64,000 nucleotides of DNA, taken from contig CM075977.1 in NCBI GenBank assembly GCA_038087875.1, positions 321,098,001-321,162,000 on the forward strand, read 5' to 3'. Below are positions 1 through 64,000 of the stretch, piece after piece (positions within the stretch are counted from its first letter, which is position 1; each line of letters opens with the position of its first letter). Position numbers and translations under genes: made by a program. The notes under the pieces were generated by a model. It ran no database searches, had not been told where the DNA came from, and saw only the letters and a list, made by a program, of their open reading frames with translations. The DNA is from Malacoraja senta (lineage: Eukaryota).

Positions 1-99
1 CACCAATGGGAGCACACTCTCTAGCATTTTAAGTGCATTGCTCAGACCCTACTCATAGCCTCCTCTGTTCGAAGGATAAGAGCTCCAGTTTCTGCCATC

Positions 100-1145
100 T
101 ATCCACACACCCCAAGTCTGTCATTGCTGGAATTGTCAAAGTATGCTCTTCTGCACCTTTTAAGGCCTTTTACATCTTTCCCAATATATGATCATGTATA
201 ATCATGTTGATGGCCAGGCCCAATCCTAATCCTCTGTACAGCATAGGAACAGGGCCTTCAACCAACAATGTCTATGCTGAACCTGATGCCAAGTTAAACT
301 AATCCTCTCTGCATGCATGTGATCCATATTCCTCCAATCCCTGCAAAACCATGTGCCTTTCTAAAACCCTCTTAAATGCTACAATTGCATCTGCTGTGAA
401 CCCTGGCAGCATATTCCAGGCACCAACCACGGTGTGTGGAAAAAAACTTGCTCTGCACATCTCCTTAAAACTTTTCCTCTCTTACTTTAAAACTCAGATC
501 TTAGACATTTTCACCTTCGACAAAATGGTTGTGCCAGTCTACCCTATCTATGCCTCTCATAATTTTATGTACTTCTATTAAGTCTCCCCTCAGTGTCCGG
601 CTCTCCAAAGAAAGTATTCCAAATCTGTCCATCCTCTCCTTATAGCTCTCTATGCCAGGCAGTATTCTGGTAGACATCCGGTAGACCAAAGGAGAGTTGT
701 ATCCCTTACTTCATATTCCTTACTTTGTATTCCTTATTCCTCCACTCTCCTGGAATATGCCAGGCCTGAACTCTGATCAGGTGGCTTTTAAACAACTCTC
801 ACATACTGTGAAGCCCAGTAACACCTGCTCCTAGTTTTCTCTACCTTGCTCCTACCTAATAGTGCTGTCATCTGCCTTACCCCATTTTAGTACCTTACCC
901 CAAGGTCCAGACTTAATCCTAGTTCACAACTTTCTTAAAACTTAATGGAGTTGTGATCATTGTTTCCAAAATGCTCTCCCAATGAAATACCAGTCACCTG
1001 TGGCCAGGCTTGTTTCCCAATACAAAGTCCAGTATGGTCCCTCCTAGAGTTGGACTATGCACATACTATTTCAAAAAAACCTTTGTGGATACACCTTACA
1101 AATTATGCACCGTTTAAGCCTTTATACTAAGGAAGTCCCAGAAAA
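100..1145 (-). mobile_element. Degraded CR1 LINE fragments (3' end of ORF2 and 3' UTR, plus an APE-domain remnant)
   Basis: ORF 501-689(-) LESRTLRGDLIEVHKIMRGIDRVD matches the CR1 ORF2 C-terminus. 930-1060(-) reads like ILDFVLGN...GEHFGNNDHN (APE). Boundaries approximate. Confidence 0.75.
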
Positions 1146-1564
1146 CAAATTAATTCTAATGGTAAACTTAATTTGTTTCCTGCATATTCTAGAATGTTTA
1201 GGAACAAACATTTAAAGATACGTTCAGATATTCACAGTAATATATTTTATAACTAGTTGTGGAAATAAATATTGTCTTTAACATTTTGCACGTGAGGAGT
1301 TGTATCTCAGCAACACGGAGATACTGGCTGAATGATGGTTATTCTTGTTGTCTTGTAGCCATATCTTGATCATTGATTCCAAGCCCCCTTGTAATCTTCA
1401 GAAATCGATGAATAATAATGTCCACCTTCTCACTATTTTTAAAGACTATCGAATTGATTACGAATTGTCAGAAGTGAATTGTTCAGGAACTAACTAGGAT
1501 TTTTAAATTAATGGAGCTTTAAACTTTGTTCACCGACCAACTATGTTCTCAATCATGTTTCTAG

Positions 1565-1664
1565 GGCTGCTGCTATGACTCTACGGACAGTTTTATTATC
1601 GTTACAAGCCTTACTGGCAGCGGCTGAACCAGATGACCCACAGGATGCAGTAGTTGCACAACAG
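1565..1664 (+). CDS. UBE2K: UBE2K internal coding exon: (W)AAAMTLRTVLLSLQALLAAAEPDDPQDAVVAQQ
   Basis: Acceptor ttctag ends at 1564 and donor gttagc starts at 1665; 100 nt. Translation is near-identical to the C-terminal part of the vertebrate UBE2K (E2-25K/HIP2) UBC domain. Confidence 0.97.
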
Positions 1665-2059
1665 GTTAGCAAAGATTTGCCAATAGCAAATGCAATTAGT
1701 TGATTTGCTTTTTAATCTTGACAAAATTAGAGGGATTAACCATTAATGTTGTTAATCTTCACTATCCAATGCTATTTCACAATAAAAGTTTCTCCAATAA
1801 TGAAAATAACTGGTATTGTACCAAATGTACAGAAAGAGGAGATTGCAATTTAGCATTACTTTTATAAAAATCTGAAGAACACGTCTGTGGTTTAAATTAC
1901 TTTCGTTTCTACCTATTGATAAATAATTATGGTCAGTGTGAAATATACGGTAATGTTTAGCTTGCCGTACTTTCAAAGTTTTAATGACATTACATTTAAA
2001 GTTAATTTACTTTAAAATGTCTTGAATAATGTTTAATAAAGATTAAATAGAATATGTTT

Positions 2060-2790
2060 AGAGAAATTTAAGAAGCAAGAGTAATCCATGAAGTCCTTTG
2101 GTCCTGCTCTGCCATTGAATAAAATCATGGCCGATCTGATCTTTGGCCTTAACAGCAACTACCTGTCTGATTTTTTTTTTTAAAGCATTTTATCCAGATC
2201 CAGATCCAGATCTTGCAGTCCAAGATCAATATTAGCTTTGAACAAATGCAGTGAGTCAGCATCGTTAGTCATTTTGGATAAAGAATGACAATGATGGAAT
2301 ACTGGGAGAAAATATTCTTCTTCATTTCACCCTTAAACACCCATCCCCCAATTCTGAGTCTCTGCCTGCATTAAAATGTTCTAACCAGGGAATATATTCT
2401 TGTAATGTCCTACTTTCTTAAGCACCATCTTAAAACAATGCTGTGAATGTAAATGTGACTTCCAAACTTGGGAAAGTACAGGCCTATTCTGCTCCATCAA
2501 TCCTCAGAAGACAAATTTGTCATCATAGGAGTTGGGTCTCTCCAACCTTTGCTACGCTCTCAAGTTTTGCTCCACTCTCTCCAACCTTGGCTACACTCTC
2601 TCCTGGACTAATAACTCTGGAAATAAAAGGATTGTACACTGGACTACAGGTCTCGACAAAGCCCTGCACAGAGTGGCAACACATGCTTATTCCCTCTTGT
2701 CAAAAAGGCCAATGATTATTTCCCTTCTCAAATGTGGTATCTATACTGCCTTTGTTACGTACATGGACACCCATATGTCCTATTGAATGT
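2060..2790 (-). mobile_element. Old, highly diverged CR1 LINE 3' fragment
   Basis: Weak similarity to the 3' UTR and ORF2 end of younger CR1 copies (ccattgaataaaatcatggccgatctgat; tgtacactggactacaggtctcgacaaagccctgcaca). Confidence 0.55.
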
Positions 2791-4058
2791 TAAGCTTTGC
2801 TTAAATAGTGAATTGCAGTGCAGATTAAACAATTTAATTGATTAAAACAGCTTATATGGAGTAACAAATTTGTTTACTGCTGTAATGGGTAGTGATGGTT
2901 TACAAAAGGGACAAAAACAAAATTAACCAAAAACTCTATTTCCTTTGGTTTTGCTTCTTAAGAAATTACACCTGTAAAATGACATTGAGCAGTGCATAGC
3001 AGGAAGTTTCCTGCTACACAGCAGCCTTGGGCTGTTGCAGTTGATTTAATTGTTGAGATTAAAGTGGTAAAGAACTTCATCAGCATTAGAAAACAGTTGC
3101 CCTTGTTGAAATTGTGTTTGACATTGCGAGGTTTCCAACATTCTATTACTAAACTTTCCATATGTGAAAGGAAAACTATCTACATCAAAAGACGTTGAAA
3201 CAGGATTTCATTTTTTCTACAAAGCAACCAGAAGCTGTGGTGGTGGGGTCAAAAGTCCCTAAGTGAGCCACATCATCTTCACAGGAATGACTTGTCAAGT
3301 GATCAAGACGTAGTTTACCTTTCACGGGGAGGTCTACAGTGGAGATTATGGCTGAAAGTGAGGCAAGGACTCGACACTCTGCTGTCTGCCCCTTCCCTCT
3401 TTGAAAGAGCTTTTATAAGCATTGTGCTGCATTCCAGCACTGGGTCCCCTGCCCAGAGTGCTAGTTTGTTTAGAGATAGGCACATTTGTGAATTTGAGGG
3501 ATTGCCAGAAAAAAGCTTCTTAAGGTTGGGTGAGCAGGAACTATGTCCAGTTTCCAGATGGGACAGGATGCCTCTTTAAAAAAAGAGCACTTGGCTTTTA
3601 TACATTTATTCTAATGACCTGGCACACTGCAGTTAGAGCTTTATGATCATTTTTTGGGAACATGAAACTGGCAAATCTCATAAGTATATTTTTGTTTATC
3701 CTTTCATTTATTTAATTTCATATAATACAATGTCCATGCTTACTGAAGACATCTTGTCCATGGATTGAGTGCTGCTCCTAAGATCTTTTGTAATTGGGCT
3801 TGCAACCCTCCCTCCATCAGGCTCCATCAATAAACCCTGTACTTAACCTGTCCCAAAAGTTGGAATACTATGTTGGCAATGCTGACGACAAGACAGAATC
3901 AAACTTAGTTTTGTTGATCCTTTTCCTTCTCCATCCTGTGCCAACCCTTCCCTTACCACTCAATCAACCATACTCTCATGTGAAGAATGGCTAATTCACA
4001 TTACCTGAAGCTGTGAGATTTGTCTTTGAACAAAGAAAGTAAGTGAAAAATTGAAGTA

Positions 4059-5252
4059 GAATAAGCGAGTTTGGTATTCCGAAAAACGCAAGGAATCATG
4101 GGATTTGTTAAAGGCCGAACGTTATAAATAAAAAATAGCTGTAGATTCAGTGAGTATAGTTTTGGGTCCGTTTTTTTTTTGGTCCTGTTTCAGTGGGAGA
4201 ACGGGGGGGGGGGGGGGGGGGAGAGACTGGACAGGCACTCATCCGCAGAACAGCACCTCATCCGCAGCCAGGGATGAACCAGTGTCCCCGGCGCAGCAAG
4301 TGCTGCCGAACCCCCACCCCGACTCGAGTGTCTCATCCCCGCCCGTGGGGCGGCCGGAGACTTCCGGACCGACGGGACACTGGCCCCAGGCACACCGCCA
4401 GCACGGAGAACCCACAGCCAAGCGCCAACTCCAGAGGAACCCCCTCTCCGATGGGCCGCTACAGCGACAAGTGCCAGTTCGCCTACGGCCTGGCCGAGCT
4501 GCACTCCCTCAGCCTCAACCCCAAGTACAAGCCGTACCTGCCACACCACCGGCTTCTGCCCCTACGGTACCCGCTGCCACTTCATCCACAACCCCAAGGA
4601 GGAGCGAGGGCCTCGCCTGCGCCAGAGCGCCAGCCTGGGCTCAGCCTCCTCCGGCCCGCCGCTAGACTGGGCCGCGCTTGCGGGCGGCCTTCAGCCCTGA
4701 CCTGGAGTTGGAGCTGGCCTGTACTCTGGGCTTGGGGCTGGGCAAGGAAGGGGGATGGGCCCGACCTGCCCATGGCCAGCTGGAGCCAGTCCGCAGACTC
4801 TGTCTCCGACCAGGACGACTCCAGCAGCAACGGCTCCGAGTCGCCCGTCTTCGAGCAGGGCCAGCGGCTGCCCATCTTCAGCAAGATCTCGGTGTCGGAC
4901 TGAGGGGAGGAGAGGGAGGGAGGGGGGTGGAGGTGGAGAGCTGCCGGCCAACCCGGCTGGACCGGCAGAGCTGAGCTGGAGCCAGCGACTGCAAGTCCGG
5001 GGCCGCTCCACCAGCCCAGGCCCACCCTGGACACCTCCGGTTCACAGTGGCGGGCACCGGGGAGGGGATGGGGACGGGGACAGCCCAGCAGCAACTCAAG
5101 AGCACCCGCAGCGATGGAGAGCCGGGCCCGACCCCGACCACGGATGAAACGGAAGCCTGCACACAATGCAGCACCACCGTTGCTGAGACTGTTTTATCGC
5201 TAGTGACCTATGACCGGGGCATGCACAGTCAGCATACCGAGCTCGCTTATTC
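4059..5252. mobile_element. Putative non-autonomous TIR DNA transposon carrying a captured gene fragment (Pack-type element)
   Basis: GAATAAGCGAGTTTGGTAT (4059-4077) is a 17/19 inverted match to ATACCGAGCTCGCTTATTC (5234-5252). Flanks AGTA / ATTA may be a 4-bp TSD with one mismatch. The interior is GC/CpG-rich within an AT-rich intron. Confidence 0.6.
4451..4903 (+). pseudogene. ZFP36: Truncated, frameshifted ZFP36/tristetraprolin-family fragment
   Basis: RYSDKCQFAYGLAELHSLSLNPKYK is the second half of CCCH finger 1 plus linker. After a frameshift near 4532: RTCHTTGFCPYGTRCHFIHN (finger 2) and PRLRQSAS. C-terminus GSESPVFE...RLPIFSKISVSD* is the TTP-family CNOT1-binding tail. Family certain, paralog less so. 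Confidence 0.9.
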
Positions 5253-5374
5253 ATTATTATAACAATGCAAAAGGCTCATTCATCTAAACAGTTTGATCTA
5301 ATCTGGCACATCAATATAGTAAAATTGTATTTTAAAGATTATTGACTACCTACAAATAGATACATTTAAGTAAT

Positions 5375-5640
5375 AACCTTTTTCACATGCATATCTCAAG
5401 TGTTTTATAGTTAATAAAGTACTTTTGAAGTGACTTTCTGTGTAATGCAGGAATAATTTAAGTCAATTTCCACACAGCAAGAGCCCACAAACAATGACCT
5501 AATAATCTGTCAGGTGATGTTACGAAGGATAATTTCCAGTCAGAACACCAAGGGGAATATCCTGCTTTTCTCAAAGTTGTACCATTTCATCTTTTTTGTT
5601 AACTTGAGGTCTAGTTGGGACCCTGGTTTAACATGTTTTA
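5375..5640 (-). mobile_element. Deu-domain SINE remnant (SacSINE/AmnSINE-like)
   Basis: Reverse complement contains ttaaaccagggtccc, acagattattaggtcattgtttgtgggctcttgctgtgtggaaattg and cttcaaaagtacttt, matching the recalled Deu domain and tail. Confidence 0.7.
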
Positions 5641-5804
5641 AACTAATAGCTTTAAACTCTTACTAAATTTAAATGTTTTGTGAAACCATTTTTTATATTC
5701 ACTCAATTTTAAATCTAGAAATCTATTTGTTCTTGGAGGATTTTTCAACGGAATTCAATTGTAAAGTGAAGAGGATCGCTAATCTTGGAATTGACCAGGA
5801 ATTA

Positions 5805-8040
5805 GAAACATAGAAAATAGGTGCAGGAGGAGGCCATTCGTCTCTTCGAGCCAGCACTGCCATTCATTGTGATCATGGCTGATCGTCCCCAATCAATAAC
5901 CCGTGCCTGCCTTCTCCCCATATCTTTTGATTCCATTAGCCCCAAGAGCTCTATCTAACTCTCTCTTAAATCCATTCAGTGATTTGGCCTCCACTGCTCT
6001 CTGTGGCAGGGAATTCCACAAATTCACAAATCTCTGGGTGAAAAAGTTTTTTCTCACTTCAGTCTTAAATGGCCTTCCCTTTATTCTATAACTGTGGCCC
6101 CTGGTTCTGGACTCACCCAACATTGAGAACATTTTTCCTGCATCTAGCTTGTCCAGTATTTTTATTATTTTATATGTTTCTATAAGATCACCCCTTCATC
6201 CTTCTAAACTCCAGTGAATACAAACCTAGTCTTTTCAATCTTTCCTCATATGACAGTCCCGCCATCCCAGGGATGAATCTCGTGAACCTACGCTGCACTG
6301 CCTCAATCACAAGGGTGTCCTTTCCACAAATTGAGAGACCAAAACTGTACACAATTCTCCAGATGTGGTCTTACCAGAGCCCTATACAACTGCAGAAGAA
6401 CCTCTTTATTCCTATACTGAAGTCCTCTTGTTATGAAGGCCAACATTCCATTAGATTTCTTCACTGCTAGCTGTGCCTGCACGCCAACTTTCAGTGACTG
6501 GTGTACAAGGACACCCAGATCTCGCTGCACCTCCCCCTGACCTAACCTAACCCCATTGAGATAATAATCTGCCCCTTGTTTTTGCCGCCAAAGTGGATAA
6601 CCTCACATTTATCTATAATATACTGCATCTGCCACGCATCTGCTCACACACTCAACCTGTCCAGGTCACCCTGCAACCTCCTAACATCCTCTTCGCAGTT
6701 CACACTGCCACCCAGCTTTGTGTCATCCGCAATCTGGCTAGTGTTGCTCCTAATTCCCTCTTCCAAATCATTAATATATTTGGGAAGCAGTTGCGGCCCC
6801 AACACCGAGCCTTGCGGCACTCTACTCGCCACTGCCTGCCATTCTGAAAAGGACCCGTTCACTCCTACTCTTTGCTTCCTGTCTGCCAACCAATTTTCTA
6901 TCCATGTCAACACCGTACCCCCAATACCACGTGCTCTCATTTTAGTCACCTGTCTCCTGTGCATGACCTTATCAAAGGCTTTCTGAAAGTCTAGATACAC
7001 CACATCCACTGGCTCCCCTTCATCCATTTTACTTGTCACATCCTCAAAAAATTCCAGAAGATTAGTCAAGCATGATTTCCCTTTCATAAATCCATGTTGA
7101 CTTGGACTAATCCTTTTACTGCTATCCAAATGCCCCATTATTACCTCTTTAATAATTGACTCCAGCATCTTTCCCACCACCGGTCAGGCTAACTGGTCTG
7201 TAATTCCCCATTTTCTCTCTAGCTCCTTTCTTGAAAAGTGGGATAACATTAGCATAACATCAATTCACAGGAACTGATCCTGAATCTATTGAACATTGGA
7301 AAATGATCACCAATGCGTCCACTATTTGTAGAGCCACCTCCCTGAGGACCCTGGGATGCAGACCATCCGGCCCAGGGGATTTATCATCCTTCAGTCCCAT
7401 TAGCCTACCCGATACTATTTCTCGCCTAATGAAAATTTCTTTCAGTTCCCCTACCCCCTTAGATCCTCTGTCCTCCAGTACATCTGGGAGATTGTTTGTG
7501 TCTTCCTTAGTGAAGACAGATCCGAAGTACCTGTTCAACTCTTCTGCCATTTCCTTGTTACCCATAATAATTTCACCCGTGTCTGCCTTCAAGGGACCCA
7601 AATTTGACTTTGCTACTCTCTTTCCCTTAACATATTTAAAGAAGCTTTACTGTCCTTTATATTCCTGGCCAGCTTCCCCTCGTACTTCATCTTTTCAGCC
7701 CGTATTGACCGTTTTGTTTCCTTCTGTTCTATGAAAGTTTCCCAATCCTCTGGCTTCCGGCTACTCTTTGCTGTGTTATACATCTTTTCTTTTAGTTTTA
7801 TTCTATCCCTAACTTCTCTTGTCAGCCGCGGTTGCCTCCTACTCCCCTTATAATCTTTCTTCCTTTTTGGAATGAAATGATCCTGCGTCTTCCGGATTAT
7901 GCCCAGAAATTCCTGCCATTGCTGTTCCACCGTCATTCCTGCTAGGATCCCTTTCCAGTCTACCTTGGCCAGCTCCTCTCTCATGCCTTCATTATCCCCT
8001 TTGTTCAACTGCATCACTGCCACTTCCGATTTAACCTTCT
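5805..8040 (-). mobile_element. 5'-truncated CR1 LINE (linker, RT and 3' UTR) in a UBE2K intron
   Basis: ORFs 7613-8023, 7260-7601, 6644-7180 ([28 protein letters not shown]), 6303-6530 and 5893-6132; 3' tail ttttctatgtttcta. Confidence 0.95.
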
Positions 8041-8401
8041 CAAATTGAGGATTAATATGAGTCTGGTGTTAATTCTTCAATTTGTGGAAAATTCTGTGAT
8101 TGTATATTCGATAATAACTCTTAAGAATCATTCTGATGGAGTGCTTTCCTTTCATGTCCACTTTGTCTTTAAACATTTTTTTTCCCGCCTGAGTGGATAA
8201 ATGCCCAGGCATTCCTGAGTTATTTGATCTTCAATGTTATGTGATGCTTTTTTATTGAACAAAAGGCTGCTAATTGTCATTTGTGAACCAGGTTTACATT
8301 TTAATCCATTAGGTCATTAACTCCTCATCATAGCAATTTTAATGTGTTTCCTTACTGTCCCCATTTGAGCAGTAGATTTATGGATTATGTTCTTTCTGCA
8401 G

Positions 8402-8530
8402 TACAAGCAAAATCCAGAGATGTTCAAACAGACAGCCAGACTCTGGGCACACGTGTACGCTGGAGCACCGGTACCTAGCCCTGAGTATACTAGAAAAGTA
8501 GACAAATTGTGTGCTATGGGCTTTGATAAA
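8402..8530 (+). CDS. UBE2K: UBE2K coding exon: YKQNPEMFKQTARLWAHVYAGAPVPSPEYTRKVDKLCAMGFDK
   Basis: Acceptor ttctttctgcag ends at 8401, donor gtgagt starts at 8531; 129 nt, phase 0/0. Includes the UBA MGF motif. Confidence 0.97.
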
Positions 8531-10781
8531 GTGAGTAATAAAAGTGATTTTAACAACATACAATAATAGATCATTTTAAAATAATTTCACACTTGTAATT
8601 TAATTTAAACAATTTTATTTAGATTCTGCATTTGTGGTGTGCCTGCATTTTACGTGTGTTCTCATTGGGATGACTTGCCACAAAGTGTTTGACAAAATGA
8701 ACTGTTGGGAAAGGGATGGATTGAAAACTGAACTTAAAATATATAATTGTAGCTACATAATATATTTCTTAGAATCTCGATTGATACCAAAGGAAGGTTG
8801 TGGTTCTGCTGAATACTACTTCTGTTGAAAGAGAAGTATTCTGTGACCAATTTCTGGAAACAAACAGTTCCATATATTTTCCTATTGGAGGGAGGGAAGT
8901 TCAGATTTCAAGTTTAAGTTGTATGTATATAAACCCCATTGTTTTAGTACTTCTCTACTCTTTGTTAATTTGTTGACTTGTATGCCAAACTGACATTTCT
9001 GTAGTACTGAATTATGAATGCATAATTCTATTTTCCTCCCATTTTCTAGTTCATTGATACTGTGTCTATTGCTACCAATCCAAATGCCTTCACTGCAACT
9101 CCAATGGCTGCTCTTTCTAAACCCATACATTTCCAGGATCCCCTAGATTTATCCTTGTTCAATTCCCCCAAATGTACATGTTCCCTTTTAGTGACATGGT
9201 AGGAAATTATGCCAGCTTTCAGTGTTATTTTTCTGTTTTTGTTATTTTTTTCTAGCTCTTTACCACTTTTCTCAAGTTTTAATTGTATCTTTGGATTAAG
9301 ATTGCTTGTGCAGTGAAAAATCTGTATTAAATTACAACTTCATTGGAAAGTTCCCATTTCCCACCTCAGTTTCTGAGATAATTAGTGCAAACCCATGGAA
9401 AGATTCTGTGGTGTTCTGAACTAAAATTATGTTATTAATTCAAATGTGTACAAGTATTTGGCAATAACAGGGATGTGAAACCCTCTGCAAATGTTATAAA
9501 TGAGAATGTTTGACATGATTTGGATAGTGAATGTGGTAGTGAAAGCACGTAAATCTGAAGTATAAACAGTCTGAGGCAAACAATTAGGATTTTTTAATCA
9601 ACCCAGTTGTTGAATGATTCTAGATTTGTGCCCGAGTTGTCTGGATGTTGTCATGAGAATTATTCGGTGATTTAGTTTGTAAGAACACTAATTGCTACTA
9701 ATCAATCATGTAAAATTCTTGCTAGTGAATGAATTTGCACTTGTTTTCTCAGGCGCACGTTTGAGATCTGCTGGAGGCATTTCAAATCTGAAAAACAGTT
9801 CCGTCATTTAAGTGTTCAAATAACTTTTATAAGGCAATTTTGGTAGCAGAAGTTCAGCATGCCAAGTTAACTATAATTTTTGATACACTTTTTGGTGTGA
9901 ATTTCTTGCAATAAGTGAGGTTGCCAGCTCCCTCTGTCAGAGTGAAATAAATTTGATAACATTTTCTGAACTACTCCAATGCAGAATTGAATAAGGAAAT
10001 CCAGAGGTTGCTGTCAGTGTCCTGCCCCAATAGGTGTGGAATTGTAGCCGTTTCCATTGTAATTGATGAATGGAATTTCATTATTCAGAAGGATTATTTC
10101 CATATTTTATACACAGAACCCTGAAAATGTACCTCATTGAATGAGGTGTAACGATTAAATGATGCACTAATTCATCATTAGCGATCTGTTTTATTGGCTC
10201 TTCAACAAATTTTTTTGTGTGGACTGTTGTTCACATTTTATTTTTAAATGATAAATTCTTTCAAATTTTATTCATCTTTACCTTGTGTTTTTGATACAGA
10301 TTTCAGTTAGGAAATGGTTTAAAACGGTGCTTGAATTAGTGCTTTTTTTTCTAGTTTGGGAATTTTTTAACGTTCTTCAGCCTGATGTCAGCATTGTTAC
10401 TGAATGATAGATGCCCAAGAACTAATGCCAAGCAGCCAGTGATGTTGGGACAAGTGAGATCCTAATCATAGAAACATTCCACAGTACCTTCTAAGCTTTT
10501 GGTGTGCATTGTGACTTCGATATCTATGCCATTTTACCAAGGGTTTGAGGTGATATACTTTATGCTGTGGTAGTGGCATTAGGCATAAGTGCAGCTATCA
10601 TGAATATTGAATGCATCGAAGGGTAGCCAAGGATTGCAACTTGAGTTCTATCAAATGTTTGACGAGATGGTTATCTGACATGCACTGTGAATGTTACTTC
10701 TCACCCAGTTTAATATTGAATGTCAATGAGGTTATGTTGTACATAGGAATCAATAGATTGTTTGACTGTTTGAATGTTGTG

Positions 10782-11472
10782 TCAGTCAATGAAAGTAAGC
10801 ATGCATGTACAGCAGGCAGTGAAGAAAGCGAATGGCATGTTGGCCTTCATAACAAGAGGAGTTGAGTATAGGAGCAAAGAGGTCCTTCTGCAGTTGTACA
10901 GGGCCCTAGTGAGACCACACCTGGAGTATTGTGTGCAGTTTTGATCTCCAAATTTGAGGAAGAACATTCTTGCTATTGAGGGAGTGCAGCGTAGGTTTAC
11001 AAGGATAATTCCTGGGAAGGCGGGACTGTCATAGGCTGAGAGAAGGGAACGGCTGGGCTAGTATACTCTGGAATTTAGAAGGATGAGGGGATCTTATTGA
11101 AACATATAAGATTATTAAGGGTTTGGACACGCTCGAGGCAGGAAACATGTTCCCGATGTTGGGGGAGTCCAGAACCAGGGGCCACAGTTTAAGGATAAGG
11201 GGTAAGCCATTTAGAATGGAGACGAGGAAACACTTTCTCACACAGAGAATTGTGAATCTGTGGAATTCTCTGCCTCAGGGGGCGGTGGAGGCCGGTTCTC
11301 TGGATACTTTCAAGAGAGAACTAGATAGGGCTCTTAAAGATAGCGGAGTCAGGGGATATGGGGAGAAGGCAGGAACGGGGTACTGATTGTGGATGATCAG
11401 TCATGATCACATTGAATGGCGGTTCTGGCTAGAAGGGCCGAATGGCCTACTCCTGCACCTATTGTCTATTGA
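10782..11472 (+). mobile_element. 5'-truncated CR1 LINE (ORF2 C-terminus and 3' UTR)
   Basis: LYRALVRPHLEYCVQF motif; ORF 11123-11386; tail cctattgtctattg. Confidence 0.95.
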
Positions 11473-11732
11473 GAATAGAATGCAATGCTCTGTGGTCTTC
11501 CAAAACACATTCCGATTGTAGGGTGGACAGAAGCTTAATTAGGTCTGTAATATTGCTATTCGAAGAGTACAGGTTTGACATAATTTGTTTCTGCTAATCA
11601 GTCATTTTCCTTTCTGCTACATGGGACTCCAGCATGAGGAGAATTTGACTGCTTTTGCAAGAAAATTTACATGCACTTCATGATGTCGCACTGTAGAATG
11701 CTGCACAATGTTGAGGATTTTGATTTCTGTCA

Positions 11733-12842
11733 TAGATAGTTACAGTGTGGAAACAGGCCCTTCAGCCCAACCAGCCAACATGTCCCAGCTACACTAGTCC
11801 CACCTGCCCGTGTTTGGTCCAAATCCCTCCAAACCTGTCCTATCCATGCACCTGTCTAACTTTTTCTTAAACATTGGGATAGTCCCGACCTCAACTACTC
11901 CTCTGACAGCTTGTTCCATACACCACCACCCTTTGTGTGAAAAAGTTATCCCTCAGATTCCTATTAAATCTTTTCTCCTTCACCTTAAACCTATGTCCTC
12001 TGGGCAAGACATTCTGTGTATCTATCCGATCTATTCCTCTCATGATCTTATACAACTCTATAAGATCACCCCTCATCCTCCTGCGCTCCAAGGAATAGAG
12101 TCCCAGCCTACTCAACCTCTTCTTATAGCTCAGATCCTCTAGTCCTTGCAACATATGCGTAAATCTTCTCTGTACTCTTTCCAACTTGACAACATCTTTC
12201 GTATAAAATGGTGCCCAGAACTGAACACAATATTCTAAATGCGGCCTCACCAACGTCTTATACAACTGCAACATAACCTCTCAACTTCTATACTCAATGC
12301 TCTGACTGATGAAGGCCAATGTGCCAAAAGCCTTTTTGACCACCTTATCTACCTGGGACCTTCAAGCAACCATGCACCTGCACTCCTAGATCCCTCTACT
12401 CTACAACACTCCCCCAGAGCCCAACCATTGGGTCCTGCCCATGTTAGACTTCCTAAAATGCAACACCTCACATTTCTCTGTATTAAATACCATCAACCAT
12501 TCCTCAGCCCACCTGGCCAATCGATCAAGATCCTGCTGCAGTTTTTCACAACCATCTTCACTATCTGCAAAACCATCCACTTTTGTATCATCAGCAAACT
12601 TGCTAATCTTGCCATGTATGTTCTCATCCAAATCATTGATATAGGTGGCAAACAGTAACGAGCCCAGCATCTAACCCTGAGGCACACCACTAGTCACGGG
12701 CCTCCAGTCCGAGAAGTAACCTTCCACCATCACCCTCTGCCTCCTCCCATGAGCCAATTTTCTATCCATTCAGCTATCTCCCCTGGATCCCATGTGATCT
12801 ACCCTTCCAGAGCAGCCTACGATGCGGAACCTTGTCGAATGC
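11733..12842 (-). mobile_element. 5'-truncated CR1 LINE, second subfamily
   Basis: ORFs 12401-12670 (FADDTK) and 11891-12274 (LYKTLVRPHLEYCVQFW); 3' UTR gggcctgtttccacactgt. Confidence 0.93.
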
Positions 12843-13229
12843 TGTGTTTTTTCTTTAGCATGACCCAAGTCTTATTTGGAGCAGTGGTGTTCCACTTAGC
12901 ATCCGTGAACAGATTGGTGTGCTGACACCACTTGATAACACTAGCAATGTTTTCCATTACCTTTACCATTGAGAACTAGGGTCGTCAACTTTGTGTGGAC
13001 CTAATGGAGCTATTTTTCATGTGGTATAACTCACAGGATAGCTTAGATGGATTGACTCAGAAGGTCAGAGATTTAAGATTACAGCTGGATGTGTGGGCTC
13101 AATGCATTAACTGTTTGTTTATTATGTTGCTTTGGCTTAATTGTGGTTTCTGGAATAGTGGGAGCCTTAGGAAGAAACAGGTAGCTCATCCAGTCAGAAC
13201 CTTTAACTAAGCATGATTGCAAAATGTAT

Positions 13230-13345
13230 AGGAAGGAACTGCAGATGCTGGTTTAAACCGAAGATGGACACAAAAAGCTGGAGTAACTCAGCAGGACCAG
13301 AAGCTGCCTGTCCCGCTGAGTTACTCCAGCTTTTTGTGTATCTTC
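13230..13345. mobile_element. Short Penelope-terminal-repeat insertion with inverted arms and a 14-bp TSD
   Basis: ATTGCAAAATGTAT at 13216-13229 and 13346-13359; arms cacaaaaagctggagtaactcagc and gctgagttactccagctttttgtg. Confidence 0.8.
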
Positions 13346-13429
13346 ATTGCAAAATGTATGCTGGGCTCTTCCAGTGAAAATGTCCCTTAATTTAGTATTT
13401 TAATCATTGATTATGATTTTATGACTGGA

Positions 13430-13659
13430 TACCGGAGTCGCTGCCTCAAAAAGGCTGCCAGCATCATCAAAGACCCACACCATCCTGGCCACTCACTCAT
13501 CTCCCCGCTGCCTTCAGGTAGAAGGTACAGGAGCCCGAAATCTGCAGCATTCAGGCTAAGGAATAGCTCTTCCCCACAGCCATCAGGCTATTAAACTCAA
13601 CTCAAACAAAACTCTGATCATTAATAGCCCATTGCATTTAATCTGTTTATGTATGTGTG

Positions 13660-13690
<31 letters not shown>

Positions 13691-13827
13691 TCATTGGTAT
13701 ATGGTCACACTGAACTGTTCTGCTATGTATTTATTTATGCCTACTATATTCTGTTGTGCTGAAGCAAAGCAAGAATTTCATTGTCCTATCTGGGACACAT
13801 AACAATAAACTCTCTTGAATCTTGATC
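13430..13827 (+). mobile_element. Rex1/Babar-type LINE 3' end, with a (TA)n tract at about 13663-13691
   Basis: Translates RCLKKAASIIKDPHHPGHSLISPLPSGRRYRS, followed by a 3' UTR ending acaataaactctcttgaatcttga. Confidence 0.8.
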
Positions 13828-14538
13828 TAATCGTTTAGTTCTTGGTTTGTTTAGTATTGTCTGCAACACACAATGTTTGTTTTAGCATGCATGTCATTCA
13901 TTTCTACATTTATATTGAATGTCCCCAATTTTTAAACATTCCTGATCTGGTGACAAACGTTTCTGTATTAACCATTGAACTAGTATTGATCCATTGATTA
14001 TGATGATGATGTATGATTGATATTCTGGCCCACAGAGATCAAAGATAGTTGTTCAATGTAATCCTGTCGCTAATGTGTTGATAGGCCACAGTCCTCAGAA
14101 GCTGCTTAGTTTTGAACTGCCTGCATGTTCCTAGCACAGTGCAGGAGTCTGTGTCATTCCCTGGAACTGTAGGTTTATTAAAAGAAGATTCCTGTATAAT
14201 ATTGCCAGGCTGCTCCTTGGCTCATATGTCGATCATCTCTCCCAATGTTTACATGTTTTCAAGTGTTACTGAGAAGGACATTAATTAAATTTAAATTCCC
14301 TAAAGTATTTAAATTGCTGATTCCAGGTCCTTAATTCAGGCCTCTGGATATTCATCTAGTAATGTAACTATTACACATTTCAGGGGGATGGAATAGAAGG
14401 CTATGCTGTTGTTTGGGGTGAGTAAGGACGAAGGCGATAAGAATGGTGTATATGTGCAGGCTTGGCCTATATCTCAAGTTGTAGTGTCATACAGCACAGA
14501 AGCAAGCCATAATGATTTCAGTGTAGGGTTACTTGATG

Positions 14539-14763
14539 TGTAAGAAGGAACTGCAGATGCTGGTTTAAACTGAAGATAGACACAGCTTTCAATAGCCTGT
14601 TTCCTCTATCATTGTTACTTTTTTGCATATCTTGCATTCATTATTCTTTATCTCTCCACATCACCGTCTATATCTTTCATTTCCCTTATCCCTAACCAGT
14701 CTGAAGAAGGGTCTCGATCCAAAACATCACCCATTCCTTCTCTCCAGAGATGCTGCCTGTCCC
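14539..14763. mobile_element. Short Penelope-derived insertion (two oppositely oriented pieces) with a 16-bp TSD
   Basis: GTAGGGTTACTTGATG at 14523-14538 and 14764-14779; decayed hammerhead-like motif at 14701-14728. Confidence 0.8.
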
Positions 14764-14834
14764 GTAGGGTTACTTGATGGTTTGTACAGACTTGAGATGG
14801 GTCAAAGGGCCTTTACCTGTGCTGTGCAACTCTG

Positions 14835-16193
14835 GTGGTGGGGAAGATGCTGGGGTCAATCATAAAAGATGAAATAGCGGCATATTTGGATAGCAGTAAC
14901 AGGGTCGGTCCAAGTCAGCATGAATTTACGAAGGGGAAATCATGCTTGACTAATCTTCTGGAATTTTTTCAAGATGTAACTAGGAAAATGGACAAGGGAG
15001 AGCCAGTGGATGTAATGTACCTGGACTTTCAGAAAGCATTTGATAAGGTCCCACATAGGAGATTAGTGGGCAAAATTATGGCACATGGTATTGGGGGTAG
15101 AGTGCTGACATGGATAGAAAATTGGTTGGCAGACAAGAAACAAAGAGTAGGGATTAACGGGTCCCTTTCAGAATGGCAGGCAGTGACTAGTGGGGTACCC
15201 CAAGGCTCGGTGCTGGGACCACAGCTATTTACAATATACATCAATGATTTAGATGAAGGGATTCAAAGTAACATTAGCAAATGTGCAGATGACACAAAGC
15301 TGGGTGGCAGTGTGAACTGTGAGGAGGATGCTATGAGAATGCAAGGTGACTTGGACAGTGGGCAGATGCATGGCAGATGAAGTTTAATGTGGATAAATGT
15401 GAGGTTATCCAATTTGGTAGCAAAAACAGGAAGGCAGATTATTATCTAAATGGTGTCAAGTTGGGAAAAGGGGAAGTACAAAGGGATCTGGGGGTCCTTG
15501 TTCATCAGACAATGAAAGTAAGCATGCAGGTACAGCAGGCAGTGAAGAAAGCGAATGGCCTGTTGGCCTTCATAACAAGAGGAATTGAGTATAGGAGCAA
15601 AGAGGTCCTTCTGCAGTTGTACAGGGGCATAGTGAGACCACACCTGGAGTATTGTGTGCAGTTTTGGACACCTAATTTGAGGAAGGACATTCTTGCTATT
15701 GAGGGAGTGCAGCATAGGTTTACAAGGTTAATTCCCGGGATGGTGGGACTGTCATATGATGAGAGAATTGAGCGGCTGGGGCTTGTGTACTCTGGAATTT
15801 AGAAGGATGAGAGGGCATCTTATTGAAACATATAAGATTATTAAGGGTTTGGACACGCTAGAGGCAGGAAACATGTTCCCGATGTTGGGGGAGTCCAGAG
15901 CCAGGGGCCACAGTTTAGGAATAAGGGGTAAGCCATTCAGATGGGAGATGAGAAAAAACTTTTTCCCACAGAGTTGAGAGTCTGGAATTCTCTGCCTCGG
16001 AGGGTGGTGGAGGCGAGTTCTCTGGATACTTTCAAGAGAGAGCTAGATAGGGCTCTTAAAGATAGCGGAGTCAGTGGATATAGGGAGAAGGCAGGAACGG
16101 GGTACTGATTGGGGATGATCAACCATGATCACATTGAATGGCGGTGTTGGCTCGAAGGGCCGAATGGCCTACTCCTGCACCTATTGTCTATTG
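14835..16193 (+). mobile_element. 5'-truncated CR1 LINE (RT to 3' UTR)
   Basis: ORFs 14835-15380, 15377-15802 and 15756-15977 with RT motifs; tail cctattgtctattg. Confidence 0.95.
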
Positions 16194-16924
16194 ACTCTAA
16201 AACTATTTTTAAATGAGTTTTAAAAGTTTCATTTTTCATTTTATGGCACCCATTGTGTAATGGTAGAACAAATTATCAGTTGTTTATATCCCCCAAATGT
16301 GTAGGAGAGAAAGATGTGCAATGGCTTCCAAGTGCTGTTCAACGCGACATAGATGGTTTGCTGGCCTTGATGTTTAGTGCTTTTTTTTTTAATTTTGCTG
16401 GCATAAAATGTGGTGCTGGCCTAATTACACAATATGCATTTGGTATTGTTGCTCCAGTGCAGTCTGGAAAACTTGTAGGCTAGTGCTGCCATTGACCTTT
16501 GCATGCACAAGTAATCTCAATGTTAAGGGGAAAAGATGATCCAATTCTTTGGTCTTCAAGTAAAGGTATGGTAAAACAGTTAAATTCTAATGGTGCTTAT
16601 TTTCAAATCCACTCCTTTAGTATGGTGTTTCCAGTGCTGGTTTAAACAGGATGCTGCTCCAAAACATCGGCAAATGTTACTTGTGGATCACAGGTCCCCT
16701 CCCCCATTTTACAAACACCCGACTTGCATACAGCCCATTCAGAAGACCGGCGCGATAGATTTTCTGGCTGCTGCAGGCATTTTCTGCCATGTGATAACTT
16801 TGTTTGCAGCCGCATTTCAAAATGTGAATTGTTTAGTTTATGAATAATTCTCAAGAATGGAACCCTCCATGTGGAGGACCTGTATAAAGTTTTGTATAAG
16901 AGTTTATTAAGAATAAAGATGCTT

Positions 16925-17675
16925 TTATTCAAAAGTTAGGTTGAATAAATTTTATTCAAATATTTCTCCCATCTGTGATAAATGTCTTTCTCAAAATGCC
17001 AATATCACACATTCTTTCGTTTCTTGCACAAAACGTCATGGATTTTGGTGTGATATATTTGATATATTTACTAGTTTATTTAAGATAAAAAATGGAACCT
17101 AATATGGAAATGATTATCTTTGGAGTAATAGGAGATGGAAACAAATTAAATATATCCCAAATTTCATTTTTTAATTATGGTTTAATAACAGCAAAAAAAA
17201 TCATACTTAAATTTTGGAAAAATGCTACTATACCAACACTCAAAATGTGGATTGGTAATATGTTGGAAACTGCTCACTTGGAAGAAATGAGACTCCTGCT
17301 AATAGATAAACAAGAGCAATTCTTAACAAGTTGGTCTCCATTTATTGACCTTGTGGATTCATGTGGTGCAATAGTATTGTAAAATAAAAAAATTCTGGGT
17401 TTGGGCGAAAAATGATTAAGAACATAAAAAAGCATCGACTTGTGGCGAGGGAGAATCTCCTTTCTGCTTCACTTTCTTACTTATTTCTTTTCTTTACTTC
17501 ACACTCACTAGACTTTTCTTTACTCTACTTTCTTTCTCATTTCTTTCTAAAAAAATTTAAAAAAAAGGAAGTTGTACATAGAATGTTTTAATAATTCTGG
17601 GAACCTGTAAAAAGGTACCATCAAAATGTAACGTACTTCTAATAAATTGAAAAAAAGAAAAAAAGAAGAAAAAAA
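16925..17675 (+). mobile_element. 5'-truncated L1-clade LINE with poly(A) tail and a 16-bp TSD
   Basis: CCHC knuckle CDKCLSQNANITHSFVSC upstream of and in frame with ORF 17092-17382; AATAAA 17641-17646; A-rich tail; TSD AAGAATAAAGATGCTT at 16909-16924 and 17676-17691, at a TT|AAGAA site. Confidence 0.9.
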
Positions 17676-18221
17676 AAGAATAAAGATGCTTGATTTTACT
17701 TTTATGGGAAGACAGGAACAAAATTACTGTGGAATTCAGGAGGATTCTGCAGGTTTTTTTTAAATGGCTGGAATTGTACCGACTGACAAAACACTGGCTC
17801 TCATTCCATTAAAACTGACTAAAATGTAGAAACAGGGGGATTCTGTTATTACCTTGGTATATTTTGTAATATCTGTAGTGTTTACATTGACACAGTTTGG
17901 AAATAACCATGATTAATTTCTGTGCAAATTAAAAAACATGCAAAGGTAGTCTGGTTTTATTTTACCAATGCATGTGATGTCATTTTGGTTTTAAATTCAC
18001 CCCTGTAGAATACATTTTTCTCATTTTGAGTTTGTATTCCTCACTTGTATTAGCAGGCTAAATTTAACCATGCTCTGTATGTTCTTTATAATTTTGCGTA
18101 ATATTGTCTGGCGTTATACAGTGCAACTATTTGTGATAAGACCTAATAGATACTCCTGCTTTAGAAAATATTGTTTTTACTCTGGCATTTGCAGTTTTTG
18201 ACTTTTGTATTTCTTCTACAG

Positions 18222-18296
18222 AATGCAGTAATAGTGGCCTTGTCTTCACAATCCTGGGACGTGGAATGTGCAACAGAACGACTGCTCAGTAACTGA
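18222..18296 (+). CDS. UBE2K: UBE2K last coding exon: NAVIVALSSQSWDVECATERLLSN*
   Basis: Acceptor ttcttctacag ends at 18221; TGA at 18294-18296; matches the UBE2K UBA C-terminus. Confidence 0.97.
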   Translation, partial: NAVIVALSSQSWDVECATERLLSN

Positions 18297-19250
18297 GGAA
18301 TTTGGGATTACTTCTGTAGCCAGATGTCCATTCATTGACAAACACCTCTGCCCTTTGTTCTTACTGGGTTCTGCATAGATTCCATTTTAAACATCACTGT
18401 AATACGTGATAATCGCTTTAAACAAGACTGGATTCGATGCTCTGTAAATAAAGCTCTCAAAAGATCTGTGTAAATTAAAACAAAGGGGAAACGTGAAATA
18501 CTTTAAGTTTTTTTCCTACTCTGCATTGTAAGGATCCTGATTGAGTTGCATTCATCCCCGAAGATGACACAGTACACCTGCTTTAGTGCAGTTTAACAAA
18601 ATGACTAAGGTTTTCAATTGCATCAATTTGTTCTTGATAAAAACATGTAATGTTGACTACATCTTAAAATATGGTTGTTTTCTACTTTTTGTATGTGTCA
18701 TGGCTATTAAGCAGCCAGTGCTTCTGATCAAACTTTCTATTTGGTTTGCTAGTTACTGGAGGCTGCTTCACCGTTTAATTGTGGCAATATTGCACAAGTT
18801 GTACTGGAGACATTTTCGAGTTAAGTCTTCATGGGTACCAAATCAAAGGTTGAGGCATTTGCCTGATAATGAATGGATTACTTGATTATTCTTCCATGGT
18901 TACATTGTTCTCCTAAAGCCTTTGCTATGACACAGTCAAAAAGTCTCGACACGCTAGGTTTTCTTAATGGTTGTAGCTGTTAAGTAATGTGGTAACCACT
19001 TTCAATTACTTAACAGGTGCTTAAATATTCAGTCCCAGCTTGAGCGTCACATTTTCTTTAATTTACTTTGGAGGCTGTGGTGGCTGTTCTCTTGCTGTAC
19101 ATAATTTAAAGTTCACTTAGAAATAGAGGTGTGTTATTGATCAGATTGTCTGCACTCTATTGAGTATCTCTGAAAGTTCCAATAATGGGATATTTCCTGT
19201 ATATACAGCCAAGCTTTCTATTCGTATTAAAATATTTCATCTTGAGTTTC
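18297..19250 (+). other. UBE2K: UBE2K 3' UTR (extent inferred), with candidate poly(A) signals AATAAA 18447-18452 and ATTAAA 19226-19231
   Basis: Repeat-free AU-rich sequence after the stop codon; hexamers are seen directly, their use is inferred. Confidence 0.55.
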
Positions 19251-19581
19251 CACTAACGTTGGGGTTATTTAATATGATCGATTTCTGAATTTGAGACATG
19301 TATTAATTTTGAGGAATTGAAAAAAATGATTTTTCTTTAAGTTGTACGTGTCTATCTTCAGAAAAGATTTTTATTTGCTGACTAAGTGCTTGCTGGAAAT
19401 TAGAACAGTAGTCATTCCAATATCATATCTTTAAGAAAATATCAATTTCTGTTTGCTTAACTGAGGAACGGTGCATCCTTTTAACATTTACATTGGGAAT
19501 GTGATGAACTGAACTTTCAGATTGTAGTCAGAAGAATTTGACTTGATTTATTAGCCTTGTTCAGTCTTATCGGTGACTACA

Positions 19582-19677
19582 GGTAGACACAAAATGCTGC
19601 AGTAACTCAGCGGGACAGGCAGCATCTCTGGCGAGAAGGAATGGGTGACGTTTTGGGTCGAGACCCTTCTTCAGACT
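19582..19677 (-). mobile_element. Short Penelope-terminal-repeat fragment with a mutated hammerhead motif
   Basis: Reverse complement gtctgaagaagggtctcgacccaaaacgtcaccc; TCGGTGACT is repeated at 19570-19578 and 19688-19696. Confidence 0.75.
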
Positions 19678-20204
19678 ATTTGTCTATTCGGTGACTGTAC
19701 TCTATTCTCTGGAATTGCAACTCTTCCAACCTCACATTATATTTAAATTGCAAATTCTGTTATCGTATGAATTTTCACACTTATCAAGAATGCCATTTGC
19801 TGTAATTGGCTGCTGAAAAAATTAACTGAGCAACTGTGTCTGTGTTTGGAATAACAGAAACGGATCCCTGCGAACCATCAAGTACTCATCTTTACTTATC
19901 CCATTTTCAGGCACAGTCTATAGCCTTCCATGCTGTGGTTACACCACTGCTTGTCTAGGTACCACTTAAATGTTGTCAGATAACATGCTCTCACCACCCC
20001 GTCAGGCGGTGTGTTCCAGTCTTCAACCATTCACTAAGCGGAAAAATTCTCTTGGCATCCCTCTATACTTACTACTCATCTTAAATCAAAACATTCTAGT
20101 TTTACACAGTTCTGCTAGGGGGAAACATTTTCTTTGATCAATCCTATACACCCCACATAATTTTGTATACCTATATTAAGGTCTTCTCAGCTGCCCCTGC
20201 ACAA

Positions 20205-21772
20205 AGGTAATGTGGTTAGGTAAACTGTTGAGACTAAATCCCCAGGGCCTGATGGTCTGCATCCCAGAGTACTCAAGGAGGTGGCCCTAGAAATCGTGGA
20301 AGCATTGTTGATCATTTTCCAATGTTCCCTCGACTCTGGATCAGTTCCTGTGGACTGGAGGATAGCCAATGTAACTTTTTAAGAAAGGAGGGAGAGAGAA
20401 AATGGGGAATTATAGACCAGTTAGTCTTACAACAGTAATGGGGAAGATGCTTGAGTCGATTGTTAAAGATGTTATAGCAGCACATTTGGAAAGCAGTGAC
20501 AGGATCGGTCAAAGTCAGCATGGATTTATGAAGGGGAAATCATGCTTGATTAATCTTCTGGAATTTTTTGAGGATGTAACTAGAATGGATATGGGAGAGC
20601 CAGTGGATGTGGTGTATCTGGACTTTCAAAAGGCCTTTGACAAGGTCCCATACAAGAGATTGGTGTGCAAAATGGTATTGGGGGTAATGTATTGACATGG
20701 ATGGAGAACTGGTTGGCACACAGGTAGCAAAGAATATGAATTAACGGGTCCTTTTCAGAATGGCAGGCAGTGATTTGTGGGGTGCTGCAAGGCTCGGTGC
20801 TGGGACCCCAGTTATTTACAATATATATTAACGATTTAGACAAGGGAATTAAATGTGACATCTCCAAGTTTACAGATGACACAAACCTGGGTGACCTGCG
20901 AGGAGGATGCTATGAGGCTGCAGGGTGACTTGGATTGGTTGGGTGTGTGGGCAGAAGCATAGCAGATGCAGTATAATGTGGATAAATGTGAGGTTATCCA
21001 CGTTGGTGGCCAGAACAGGAAGCCAGATTATTATCAGAATGGTGTCAGATTAGGAAAAGGGGAGGTGTAACGAGACCTGGGTGTCCTTGTAGAGCGGTCA
21101 CTGAAAGTAAGCATGCAGGTACAGCAGGCAGTGAAGAAAGCTAATGACATGTTGACCTTCATTGCGAGAGGATTTGAGTTTAGGAGTAAGGAGGTCCTAC
21201 TGAAGTTGTACAGAGCCCTGGTGAGACCGCACCTGGAGTATTGTGTGCAATTTTGGTCTCCTAATTTGAGGAAGGACATTATTGCTATTGAGCGTAGGTT
21301 CACCAGGTTAATTCCCGGGATGGCAGGACTGACATATGATGGGTCAGCTGGGCATGTATTCATTGGAATTTAGAAGGATGAGAGGGAATCTTACAGAAAC
21401 ATATAAAATTCTTAAAGGATTGGACAGGCTAGATGCAGGAACAATGTTCCACATGTTGGGGGACTCCAGAACCAGGGGTCACAGTTTAAGAATAAGGGGT
21501 GGCCATTTATGACTGAGATGAGGAAACAATTTTTCACCCAGAGAGTTGTGAATCAGTGGAATTTTCTGCCACAGTGGAGGCCAATTCACCGGATGTTTTC
21601 ATAGAGAGAGCTAGATTTAGCTCTTAGGGCTAAAGGAATCGAGGGATATAGGGGGGAAACGCAGGAACGGGGTATTGATTTTAGATGATCAGCCATGATC
21701 ATATTGAATGGCAGTGCTGGCTCGAAGGATGGAATGGCCTACTCCTGCACCTATTTTTCTTTGTTTCTATGT
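20205..21772 (+). mobile_element. 5'-truncated CR1 LINE
   Basis: KSPGPDGLHPRVLKE; ORFs 20402-20695 and 21113-21373; 3' UTR ending ctatttttctttgtttctatg. Confidence 0.93.
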
Positions 21773-21859
21773 GAACAGAGCTTATTTAGTCTACTTTTAA
21801 TTGAGATGCATCATCCAAAGCAGCATCCTGATCCATCTCTGCGGCATCCTTTTCAGTGC

Positions 21860-22330
21860 AACCATATCCTTCCTGTTGAGTAGTGACCAGAACTGTTCGT
21901 AGTATACCAGCCATTGCCCAATCAAAATTTTTATAACCTCCCTACTCTTGTGTTCTGTGCCCAGCTAATGAAGGCAAATACCTTGTATTTCTTCATAACC
22001 ACCTCTACCTATGCTGCCACCTTCAAGGAACTTTGGACGAAGACAGGTATTTTCCTCAATACTCCCAAGGCCCTACCATTCATTATGTATGCCCTATATT
22101 TATAAGGCCTTCCAAAGGACATTACCTGGCATGTATCAGGATTACATTTTATCTGCCATTGCTCTGCCCATTTAACCAAATAAACAATATCATCCTGAGG
22201 CCTGCGATTATTCTCCTCACTGTTAATAACCTCTCCAAATTTCATTTCATCTGCAAAGTTATGAATCTCACGTTCTACATTCATATCCAAATCATTAAAG
22301 TACACAATGAACAGTCAGGATCTCAACATC
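21860..22330 (-). mobile_element. Old CR1 RT fragment
   Basis: ORF 22009-22305: NDLD...FADEMKFG...WAEQWQIKCN. Confidence 0.75.
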
Positions 22331-23190
22331 TCAAAAGGCAGCAATCTCTTATTCAGCTTCATGAGTTTGTGAGGGAAATTGTGACCGTAATTAAGATTTC
22401 TGTATATTTCCTACCACATCTTCACCTGAACATGGTTGTTGATACTGATATATTTTTCTGGGTGGTAATTGTCTTCAATAGCTTTTGTGTCCATTTGTCA
22501 TGCAATATCTTCCAGAATGACTTGGGATAGATTACTTGACCATGAAAGTCGTGGAGTAGGTTGGCAATAGTGTGGGCATTATAGTTAGACCATGGCTGCA
22601 GGAAGGAAAATAGGGACAGTAGTTGTTCCCTCCTTTGTAGACTGGGAAACAGGCCAATTTTGCTGCAATAGTGCAATTAGTAACTCCCCACAGACCACAC
22701 ATTGAGAACAGCAAAGCACTTATCCTTATTTGTTAAACTGTTGAAGTAACAAAAGTGAAAGTAAACATTGTGTGACCATGTAGCAGAGAAATTTTATCAA
22801 ACTGGTGAAATTGAAGTTGTGCACCCCTTTTCTCCATGGTGTGGTTGTAATTAAATTGGGGGGGGGGGGCGAGAAACCAGACTTAATGGCCCCTTTATTG
22901 CACATTTGCAGAAATGGGCTTCTACTTAGTTTTTAAAAATATATACATGCCAAATTATTGCCTTAAAAGCAATTGGTTCCTAAAAATATGTAGAATTGAC
23001 CCTACCTGGGAAGTCAAACCAGGGCAGGATCTTCACAGTGAATGGTGGGCCCTGGGAGTGTTGTAGACCAGAGGGATCCAGGAGTACAGGTACATAGTTC
23101 TCTGAAAATGATGTCATGGGTAGATAATAGGGTGGTAAAGAAGGATTTTGGTACATTGGCCGTCATCAGTGGGGGGTTTGAATATAGAAT

Positions 23191-24127
23191 GTGTAGGAAG
23201 GAACTGCAGATGGTGGTTTAAACTGAAGATAGACACAAAATGCTGGGAATAACTCAGTAGGACAGGCAGCATCTCTGGAGAGAAGGAATGGGTGACGTTT
23301 CGGGTCGAGACCCTTCTTCAGACAGAGTCAGAGGAGAGGGAGACACAGATATGGAAGGGTAAGGTGTCAAAATGAAACATTAAAGGGGAGGGGACGTAGC
23401 TCAAGGAAAATGTAGAATAGATAATTGTTAGCTAGGGGAATATGACAACGAAGCAGACAAAGATAAAATTTAATCAGGAAGACAGTCAGACTGGTCAGAG
23501 AACTGGGATGGAGAGGGAATGCAGGGGTTACTTGAAGCTAGAGAAATCAATATTAATACCACTAGGTTGTAAGCTGCCCAAGCAAAATATGAGATGCTGT
23601 TCCTCCAATTTGTGTTTAGCCTCACTCTGACAGTGGAGGTGGCCTAGGCCAGAAAGGTCAGTGTGGGAATGGGAAGGGGAATTCAAGTAATTAGCAATCG
23701 GGAGATCAGGTAGGTCCAGGCGGACTGAGTGAAGGTGTTCAGTGAAATGATCGCCCAGTCTACGTTTGGACTCGCCGATGTATAAGAGTCCACATCTTGA
23801 ACAATGGTTACAGTAGATGAGATTGGAGGAGGTGCAAGTGAACCTCTGCCTGACCTAAAAGGACTGTTGGGGTCCTTGGACAGAGTCGAGGGAGGAGGTA
23901 TAGGGACAGGGGTTGCATCTCCTGCGGTTGCAGGGCAAGGCACCTGGGGAGGGGGTGGTTTGGTGGGAAGGAATGAGATAACCAGAGAGTTGCAGAGGGA
24001 ACGGTCTCTGTGGAAGGCGGAAAGGGGTGGAGATGGGAAGATGTGACTAGTGGTGGGATCCCTTTGGAGGTGGTGAAAATGTCGGAGGATTGTGTGTTGT
24101 ACGAAAATGTTGGAGGATTATGTTTTG
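23191..24127 (-). mobile_element. Penelope-like element (Neptune-type) 3' fragment: Cys-rich linker, GIY-YIG endonuclease and terminal repeat
   Basis: Minus strand reads LPCNRRRCNPCP...VRQRFTCTSSNLIYCNHCSRCGLLYIGESKRRLGDHFTEH with a stop; intact hammerhead motif at 23294-23321. Confidence 0.88.
23291..23323 (-). ncRNA. Minimal type I hammerhead ribozyme motif (representative intact copy)
   Basis: CTGAAGA-A-GGGT(CTCG)ACCC-GAAAC-GTC: CUGANGA box, helix II, GAAA box, palindromic ACGT helix III and a GUC cleavage triplet. Confidence 0.7.
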
Positions 24128-24809
24128 TATGTTACAATTATACAACTTGGTGAGGCCACATTTGGAGCACCTTGCTCAGCAGTTTAGATCACCCTGCTAT
24201 AGAAAGGATGTCATTAAGTTGGAAAGAATGCAGAGAAGATTTAGAAGGATGTTGCCAGGGGTTATGGGGAAAGGTTGGGCAGACTAGGAGTTTATTTCTA
24301 GGAGCGCAGAAGGTTGAGGGTGATCTTATAGAGGTGTATAACATGAGGGAAACCGGGTGAATGCAGAGTCTTTAATCCAGGGTAGGGGAATCAAGAACCA
24401 GAAGACAAAGGTTTAAGATGAGAGGGACAAGATTTAACAGGAGCATAAGATGCAGCTTTTTTGCTCAAATGGTGGTGGGTATATGGAACAATCTGTCAAA
24501 GGAGCTAATTGAGGAAGGTTGTATTATCGCATTTAAAGACACTTGGACAGGTGCATGGATAGGATGGGTTTAGAGGAATATAGGCTAAATGTGGACAAAT
24601 GGGAGAAGCTCATATGGGCCATCTTGGTTGGAATGGAGGAGTTGGGCCTGTTTCTGCTGTATGACCTGATGTGATTTTTGTGGGAGGCAGTTTCAGATCT
24701 CTACGATCATTTGTGCAAAGTGCTTGCTGAGATAATCCTGAGTATTTTAACTGTAATTCTGAATCTCTCTTCCTCCCCCCATTTCCGTCTGCTCTCTGCA
24801 GAGGACGTA

Positions 24810-26541
24810 CAGTGCCCTCCATAATGTTTGGGACAAAGACCCGTCATTTATTTATTTGCCTCTGTACTCCACAATTTGACATTTGTAATAGAAAAATTCA
24901 CATGTGGTTAAAGTGCACATTGTCAGATTTTATTAAATACATTTTGGTTTCATCATGTAGAAATTTACAGCTGTGTTTATACACAGTCCCCCTATTTCAG
25001 GGCACCATAATGTTTGGGACACATGGCTTCACAGGTGTTTTTAATTGCTCAGGTGTGTTTAAATGCCTCCTTAATGCAGGTATAAGAGAGCTCTCAGCAC
25101 CAAGTCTTTCCATCACCTTTGGAAACTTTTATTGCTGTTTATCAACATGAGGACTAAAGTTGTGCCAATGAAAGTCAAAGAAGCCATTATGAGACTTAGA
25201 AACAAGAATAAAACTGATAGAGACATCAGCCAAACCTTAGCCTTACCAAAATCAACTGTTTGGAACATCAGAAAGAAGAGAGCACTGGTGAGCTTACTAA
25301 TCGCAAAAGGACTGGCAGGCCAAGGAAGACCTCCACAGCCGATGACACAATAATTCTCTCTATCATAAAGAAAAATCCCCAAACACCTGTTTGACAGATC
25401 AGAAACACTCTTCAGGAGTCGGGTGTAGATTTGTCAATGATCACTGTCCACAGAAGACTTCATGAACAGAAATACAGAGGCTACACTGCAAGATGGAAAC
25501 CACTGGTTAGCAGCAAAAATAGAATGGCCAGGTTACAGTTTGCCAAGAAGTACTTAAAAGCAACCACAGTTCTGGAAAAAGGTCTTGTGGACAGATGAGA
25601 CGAAGATTAGCTTATATCAGAGTGATGGCAAGAGCAAAGTATGGAGGAGAGAAGGAACTGCCCAAGATCCAAAGCATACCACATCATCTGTGAAACACGG
25701 TGGTGGGGGTGTTATAGCCTGGGCATGTATGGCTGCTGAAGGTACTGCCTCACTTATCTTCATTGATAATTCTACTGCTGATGGTAGTAGCATAATCAAT
25801 TCTGACGTGTATAGACACATTTTATCTGCTCAAGTTCAAACAAATGCCTCAAAACTCATTGGCCGGCGGTTCATTCTACAGCAAGACAATGATTCCAAAC
25901 ATACTGCTAAAGCAACAAATGAGTTTTTCAAAGCTAAAAATTGGGCAATTCTTGAGTTGCCAAGTCAATCACCCAATCTGAAACCAATTGAGCATGTCTT
26001 TTAAATGCTGAAGAGAAAACTGAAGGGCCCCCAAAACAACCAAAAGCTAATGATGGCTGCAATACAGGCCTGGCAGAGCATCACCAGAGAAGACACCCAG
26101 CAACTGGTGATGGCCATGAATCGCAGACTTCAAGCAGTCATTGCATGCAAAGGATATGCAACAAAATACTAAACATAACTACTTTCATTTACATGACATT
26201 GCTGTGCCGCAAACATTATGGTGCCCTGAAATAGGGGGACAGTGTATATACACTGCTGTAATTTCTACATGGTGAAACCAAAATGTATAAAAATGGCCTT
26301 TATTAAAATCTGACAATGTGCACTTTAACCACAAGTGATGTTTTCTATTACAATTCCGTCTGAAGATGGGTCTCGACCCGAAACGTCATCTATTCCTTCG
26401 CTCCATAGATGCTGCCTCACTCGCTGAGTTTCTCCAGCATTTTTATCTACCTTTTATTTTCTATTACAAATCTCAAATTGTGGAGTACAGAGGCAACTAA
26501 ATAAATGATGGGTCTTTGTCCCAAACATTATGGAGGCACTG
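24810..26541 (+). mobile_element. Full-length Tc1 (IR/DR-type) DNA transposon with a decayed transposase at about 25147-26172
   Basis: TA|CAGTGCCCTCCATAATGTTTGGGAC...GTCCCAAACATTATGGAGGCACTG|TA; roughly 210-bp TIRs with an inner direct repeat; HTH region, WTDETK, QQDNDSKH and SPNLKPIE; frameshifts and stops present. Confidence 0.95.
26354..26456 (+). mobile_element. About 100-bp hammerhead-bearing insertion in the Tc1 right TIR, with a 13-bp TSD
   Basis: TTTTCTATTACAA at 26341-26353 and 26457-26469; absent from the homologous TIR near 56845; core CTGAAGATGGGTCTCGACCCGAAACGTC at 26360-26387. Confidence 0.85.
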
Positions 26542-27463
26542 TAGTTTATCCTTATCTATTGGAATGTAATTAATGCCAAACATATCAATTATATAAATCT
26601 TGATCTATCCTCAAGCCCAGCATGGATTTGTAAAGTGCAGACTCTGCCTGACTGCCCTTATTGAATTTTATGGAGGAGTGACTACAATAATTGGACATCT
26701 AATGATGGTGCCCATAATTTAATTGAGCTTTGTGGAATTTAGGGTATTAGCTGAATCGATATTATGTATTTTGTTTATTTTGGATCCGTTGATGGATTTT
26801 GATATTAAAAGTGGAGGAAAGGTAGGAATGTGGAGTTGAATCAGAGCTTCGATGCGTGGTTGATGGTGCAGCCTGCGAAGTATCCCGTCTGTGCTTCCCA
26901 GCCTCACCATCATTTTACAGGTTTCAGCTCTCGCCCTGTTCTCCACAGCATCGCACCCATTTCAATCTTCCTTATGGTGCAATACCTAGGATTTAAGGTA
27001 GTACTACTCCAGATATGAATTTGCCGGCTTTATAACAACTAACACAACTTGCATTTCTCTCTATTTTTGGCCCTTTGTTCTGTCTGGTTTTCCCTCTGAT
27101 TTTCGTGGTTTTTATTTCCTGCTTCCCCACAGTTTGTATCGAGAAGATTCTGTTTTCTTTCTTGAGCTCAAAGTTTTAACTCCACTTATCACTTAGTTTG
27201 TCCGGTTCAAACTTCGCCGTGTCGTACAGTTGTTTGCCAGAAATCTCGATTATACCCAATTTTACAGTGAAAGGCCCAGGCGCCGGTACGGACTCTTCAC
27301 CATTTGTGAGAGGGGGAATCCACAAAGGGGGCAACTCTCTCCTCGATGTCGGAGTGTCATCGTGTAATGAACACGGGCACGTTCTCGTTTACAATCCAAG
27401 CCACGCTCGAGGTTTGAACGCTCCTCAAACCGTGCCTGAGGTTACAATGTAGAAAGATTGCAG

Positions 27464-27689
27464 GTACACAAAAATGCTGGAGAAACTCAGCGGGTGCAGC
27501 AGCATCTATGGAGCGAAGGAAATAGGTAACGTTTCGGGCCGAAACACACTGATGACCCCTTTTCCCGTCTCCAACGCACCCCATCCTCATGGAAATTATA
27601 TTCCATAGATGCTGCTGCACCCGCTGAGTTTCTCCAGCATTTTTGTGTACCTTCGATTTTCCAGCATCTGCAGTTCCTTCTTTAACACT
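27464..27689. mobile_element. Short Penelope-derived insertion with inverted arms and a 14-bp TSD
   Basis: TAGAAAGATTGCAG at 27450-27463 and 27690-27703; near-perfect inverted arms of about 45 bp. Confidence 0.8.
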
Positions 27690-27778
27690 TAGAAAGATTG
27701 CAGTCCAGTTAGTCTTTTCCCACCTCCCTTTCCTACCCCCGCCCACGTCTCTAAACGTTGTGGGATTGGGGGATTTTA

Positions 27779-28237
27779 ATTGGTGAGACCAAGCGGAGGC
27801 TTGGCGATCGTTTCGCCGCCGAACACCTCCGGTCGGTCCACAATAACCTACCTGACCTCCCGGTGGCTCAGCACTTCAACTCCCCCTCCCATTCCGTATC
27901 CGACCTCTCTGTCCTGGGTCTCCTCCATGGCCACAGCGAGCAACACCGGAAATTGGAGGAAATGCACCTCATATTCCGCTTGGGCAGTCTACATCCTGGG
28001 GGCTTGAACATTGAATTCTCCCAACTCTGCTAGCCCTTGCTGTCCCCTCCCCTTCATCAGCCCTCTGGTTGTCTCCTCCCCTCCCCCAGCCCTCGGGCTC
28101 CTCCTCCGCCTTTTTCCTTTCTTCTCCCCACCTCCTATCAGTCTGAAGAAGGGTTTCGGCCCGAAACGTTGCCTATTTCCTTCGCTCCATAGATGCTGCT
28201 GCACCCGCTGAGTTTCTCCAGCATTTTTGGGTACCTT
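27779..28237 (+). mobile_element. Penelope-like 3' end: GIY-YIG C-terminal half and terminal repeat with hammerhead motif (28143-28170)
   Basis: ORF IGETKRRLGDRFAAEHLRSV...HFNSPSH...LEEMHLIFRLGSLHPGGLN; TTGGGGATTTTAAT occurs at both ends (about 27767-27780 and 28236-28249), a likely TSD. Confidence 0.88.
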
Positions 28238-29312
28238 GGGGATTTTAATCTACGTCCTGCCTTGATTCTGCAACGAACAATTTTTGAAAATGTATAAATG
28301 CAGTCTGGAGAAATACCGAAAACAATGCTCCCATTTTCTTGACGGTCGCATTAAGTTAATCGGTATTTAAATTGGTGCGTCATGAGATATTCTAAGGGTC
28401 TGAAGAAGGTCCCGATCCGCATCCATGTCTAGTATCTTTGCTCCAGAGATGCTGCCTGAGCCGCCCAGTTACTCCAGCACTTTGAGTTCTTCGCAAGATT
28501 CCAGCATCTACAGATCCTTGTGTTTTCATATTTCTTGTTTGGTCCGTGCACGGTTTAGTTAAAAGGCTCAAAAATTGTTAATCAATCGGAATTTTCTATT
28601 TCAATGATGTGACATATTTTAAACATCTTTAATTATTGTAATGTTCATTCGAAGACGAGTGTTCAAGAATATAGAAACAACTCGGGCACTGCACTGGAAC
28701 TAAATCGCCGACAATCAACCATTGAATCTGCATCGAATTCATCAGGACATTGAGGTCTTCTGCATATATCAAGCTGTCCCATCAAGCTGTCATGTAAAGA
28801 TAGATGTAATACTTAATTCTAAATCGGACTATGCCAGCCGTGCTATGAACAAATGAAATCTCCATGTTATCTGTTACTGATTCTGGAATTAGCAAATGCG
28901 TCCCGACCACACTGTTTAAACGCGTTTTTGTCATGTTTTGCATTGGTTCTTCGTTGATAGAACTCTTTAATTGTCGTTTGAAACATGAAAAAATTCTCAG
29001 ACTAAAATGGTAAACATAGAGAATCAAATGTATTTAATAATCCTTTAAGGAGCCCGTTTTACAATGGCCAAAAACAATCGATATCATCGTGATAAAGTTT
29101 GCAACACGAAACTCTCAAGATTTACTTATGCATTGAACAGAATGTGGTGGATGTTAGATAATTACTTGGGCGGCCTCGTGCACAAAATGGAAGAAAGATC
29201 TTAGAGTGGAACCGGATCAGCGCCATAAAAATTGAAATGATTGTAGATTTAGTTACTACGTTTTCTGGTTTGTTTTACAGGTCATCATTCATAGTAGAAC
29301 GTAATAAAATTT

Positions 29313-29512
29313 NNNNNNNNNNNNNNNNNNNNNNNNNNNNNNNNNNNNNNNNNNNNNNNNNNNNNNNNNNNNNNNNNNNNNNNNNNNNNNNNNNNNNNNN
29401 NNNNNNNNNNNNNNNNNNNNNNNNNNNNNNNNNNNNNNNNNNNNNNNNNNNNNNNNNNNNNNNNNNNNNNNNNNNNNNNNNNNNNNNNNNNNNNNNNNNN
29501 NNNNNNNNNNNN
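29313..29512. other. Assembly gap (200 N)
   Basis: Run of N. Confidence 1.
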
Positions 29513-29514
29513 CA

Positions 29515-29567
29515 TGTGTGTGTGTGTGTGTGTCTGTGTGTCAGTGTGTGTGTGTGTGTGTGTGTGT
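29515..29567. repeat. (TG)n microsatellite next to the gap
   Basis: Seen directly. Confidence 0.95.
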
Positions 29568-29588
29568 CAGAGTCTGAGGGGAGAAGCG

Positions 29589-29818
29589 GCGGACAGACGG
29601 ACGAAAGCAACGATCATAGAGCGGAATAGGTGACATTTCGGGTCGAGACCCTTCTTCAGACTGACAAGTCAAGGGAAAGGGGAGATAGAGGCATATCTTC
29701 CATTCATTTGTCCTTAGTACCGTCTATGTCTCTTGTTCCTCTTTCCCCTGACTCAGTCTGAAGAAGGGTCTCGACCCGAAATGTCACCTATGATCGTTAC
29801 TTTCATCCGTCTGTCCGC
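29589..29818. repeat. Long imperfect inverted repeat containing two opposed hammerhead motifs
   Basis: 29589-29618 vs 29789-29818 (28/30) and about 29627-29664 vs 29753-29790. Confidence 0.85.
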
Positions 29819-30104
29819 GTGTTCGCTCGCCCTTGGATTAAGTAGCGCAGGATAAAGCTGCGAATTCACGCACAGGATGGAAACTGGAAACTAGGGGAAC
29901 ACCGTCCCCCTGTGTGCCCCCCCCCATCCCCCATTTCCATCACTGGCGACAAGTGTAGTATTTCCTTCAGTTGCAAGGGAAAGTACCCGGGGAGGTAACG
30001 TCGCCCAATCCTTCTCTCCATAGATGCTGCCTCACCCTCTGAGTTTCTTCAGCATTTTTGTCTACCTTTGATTTTTCCAGCATCTGCAGTTCTTTCTTAA
30101 ACAT

Positions 30105-31036
30105 GTCTTCGAGAATGAGACTCTTTGCAGACAACTGTATTGCGTATTGAGAAACCAAATCTGCTGAAGATGCCAAGGTTCTTCAAAATGACATAAACCA
30201 TCTTTGCAATTGGGAAACCATTTGGCAAATGGGTTTGAATCACACCAAATACTTTTCCATGAGAGTTACTCATAAAGCCAAGCCGATCATGAACCGGTAC
30301 AAAATGGGAGACAGCCTGCTTAAAGAAGTTGATCACCACCCATACCTGGGAGTTGAACTCACATCTGGCCTAACAGACATAAACCAGATTGCCACAAAAG
30401 CAAACAAAACTTTGGGCCTTTTCCAGAGAAACGTATCCGGTTGTGACAAACCAATTAAGGAGGTAGTGTACAAAGCAGTTGTCTGCCCACTGTTGGAATA
30501 TTGCCAGACAATATGGGACCCTCACCAGAAAAATAACATTGACACCCTTGACAAGATTCAGAGGCGTGCAGCCCGGTTTGTTAATAACGACTACTCAAGA
30601 CAGTCAAGTGTTCCCGATATGTTAAATTGCCTTGGCTGGGAGTCGCTGGAGTGACCAAAGCCCGCTTATGTACTGTCTACAAGGAGATGGCATCATCCCC
30701 AGTAACATATCTCACCTCATTCAATCCAATACCCAGAAATCTTCAAGACAGTGCTCAGGTCACTTTATTCATACTAGAATTAGAGTAAACAAAAATAGCT
30801 ATCTAGTCACTATATCCATGGACTATCCCAGATTGGAACATCCTTCCTGACACCACCAGGTTTGGACCAACCTTGTCACTCTTCAAGTCACAGCTCGACA
30901 ACTTGGACATGGATCATCTCACCAAACTTGCCACATAAAAATCTAAATAACCCTCTTGCAACCAGTGCCCATGCAAGCGTAACCTGCACGAGATAGCCCA
31001 GCTGTTGGCAGTTGTGCAGTAAACAAGCAGAAGCAG
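30105..31036 (+). mobile_element. 5'-truncated non-LTR retrotransposon of the CR1/L2 supergroup, distinct from the resident CR1 families
   Basis: MRLFADNCIAY...YLGVEL...KANKTLGLFQRN...PLLEYCQTIWDPH...IQRRAARFVNNDYSRQSSV...LGWESLE; tail aagcagaagcag. Confidence 0.85.
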
Positions 31037-31191
31037 GTGGTGTCCGTGTAGAATTTAGCTGGCGTTAATGAAAATCAAAAGTTACGAAAAATATGTCTTT
31101 TGTAAACCAACATTATCAATTCCTCGTTTCTACAATCAAAGTTACCAGTTGGGTATTCAGTGTAACAGGTGTAACAGGTGTTCAATATAAA

Positions 31192-31309
31192 GATACGTCT
31201 GAATATAAATATACGTCTGAAGAAGGGTTTCGACCTGAAACTTTGCCTATTTCCTTCGCTCCATAGATGCTGCTTCACCCGCTGAGTTTCTCCAGCATTT
31301 TTGTCTACC
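31192..31309 (+). mobile_element. About 120-bp hammerhead-bearing insertion with an 11-bp TSD
   Basis: TTCAATATAAA at 31181-31191 and 31310-31320; duplicated 5' junction aatataaa(g/t)atacgtctgaa. Confidence 0.8.
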
Positions 31310-31777
31310 TTCAATATAAACTCTGCAGGCGAGGTAACAATATTTCTCGTATGTTTTTTTGTTCTGTCAATGTATTTTTACAACATTCACGTATGTTGCA
31401 GGTGTTACAGCTGGGTTACTTTGGAAATGTGAATATTCCACACGTTTCCTTGCACGGGGCTGTGAAGTGGATTTTCTTTGGGCCTGCGATGTCTCCAGGA
31501 GTCGTTGTGTGGGCGATGGAGTAAATGCCCATCCCAGACTCTCTGCGTCTACTGGAGAAGAAACGGTATAATGGGGAATATGTGTTTGGCATAATGAATG
31601 GCGGTGCAGGCTCAAAGGTCCAAATGGCCTCCTCCTGCACCTATTTTCTATGTCTCTACTTAGTGGAGGATACCGCATACTTTCATTCCTCTCCCCTCCC
31701 TTCAAAACAAAGGCATGGGTTTCTTTGACAGGAGAAACGTCCAGTTTTCCTTCAGGGTCTGTTGTTCCCATTTCAAA

Positions 31778-33332
31778 AGACAATAGGTGCAGGAGTAGGC
31801 CATTCGGCCCTATGAGCCAGCACCGCCATTCAATGTGATCATGGTTGATCATCCACAATCAGTACCCCGTTCCTGCCTTCTCCCCTGAGTCTGCTATTAT
31901 TAAGAGCCCTATCAAGCTCTCTCTTGAAAGTATCCAGAGAACCGACCTCCACCGCCCTCTGAGGCAGAGAATTCCACAGACTCACCACTCTCTGTGTGAA
32001 AAAGTGTTTCCTCATCTCCGTTCTAAATGCCTTACCCCTTATTCTTAAACTGTGGCCCCTGGTTTTGGACTCCCCCAACATCAGGAACATGTTTCCTGCC
32101 TCTAGCGTGTCAAAACCCTTAATAATCTTATATGTTTCAATAAGATTCCCTCTCATCCTTCTAAATTCCAAAGTATACAAGCCCAGCCGCTCCAATATCT
32201 CAGCATATGACAGTCCCGCCATCCCGGGAATTAACCTTGTGAACCTACGCTGCACTCCCTCAATAGCAAGAATGTCCTTCCTCAAATTAGGGGACCAAAA
32301 CTGCACACAATACTCCAGGTGTGGTCTCACTAGGGCCTGAAACAATTGCAGAAGGACCTCTTTGCTCCTATACTCAACTCTTCTTGTTATGAAGGCCAAC
32401 ATGCCATTCGTTTTCCTCACTGCCTGCTTTCTTTGACTGATGAACAAGGACCCCCAGATCCCGTTGTACTTCCCCTTTTCCCAACTTGACACCATTTAGA
32501 TAATAATCTGCCTTCCTGTTTTTGCTACCAACGTGGATAACCTCACATTTATCCACATTAAACTGCATCTGCCATGCATCTGCCCACTCACCCAACCTGT
32601 CCAAGTCACCCTGCATTCTCATAGCAGCCTCCTCACAGTTCACACTGCCACCCAGCTTTGTGTCATCTGCAAATTTGCCAATGTTACTTTGAATCCCTTC
32701 ATCTAAATCATGGATGTATATTGTAAATAGCTGCGGTCCCAGCACCGAGCCTTATGGTACCCCACTAGTCACTGCCTGCCATTCTGAAAGGGTCCCGTTA
32801 ATCCCTACTTTGTATCCTGTCTGCTAACCAATTTTCTATCCATGTCAGCACTCTACCCCCAATACCATGTGCCTTAGTTTTTCCCACTAATCTCCTACGT
32901 GAGACCTTATCAAATGCTTTCTGAAAGTCCAGGTACACGACATCCACTGGCTCTCCTTTGTCCATTTTCCTAGTTACATGTTCAAAAAATTCCAGAAGAT
33001 TAGTCAAGCATGATTTTCCCCTTCATAAATCCATGCTGACTCGGACTGATCCTGTTACTACTATCCAAATGTGCCGCTATTTCATCTTTTATGATTGACT
33101 CCAGCATCTTCCCCACCACCGATGTCAGGCTAACTGTTCTATAATTCCCTGTTTTCTCTCTCGCACCTTTCGTAAAAAGTGCGATAACATTAGCTACCCT
33201 CCAATGCACAGGAACTCATCCTGAATCTATAGAACATTGGAAAATGAACACCAATGCGTCCACGATTTCTAGAGCCACTTCCTTAAGTACCCTGGGATGC
33301 AGACCATCAGGCCCCGGGGATTTATCAGCCTT
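31778..33332 (-). mobile_element. 5'-truncated CR1 LINE
   Basis: ORFs 33000-33209, 32798-33007, 32374-32745 and 31839-32495. Confidence 0.95.
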
Positions 33333-33359
33333 CCTTTCCCTAGTAAAACAATAAACTAT

Positions 33360-33545
33360 TCTACATGTTCCTTGATCTCCATCGCTTTTGTCTCGTTTTC
33401 ACACCTTGCACTTCCCTATCTCTACATCTCCCCGACCCGAAACGTCACCCATTCCTTCTCTCCAGAGATGCTGCCTGTCCCGCTGAGTTACTCCAGCACT
33501 TTGTGTCTATCTTCGGTTTAAACAGCATCTGCAGTTCCTTCCTAC
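33360..33545 (+). mobile_element. Penelope terminal-repeat fragment
   Basis: cgacccgaaacgtcacccattccttctctccagagatgctgcc...gcatctgcagttccttcctac. Confidence 0.8.
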
Positions 33546-34149
33546 CATAAAACGTACCTTGAAGCCTTTTGCAGATGCAAATTCAATGCACTTCGATGAG
33601 CTTTTTCTTATGGGATGAATCATTGAATCAAAGAAAACGGAGAAATACCATATAATATAGTAGTTGTGACAACACTTTTGACCATAACTGATACGAAGAT
33701 GGTTGTTCACATTTTGCGTGATTTCATACTTTGGTGAGCGATTTGTCAGGTGTTGAACTGATTTTGCTGCCTCAGATGTAACTCTGAAGAAAAGCTGCTG
33801 AAGTTTAATGATCAGAATTGGAGTAAAGAAGTTTAAAAGTGTAGTTATAAACAATGCTATAATTTTCAATTGCCTAGTCTAATCGAGTCAATACAGTGAC
33901 CCCGTCCATGCTCACTGTTAATATTTGCGGCATCTTTCAGAGACGCTGCTCCAGATACTACTCTCACTGACGGACTGAATGAAAGCAGGGGGGTAATTCA
34001 TATGTGATATTTGCATGTGACAGGACCAAAAACCTAAAATATCCAAGGCATGAATTATCTTTAAGAAACGTTTAATTTTGTGCGTTTTTGCAGTACAGAA
34101 AAGGCTGTTTATACTCCATTTGTGTTGTTCCATCACCACTCTTGCATAA

Positions 34150-35210
34150 ACAGCATAAAAAAGGCTCTTCGATTCGATTCAAGATGTCCACCTGAGCCAT
34201 ACCCACTTGCCTACAGTTGGCGTATATCCCTTTTCTATCCATGCACCTGAGTAAATGTCTTTTAAATATTGTAACTGTACAAGTCTCTACAGCTTTCTCT
34301 GGCAACTCGTTCAATATATGCACCACCCTATGTGAAAAACGTCGCTCCTCAGATTATCCCAGCTACACTCGTCTTGCCTACCTGCGTTTGGTCCATATCC
34401 CTCCAAACCTGTCCTACCTATGTACCTGTCTAACTGTTTCTTAAATGTTGGGATAGTCCCAGCCTCAACTACCTCCTCTGGCAGCTTGTTCCATACATCC
34501 ACCACCCTTTGTGTGAAAAAGTTACCCCTCAGATTCCTATTAAATCACCTTAAACCCAAGTCCTCTGGTCCTCGATTCACCTACTCTGGGCAAGAGACCT
34601 GATCCACCTGATCTATTCCTCTCATGATTTTATACACCTCTATAAGATTACCCCTCATCCTCCTGCGCTCCCGGGAATAGAGTCCCAGCCTACTCAACCT
34701 CTCCCTATAGCTCAGACCCTCTAGCCCTGGCAACATCCTCGTAAATCTTCTCTGTACCCTTTCCAGCTTGACAACATCTTTCCTATAACATGGTGCCCAG
34801 AACTGAACACATTACTCTAAATGCGACCTCTCCAACGTCTTATACAACTGCAACATGACCTCCCGACTTCTATACTCAATTAGATATCATTTAAATCATT
34901 GTTCTCGACTTTTCCAGTCCGCTAACATGGAAAAAAGACTGTGGCTATTCATTTTATCTGTGCTCCTCGTGATTTCTAATACATTTTAAAACCTCTCCAA
35001 TACACAGGGGAAGAAAGTCCCTGTTTATCCCATCTCTCCATTATCTCCAATTCCCCAGTCCTGTTAAAATCCTCATGAATCTTATCTGCATGCTTTACAG
35101 TTTAATGACTTTCTTCTTGAAACTGCTACACACTTCTTTCTGTAACTGGCGGCCACCACACGACTCCATGTGTGGTCGCACTGATGATATGTACAGTTGT
35201 ACTACATGCC
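34150..35210 (-). mobile_element. Nested CR1 3' fragments (a younger copy at about 34355-34880 inside an older one)
   Basis: ORFs 34072-34326 and 34311-34505 (WNKLPEEVVEAGTI) plus adjacent ORF2 text. Confidence 0.8.
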
Positions 35211-36119
35211 CCAACTGATGAAGGCAAGCTTGCCAAACACTTTCTTCACCATGTAGGAACAAAACTGCAGATTCTGGTTTATATCAAAGATAGACATAAA
35301 GTACCGGATGAACTCAACGGGTCAGCAGCATCTCCAGAGAGAGAAAAAGCATAGTTGACGTTACGGGTCGGGTCTTCAGAAGAACGGTTCTGACCCGAAA
35401 CGTCACCCATCCTTTTTCTCCGGAATTGCAGCCTGACCACCCCAGCTATCTCTGCCACATTTTGGGAGCTATGGATCTACACTCCTCTGTTCTACAAAAC
35501 TGTCCAGTGCTCCATTGCACTGAAAAAGTGAAATAAAATGTGCTGGAAATACTCAGTAGGTCAAATGTTAATAATGAAAGATGATTGACCTGAAATGTTA
35601 TCTCAGTATCTCCCTCCGTATATGTCTGACCTGCTTTAAAATTGCCAGCAGAATATTTTCAGGTATTCTTAACGGAATATTGTTGCTTCTCCCTATTTAA
35701 ACACATCTTTGTCATGGGTTTACTGCGGAGGAGACAAGAGATTGCAGATACTGGAATATGGAACAACAACTTTCCCTAAACCAATTTATCACGTTATACA
35801 ATAACATTTGTAGGAGATTGAGGATAGTGGGAAAAGTGGGCTATGGCTCATATTTCCCACACGAGTGATTACATTTCATTGATGCAAAATGCGCATTAAG
35901 TCCGATTGATGTAGAATCCATGAATGCTGACTACAATTTTTGGGTGTTCCTTTACGGCTAAGGCTAGCCTGTTTCTATTCTGGTCCAAAGGCGACCAGAT
36001 CCTCGGTGGGATGTTCAAATTCTTGCAGATCTGAGCCAGTGACTGGGTGGGTGGATGATTTTCGGACGAGGGCTTCAGCTGTCGGGGAACAACCTCAGTG
36101 TTTACCAAAGATACTAGAT

Positions 36120-37078
36120 GATATAAAAGTGGGTGATTTTGCAGGTTGCGAAAGATTGCAGCAGGATCTTGATCGATTGGCCAGATGGGCTGAAGAATGG
36201 TTGATGGAGAAATGTGAGGTGCTGCATTTTGGGACGTCAAACAAGGGCAGGACCTACACAGTAAATGGGAGGCCTCTGGGTAGTGTTGTAGAGCAGAGGG
36301 ATCTAGGATAGCAGGTGCATAGTTCCTTGAAGCTCGAGTCGCAGGTAGATAAGGTGGTCGAAAATGTTTTTGGCACGTTGGCCTTCAACAGTCCACAGAG
36401 TATTGAGTACAGATTTGATTTAACGCGAGTTGATTTAAACGTGCTATATAAATAAAATGTACTTTACTTTAGATGTTGGAAGGTCATGTTGCAGTTGTAT
36501 AAGACGTTGGTGAGACCAACATTTAGAGTATTGTGTTCAGTTCTAGGAAGCTGAACACAACAGTTCAGCTGTGTCCATGTTATAAGAAAGATATTGTCAA
36601 GCTTAAAAAGGGTTCAGGCATTTACAAGGATGTTGCCAGAACTAGAGGGTGTGAGCTATAGGGAGAGTTTGAGTAGGCTGGGTCTCTATTCCTTGTAGCG
36701 CCAGAGGATGGATGGTCTTTAGAGGTGTACAAAATCATGAGAGGAATAGATGCACAGAATCTCTTGCCCAGAGAAGGGGAATCGAGGACATATGTTCAAG
36801 GTGAAGGGGAAAAGATTTAATAGGAATCTGAGGGGTAACTTTTTCACACAAAGGGTGGTGGGTGCATGGAACAAGCTATCAGAGGAGGTAGTTGAGGCTG
36901 GGACTATCCCAACGTTTAGGAAACAGTTAAGACAGGTACTTGGATAGGACAAGTTTGGAGGGATATGGACCAAACGCAGGCAGATGGGACTAGTGTAGGT
37001 GGGACTAGTGTAACTGGGACATGTTGGCCAATGTGGGCAAGTTGGGCCGAAGGGCCTGTTTCCACACTGTATCACTAT
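36120..37078 (+). mobile_element. 5'-truncated CR1 LINE, second subfamily
   Basis: LQQDLDRLARWAEEW...KCEVLHFG; ORF 36750-36947; 3' UTR gggcctgtttccacactgtatc. Confidence 0.9.
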
Positions 37079-37079
37079 A

Positions 37080-37360
37080 AACCAAAGATATACACAAAAC
37101 TGGAATAACTCAGCGGGTCAGGCAGCATCTCTGGAGAAAAGGAATAGGTGACGTTTCAGGTCAGGAGCCATCAGACTGAGAGTCAGGGGAAAAGAAAACG
37201 GCGATATAGACAGTGATGTAGAACAAATGAATAAAAGATATGCAAAAAAGTAACAATGATAAAGGAAACAGGCCATTGTTAGCTGTGGATTAGGTGAAAA
37301 TTAGTACAGACAATGAGACTCAACAAGACGACTTTGAAGCTGGTACGACTTGGGTGGGGG
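37080..37360 (-). mobile_element. Penelope 3'-region fragment, left half; continues at 41714-42200 after the CR1 insertion
   Basis: Same sequence order as the uninterrupted copy at 23230-23720; resumes at ttacttgaagttagagaaatcaa. Confidence 0.75.
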
Positions 37361-40300
37361 GAATAACCATATAACCATTACAGCACGGAAACAGGCCATC
37401 TCGGCCCTTCAAGTCCGTGCCGAACACTTTTTTTCCCCCCCTTCTTTCTTCTTACTTCCCCCTAGTCCCATCTACCTGCACTCAGACCATAACCCTCCAT
37501 TCCTTTCCCGTCCATATACCCATCCAATCTATTTTTAAAGGATAAAATCGAACCCGTCTCCACCACTGGAAGCTCATTCCACACAGCTACCACTCTCTGA
37601 GTAAAGAAGTTCCCCCTAATGTTACCCCTAAACTTCTGTCCCTTAATTCTCAAGTCATGTCCCCTTGTTTGAATCTTCCCTACTCTCAATGGGAAAAGCT
37701 TATCCACGTCAACTCTGTCTAACCCGCTCATCATTTTAAAGACCTCTATCAAGTCCCCCCTTAACCTTCTGCGCTCCAAAGAATAAAGACCTAACTTGTT
37801 CAACCTTTTTCTGTAACTTAGTTGCTGAAACCCAGGCAACATTCTAGTAAATCTCCTCTGTACTCTCTCTATTTTGTTGACATCCTTCCTATAATTAGGT
37901 GACCAAAATTGTACTCCATACTCCTGAATTGGCCTCACCAATGCCTTGTACAATTTTAACATTACATCCCAACTTCTATATTCAATGCTCTGATTTATAA
38001 AGGCCAGCACACCAAAAGCTTTCTTTACCACCCTATCTACATGAGATTCCACCTTCAGGGAACTATGCACAGTTATTCCTAGATCCCTCTGTTCAACTGC
38101 ATTCCTCAATTCGCTACCATTTACCATGTACGTCCTATTTTGATTTGTCCTGCCGAGATGTAGCACCTCACATTTATCAGCATTAAACTCCATCTGCCAT
38201 CTTTCAGCCCACTCTTCCAAATGGCCTAAATCTCTTTGTAGACTTTGAAAATCTACTTCATTATCCACACCACCACCTATCTTAGTATCATCTGCATACT
38301 TACTAATCCAATTTTCCACACCATCATCCAGATCATTGATGTACATGACAAACAGTGGACCCAACACAGACCCCTGAGGCACCCCACTAGTCACCGGCCT
38401 CCAACCTGACAAACAGCCATCCACCATTACTCTCTGGCATCTCCCATTCAGCCACTGTTGAATCCATCTTGCTACTCCACCATTAATACCCAACAATTTA
38501 ATCTTCTTAACCAACCTTCCATGAGGAACCTTGTCAAAGGCCTTACTGAAGTCCATATAGACAACATCCACTGCTTTACCCTCATCAATTTCCCTAGTAA
38601 CCTCTTCGAAAAATTCAAGAAGATTAGTCAAACATGACCTTCCAGGTACAAATCCATGTTGCCTGTTCCTAATCAGACCCTGTTTATCCAGATGATTATA
38701 TATAGTCTTTAAGTATCCTTTCCATTAATTTGCCCACCACTGACGTCAAACTAACAGGTTTGTAAATTGCTAGGTTTACTCCTAGAACCCTTTTTAAACA
38801 ACGGAACAACATGCGCAGTACGCCAATCCTCCGGCACTATTCCCGTTTCTAATGACATTTGAAATATTTCTGTCCTAGCCCCTGCTATTTCTACACTAAC
38901 TTCCCTCAATGTCCTAGGGAATATCCTGTCAGGACCTGGAGACTTATCCGTTTTCATATTTTTCAAAAGTGTCCGCACCTCCTCTTCTTTGCTACTCTGC
39001 TTGTTTCCCTTACCTCACATAATTCCATATCCTTCTCCTTGGTGAATACCGAAGAAAAGAAATTGTTCAATATCTCCCCCAGCTCTTTTGGCTCTGCAGA
39101 TAGCTGTCCACTCTGACTCTCTAATGGACAATTGTATTCCTTGTTATCCTTTTGCTATTAATATAGCTGTAGAAACCGTTTGGATTTACTTTCACCTTAC
39201 TTGCCAAAGCAACCTCATATCTTTTAGCTTTTCTAATTTCTTTCTTAATATTCTTTTTACATTCTTTATACTCCTCAAGCACCTCATTTACTCCATGCTG
39301 CCTATAATTATTGTAGATCTCTCTCTTTTTCCGAACCAAGTGTCCAATTTCCCTTGAAAATCATGGCTCTTTCCAATTTTCACTATTTCCTTTCAACCGA
39401 ACAGGGACATAAAGATTCTGTACTCTTAACATTTCACCTTTAAATGTCCTCCATTTCTCTTCTACATCCTTCCCATAAAACAACATGTCCCAATTCACTC
39501 CTTTTAAATCCTTTTGCATCTCCTCAAAGTTAGCCTTTCTCCAATCAAAAATCTCAACCCTACGTCCAGTTCTGACCCTCTCCATAATTATATTGAAACT
39601 AATGGTATTGTGATCACTGGACCCGAAGTGCTCCCCAACGCATACCTCCGCCACCTGCCCCGTCTCATTTCCTAACAGGAGGTCCAGCACTGCCCCTTCT
39701 CTAGTAGGTACCTCTATGTATTGCTGCAAAAAACTATCCTGCACACATTTTACAAACTCCAAACCACCCAGCCCTTTTACAGAATGTGTTTCCCAGTCTA
39801 TGTGTGGAAAATTGAAATCTCCCACAATCATTACCTTGTGCTTACTACTAATATCTGCTATCTCCTTACATATTTGCTCTTCCAATTCTCGCTCCCCATT
39901 TGGCGGTCTATAATACACCCCTATAAGTGTTGCTACACCTTTCCCATTTCTCAGTTCCACCCAAATAGGCTCCCTAGATGAGCCCTCTAATCTATCCTGC
40001 CAAAGCACTGCTGTAATATCTTCCTTGATAAGCAATGCAACACCCCCACCTCTTGCCCCTCCAATTCTATCACCCCTGAAGCAACGAAATCCTGGAATAT
40101 TTAGTTTCCAATCACAGCCCTCCTGCAACCATGTTTCACTGATCGCCACAACATCATACTTCCAGGTGTCAATCCAGGCTCTAAGCTCATCCACCTTTCT
40201 TACAATGCTCCTAGCATTAAAATAGACAGTTAAGAAACCCACCACCACTTATTCTGTTTATTATCTTTTTCTTCTTTCTCCCCTACATTTTGGGTCCGAG

Positions 40301-40381
40301 TGCTTCCCTTCTCTGCCTCCTGCCTCCCACATTTTCTACTAGCTTTCTCTATTTGAGTCCCTCCCTCCAACCGTTCTAGTT

Positions 40382-41313
40382 TTAAGTCTCCCCAGTAGCC
40401 TTTGCAAATCTCCCCGCCAGGATATTGGTCCCCCTCGGGTTCAAGTGCAACCCGTCCTTTCTGTACAGGTCACACCTTCCCCAAAAGAGGTCCCAATGAT
40501 CCAGAAATTTGAATCCCTGCCCGCTGCACCAGTTCCTCAGCCACGCATTTATCCTCCACCTCATTCCATTCCTACTCTCACTGTCACGTGGCACATGTAG
40601 TAATCCTGAGATTGTTACCTTTGCGGTCCTTCTCCTTAACTCTCCTCCCAACTCCCTAAATTCTCCTTTCAGGACCTCTTCTCTTTTTCTGCGTATGTCA
40701 TTGGTACCTATATGTACCACAACCTCAGGCTCCTCCTCCCTCCGATTTCAGGATATCTTGGACACGTTCAGACACATCCCTGACCCTGGCATCAGGGAGG
40801 CAAACTACCATCCGGGTCTCCTGACTGCGTCCACAGAATCGCCTATCCGACCCCCTAACTATAGAGTCCCCTATTACTATTGCCCTCCTCTTCTTTTCCC
40901 TACCCTTCTGAGCAATAGGGCCGGTCTCTATGCCGGAGGCCCGGCCGCTGTCCTTACCCCCAGGAAGGCTGTTCCCCCCCAACAGTACTCAAACAGGAGT
41001 AGTTATTTTCAAGGTGTACCGCCACCGGGGTACTCACTAGTCCCTGCCTCTGCCCCTTGCCCTTCCTAACCGTGACCCACTTGTCTGCCTCCCGTGGTCT
41101 TGGAGTGGCCACCTCCCTATAGCTCCTTTCTATGACCGCCTCACTCTCCCTGATCAGACAGAGGTCATCGAGCTGCTGCTCCAGGTTCCTAACACGGTCC
41201 CTTAGGAATCCCATCTCGACGCACCTGGCACAGATGTGGACGTTTGGAGGGGTATCAGACTCCATGACTTCCCACATCTGACATCCAGAACAGTAAACTG
41301 CCCTGGCCCTCAT
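40382..41313 (-). pseudogene. CR1 ORF1: zinc finger/leucine zipper plus SGNH (GDSL-like) esterase, with two frameshifts
   Basis: GDS, GTND and DGLH blocks occur in order across three ORF pieces. Confidence 0.88.
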
Positions 41314-41462
41314 ACTCCCCCCTTACCCTGGATACAATACAAAACTGGTGGAGGAAATCAGCAGGGATCTGACACCAATCAGCTGCTTCCTCTTGGTCCT
41401 CTTCCACCAATCAGCGGCTTCCTCACTTATATGAAACGTGAATGGAACGTTGCAGTTTTGGG

Positions 41463-41713
41463 TTCCTCCTCCTGCAACGGTCCCATGGCCTCTGGAAAGC
41501 AAAGCTCCGTGCTGTTTAACTACTCACTACCCGGACGCCGCTCCTCCTCCTGCAACGGTCCCTGGGCCTCTGGAAAGCAAAGCCCCGCGCTGTTTAACTA
41601 CTCCCTACCCGGACGCCGCTCCTCCTCCTGCAACGGTCCCTGGGCCTCTGAAAGCAAAGCCCCGCGTTGTTTAACTACTCCCTACTCGGACGCCGCTCCT
41701 CCTCCTGCAACGG
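41463..41713. repeat. Tandem repeat, 78-bp unit, about 3.2 copies, at the CR1 5' end
   Basis: Unit ctcctcctcctgcaacggtccctgggcctctggaaagcaaagccccgcgctgtttaactactccctacccggacgccg starting at about 41463, 41541, 41619 and 41696 (partial). Confidence 0.92.
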
Positions 41714-42200
41714 ATTACTTGAAGTTAGAGAAATCAATTATCATACCACTGGATTGTAAGCTGCCCAAACAAAATGGGAGGCTGTTCCTCCAATTTGCGT
41801 TTGGCCTCTCTCTCTGACAATGGAGGCTTACGACAGAAAGGTCAGTGTGGGAATGGGAATTCGCTCGGTCCGCCTGGACCTTCCTGATCTCCCGGTTGCC
41901 AAACACTAATTCTGAAGGGTCACGACCCGAAACGTCACCCATTCCTTCTCTCCAGAGATGCTGCCTGTCCCGCTGAGTTACTCCAGCTTTTTGTGTCTAC
42001 AGCTAACAATGGCTTGTTTCATTTATAATTATGACTTTTTTGCATATATTTCATTCATTTCTATATCCCTATAAATCCACGTCTATATCTTTCATTTCCC
42101 TTTCCCCTGACTCTGTCTGAAGAAGGGTCTCGACCCGAAGCGTCACTTATTCCTTTTCTCCAGAGTTGAAATTACTCCAGCTTTATGTGTCTATCTTCAG
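41714..42200. mobile_element. Penelope fragments with hammerhead-like motifs (about 41912-41937 and 42117-42144)
   Basis: GIY-YIG C-terminal remnants plus two terminal-repeat copies on the + strand. Confidence 0.75.
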
Positions 42201-42204
42201 GTAT

Positions 42205-42580
42205 AACCATAGGTTGGACAAACCTGAATTGTTTTCTTTGTAGTAACACAGCCGGTAGGGAAGACTTGCTAGAAGTATATAAAATTTGACAGGCAGAGAT
42301 AGGGTAGACAGAACCTTTTTTTCCCAGGATAAAAATGTCAAATACTAGAGGGCACAGCTTTAAGGTGAAATTGGAAAAGTTTAGAGATGTATGGGGCAGG
42401 TTTTTTTTATTGGTAGGTGCCTGCAACTAGTCAGGGGTGGTGTGATATTGGCATTTAAGAGACTTTTATATAGGTAGATGAGTATGTGGGGATTAAAAGA
42501 TGGATCACAAGCAGGCAGAGGGCTGAGTTTAATTTGGAATTGTGTACAGTGCAGACATCACGGGCTGAGGGACCTGGTCC
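42205..42580 (+). mobile_element. Old CR1 3' fragment
   Basis: gaagacttgctagaagtatataaaatt...actagagggcacagctttaaggtgaaa. Confidence 0.7.
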
Positions 42581-43234
42581 ATCATCAGACCTGAACAAAT
42601 GTCATGCAAAGTGGATAGAGAATAATTTCACAAAAGATGGATGGAATGTTTAGATATAGCAGAATGATTGTCTGTAAATATTGAATTCAACCTCCAATTT
42701 GGAAGGGTGGATTGTTCCCAAGCAAAGATATTTTGTTCTTTTTCCTTTTCTGTAACGCAAAATGCATCTCATACCAACTTTTTTTACAATTCTGATGAAA
42801 AGTCATTAACTTGAAATATTAAATTCCCTTTTACCCCCCAAGTCTGATCTGGTAGTATCAGATTGTGTTTTAAATTTTGGATTCCTCCAGGTGAAAACTG
42901 ATATCTTCATCTACCCCATTAAATTATTTTGAAGGCCTGCATTAAATTTCCAGAGCCAGAATTTTTGTTCTAAAGAGCTCAAGCCTGCTCCATATCTAAT
43001 TATTGTAATCTCTCTGTTCTAATGAGCTCCATAAATTAAGAATATTTATTTTAACCCCTTTCTAGTGTTTCCATCCTGTAACAGGGAGACCAAAACCAAT
43101 GTAGGGTTGTGAGACTATTATAAAGTTTGCTTTCAATATAACCAAACTATCACAATTTTATGCAATTAGTTCATATCCAAATTGTACTTCTGATGAGCAA
43201 TTCCTTTTCTGCTTTAATACTTGGTGATCCACAA

Positions 43235-43552
43235 TGGCTAACTTACCCAGGTTTGATCCTGACCATGGGTGCTGTGTGAAGCCGACATATTTTTGTTTGG
43301 TACTCCAATTTACTCCCATAATCCAAAAACATGCCAGTAGAAAAATGCCATTAAATTACTGCATCAAAGAGGAATTGATGGGTGTGTGAGAGGATAAGTT
43401 GCAGGGTTGTAGAAGGAATGGCACTGATTCATAGATTCTGAAGAGTCTCAAGCCGAAACGTCACCCATTCCTTCTCTCCAGAGATATTGCCTGAGTTACT
43501 CCAGCTTTTTGTGTCTACGGTTTAAACCAGCATCTGCAGTTCCTTCCCACAC
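43235..43552 (+). mobile_element. Decayed V-SINE-like element followed by a Penelope terminal-repeat fragment
   Basis: acccaggtttgatcctgaccatgggtgctgtgtg; ctgaagagtctcaagccgaaacgtcacccattcc. Confidence 0.6.
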
Positions 43553-46500
43553 AGATTCAATAAGTTCATTTGGTGTGGAACTCCATTTCCACCTCTGTAC
43601 TACAACAACCACCACCATCTCGCTTCCCCCCCCCAGGTTTGTAGCCTGATTGGTATCCATTCCATGATTAGACCGAACTGCACACAACCAAATCATGAAT
43701 TACAATGCATTCTACCTTTTCAAAGGCCCTCTGCATTAAATAGGGTTGTATTTATTCCAAGTCTCCTAGGTGCATTGCTGTTAAATGAAATAAAATGTAT
43801 GCTTAAAAAGTTTGTCATTAAAAAAAAAGCTGATTGTGCACTTGTAAATTATATCTTAAGTGTGAGATTATCTTGGAAATATATTGACAGAGGTTGATGA
43901 AGCAAGTTTGATAATTTAAGGATGTACATTGAGTCTTACTACTGTGAAGATTCAGTTTGCACAAGATCCAATTGTAAAATTTGAAGTAATTGTGGTTGAT
44001 AATTCTTTTGCAAAATTGTGATCTTATAAAAACACATGTAAGCAAGGTCTCCAAAGTAGAATACATTAGAAAGATATTTATTCAAAAAGGGCACAGACAT
44101 AACTTGGGAGACAGAAGTAGCTCTGAGCTAATAGATCAGTTTTAACAGAACATCATAAAATTAAACTTGAAAGAGTGGAATAGAGTAATATCATTTTTGA
44201 TTATTAAACAAAATAAACTGCCAACAAGCTAATAATTGGAATTAAAGTACATACATAGGTTTGTCAAAGGCTGAAGTAGTCTACACTCTTTAAAAAATAG
44301 CAATTATCAGGTAAATTTCTATCCTGCATTGCAACTTTCATCATCAATGCTACCCGTTTCACTAAAATGTGCAATAGAGACAGATTACACTAGTAAACTT
44401 TAACATTGTATATATTATGCATGCCCAAAAATTCCCACGTGTGTAAAACTAAAACAGTCCCAAATTTGCTTTTCCCCCATTCACTAATTTTCTTTAGCAA
44501 TTGCAATTAACCAGAAATGAACAGCAGCACAGTAGTTTGTAGCCCATTTGAACAACATAGCCTGAACTGAAGATATGGAGAGATTGCAAATCCTATATTG
44601 CAGCCTCGAAACAGTTAATTAAATATCTGAAATCTGTTATGATCAGTGATCATAAAATTCCATCTGATTGACTAGGTATTCTGTCAGTCTTCCTGGGTCT
44701 GGCCCAAACAAAGAGTCCTGGACAGTCTAATAGTTAAACCAAACCACAAATAAAGCCACATAGACCATGCATTGGTTTAGGATACCGCCAGTCCATTCTA
44801 CACCTTCCTCAAGTGCAGGTAAATGTGGAGTTATTCTGCACATTATTTAAGGAACAGCTTGACCTAATCACACTCCATAAACATATTTTGACCAACAGAG
44901 ACTCTTCTCTTAGAATTCCCCAGAAATTAGATGGCTGGTATTTATTGGTGACCAATCTTATCAGCCCAGCCATCCTAGCAGTATCCTGGCACCAACCATC
45001 CTTTGTAGTACAGGGGCAAATGAATGCCCATCAATCAACTGCATGTCCATCATGACTTGGAAATGTAATTCATGCCCCTTTATTGCCACTAGGTCAACGA
45101 CCTCAACCAAAACATAAAATGGGAAAATTCCTTCACAAAATCTGCAGCAGTTCAATAAATGAAACGCTGAGTGTTTCCTTAGAGCAATTGGTATGAACGA
45201 TAACTGCTAATCTATTCCTATATGCCCTACAAAATTAAATTGTCATTTTAGGTAATATGATACGTAATTTATTTGGAATTTAATTTTACTTGATGCCCCT
45301 GCTCCAGTTAATCATGAGTAATAAAAGATAATGCACATTTGAATCCTATTTTCTTTTTGCTTTCTTCATCTGTGACAGTTTTTCAGCAACATACTTAATA
45401 TAATGAACATGTGCACCAATACATTTTATCCACATTTTCCGAAGCTAATGTCAGTGCATTAGGTCCAAATGAGTTACTGTTTAATTTATAACCTATTTTC
45501 AAACATCAAATAGAATCCTAGAGTTTTAACAGAAATTTTAACAAATGCCACAAATAACATTGTAGTCCCTGAAATTAAAATTGAAAATTTAAAAAAATGC
45601 AGGTGCTGGAAATCTGAAATAAAATCAGCAAAATGATGGAAACACTTAGCAGGTCAGACAGCATCGGTGGAAAGAGAAATCATGTTTCAGGTAGAAAACC
45701 CTTTAATACGAGACATTAATTATGTTTCTCTTTCTACAAATATTCCCATAAAGGTTGAATTTCCCCATTTGAGCTTAAAGAAAATTGTCAGTTGTTTAAA
45801 GTAATCGTCATTCCTTCTGTAAATTTAACAATGTGTAAACTGGCAAGAGTTGTTATGGGGACAAAGCATTGATGTCCAATCATTAGAGATGACTGAGAAA
45901 TGTGAGCATTGTTTGATCATTCTTGCATTACTGGCTTTGCCATATTGTACTGCAGTAGAAGTATTTTGATCAGTTTGTAAATAGCTCCAACCCAGCAGTG
46001 TTGTGAATAAGGTCTTGAACAAACTATAAAATATGCTACTACAAAAATAAAATGGATCTGGGAAATTTTAAGCTGACGGGTATTTTTATTCCCTGTTGGT
46101 CTCCCAAGTTATAGTTATAACTTTCACATAATAGTTATAGACAGTTTTCAATTAAATACCCAAATCTAGACAATACCATGCGTGGGTAATGTACTTTGGG
46201 GCAGATAAACCTGATGTTTTGTATTGTTGCATTAAATTAGTCATCATGGACGTAGTGTGCTCTGAATAACAGGTTCTTTTTTGATCACTGCCAAAAATCA
46301 GCAATTCAATAATATTTGTTCAGTACCAAGTTAATTCTACACCTTAAAAATGTTGCTCCATCTTTAAGTGTACATCCCTGTGACCACGTAAATTCTGGAC
46401 GATTGGAAGAACATACTAGTTAAGAGTGTTATATATTTGGATGAAATTTATATTTTGGAACTGATTGGCTGTACAATTTAATGTTTACAAAATAATGCAT

Positions 46501-49349
46501 CAGGGCAAAAATATGGTGCAGAATAAACAAACATGTCCCATTTCAGAAACCCAGCTTTTAACATGTAATTGAAAGTGTTATATCTCTCCCCCACCCCATC
46601 TCTAACGATTCTCACTCACATCACTTCCAGTATACATCCTTGATTTGATAATACACTGATGACACTTCTCCATTGTATGCTTATTGGCAGGGGTCAATAA
46701 TGGGGATAAACATGACAATTTCCTCTTCTTGCCACCTACATCCTCCCTTACGATAAAACTTAGTATCACTCAGGAACAGACTAGTTCTAGTTGCAGTTCA
46801 TTTATTTATTGGAAGAGCCTGCTGACACCTTGAGAATTGTAAAAATGAATTAATACAGAAATTTCTTTGTATTCACATCATATGCATTACTTCCAAATAA
46901 AACGTATTTGATCATTACCAGCATTAGTCCCTAAATCACAATGTGACAAAACTCACATTTGTTTGTTCCCTCCAAATCTTTTATTTCAAGTGATTGCCAA
47001 AGAAAATTAAAATTCCATTCATACTTTGAAACTGCAACAGAAGCAAACCCTGAATCTTCTTTGCCAAATGGAAGCCTTTAATAGACATTTAAAATTAGGC
47101 AATGTTTTATTTCTTGTACTTTGAGGGGGAAAAAAGCTCTGTGTATCACCACTGTCCTGCTTCCACCTTCCATTAATCACTCAGTTTACATCTTTCTTAG
47201 GTATTTGCTGGCAAATGAGTGGATACAACCTACTGTAATCTTTGCTGGGATCTGCTGCTATAATTGGTGGAGCTCAAGAGTACATTTTTCCAGAAAAGAT
47301 TAAGATTTATTGGTGGCACTTGATGTCTTTCCAAACGCATGTTCTTCAGAAAAGTATCCGAGCAATTATCTTTGGACATTTGCTGCTTGTTTCACCCACT
47401 GTGATAAGACCAAAAGTTAATTACCAAAAATGTTCATTGCTAAGATGAAAATCAAAGACTGCAGATACCGGAAATCTGTAATACCACTAGAAACATTAAC
47501 TGTTTCTCTTTCCACAGATGCCACCTAGCCTGTTGAGTGTTTCCAACACCATTTTTTATTACCAAAACACTGACTCTCTCCTAAATCACATTTCCCCAAA
47601 CATTATTCATTCTGTGGAGATGTTTCTGGAAGCAGCAAAGATGATCTGTAATGTCAATAAGATTAGTCCAATATACCCAGCTGGAGGCAAAGTATACTTG
47701 CATCTTTAATTTATTTTTCAAGCAGCAAATTCCCTCTCTTTTCCAAGTGGAACAGCTTTGGACGCAATGGCTAAGGCTGTCCCTGGGTAATAAACGAGTT
47801 CCATTTTTACAGATGTCCATAATTGGATTTTGTACCCAAGTTGAAAAATGCACAAACATCACTCAATATCTTAGCCAGACTGCCATAGTGTTATAATGAG
47901 TGGCAACAAAAACACATGCAGATAAGAAAGAACAATTCCTCAAAGTGGAGAAAGAAGAAACCAGATTTGTTGTTTGCAGATTGACTTTTGAATTTAATAT
48001 TATGGGAGCTCGTTTGTAACGGGCATTTGTAACCCAGGAACAGCAGGAACACACCAACCACCCTCCTCCCCACCTTCAAACACACACATTTTCATGGAGA
48101 CCAAATACTTAGGCAATTTGAAACCGTTCTATTCTGGACTTTTTTGAAACCAGATTTCAAATTTAGTTTTAAACAAAACAAGGGCTTTTTCATTTTACTT
48201 CTATTTATTTTCTGGGTAAAGAACATCGAATTTGAAAAGTTCTTGTCAGATAGTGTGCAAGTCTAAAGACAAATATCATCGTAGTCACAAATTGCCATAA
48301 CACACAAAGTTTTGTTTTCCTGCAATACAAACACCCCTTGCTCGAACTTAGACCAACAGCCAATGAGATGGGGCGTACTTATCAGACTAGTCATTCAGCA
48401 AACAAGATAATTGCATTAAATTATTTTTGAGAGTTTAAAGCTAGGGTATTCTGCTTAAATCATGGAATTAGATGCCAGAAACATAATTGAAATTGTACAT
48501 ACTTGACAGGTCTGGTAAGGCACTATTCAGAACTGGGGGAAAATCAGTTACTATACGTTTTGAAAAAGAGCAAAATAAAAAATGGTACCTGCCTTGACAC
48601 GGTGATTACCTGTGTTTAACTGCAAATTCCAAAGTTGGGCAGTAAACGTTTCCGTATTACTTGCAGAGTCTGATAAAATGGTGTTTTATTTCCATGCACT
48701 TAAACTGAACACGGGAGAAGAAAATGTACATAAAAGCTAAGGAATTATATACAGCGTTATTTAGAGATACAGGATAATGGAGTTTAAATTTAAAACTGAT
48801 ATTGTACTCGTCATTAAATGAAATAAAAGCCAGCCCCAAGGTATAATTTTGGATAACTTTGGATTAACGTAATTCTCAATTCTTTGATTTATGTAGCATT
48901 AATATAACTCAACATGAATCAGTAAACCAGTCGCACACAGTAACATTTATGGCTTGGGTCTGCTCAATCTCTTAAAGGCATGGAGTTAAGGACAGCTCTG
49001 GTCTTTCAGAAAGCATGATTGTTGAAAGAAAATGTCATAGGCACAGTCCAAAAGCTCAGGAAAAATGCATGTCTATAATTTCCTGTCTAATATGCATTTC
49101 TTGATGAAGTGTGCTGGGTGAAGGAAAATGCAAGAGGTTCAGGTTCATGCTGTATGGTAGAGATGGATTAAATTTCCCAGTAGTCTAAATAGGCTCATCC
49201 TCTCTGGACAGTTTCTCCTTCCCCGCTCCTGACTCCAGACCATTACATTTTTTTAAGATAGCCTGAATTACTTTAAATATCCATCTCTCAGTTAATCTGT
49301 CCTGTTTTGGTTATTCAGGAGTACAGGTTTTGAGAGAGAGAAACAGAAA

Positions 49350-51211
49350 CCAGGAGACACCTAAGAAGCATTTATTTCTTTATGCAACAAAAACTTAAAT
49401 ATGATCATGTGTACATCAAAATGTACACATTAACTACAATGAACAATGTCTGGAATCATAACATTGATGCAACTGCAAATAATTTCACCAAAATAAACAA
49501 AGATGAATGTGAACTGGGAGACAAACTAGTGAAAAATAGCTTAAAAAATTCAACATATCAATAAAACACTCACTAAATGCATTAACAATTTGAACTGTTG
49601 AACTGTCTTCACAAGCTGCCAAAATCCAATTTTTTTTCTCTAGAACACTTCATTTTTTACATCATTGGTTACAGAGCCTGGTAACTTGAACAACTCGTCA
49701 TAAAACTGGTCTTTCAAAAGTACCTCATTCACTTCAAGATCTGATACAAAATCTGAAACTCAAAAAGTTTCCGTTACCTTTCAGAGCAATATAGTTTTAT
49801 AAGAAAGTAGAACATAAAAGGCCTCTTGATAAAATTTCATAAATTAAAAGTACTAAAAGCAGGTTTTAAAAAGTAATGTTAGGATAGAGGAAATGTTTTA
49901 AAATCCTGTTCTCATTTTGACTCTTTCCACTATTCAACATTAGGGGTGAAATTCAAGAAAACCCTTTAAATAGAGTACTGAACTCCTCACCGGGACCCTT
50001 GAAACCACAAATTAAAACACTTGCTTGAACAACATTTGAATTTGGCTTGCTGTAAAGGTTAAGCTTGACCAATGCTCAGTCAAGCTGCCAGATAGGAGAG
50101 CGTTGTTGTATAGAATGCTCGGCCATGGAAGGGAGGGGTACACAGAAAGGTGCAGCAGCCCAATTCCATCCTAGAAAGCGTGCTGGCATGTTGACCAACT
50201 AAAGCAGCACATTGGCAACTGTGGAGAAATGCTTGGATCAGATTAGCCCCACTTTCCCTGGAAGAGGAAGGCAAGCAGATAAACACGAGGATACATTAAA
50301 AGAATAATTATTTAAAAGGCAGCATTTGCAAAACAACTGCTATCACCAGATTTAAGTCTGTATTCACAAAAAGAATTCTGTGCAAGTTTCATTAACTGTC
50401 AATATAAATTACAGAAAAACATTTTTGCAAACACAGATACTGATACAGAAATCCTGCTGAGATTCATTTTATAAAGGATAAAACAATGTGGACTCAGTGC
50501 AAATTTTAGAGAACAGTGTCAAAAATATCCCCAACTTAATGGCAGACTTCAGTATTACACCGTTTAAATCTTTACTACAACGTTTATGGCAGTAGCTTCA
50601 AATATTATAAGCACATATTCAACTGCTCTTTTATCCACAGCTTTATTCTTTCACTCACCAAAATCAAATTATATTCAAATTGGGACTATTTTAAATAATA
50701 CAAATGCTTCTGCCTGCAAAAATTAATAGTAACATGTGACTTTATAATGCACCATTGCCGACTTCACAAGTCAGTATAATAACTTACTTTGGAAGGTAAA
50801 ACTGTTGCAGCAAATTACTAAAGCATAATTAAAATAGTTACATAAGACATTTGTAACAAAATCTTAATCTAGTGATTATTTTTAAGAGTGTCAAGAATTG
50901 TTAAGTAATCTTAACATCTAAAGATACTGCATAAAAATAACCTCAGGGAATTACAATGCCGACCCTACAACATTGCAAAAGTTAAATTTTCCGTTAAAAT
51001 TTAAATGAATGAGTTCAATAATATCTTCTTAATATATAACCCAAACTCTGATGCAGTGTTGTCCTGATATTTTGAGGGTGAGGAGTTGTGTAAACTAATT
51101 TAAGATTTAGTATAGTATCTCAATCCTTTTATGTGGTACATTTCCCTCAGTGGCAAGGAATACTTCTTTTCTACAGCCTTTGTCTCCTTCCCTTTGGCAT
51201 GGGCTTTCTTC
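49350..51211 (-). other. PDS5A: PDS5A 3' UTR (about 1.9 kb, distal end inferred)
   Basis: Repeat-free sequence between the terminal-exon stop and the AATAAA. Confidence 0.6.
49371..49376 (-). terminator. PDS5A: Candidate PDS5A polyadenylation signal AATAAA
   Basis: tttatt on the + strand; followed on the - strand by a GU/U-rich element (ggtgtctcctggtttctgtttctctc). Confidence 0.6.
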
Positions 51212-51215
51212 TTAC
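51212..51215 (-). CDS. PDS5A: PDS5A terminal exon coding part: last G of the Arg codon plus TAA
   Basis: Pyrimidine-rich acceptor ending tgtgtag at 51216, then G-TAA-GAAGAAAGCCCATGCCAAAGGG; completes CAA AG|G TAA. Confidence 0.8.
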
Positions 51216-52315
51216 CTACACAAAAAAGGAAAATATTTTAAAAAGTAAAATAAATGTGCCTTACTAAATAGATACTTCCTCAAATTGCTTTATCAATCTG
51301 TGAGTCCTATTAGATTAAAGACAAATACATCAAGATACAGGAGGGTTTGTAGAAGTTATAAATACTTGCAGGAATAACATACATTTGTATTTGATAATGG
51401 AAAAAAAAGGAATCATATAGGGAAAATGTATGGTTAATTTACAAGAATCACTAAATGTTTTGAGCTGGAAGAATCGATTTATGGTAGTCCTTTGGTATTG
51501 TCAGTGACAGAGGAGGAGAGTGGAAGCTTTGGAGAATAGGGCCAAGGCTTTGATGTTTGCTAAAATAGAGGAACATTGATAGCACTCGAGACACAGGAAG
51601 AAGTCTAAAGGGGATCACAGAAAATAAAGATAAATTTGTTTGAGAACCTATATCTGATAATGAAAAGCCATCACATTTTAATGGACTCTAAAATAAGCGG
51701 TTTTAATAGTTTCAAATTTGTAGAGTGTGAGGGAATAGCATATACAATATTGGAACAGGTAAATCAAGAGATGCTGGCAGAGATAAGATGGAGTGGAAAT
51801 ACATTTGGATATGGAAGGGATAAATGCAAATTATCAAGGTATAATGATCAATGAGGAAAAAGTAATCCAATTTTCAGACTTAAACTGCAGATGTCTTTGA
51901 AATGTAACAGTATTTTTAAGAACATTTTGAACAGTGTGCATGCTGAAGGATGTTCAGAATGGGACATATCAAATGTCGATAGCACAAGCAGCTAATATCA
52001 TAATAATTGCCAGTTTTCATTAGATTAATGTTCCTTTGCTATAAATTTGTATAATAAGAAATAATATAAACCAAAGTGAAATTAACATTTTGTTTTCTCA
52101 GTATTTTTAACTTAAGCTGTTTTGAAGACAAAATAAACAGAATAGGACAGGATAAAAGAGAAGTCTGATCTGTTCAAGTTTTTGTTTTACATAATTGAAT
52201 GATGACAACTACATTCTCTTTGAGAAAATATGATCAAGAATGCGGTTCCCCAAAGTAAGTATATGAAAGCCAGACAGTAACTGGAAAATATTTTCTTTTC
52301 AAGACACAAGGGGAG

Positions 52316-52600
52316 GGATGGTGGCACAGAGGTGCAGTTGCTGCCTTACAGCGCCAGAAACCCGTGTTCGTTCCTGACCATGGCTGCATGTCTGTACAGA
52401 GTTTGTACGTTCTCCGCGAGACCCGAGTGTGTTTTCTCCGGGATCTCCAGTTTCTTCCGACACTTCAAAGACACAGGTTTGTAGGTTAATTGGCTTGGTA
52501 TAATTGTAAATTGTCCTTAGTGTGTGTACGATAGTGTATATGTGTGGAGATCGCTGGTTGGGTGCAGACTCAGTGGGCTGCACCGCGCTGTAACTAAACA
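52316..52600 (+). mobile_element. tRNA-derived V-SINE (HE1-like)
   Basis: A-box-like gtggcacagagg, B-box-like gttcgttcc, V domain gagtttgtacgttctcc...ctccagtttcttccgacacttcaaagac. Confidence 0.8.
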
Positions 52601-53324
52601 TAAGAAAAAAAGTAAAACCAACTTTCTTCAGTACCATACTCCCTAACACATCTGATGGTATTTACATCTTTAAAAATGTTTTCTGGAAGATAGAGTATTT
52701 AGGATAATTGTAAAATTTCCAAATAAATTGATCTTTGGGTGGTTGCATCTTTGCTTGGAATGGTCTTCAGATTCACTTGTGCCTTCATGAAGATCACTTT
52801 GTTAGAGTTTCAATTATCGTTAACACAGTCACAGTACTGGTGAATGAAACTGATTCAGAGCAAGTCTTAAGGCAGTCTTTAGATTGCACTGGTCCACACA
52901 CTCAAAATACAAATCTTGTTTTCCATTTTCAGATCAATGGTTGCCAAAAATAGTCTTGTTATAATTGTGGAATCTTTCGATTTGGTGAGGACTTCCTACT
53001 TTTTAACGTGGAAAGCCTAATAGTGGAATTTGGTGGGAGTAGACACACCCAGGGAATCCAATTTATCCTTGACTGTAATCAAGACTGATTATTTAGAACC
53101 CACTAACCTGAAACGTTCTTAAAAGATTGCATTTGCTTATAAATGTGGCCATCACATTTTCCACAAAAACAGTGGAGTAGATTTCATGAATTTTGATTGT
53201 GATGCTAGTTAACATAATCAAGATTAGAAGTTCTGCGCTTTGACCATGATTGACTATTTTACTCAGAAACTTGCTTCAGGAGTTTTGCTAAAGAGAAAAT
53301 AATGGCAGTTGATCTTGACTGGGT

Positions 53325-53670
53325 AGTACAATGGCACAGCTGGTAGGGCTGCTGCCTCATAAGTCCAAGGGTCAAGTTTTACTCCTGACCTCAAGTGTTG
53401 TCCATGTGGAGTTTGCACGTTTCCACTGTGATCAAGTGAGTTGCCACCAATTGCCCCAGTTTCCTCCGACATCGCAAAGATGTGCAGGTTCGGAAGTTAA
53501 TCGGCCACTGTAAATTGCCCTGAGTGTTGGGGGGGCAGTAACATCTGGAGGTAGTTGATTAGATTGTGGGAACAATGGATCACAGGAAAAATTGTGTAAG
53601 AATGCGATAGATTTGTGAGCTGGCACACGTGTTCAAATGGTCTCAAAGTATACACAAAGTATTCCATTTG
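53325..53670 (+). mobile_element. Diverged V-SINE
   Basis: atggcacagctggtagggctgctgcctca...gtggagtttgcacgtttcc...cagtttcctccgacatcgcaaaga. Confidence 0.7.
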
Positions 53671-54185
53671 GACATTTTTACTTACTATAATGACACTACT
53701 CTTAATGTCAACATGCTACCTCTTCCATCCAATAAGACTTTAAAACTGCTCATTATTACTACTGCACCTTTAGGAAGCTTCCCTCTGCTAGCTTTGGGTT
53801 ATCAATCTCATTCTGACTGCTCTCACAGGATTTGAACAAATCCAGTTCCTCAGCTGAACTCTCTGGAGTTGACTCTAGTTCCATCACTGAGTATCCATCA
53901 CTGTCCAAAACCTGGATTCTGAAAAATAAGGAATGCTAGAATTCAGTAACAGGAACTTATTTTAATTCTTTCACAGGACAGGGTGTCTCTGGCAAACCCA
54001 GCACTTTTGCCCACCCTTTCTTTTTCTGTAGTCAATCTCCTCTCTTCCCTTACACTTACATATTATATTTCAAGCTGCAACTTGATAAAACCTCCTAAGA
54101 GGGGGCAGAAGGATATAAAAGCACAGAGATTAAATAGGGACCTACACATTCATCATATTTCTTTCTCATTACAATGACAAATTAC

Positions 54186-54541
54186 CTTTGTAGATCCATC
54201 TGTCTTGGTGCTGGTGCTCTCTTAACATTTGTTTCTTGCTGTTTTGGTACTTTAATAGTTGTTGTTTCTGGTTCTGCAGGGCTTTCCTGGTTGGCTGCAA
54301 CTCTTTTCCTGCCTCTCCCTGATGGTTTGTTTGTATCTGCATTCTTTGCAGAATTACTTTCTGACACAGCTTTGGGTGGACGACCTCGTCTTGCTTTGGG
54401 GGGAACTGGTGCTGCAGTTTCTTCAGATTTCTTCTCTTCTGGTATCTGTTGAATATTCTCTGAGCCAGCTGCAGGTGCTGTCCTTTTCTTTCCACGTTCT
54501 GTACTGGTCTGTGGTGGTAAAGACTGTTCAGAGGACATCTC
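54186..54541 (-). CDS. PDS5A: PDS5A penultimate exon: EMSSEQ...RGKKRT...ENIQQ...RRGRPPK...GRKR...QESP...RQMDLQ(R)
   Basis: Acceptor ataacag ends at 54542, donor gtaatt starts at 54185; 356 nt, phase 0/2; matches the PDS5A C-terminus (...RQIDLQR). Confidence 0.93.
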
Positions 54542-55271
54542 CTGTTATAATGAGGACAGAACGTACACAGAACTATGCATAATATCACGTTGGATAATTA
54601 CAAGAACTACTAACTGATGTTATTTCACTGCACTTGAGTTTTATGTTGAACAATCTATGGAAAAATTTGATTAGATAAAGCTAAATTGTATTTTAAAATA
54701 AATATCCATGTGAAATACAGAAGTGTTTTATGAAATCTCAAACAAATAAAAATGTACTTAAAAGGAGAATGAAATATAACCTCAGTTGAAAAATCACTGA
54801 TATAACATACCTAATGAATTCACCAAGATCAAATTTTTCTGAGCTGGGATTAATAGCTTTTCTTGTTAGTTAACAATTGTATGTAAAGTGAAAAGCGGCT
54901 AGAAGCATAGAGGTTATCTTTCTGACTGGGTGGTTAAGTGCATATAGTCTCCACATATTTGTTTCAAGCCAGCACTTTTCCTCTCATTCTTTATTTCAGA
55001 ATGATTTCTGCACTCTGCTCTGTTGTGATAGAGACTATGCCGAAGAGGTTGAAATGACTTCATCCCCTTCAACTTCATTCTATTAAATCTTTGAGAAGGA
55101 ACACTTTACAAAACTATTATGCTAACATTAAATTTTTCTTTGAATAGGCAGGGACAATATGCTTCAAACTGATACTAAGCTAGCAATATTTCATTCTCCT
55201 TAGTTCTTTTAAGATCTGGATGCAAGAATGAATGTCATGGTGACCCAGAACCCAGCACCCAAACAAAGTAC

Positions 55272-55389
55272 CTTATTTCTAACTGGTTCATCTTTCTTGT
55301 CTGTTTTGGTTGGGACCACTGTAAGCAATATTACTGGATGTTCTTCATTTTCGCTAACTTCAGTTTCTGGAACTTCTGAATTTTGTTCC
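55272..55389 (-). CDS. PDS5A: PDS5A exon: (R)EQNSEVPETEVSENEEHPVILLTVVPTKTDKKDEPVRNK
   Basis: Acceptor tatcgcag, donor gtactt; 118 nt, phase 2/0; aligns to mammalian EQSSEAAETGVSENEENPV...PVKNK. Confidence 0.92.
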
Positions 55390-55589
55390 CTGCGATACAG
55401 TAATAAAAACAATTAAGTCATCAACAATCCACAATAACCAAAACGATTTTTCAAATCTTCGCCTAACAGCAGCAGCTTTAATCAAATTTCCATCTGTAAC
55501 TAACTATTAAAATGTGGATGGAGCCCTCACCTGTGCCTCCTCTGCATCCCAGTCTAATCTCGATCCCCCCACCCCCCCCCCCATATAGA

Positions 55590-55759
55590 ATAAGGATAAG
55601 CGATTCCCTGGTCCTTGCCGTTCACCCCATTAGTCTCCACAGCCAACACATCATTCTCCGACATTTTCGCGAGCTTCAATTACATCCTATCACTGTACGC
55701 ATCTTACTGACCCCACCCTTTACTGCTTTCTGCAAATATCATTCTCTCCGTGACTCCTT
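55590..55759 (+). mobile_element. Old Penelope-like element, left part; continues at about 58765-59700
   Basis: SLVLAVHPISLHSQHIILRHFRELQ...SLRDSL; resumes with FPCNR and ETKHRLGTRFAEH. Confidence 0.75.
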
Positions 55760-55935
55760 AGAGTCATAGAGTGATACAGTGTGGAAACAGGCCCTTCGGC
55801 CCACAATGTCCCACACCGGCCAACAATGTCCTAGCTACACTCGTCCCACTTGCCTGCGCTTGGTCCATATCCCTCCAAACCTGTCCTATCTATGTACCCG
55901 TCTCGTAAATGATGGGATAGTCCCAGCCTCAACTA

Positions 55936-56929
55936 CAGTGCCCTCCATAATATTTTGCACAGACCCATCATTTATTTATTTGCCTCTGTACTCCACAATT
56001 TCAGATTTGTAATTAAAAAAATCACATGTGTTTAAAGTGCACATTGTCAGATTTTAATAAAGGCCATTTTGATACATTTTGGTTTCACCATGTAGAAATT
56101 ACAGCTGTGTTCATACAGATTAATTTATATCAGAATGATGGCAAGAGCAAAATATGGAGGAGAGAAGGAACTGCCCAAGATCCAAAGCATACCACCTCAT
56201 CTGTGAAACACGGTGGTGAGGGTGTTATGGCCTGGACATGTATGGCTGCTGAAGGTACTGGCTCACTTATCTTCATTGATGATACAACTGCTGATAGTGG
56301 TAGCATAATGAATTCTGAAGTGGATAGACACATCCTATCTGTTCAAGTTCAAACAAATGCCTCAAAACTCATTGGCCGGCGGTTCATTCTACAGCAAGAC
56401 AATGATCCCAAACATACTGCTAAAGCAACAAAGGAGTGTTTCATAGCTTAAAAATTGGTCAATTCTTGAGTGGCCAAGTAAATCACCTGATCTGAACCCA
56501 ATTGAACATGCTTTTATATGCTGAAGAGAAAACTGAAGGGGACTAGCCCCCAAAACAAGCATAAGCTAAAGGCGACTGCAATACAGGCCTGGCAGAGCAT
56601 CACCAGAGAAGACATCCAGCAACTGGTCATGTCCATGAAGTCATTGCATGCAAAGGATATGTAACAAAATACTAAACATGACTACTTTCATTTACATGAC
56701 ATTGCTGTGTCCCAAACATTATGGTGCCCTGAAATGGGGGGATTATATATATAAACACTGCTGTAATTTCTACATGGTGAAACCAAAATGTATAAAAATG
56801 GCCTTTATTAAAATCTGACAACGTGCACTTTAACCACATGTGATTTTTTCTAGTACAAATCTCAAATTGTGGTGTAGAGGCAAATAAATAAATGACGGGT
56901 CTTTGTCCCAAACATTATGGAAGGCACTG
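55936..56929 (+). mobile_element. Internally deleted Tc1, same family as 24810-26541
   Basis: TA|CAGTGCCCTCCATAAT...ATTATGGAAGGCACTG|TA; the deletion near 56115 removes the inner left TIR and the HTH region; QQDNDPKH is retained. Confidence 0.95.
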
Positions 56930-56957
56930 TACCTCCTCTGGCAGCTTGTTCCATATA

Positions 56958-58653
56958 CAGAGCTGCCAAGTTTTGTCAGAACATTTCAGTATTCTAGTAC
57001 CTGAAAATCAGCATTTTGCTGAGGAAATCAGTATTTTTACATGGTGCCATTTTGCAGGAAAAAAATGTTTTTTTTAATGTGCGGTCATATCCATGTAAGT
57101 GTACAAGAATGCATAACTTTGCTACCAATTGACATGTCTTCTACGCACCTTACTTGACAGTGCATTCATTGCCATCTCTTTGTATACTGCTGTTTGAACG
57201 GCTGCTGCTTTTAGCACCAGATGATGATGTAGAAGCCATTTTGGAAGCTTCCCTCTCCCTCCCTCGCTCTCTCTCCCTCCTTCCTCTCTTTCCCTCCATC
57301 TCTCCCCCTCCCTCTCTCCATCCCACCCTCCCTCCTTTTTTTTTCCCTCCCTCTCTTATTCCCTCCCTCTTCCACTCTACCTCCCCGAACAGTCTGTGAC
57401 TCATAGCGCTATGTGTAAAGCCCATTGCGCTGTGTGTAAAGTCCATAGGGCTGCAGCCGGTAGCACTATATTTAGAACTCATAGAGCTGTAGCCGACAGC
57501 ACTTCGTTTCAATTCCCACGCACTAAATTGACAGCGCTGTTTAAACCTGGAGCGGGACAGGCAGATCAAACCGTACAAAAATAATCAATAGACAATCGGT
57601 GCAGGGGTAGGCCATTCGGCCCTTCGAGCCAGCACCGCCATTCAATGTGATCATGGCTGATCATCCCCAATCAGTACCCCGTTCCTGCCTTCTCCCCATA
57701 TCCCCTGACTCCGCTATTTTTAAGAGCCCTATCTAGCTCTCTTGAAAGCATCCAGAGAACCTTCCTCCACCACCCTCTGAGGCAGAGCATTCCACAGACT
57801 CACCACTCTCTGTGAGAAAAAGTGTTTCCTCGTCTCCGTTCTAAATGGCTTACTCCTTATTCTTAAACTGTGGCCCCTGGTTCTGGACCCCCCCAACATC
57901 GTGAACATGTTTCCTGCCTCTAACGTGTCCAAACCCGTAACAATTTTATATGTTTCAATGAGATCTCCTCTCATCCTTCTAAACTCCAGAGTGTACAAGC
58001 CCAGCTGCTCCATTCTCTCAGCATATGACAGTCCCGCCATCCCGGGAATTAACCTTGTAAACCTACGCTGCATTCCCTCAATAGCAAGAATGTCCTTCCT
58101 CAAATTAGGGGACCAAAACTGCACACAATACTCCAGGTGTGATCTCACTAGGGCTCTGTACAACTGCAGAAGGACCTCTTTGCTCCTATATTCAACCCTC
58201 TTGTTATAAAGGCCAACATGCCATTCGCTTTCTTCACTGCCTGCTGTACCTGCATGCTTACTTTCATAGACTGATGTACAAGGACCCCCAGATCCCGTTG
58301 TACTTCCCCTTTTCCCAACTTGAAGCTATTTAGATAGTAATCTGCCTTCCTGTTTTTGCTACCAAAGTGGATAACCTCACATTTATCCGCATTAAACTTC
58401 ATCTGCCATGCATCTGCCCACTCCCCCAACCTGTCCAAATCATCCAGATCTTGAAATTTAAAATACTAATAGATTTAATCTGCTATAATTTTTAGAGGTA
58501 CAGTATGACTTTTTATATCCTTGCATTTTTTAAGCAGCAAGATGAAACAGGAAGTGGGGCTGATTAAAAATTTTAAAAAAATATCCGTATTTAACAAAGC
58601 AAAATCATACATCCGTATTCTTATCGCATTTCCGTACAAAATCGGATATCGAA
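56958..58653. mobile_element. Unclassified insertion, possibly a non-autonomous DNA transposon missing one end
   Basis: Interrupts the CR1 fragment; starts CAGAGCTGCCAAG; short reiterated motifs near both ends (aaatcagtattt and atccgtatt); no matching right TIR found. Confidence 0.45.
57586..58440 (-). mobile_element. 5'-truncated CR1 LINE
   Basis: ORFs 58148-58438 and 57729-58163; tail caatagacaat on the + strand. Confidence 0.93.
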
Positions 58654-58764
58654 TTCCTATTACATTTTTTCCCTTTCATCTTGAACTTGAGGTCGATTCC
58701 CCTACTATGGGCAAGAGACTCTGTGCATCTACCCGATCTATTCCTCTCATGATTTTGTACACCA

Positions 58765-59700
58765 TTTGCTCACCACTCCCTCGGCATTTCCCTTGTAACC
58801 GGTGTACCTAAACCACCCCTTCACCTCCATTCAGGGACCCCAAAAACTCTCTCAGGTCAGAGAGGTTTACATGCACCTATTCCATTCTTGTCAATGGCAT
58901 TTGCTGCTCTCGATGTGGCTTCCTTTAGTCTTGGAGACCAAACATAGATTAGGTACCCGCTTTGCCGAACATTCACATTCTGCCAGCAAGCACAAGGTGG
59001 ATGTCTTGGTTACGAGTCATTTTAATTCTCCTTCCCATTCCCTTGTCTGTCCATGACTGTCTTGTCCATTCCCTTGACTGTCCATGGACTTGTCTGTCCA
59101 TTGCCAGAATGAGGCCACATGCAAACTGAAAGAACAGCTCTTCACATTCTGACTGGGTAGCCTATAACCCAATGGCATGAAATTGAGTTCCCCAATTTCA
59201 GGTAATTCCACCTAACCCCTCTCATTATTCAGCTTACACATACACACACCTTACTTTCCAACCTCCGTCACCATCAACCATTTCCTTTTTCCTCACTCCA
59301 CGCAATTATCACTCATTCCAACTGCAGATCTCCTATTTTCCTCCCTCTCCTTCCCCATCCTCTAACATCCACCACCCCCAACTCCAGTTCCTCATTTACA
59401 TACCACATTCCTCTCTTATCAGTTTCCACCATTTGCATCCTTTTGTCTTCTCCACTTATAACCTCCAACCTTGGTTACTATCTCCACCCTTCTTTCCCTC
59501 AATTGACTCATCTGGTAATCAACCCTAACTGGGATCACCTGCCACATCTTGCCCCACTCCTTCCTCTCATCTCTTTCTACCAGATATCTCCCCTGTAATC
59601 CTGACTGATGATAAATCCTAACCCAAACCGTGATCTGTCCATTTCCTCCACAGATGTTGCGTTCCCCCAGCAGCTTGTTTATTGTTTAAGATTCTGTTGC
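58765..59700 (+). mobile_element. Old Penelope-like element, right part (GIY-YIG remnant, pyrimidine-rich 3' region, decayed CTGATGA motif near 59605)
   Basis: FPCNR; IQGPQKLSQVRE; ETKHRLGTRFAEH...HFNSPSHS. Confidence 0.75.
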
Positions 59701-60213
59701 AATCTGTTGATAACTATTAAAATGTGCTTCACGTACAGAGCAATTGCAATAAAGCTGCTTTTGTAGGTTAAATAAAGAAATGATCAACTAAACTCATTAT
59801 AAAGGAACCCAAATGAAACTGGGCTTGTCTGCACAAAATGAGAAAAACAGGATGGTATTTCAGCTCCTAATGACGATCAAGTATAATTTTATAGTAATGA
59901 ATGAAAAATCCTTCGAGTGTCCTGGGAAAGCTTAATTGATTGGCTTCATAAAACAATTCATAATTGCTGATTATAATCATAATTTCATGAAAGCTACTTA
60001 CAAAATAGATTCATTTTGTCCAGTATATTTGTGCAAATTATATTTAGTTTAGAGATACAGCGCGGAAACAGGCCCTTAGGCCCACTGAGTCCACATAAAT
60101 TTGTAAAATTTAGCAAAGAAAACATAAAATATGATTTTACAAGATAACGAATAGCCTTTTATTTCAAGAAGCCAGGAATATAAAGTAATAAATGTGATTG
60201 TATTATTTAGAAT

Positions 60214-60675
60214 TATTTGTATTATTTGTTAGGGCAGTGGGCAGGTGCTATAGACCTGCACGGGAAGGTAGACGCTCCCGCCCATGAGTCTCGGGCAGAT
60301 GGGGCTCGTCAGCCTGGGAAGGCAGTCCATCTAGGAGAGGGAAACTCTGATTTAAAACCTCCACAGCCTTGTGGCCATATCCAGTCATGGAAAAGGCTCC
60401 TGGAGTAAATCTCAAGAAAATCTGGAGTCGGAGCCCCTAAGGCAGTTCGTCGTTGTCTACAACCTCGCTCTGGCAGCTCCTGCAACGGCGCTGGTGCCAA
60501 ACTGTAACGGCCCGGCTGTTCCTTTGGATCGATCAGCAACTTGGGGAGGGGATACGTGCTGCATGGGCAACAGCCTGTCCTCCATATGACATCGCACAGG
60601 CTTGCATCCGACCACACGTCACCTGCAAACTAGGATGCATCACCCATGGTCAGTCATGACCTAGGGGGGGCCTAC
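60214..60675 (+). mobile_element. Non-coding RTE-derived (bipartite, SINE-like) retroelement with a 13-bp TSD
   Basis: TATTATTTAGAAT at 60201-60213 and 60676-60688; ggcagtccatctaggagagggaaactctgatttaaaacc resembles RTE 5' UTR sequence; short cta-repeat tail. Confidence 0.65.
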
Positions 60676-61821
60676 TATTATTTAGAATGAACAGAGGTGT
60701 GAATTATTAAATTCAAATTTAATGCTTTGTAAACATATTGCATATTGCTTTTAGTCCAAATATGGATATTAGTTATTTACTGCATCTACTCTGAGCTTTA
60801 TTAGTTTGCAACATTAGTTTTCAATGTAAAAGGATGCATAATCAAGACGTACAAGCACTATGTGGTTTTCCAGCCAAACTACCTCTGTTTTGGGTATAAA
60901 TACAAATCAGAAACTTCCTGCACATGGTGTCCAGCAGTGAACACAATACTGCAGATGTAGTCCAGCTGGAGCTCTAACAGCTGTAATATCGCATTATATA
61001 CTGGTTTCTTTAAATAAAAGGCCATTCGTTAGCTTGTAAAATCGCATGTTATATATTTTACGCTAACAGTTACAGATTTCTGTACTTGGACACTATGACT
61101 GAACATTTATGCTCAACTGTTTTTCTTTGTTCTAAAGTGGATAAGCTTAATTGAAAACCAATTATTTGTGTTTTGTCCATTTAATCTGTCAATGCCTATT
61201 GCAAATTATTGCTTCCACCTGTTCTATGTACCATGTCACCTTGAGACCACATTTTGTCGATGAGTACAGAAACATTATCTTTACTCAGTGTGTCCTCTGC
61301 ATAGTGAATTCCTTATTCAAGCTAACAAGTTGCCACCCAACACATGCATTATTTGTGTTAACAGCCTCACGTGGCACCCTCATTAAATACCTATTCTAAG
61401 TAAAACCCCAAAACACAGTTCACCACTCACATTTACATGATTTAACCTTCACAAACCCACAGTGGTGTTATCTGATCAACTCATTTGTACACACTCTCAG
61501 TCATATGCCTCCACAGGTCAAGTGGGAAGGTCTAGAATTTCCATCCTATTTTTTCTACCCACCTCAAAAATGGAGCAGTTTTCCAATACAAGGGCCAGGT
61601 TCTAAACTGAAAGCATATTGGAAGATCACAACATAAAATGACCACTTCTTTTAACACATTACGGTGAGAAGCATCAAGTCTTAAACATGTGCCTATCCTT
61701 GTTCTTACTGATTTTTCCATGAATATTTTTAAAGCTGAATCAAGTTAGGCCCCTACTATTTATTTATAATTTTTGGCCATTATTCAATTTAAAATCTAAA
61801 AGGTTCTTCAATTTAAAAAAA

Positions 61822-62240
61822 GGCAAAGTGCTAGAGGAATTCAGCAGGTCAGGCAGAATCTCTGGAGAACATGAATAGGTGACGTTTTGGGTTAGGATTC
61901 TCCCTCAGACAGATTGTGGTGGGAAAGGGGGAGGGGCAAGACAAAGCCTGGCAAGTGATAGGTGGATACAGGTGGTGGTGGGTGGGGTGGGGATAGGCAG
62001 ATAGTTGGACAAAGGCCAGGCATGAAAAGAGAAAAAAATGTGAGATAAGGAGAGAAGAGATGAGAATTGTGAAGCCAAAAGGAAGATGTACAGGTGGATA
62101 GGGGCAGGACGATGAGGGGAAAAGAGAGAAGGGTGTGAATCCAGGTGGGACACAGGGAAGAGAGGATTTAAAAAAAAAGGGGGGGAAGGGACATTGTAGC
62201 TTAAGTTACCTAAAATTGAAAAATTGAATATTTATACCAA
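61822..62240 (-). mobile_element. Penelope 3' region and terminal-repeat fragment
   Basis: aaagtgctagaggaattcagcaggtcaggcag...ggtgacgttttggg; ttacctaaaattgaaaaattgaatatttatacca. Confidence 0.7.
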
Positions 62241-62244
62241 TCAC

Positions 62245-62820
62245 GATCCAATGGCTATCCAACCATTCCCAATAGCTTCAGTCCTTGTAAATCTTATCTG
62301 CCCTTTTTCCAGCTTAACAATATCCTTCCTTTAGCAGGGTGACCAAAACTGAACAGGCTAGTCCATATGAGGCCTCACCAATGTCTTGTACAATTGTAAT
62401 ATAAAGTCCCAACTACAATACTCAATACCGAGACTGAAGGCCAATGTTCCGAAAGCTTCTTGACCCGTCTATCTACCCGTGACGCACCTACAAGGAACTA
62501 TGTATCTGCACTCCCTGATCCCTCTGCTGTACGACACTCACCAGTGCCTTGCCATTCATTGTGAAGGTCCTGCCCCGTTTGACTTCCCAAAATGTAACAC
62601 CTCACACTTATCTGCATTAATTTGTGTTAGTAGGGGGAAACTGATTGCGTCTCTGTTCAAGGAAGAACCAGAGGGCCTTGAGACCTTCCTGGTGTGGGAT
62701 GAGTAATAAAAGGAATGGAATCCCCTTTGGGATTTGGAGATGATTTCAGTGGGGCAGGAGCAGGTAGAAATAAAGGGTCTGCCAAGGCAGTCCTGTTTGT
62801 GGATTTTAGATAGAAACAGT
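62245..62820 (-). mobile_element. Decayed CR1 RT fragment joined to a Penelope RT N-terminal fragment
   Basis: NADKCEVLHFGKSN (CR1); KIHKQDCLGRPFISTCSCPTEIISK (Penelope KIHK...RPIIS motif). Confidence 0.7.
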
Positions 62821-63381
62821 GAGAGGCTGGGTACTTTGGCCTTCATCAGTCTCAGTATTGAAATAATGTGGGGAGATGATGGGGGCTCAGAGATGAAGGT
62901 GCTGGATAGAGGTAGAAGGGAGAAGGACAGCAGGACCTAGTGATGTTAGTATTGAAGCCCCCTGTTGGAAGGCAGGAGGAGATGGACCAAGGGGAGTCAG
63001 TAGCGTGGAGGCCCCTGGCCAGAAAATCCCAAGTCCCCTCAACCATCAAATTTTTGAACCTAATCTTACTTTGGTAATGGAACACTAGACTACCATGGAC
63101 TTGTTTAACAAAATATTATTTTGCACTATTGTTTTGTTATCTTTGCAAAGTCTTTGTCTTGTGCAACTTGTCTAATTTGTGTCTAATTTATGTTTTTGTA
63201 TGTTGTCTATGTGTTTGTGATGCAGCTGCAATCAAATGTTTAATTGAACCTGTACCTCAGTATTTATCATACGACAATAAACTCGACTGGAATGCCCACA
63301 ATTTCCAGCTACTGTTTCAGTTTGCTGCTTTAACCGTCAGCCAATTTGTCAGTAGTGCAACAAAGAGTAGTGTTAGCGTAC

Positions 63382-63527
63382 CTTCCCCTGTTTGTAGCTG
63401 GCGAGTTAGGTGCAGAGTTTCCACTTATATTGCTTCCTGTTTCCAACCCCGGTGTTCTGGTTTGTGGCCTTCTACCAGCAGCTGACAAAGGTTTGTTTAC
63501 TGCACCCAATACTGTTGCTGGTTTAGG
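63382..63527 (-). CDS. PDS5A: PDS5A exon: PKPATVLGAVNKPLSAAGRRPQTRTPGLETGSNISGNSAPNSPATNRG(R)
   Basis: Acceptor attttcacag ends at 63528, donor gtacgc starts at 63381; 146 nt, phase 0/2; VLGAVNKPLS is a PDS5 hallmark. Confidence 0.95.
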
Positions 63528-63761
63528 CTGTGAAAATGATTAAGTTGCCATATGTGTCAAACAATGCAAATATACAATTTCAATTTATACATCATTTAGA
63601 AACTGATTTATCAAATAATGCAATTGCTAAATTATTTTATTTAGTATTCTCCAGTTGAAACTATTGCAAATGCATGACCTAACTGGCAAGATGAATTGAG
63701 AAATAACGGGTGAAATTTTTTAACCTTAAAAAAAATTGTAACTGATTAATGTCATGTTGCA

Positions 63762-63893
63762 TGTGTCGGAAGGAACTGCAGATGCTGGTTTCAACCAAAG
63801 ATAGACTAAATACTGGAGTAACTCAGCAGGACAGGCAGTGACTCTGGAGAGAAGGAATGGGTGATGTTTCGGGTCGCGACCCTTCTTCAGTCA
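63762..63893 (-). mobile_element. Penelope terminal-repeat fragment with a hammerhead-like motif
   Basis: Reverse complement ctgaagaagggtcgcgacccgaaacatcaccc. Confidence 0.78.
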
Positions 63894-64000
63894 GATTTTA
63901 TATGAATGAAACACAATCCATTGTAATTAATAATCTTACTATGTAATTATATAAAAACACATATTATATATCCCCCCCCTGAGGTACCAGGTGTCTGGAA

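Follow-up and report, generated by a model that had tools for sequence, protein, structure and literature searches.

We found that positions 4059-5252 of the window (the whole 64-kb stretch of DNA that was analysed) very probably hold an old, dead copy of a non-autonomous terminal inverted repeat (TIR) transposon family of skates, which captured a piece of the tristetraprolin gene ZFP36 once and was then mobilised. The three copies that we compared, one in the window and two in Leucoraja erinacea, have common termini and a single capture breakpoint, lie at different loci and have decayed neutrally.

The insert in the UBE2K intron and its ends

The element is 1.19 kb in length and has a GC content of 0.64 and a CpG observed/expected ratio of 0.64, compared to a GC content of 0.37-0.40 and a CpG ratio of 0.13-0.25 in the 1.2-kb flanks. 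Exons of UBE2K were located on the + strand at approximately 1560-1665 (…AAAMTLRTVLLSLQALLAAAEPDDPQDAVVAQ), 8400-8530 (YKQNPEMFKQTARLWAHVYAG…) and 18220 (…VIVALSSQSWDVECATERLLSN), and the element is therefore intronic and in sense orientation; of the gene, the window covers C-terminal exons only. The measured contrast and the exon map agree with the initial annotation, which had described a GC- and CpG-rich island within an AT-rich UBE2K intron. The 17/19 inverted repeat that it had placed at 4059-4077 / 5234-5252 was recovered by BLAST (89.5% identity over 19 bp), and the letters flanking the element are AGTA on the left and ATTA on the right, as it had read them. At the edges of the window element neither a poly(A), nor an AU-rich tail, nor a long target site duplication (TSD) was present, which verified that the poly(A), AU-rich 3′ UTR and long TSD reported as missing are indeed absent there. 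No further element copies were found in the 64-kb window when the two termini, the cargo and the two flanks served as BLAST queries. The abrupt change in composition at the element edges would also be compatible with an assembly artefact or with foreign GC-rich DNA spliced into the intron, but the same structure occurs twice in an independent public skate assembly, the boundaries coincide with the inverted repeat and the cargo groups with skate ZFP36 genes in a phylogenetic tree; we regard the probability of this explanation as negligible.

The inverted repeat grows from 17/19 to 20/24 when it is extended to 4059-4082 / 5229-5252. The left TIR (4059-4082, + strand) contains the core AATAAGCGAGTTTGGTATTCCGA from 4060 onwards, the G at 4059 differs among copies, and homology with the two L. 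erinacea copies starts here, while it ends at the right TIR (5229-5252, − strand). The first base of the element covaries with the last, being G…C in the window copy and C…G in one of the L. erinacea copies (L001). Exact matches to the 11-mer GAATAAGCGAG occur in the 64-kb window at the two element ends only, and a scan of about 110 kb of skate DNA with the 23-bp consensus terminus AATAAGCGAGTTTGGTATTCCGA, in which up to 6 mismatches were tolerated, returned only the six ends of the three copies. Inside the left TIR, a left subterminal arm (4083-4202, + strand) is common to all copies in the three-way alignment. In the second L. erinacea copy (L002) this arm and the right arm are inverted counterparts for about 110 bp, and the resulting TIR of that length scored 71, compared to a mean of 18 and a maximum of 32 for shuffled sequences. 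A profile of the left arm also picked up the right arms, inverted and at several depths in collinear order (nhmmer, E 3e-7), and in the window copy the inverted arms have been eroded to 24 bp. The left arm of the window copy includes, all on the + strand, a TATA-like TATAAATA (4123-4130), a TCAGTGAGT motif (4147-4155) and a T-run (4171-4180). The TATA-like box and TCAGTGAGT are kept in the left arms at a spacing that differs among copies, and we gave them no weight. The right subterminal arm (5147-5228, + strand) ends in the remnant of a 14-bp palindrome (5214-5228), which is perfect in L002 (CTGGGCATGCCCAG); the palindrome adjoins the right TIR.

The ZFP36 cargo, its donor and its copies

The captured ZFP36 coding fragment occupies 4455-4903 (+ strand) and comprises the second half of CCCH finger 1, finger 2, a linker and a C-terminal RLPIF, with a TGA stop codon at 4901-4903. 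The RLPIF motif at its C-terminus is of the CNOT1-binding type. Its translation runs through three frames in total, reading MGRYSDKCQFAYGLAELHSLSLNPKYK, then CHTTGFCPYGTRCHFIHNPKEERG in another frame and finally …SESPVFEQGQRLPIFSKISVSD followed by the stop, and Pfam detects one partial zf-CCCH domain in it. Lesions of the window cargo include an 11-bp deletion after KYK (at about 4531, in finger 2), more indels and a deletion of about 77 bp in the His/Gln-rich stretch, and in finger 1 a zinc ligand His has been replaced by Tyr. No single frame contains the two intact tandem CCCH fingers through to the C-terminal motif by which a functional gene would be recognised.

The nearest full-length relatives of the finger region are skate ZFP36 orthologues of about 290 aa, one from Rhinoraja longicauda (P0153, 289 aa) and the other from a Logan transcript-like contig (P0152), followed by ZFP36 of sawfish, manta and shark. 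At the nucleotide level, window positions 4455-4932 align with exon 2 and the 3′ UTR of Rhinoraja ZFP36 (locus L003, 6539-7082) and with the Logan contig (L004) from position 437 onwards, with an ungapped identity of 0.89-0.90 and a K2P distance of 0.11-0.12 to these donors. The alignment places about 30 bp from the start of the donor 3′ UTR at 4904-4932 (+ strand). In L002 the retained part of this UTR is at least 190 bp long and reaches as far as a nested MITE and past it. The similarity begins inside finger 1, at donor FCRYGDKCQF, where the donor reads …SSFCRYGDKCQF and the element …SPMGRYSDKCQF, and this 5′ breakpoint (L003 6539 / L004 437) is identical in all three copies. In comparison with both donors, the copies have derived substitutions in common, e.g., Thr to Ser in KYKTE and GGC to GGT. 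The cargo also contains a skate-specific TLGLGLGKGGGGG stretch and the C-terminal RLPIFSRISVSD motif. The cargo is about 90% identical in nucleotides to skate ZFP36 (P0153) over the common part and has the same skate-specific features, but exon 1, the N-terminal part and the initial half of finger 1 are all missing from it, it carries frameshifts and it lies inside a transposon. The translations, the Pfam match and the donor alignment all agree with the earlier reading of a ZFP36-family fragment that starts in the middle of finger 1.

The donor gene has a sole intron (L003 5045-6223), and exon 2 extends from L003 6224 onwards. Since this only intron lies upstream of the breakpoint, filler DNA and cDNA are both compatible with the cargo. 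One alternative is accordingly a 5′-truncated processed retrocopy of ZFP36, made by LINE machinery, with an inverted repeat that is due to chance or belongs to a pre-existing MITE into which the retrocopy was passively inserted. Retrocopies are typically 5′-truncated, and the fragment lies wholly in exon 2 and the 3′ UTR, so its intron content is compatible with an RNA origin. However, neither a poly(A) nor a 7-20-bp TSD surrounds the cargo in any of the three copies, and the same cargo, the same TIRs and the same non-ZFP36 neighbours are found at three unlinked loci. Because the arrangement is identical at all three, the whole TIR-bounded unit must have moved, and we consider a retrocopy very improbable.

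The further copies came from protein searches. The 236-codon frame of the window gave a single match, the 243-aa L. erinacea protein XP_055493223.1, annotated as 'ZFP36-like', which starts with MGRYSDKCQF as the window does and covers the stretches that are out of frame in the window. An exhaustive protein search returned mostly true ZFP36-family proteins, and among its matches the only additional copy was XP_055505784.1 (P0018), annotated as 'ZFP36L3-like', whose N-terminal half is the translated non-ZFP36 5′ block of the element. The element-specific N-terminal part of P0018, used as a query in a protein search, found P0018 alone. Another candidate, P0104, also begins in mid-finger but was rejected as an unrelated, invertebrate-like partial model. 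The 'ZFP36-like' and 'ZFP36L3-like' RefSeq genes of L. erinacea are probably transposon-borne pseudogenes, and with at least two copies in its RefSeq proteome as ZFP36-like genes, the element inflates the apparent ZFP36 family of skates.

Copy L001 lies in an intron of the malic-enzyme gene on L. erinacea CM054012.1. Window positions 4060-5251 align with positions 9446-10770 of this locus (BLASTN, MAFFT) at 71-74% gapped and, by segment, 78-90% ungapped identity; the alignment ends exactly at the inverted repeats, and identity in the flanks is at chance level. Copy L002, on L. erinacea CM054008.1 (6807-9141), has the same ends as the window copy and is interrupted by a nested MITE (8130-8812) with a TAA duplication. 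Compared to the other two copies, its left arm is about 141 bp longer and it is about 250 bp longer after the stop codon. There are therefore non-allelic copies with the same cargo at three loci, with unrelated flanks and one breakpoint; TIR-bounded homology at three unlinked loci with unrelated flanks identifies a mobile element. Segmental duplication, a chance inverted repeat and misassembly do not fit three unlinked TIR-bounded copies. The initial annotation had proposed a Pack-type TIR element with a captured ZFP36 fragment and had looked to paired termini with the same cargo elsewhere for support; the two L. erinacea copies, with their 23-bp termini, the same cargo and the same 5′ breakpoint, provide both. 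The joined flanks of the three copies, used as queries for paralogous empty sites, had no match in the DNA of the loci compared. A search of metagenomes with the TIR pattern gave 17 loci, all of them chance 21-23-mers without further homology.

A maximum-likelihood tree was built from 510 common columns of the three copies and the two skate donors, with Pristis and another batoid as the root. The copies and the skate donors were grouped against Pristis and the other batoid with support of 100/100, and the three copies formed one group with moderate support (78/83). Terminal branches measured 0.066-0.11 for the copies and 0.027-0.039 for the donors, and the internal branches were very short. 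This topology and these branch lengths point to a capture that took place once within the skate lineage, close to the base of the skates sampled, with the insertions following soon after, and the fact that all three copies begin their ZFP36 similarity at the same base likewise argues for one capture followed by transposition. An explanation without transposition would be gap filling of a resident TIR element, independently at each locus, and most animal Pack-TIRs are in fact single-copy and arise by gap filling (Tan et al. 2021, PMC8277862). Here, identical 5′ breakpoints, common derived substitutions and identical backbone neighbours on different chromosomes make independent captures very unlikely, and we hold such an origin of the three copies to be extremely unlikely. 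For the single original capture, gap filling may well be the right description, and an RNA-derived piece is possible as the filler.

With a single capture followed by transposition as the preferred reading, the following course of events can be proposed. A backbone whose conserved termini of 23-24 bp stood in inverted arms that were once longer (at least 110 bp) would have acquired in its centre, once, a piece of ZFP36 exon 2; this piece starts midway in zinc finger 1, includes the stop codon and runs on into the 3′ UTR. The resulting chimera would then have been mobilised to several unlinked loci, presumably in trans by a transposase, and one insertion would have landed in the UBE2K intron; every copy has since decayed neutrally.

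The copies carry distinct lesions: the window copy has the 11-bp deletion in finger 2, and downstream of the fingers L001 has a frameshift and L002 a stop codon. Synonymous to non-synonymous changes private to single copies number 3:17, 7:20 and 8:11, and divergence of the cargo is about 7-11% per copy. The ratios of private changes and the copy-specific frameshifts and stops indicate neutral decay of each copy. It is nevertheless conceivable that these sequences belong to a genuine dispersed ZFP36-like gene family, in which a transposon-borne truncated tristetraprolin was once, or still is, expressed and functional. An ATG stands exactly at the capture junction and the surrounding 35 bp are identical between the window and L001; identity between copies is 90% in the finger segment, compared to about 78% for the rest; the left arm has a conserved TATA-like box; and Gnomon models exist. 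In addition, the branch separating the consensus of the copies from both donors carries 5 synonymous to 4 non-synonymous changes (a rough ratio of 0.27), although this count is too small for interpretation and is confounded because it includes changes in the donor lineages, which were under selection. Against a functional family, all three copies are broken in different ways, the private changes look neutral, half of finger 1 is missing, and the window copy has the Tyr in place of the zinc ligand His. Overall, a functional gene family appears improbable, and decayed copies of a transposon remain our reading.

There is a small but appreciable chance that the capture made a transposon-borne gene while the family was active, or that the backbone belongs to an undescribed or MULE-like superfamily without a recognisable TSD in cartilaginous fishes. 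The cargo, with one and a half CCCH fingers and a CNOT1-binding tail, could then have acted as a truncated tristetraprolin that interfered with ARE-mediated mRNA decay, or the element could have been a source of antisense or small RNA against ZFP36, and some skate may still have copies that are intact and expressed.

Transposon class and known gene-capturing elements

The flanks do not reveal a TSD of any one length. The initial annotation had suggested a 4-bp TSD and a Sola-like assignment, and this was not upheld, as the 4-bp flanks of the three copies match at 3/4 (AGTA/ATTA), 2/4 (TTGA/TGTA) and 0/4 (CTTA/GCCT) positions and no length from 2 to 10 bp fits. When TSD lengths of 2-10 bp and offsets of 0-2 were scanned in the three copies, the best identity was only 0.47-0.50. 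The 8-10-bp class was marginally highest (0.44-0.47), with 9-bp matches of 5/9, 4/9 and 3/9 and 10-bp matches of 5/10, 5/10 and 4/10 over a background of about 0.3, which is not significant after 81 configurations. At a divergence of about 7-11% per copy, a short TSD should still show in most copies. The signature of cut-and-paste transposition is therefore incomplete, since the three copies display no recognisable TSD of 2 to 10 bp.

To our knowledge, the ends of the element are unlike the terminal motifs of hAT, Tc1/mariner, piggyBac, Harbinger, CACTA, Transib and Helitron. A Helitron was rejected specifically: the element has true TIRs, with ends GAATAAG...CTTATTC, and is without the 5′-TC, the 3′-CTRR and the A/T insertion site, the next base being A, T or G. 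The arms of L002, at about 110 bp, reach the length of about 100 bp or more that characterises long TIRs of the MuDR type. Long arms, the GA start and the habit of capture make 'MULE-like' a lead for classification, and it is offered here as a lead only. Under the Repbase rule, non-autonomous elements are classified by TSD length and by positions 1-11 of the termini (PMC4455052).

The element has TIRs at both ends and, between them, non-TE sequence whose parental gene can be identified, as is required of a Pack-TIR, and the ZFP36-carrying family matches the multicopy Pack-TIR class, a rare kind that has already been described in animals. An earlier paper had called transduplication of protein-coding sequence unknown in animals (PMC2572040). 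Tan et al. (2021) later catalogued 370 young Pack-TIRs in 100 animal genomes, 81 of them vertebrate (PMC8277862), and the rarity of host-gene capture in vertebrates had thus been overstated in the initial annotation. In that survey the elements were mostly hAT or Tc/mariner, with no MULE, and had a median cargo of 224 bp (PMC8277862); most were single-copy, which was attributed to transposition-independent gap filling (PMC8277862). Only 4 of 281 unique Pack-TIRs in this survey, the largest of animals, were multicopy (in frog and alligator), and coding cargo was in the minority (PMC8277862); the multicopy cases were explained by fork stalling and template switching followed by transposition, FoSTeST (PMC8277862).

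Like the multicopy animal Pack-TIRs (Pack-hAT-N8_XT of Xenopus tropicalis and Ssk-FB4 of Drosophila; PMC8277862), the skate element is TIR-bounded and non-autonomous and has a host fragment inside; its parental gene is identifiable, one capture is common to its copies, and the copies lie on different chromosomes. As in those cases, it is intronic and in sense orientation, and copies are annotated or transcribed as chimeric genes. It differs from the catalogued 'young' Pack-TIRs in being much older (about 7-11% cargo divergence per copy), in its larger cargo (about 480 bp of coding sequence and 3′ UTR versus the median of 224 bp), in having an unclassified backbone and a TSD that is not recognisable, and in its host, a cartilaginous fish. 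It is a clean case, from a cartilaginous fish, of a multicopy TIR transposon that transduplicated host coding sequence, and the family provides a dated marker, with the capture within the skate lineage, as well as a handle on an unclassified DNA transposon family of elasmobranchs.

The element also resembles plant Pack-MULEs, with which it has in common long arms in inverted orientation (in L002, 110 bp or more), a GC-rich exon fragment, multiple copies and a patchwork interior; unlike them, it is without a clear 9-10-bp TSD, and no MuDR-type partner is known for it. Pack-MULEs were absent from the 100 animal genomes surveyed by Tan et al. (PMC8277862). With gene capture by vertebrate Helitrons (vespertilionid bats, PMC4224331; Xenopus, PMC12001565) it shares the amplification of host exon fragments by a DNA transposon, but its true TIRs, in place of the 5′-TC and 3′-CTRR ends, set it apart.

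Interior blocks outside the cargo

The initial annotation had taken the GC-rich blocks at 4194-4450 and 4904-5180 as possible further captures. This was not supported: the backbone is common to all copies and the blocks are in part mutually inverted, and being common to all copies, they must already have been in the ancestral element. When they were mapped to the donor, only the 30 bp or so of 3′ UTR at 4904-4932 matched L003, and the rest was not there. On the 5′ side, a poly-G run of 19 G (4203-4221, + strand) is conserved in L001 and degenerate in L002. It is followed by a segment (4249-4331) that is similar, in antisense orientation (− strand, nhmmer), to the tRNA-like head of a tRNA-derived SINE of skates. 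The 5′ block was matched in antisense by a profile built from four SINE heads, with E values of 5e-4 in the window, 4e-5 in L002 and 2e-3 in L001 (nhmmer), and a profile of the 5′ block in turn matched two tRNA-derived SINE copies in L003 (E 1e-7 and 5e-7). These two SINE copies were also matched, on the other strand, by a profile of the 3′ block. On the 3′ side, a GC-rich block (4933-5108, + strand), common to L001 and partly to L002, is absent from the donor locus L003, and a tRNA-SINE-like segment (5109-5146, + strand, sense) is the inverted partner of 4249-4331; the sense match of the SINE-head profile to it is weak (E 0.08 in the window, 0.05 in L001). An intact tRNA or Rfam family was not detected in the GC blocks by ARAGORN and Rfam.

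Within L001, an internal inverted match reaches 75% over 52 bp. From these sequence comparisons, the GC blocks seem to belong to the long arms of the element, in part inverted images of each other and carrying tRNA-SINE-like segments. The backbone would be read most simply as a pair of long inverted arms, by now degenerate and with a tRNA-SINE-like module in them, around a central ZFP36 piece. Between the antisense SINE-like segment and the cargo lies a GC-rich spacer (4332-4454, + strand), which has the ATG (4451) at its end, where it joins the cargo, and for which no match was found within the 12-kb donor locus L003; both L001 and L002 carry an additional tandem duplicate of about 100 bp of this spacer.

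Structural variation among copies of the ZFP36-carrying element

The copy of the ZFP36-carrying transposon in a malic-enzyme intron of Leucoraja erinacea (locus L001) has a tandem duplication of ~100 bp in its 5′ spacer (L001:9819-9866 and 9917-9966), and an equivalent duplication was found in the third copy, at the L. erinacea locus L002. As this duplication is present in both Leucoraja copies and absent from the window copy, structural subfamilies of the element therefore exist. In the left arm (window 4123-4155), TATAAATA is followed 24 bp on by TCAGTGAGT; the pair is kept in all three copies, with a distance between the two motifs that differs by 8-9 bp. Judged by its sequence, TCAGTGAGT would be initiator-like and 5′ splice-site-like.

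A Harbinger-like MITE is nested in the L002 copy, within its stretch of 3′ UTR (L002:8130-8812); its TIRs (AGGGCCTGTCCCACTTG…) are 17 bp long, and it is accompanied by a TAA duplication. A hairpin repeat inside this MITE was also seen several times in L003, the ZFP36 locus of Rhinoraja longicauda.

Gene models on the Leucoraja copies

Two L. erinacea RefSeq models are derived from copies of the transposon: XP_055493223.1 ("ZFP36-like", 243 aa; L001:10001-10732) and XP_055505784.1 ("ZFP36L3-like", 147 aa; L002:6001-7640). Their frames are in part without relation to ZFP36, and both models are probably annotation artefacts.

SINEs and other repeats

A tRNA-derived SINE whose head carries A- and B-box-like motifs has copies at window 52311-52495, L001:15081-15250, L003:8560-8760 and L003:2204-2373. 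Both arms of the ZFP36-carrying transposon contain segments similar to this head, in inverted orientation. A ~620-bp repeat occurs six times within the single 64-kb window (5805-6436, 10847-11469, 15570-16191, 21159-21779, 31778-32392 and 57588-58207), showing 76-78% identity to L001:3582-4195 and L001:16105-16613; one copy lies just ~550 bp downstream of the ZFP36-carrying element. The longest and closest repeat common to the window and L001 is window 37363-38343, which matches L001:17987-18957 at 90% over ~1 kb. Window 29313-29512 is a run of 200 Ns (assembly gap or mask).
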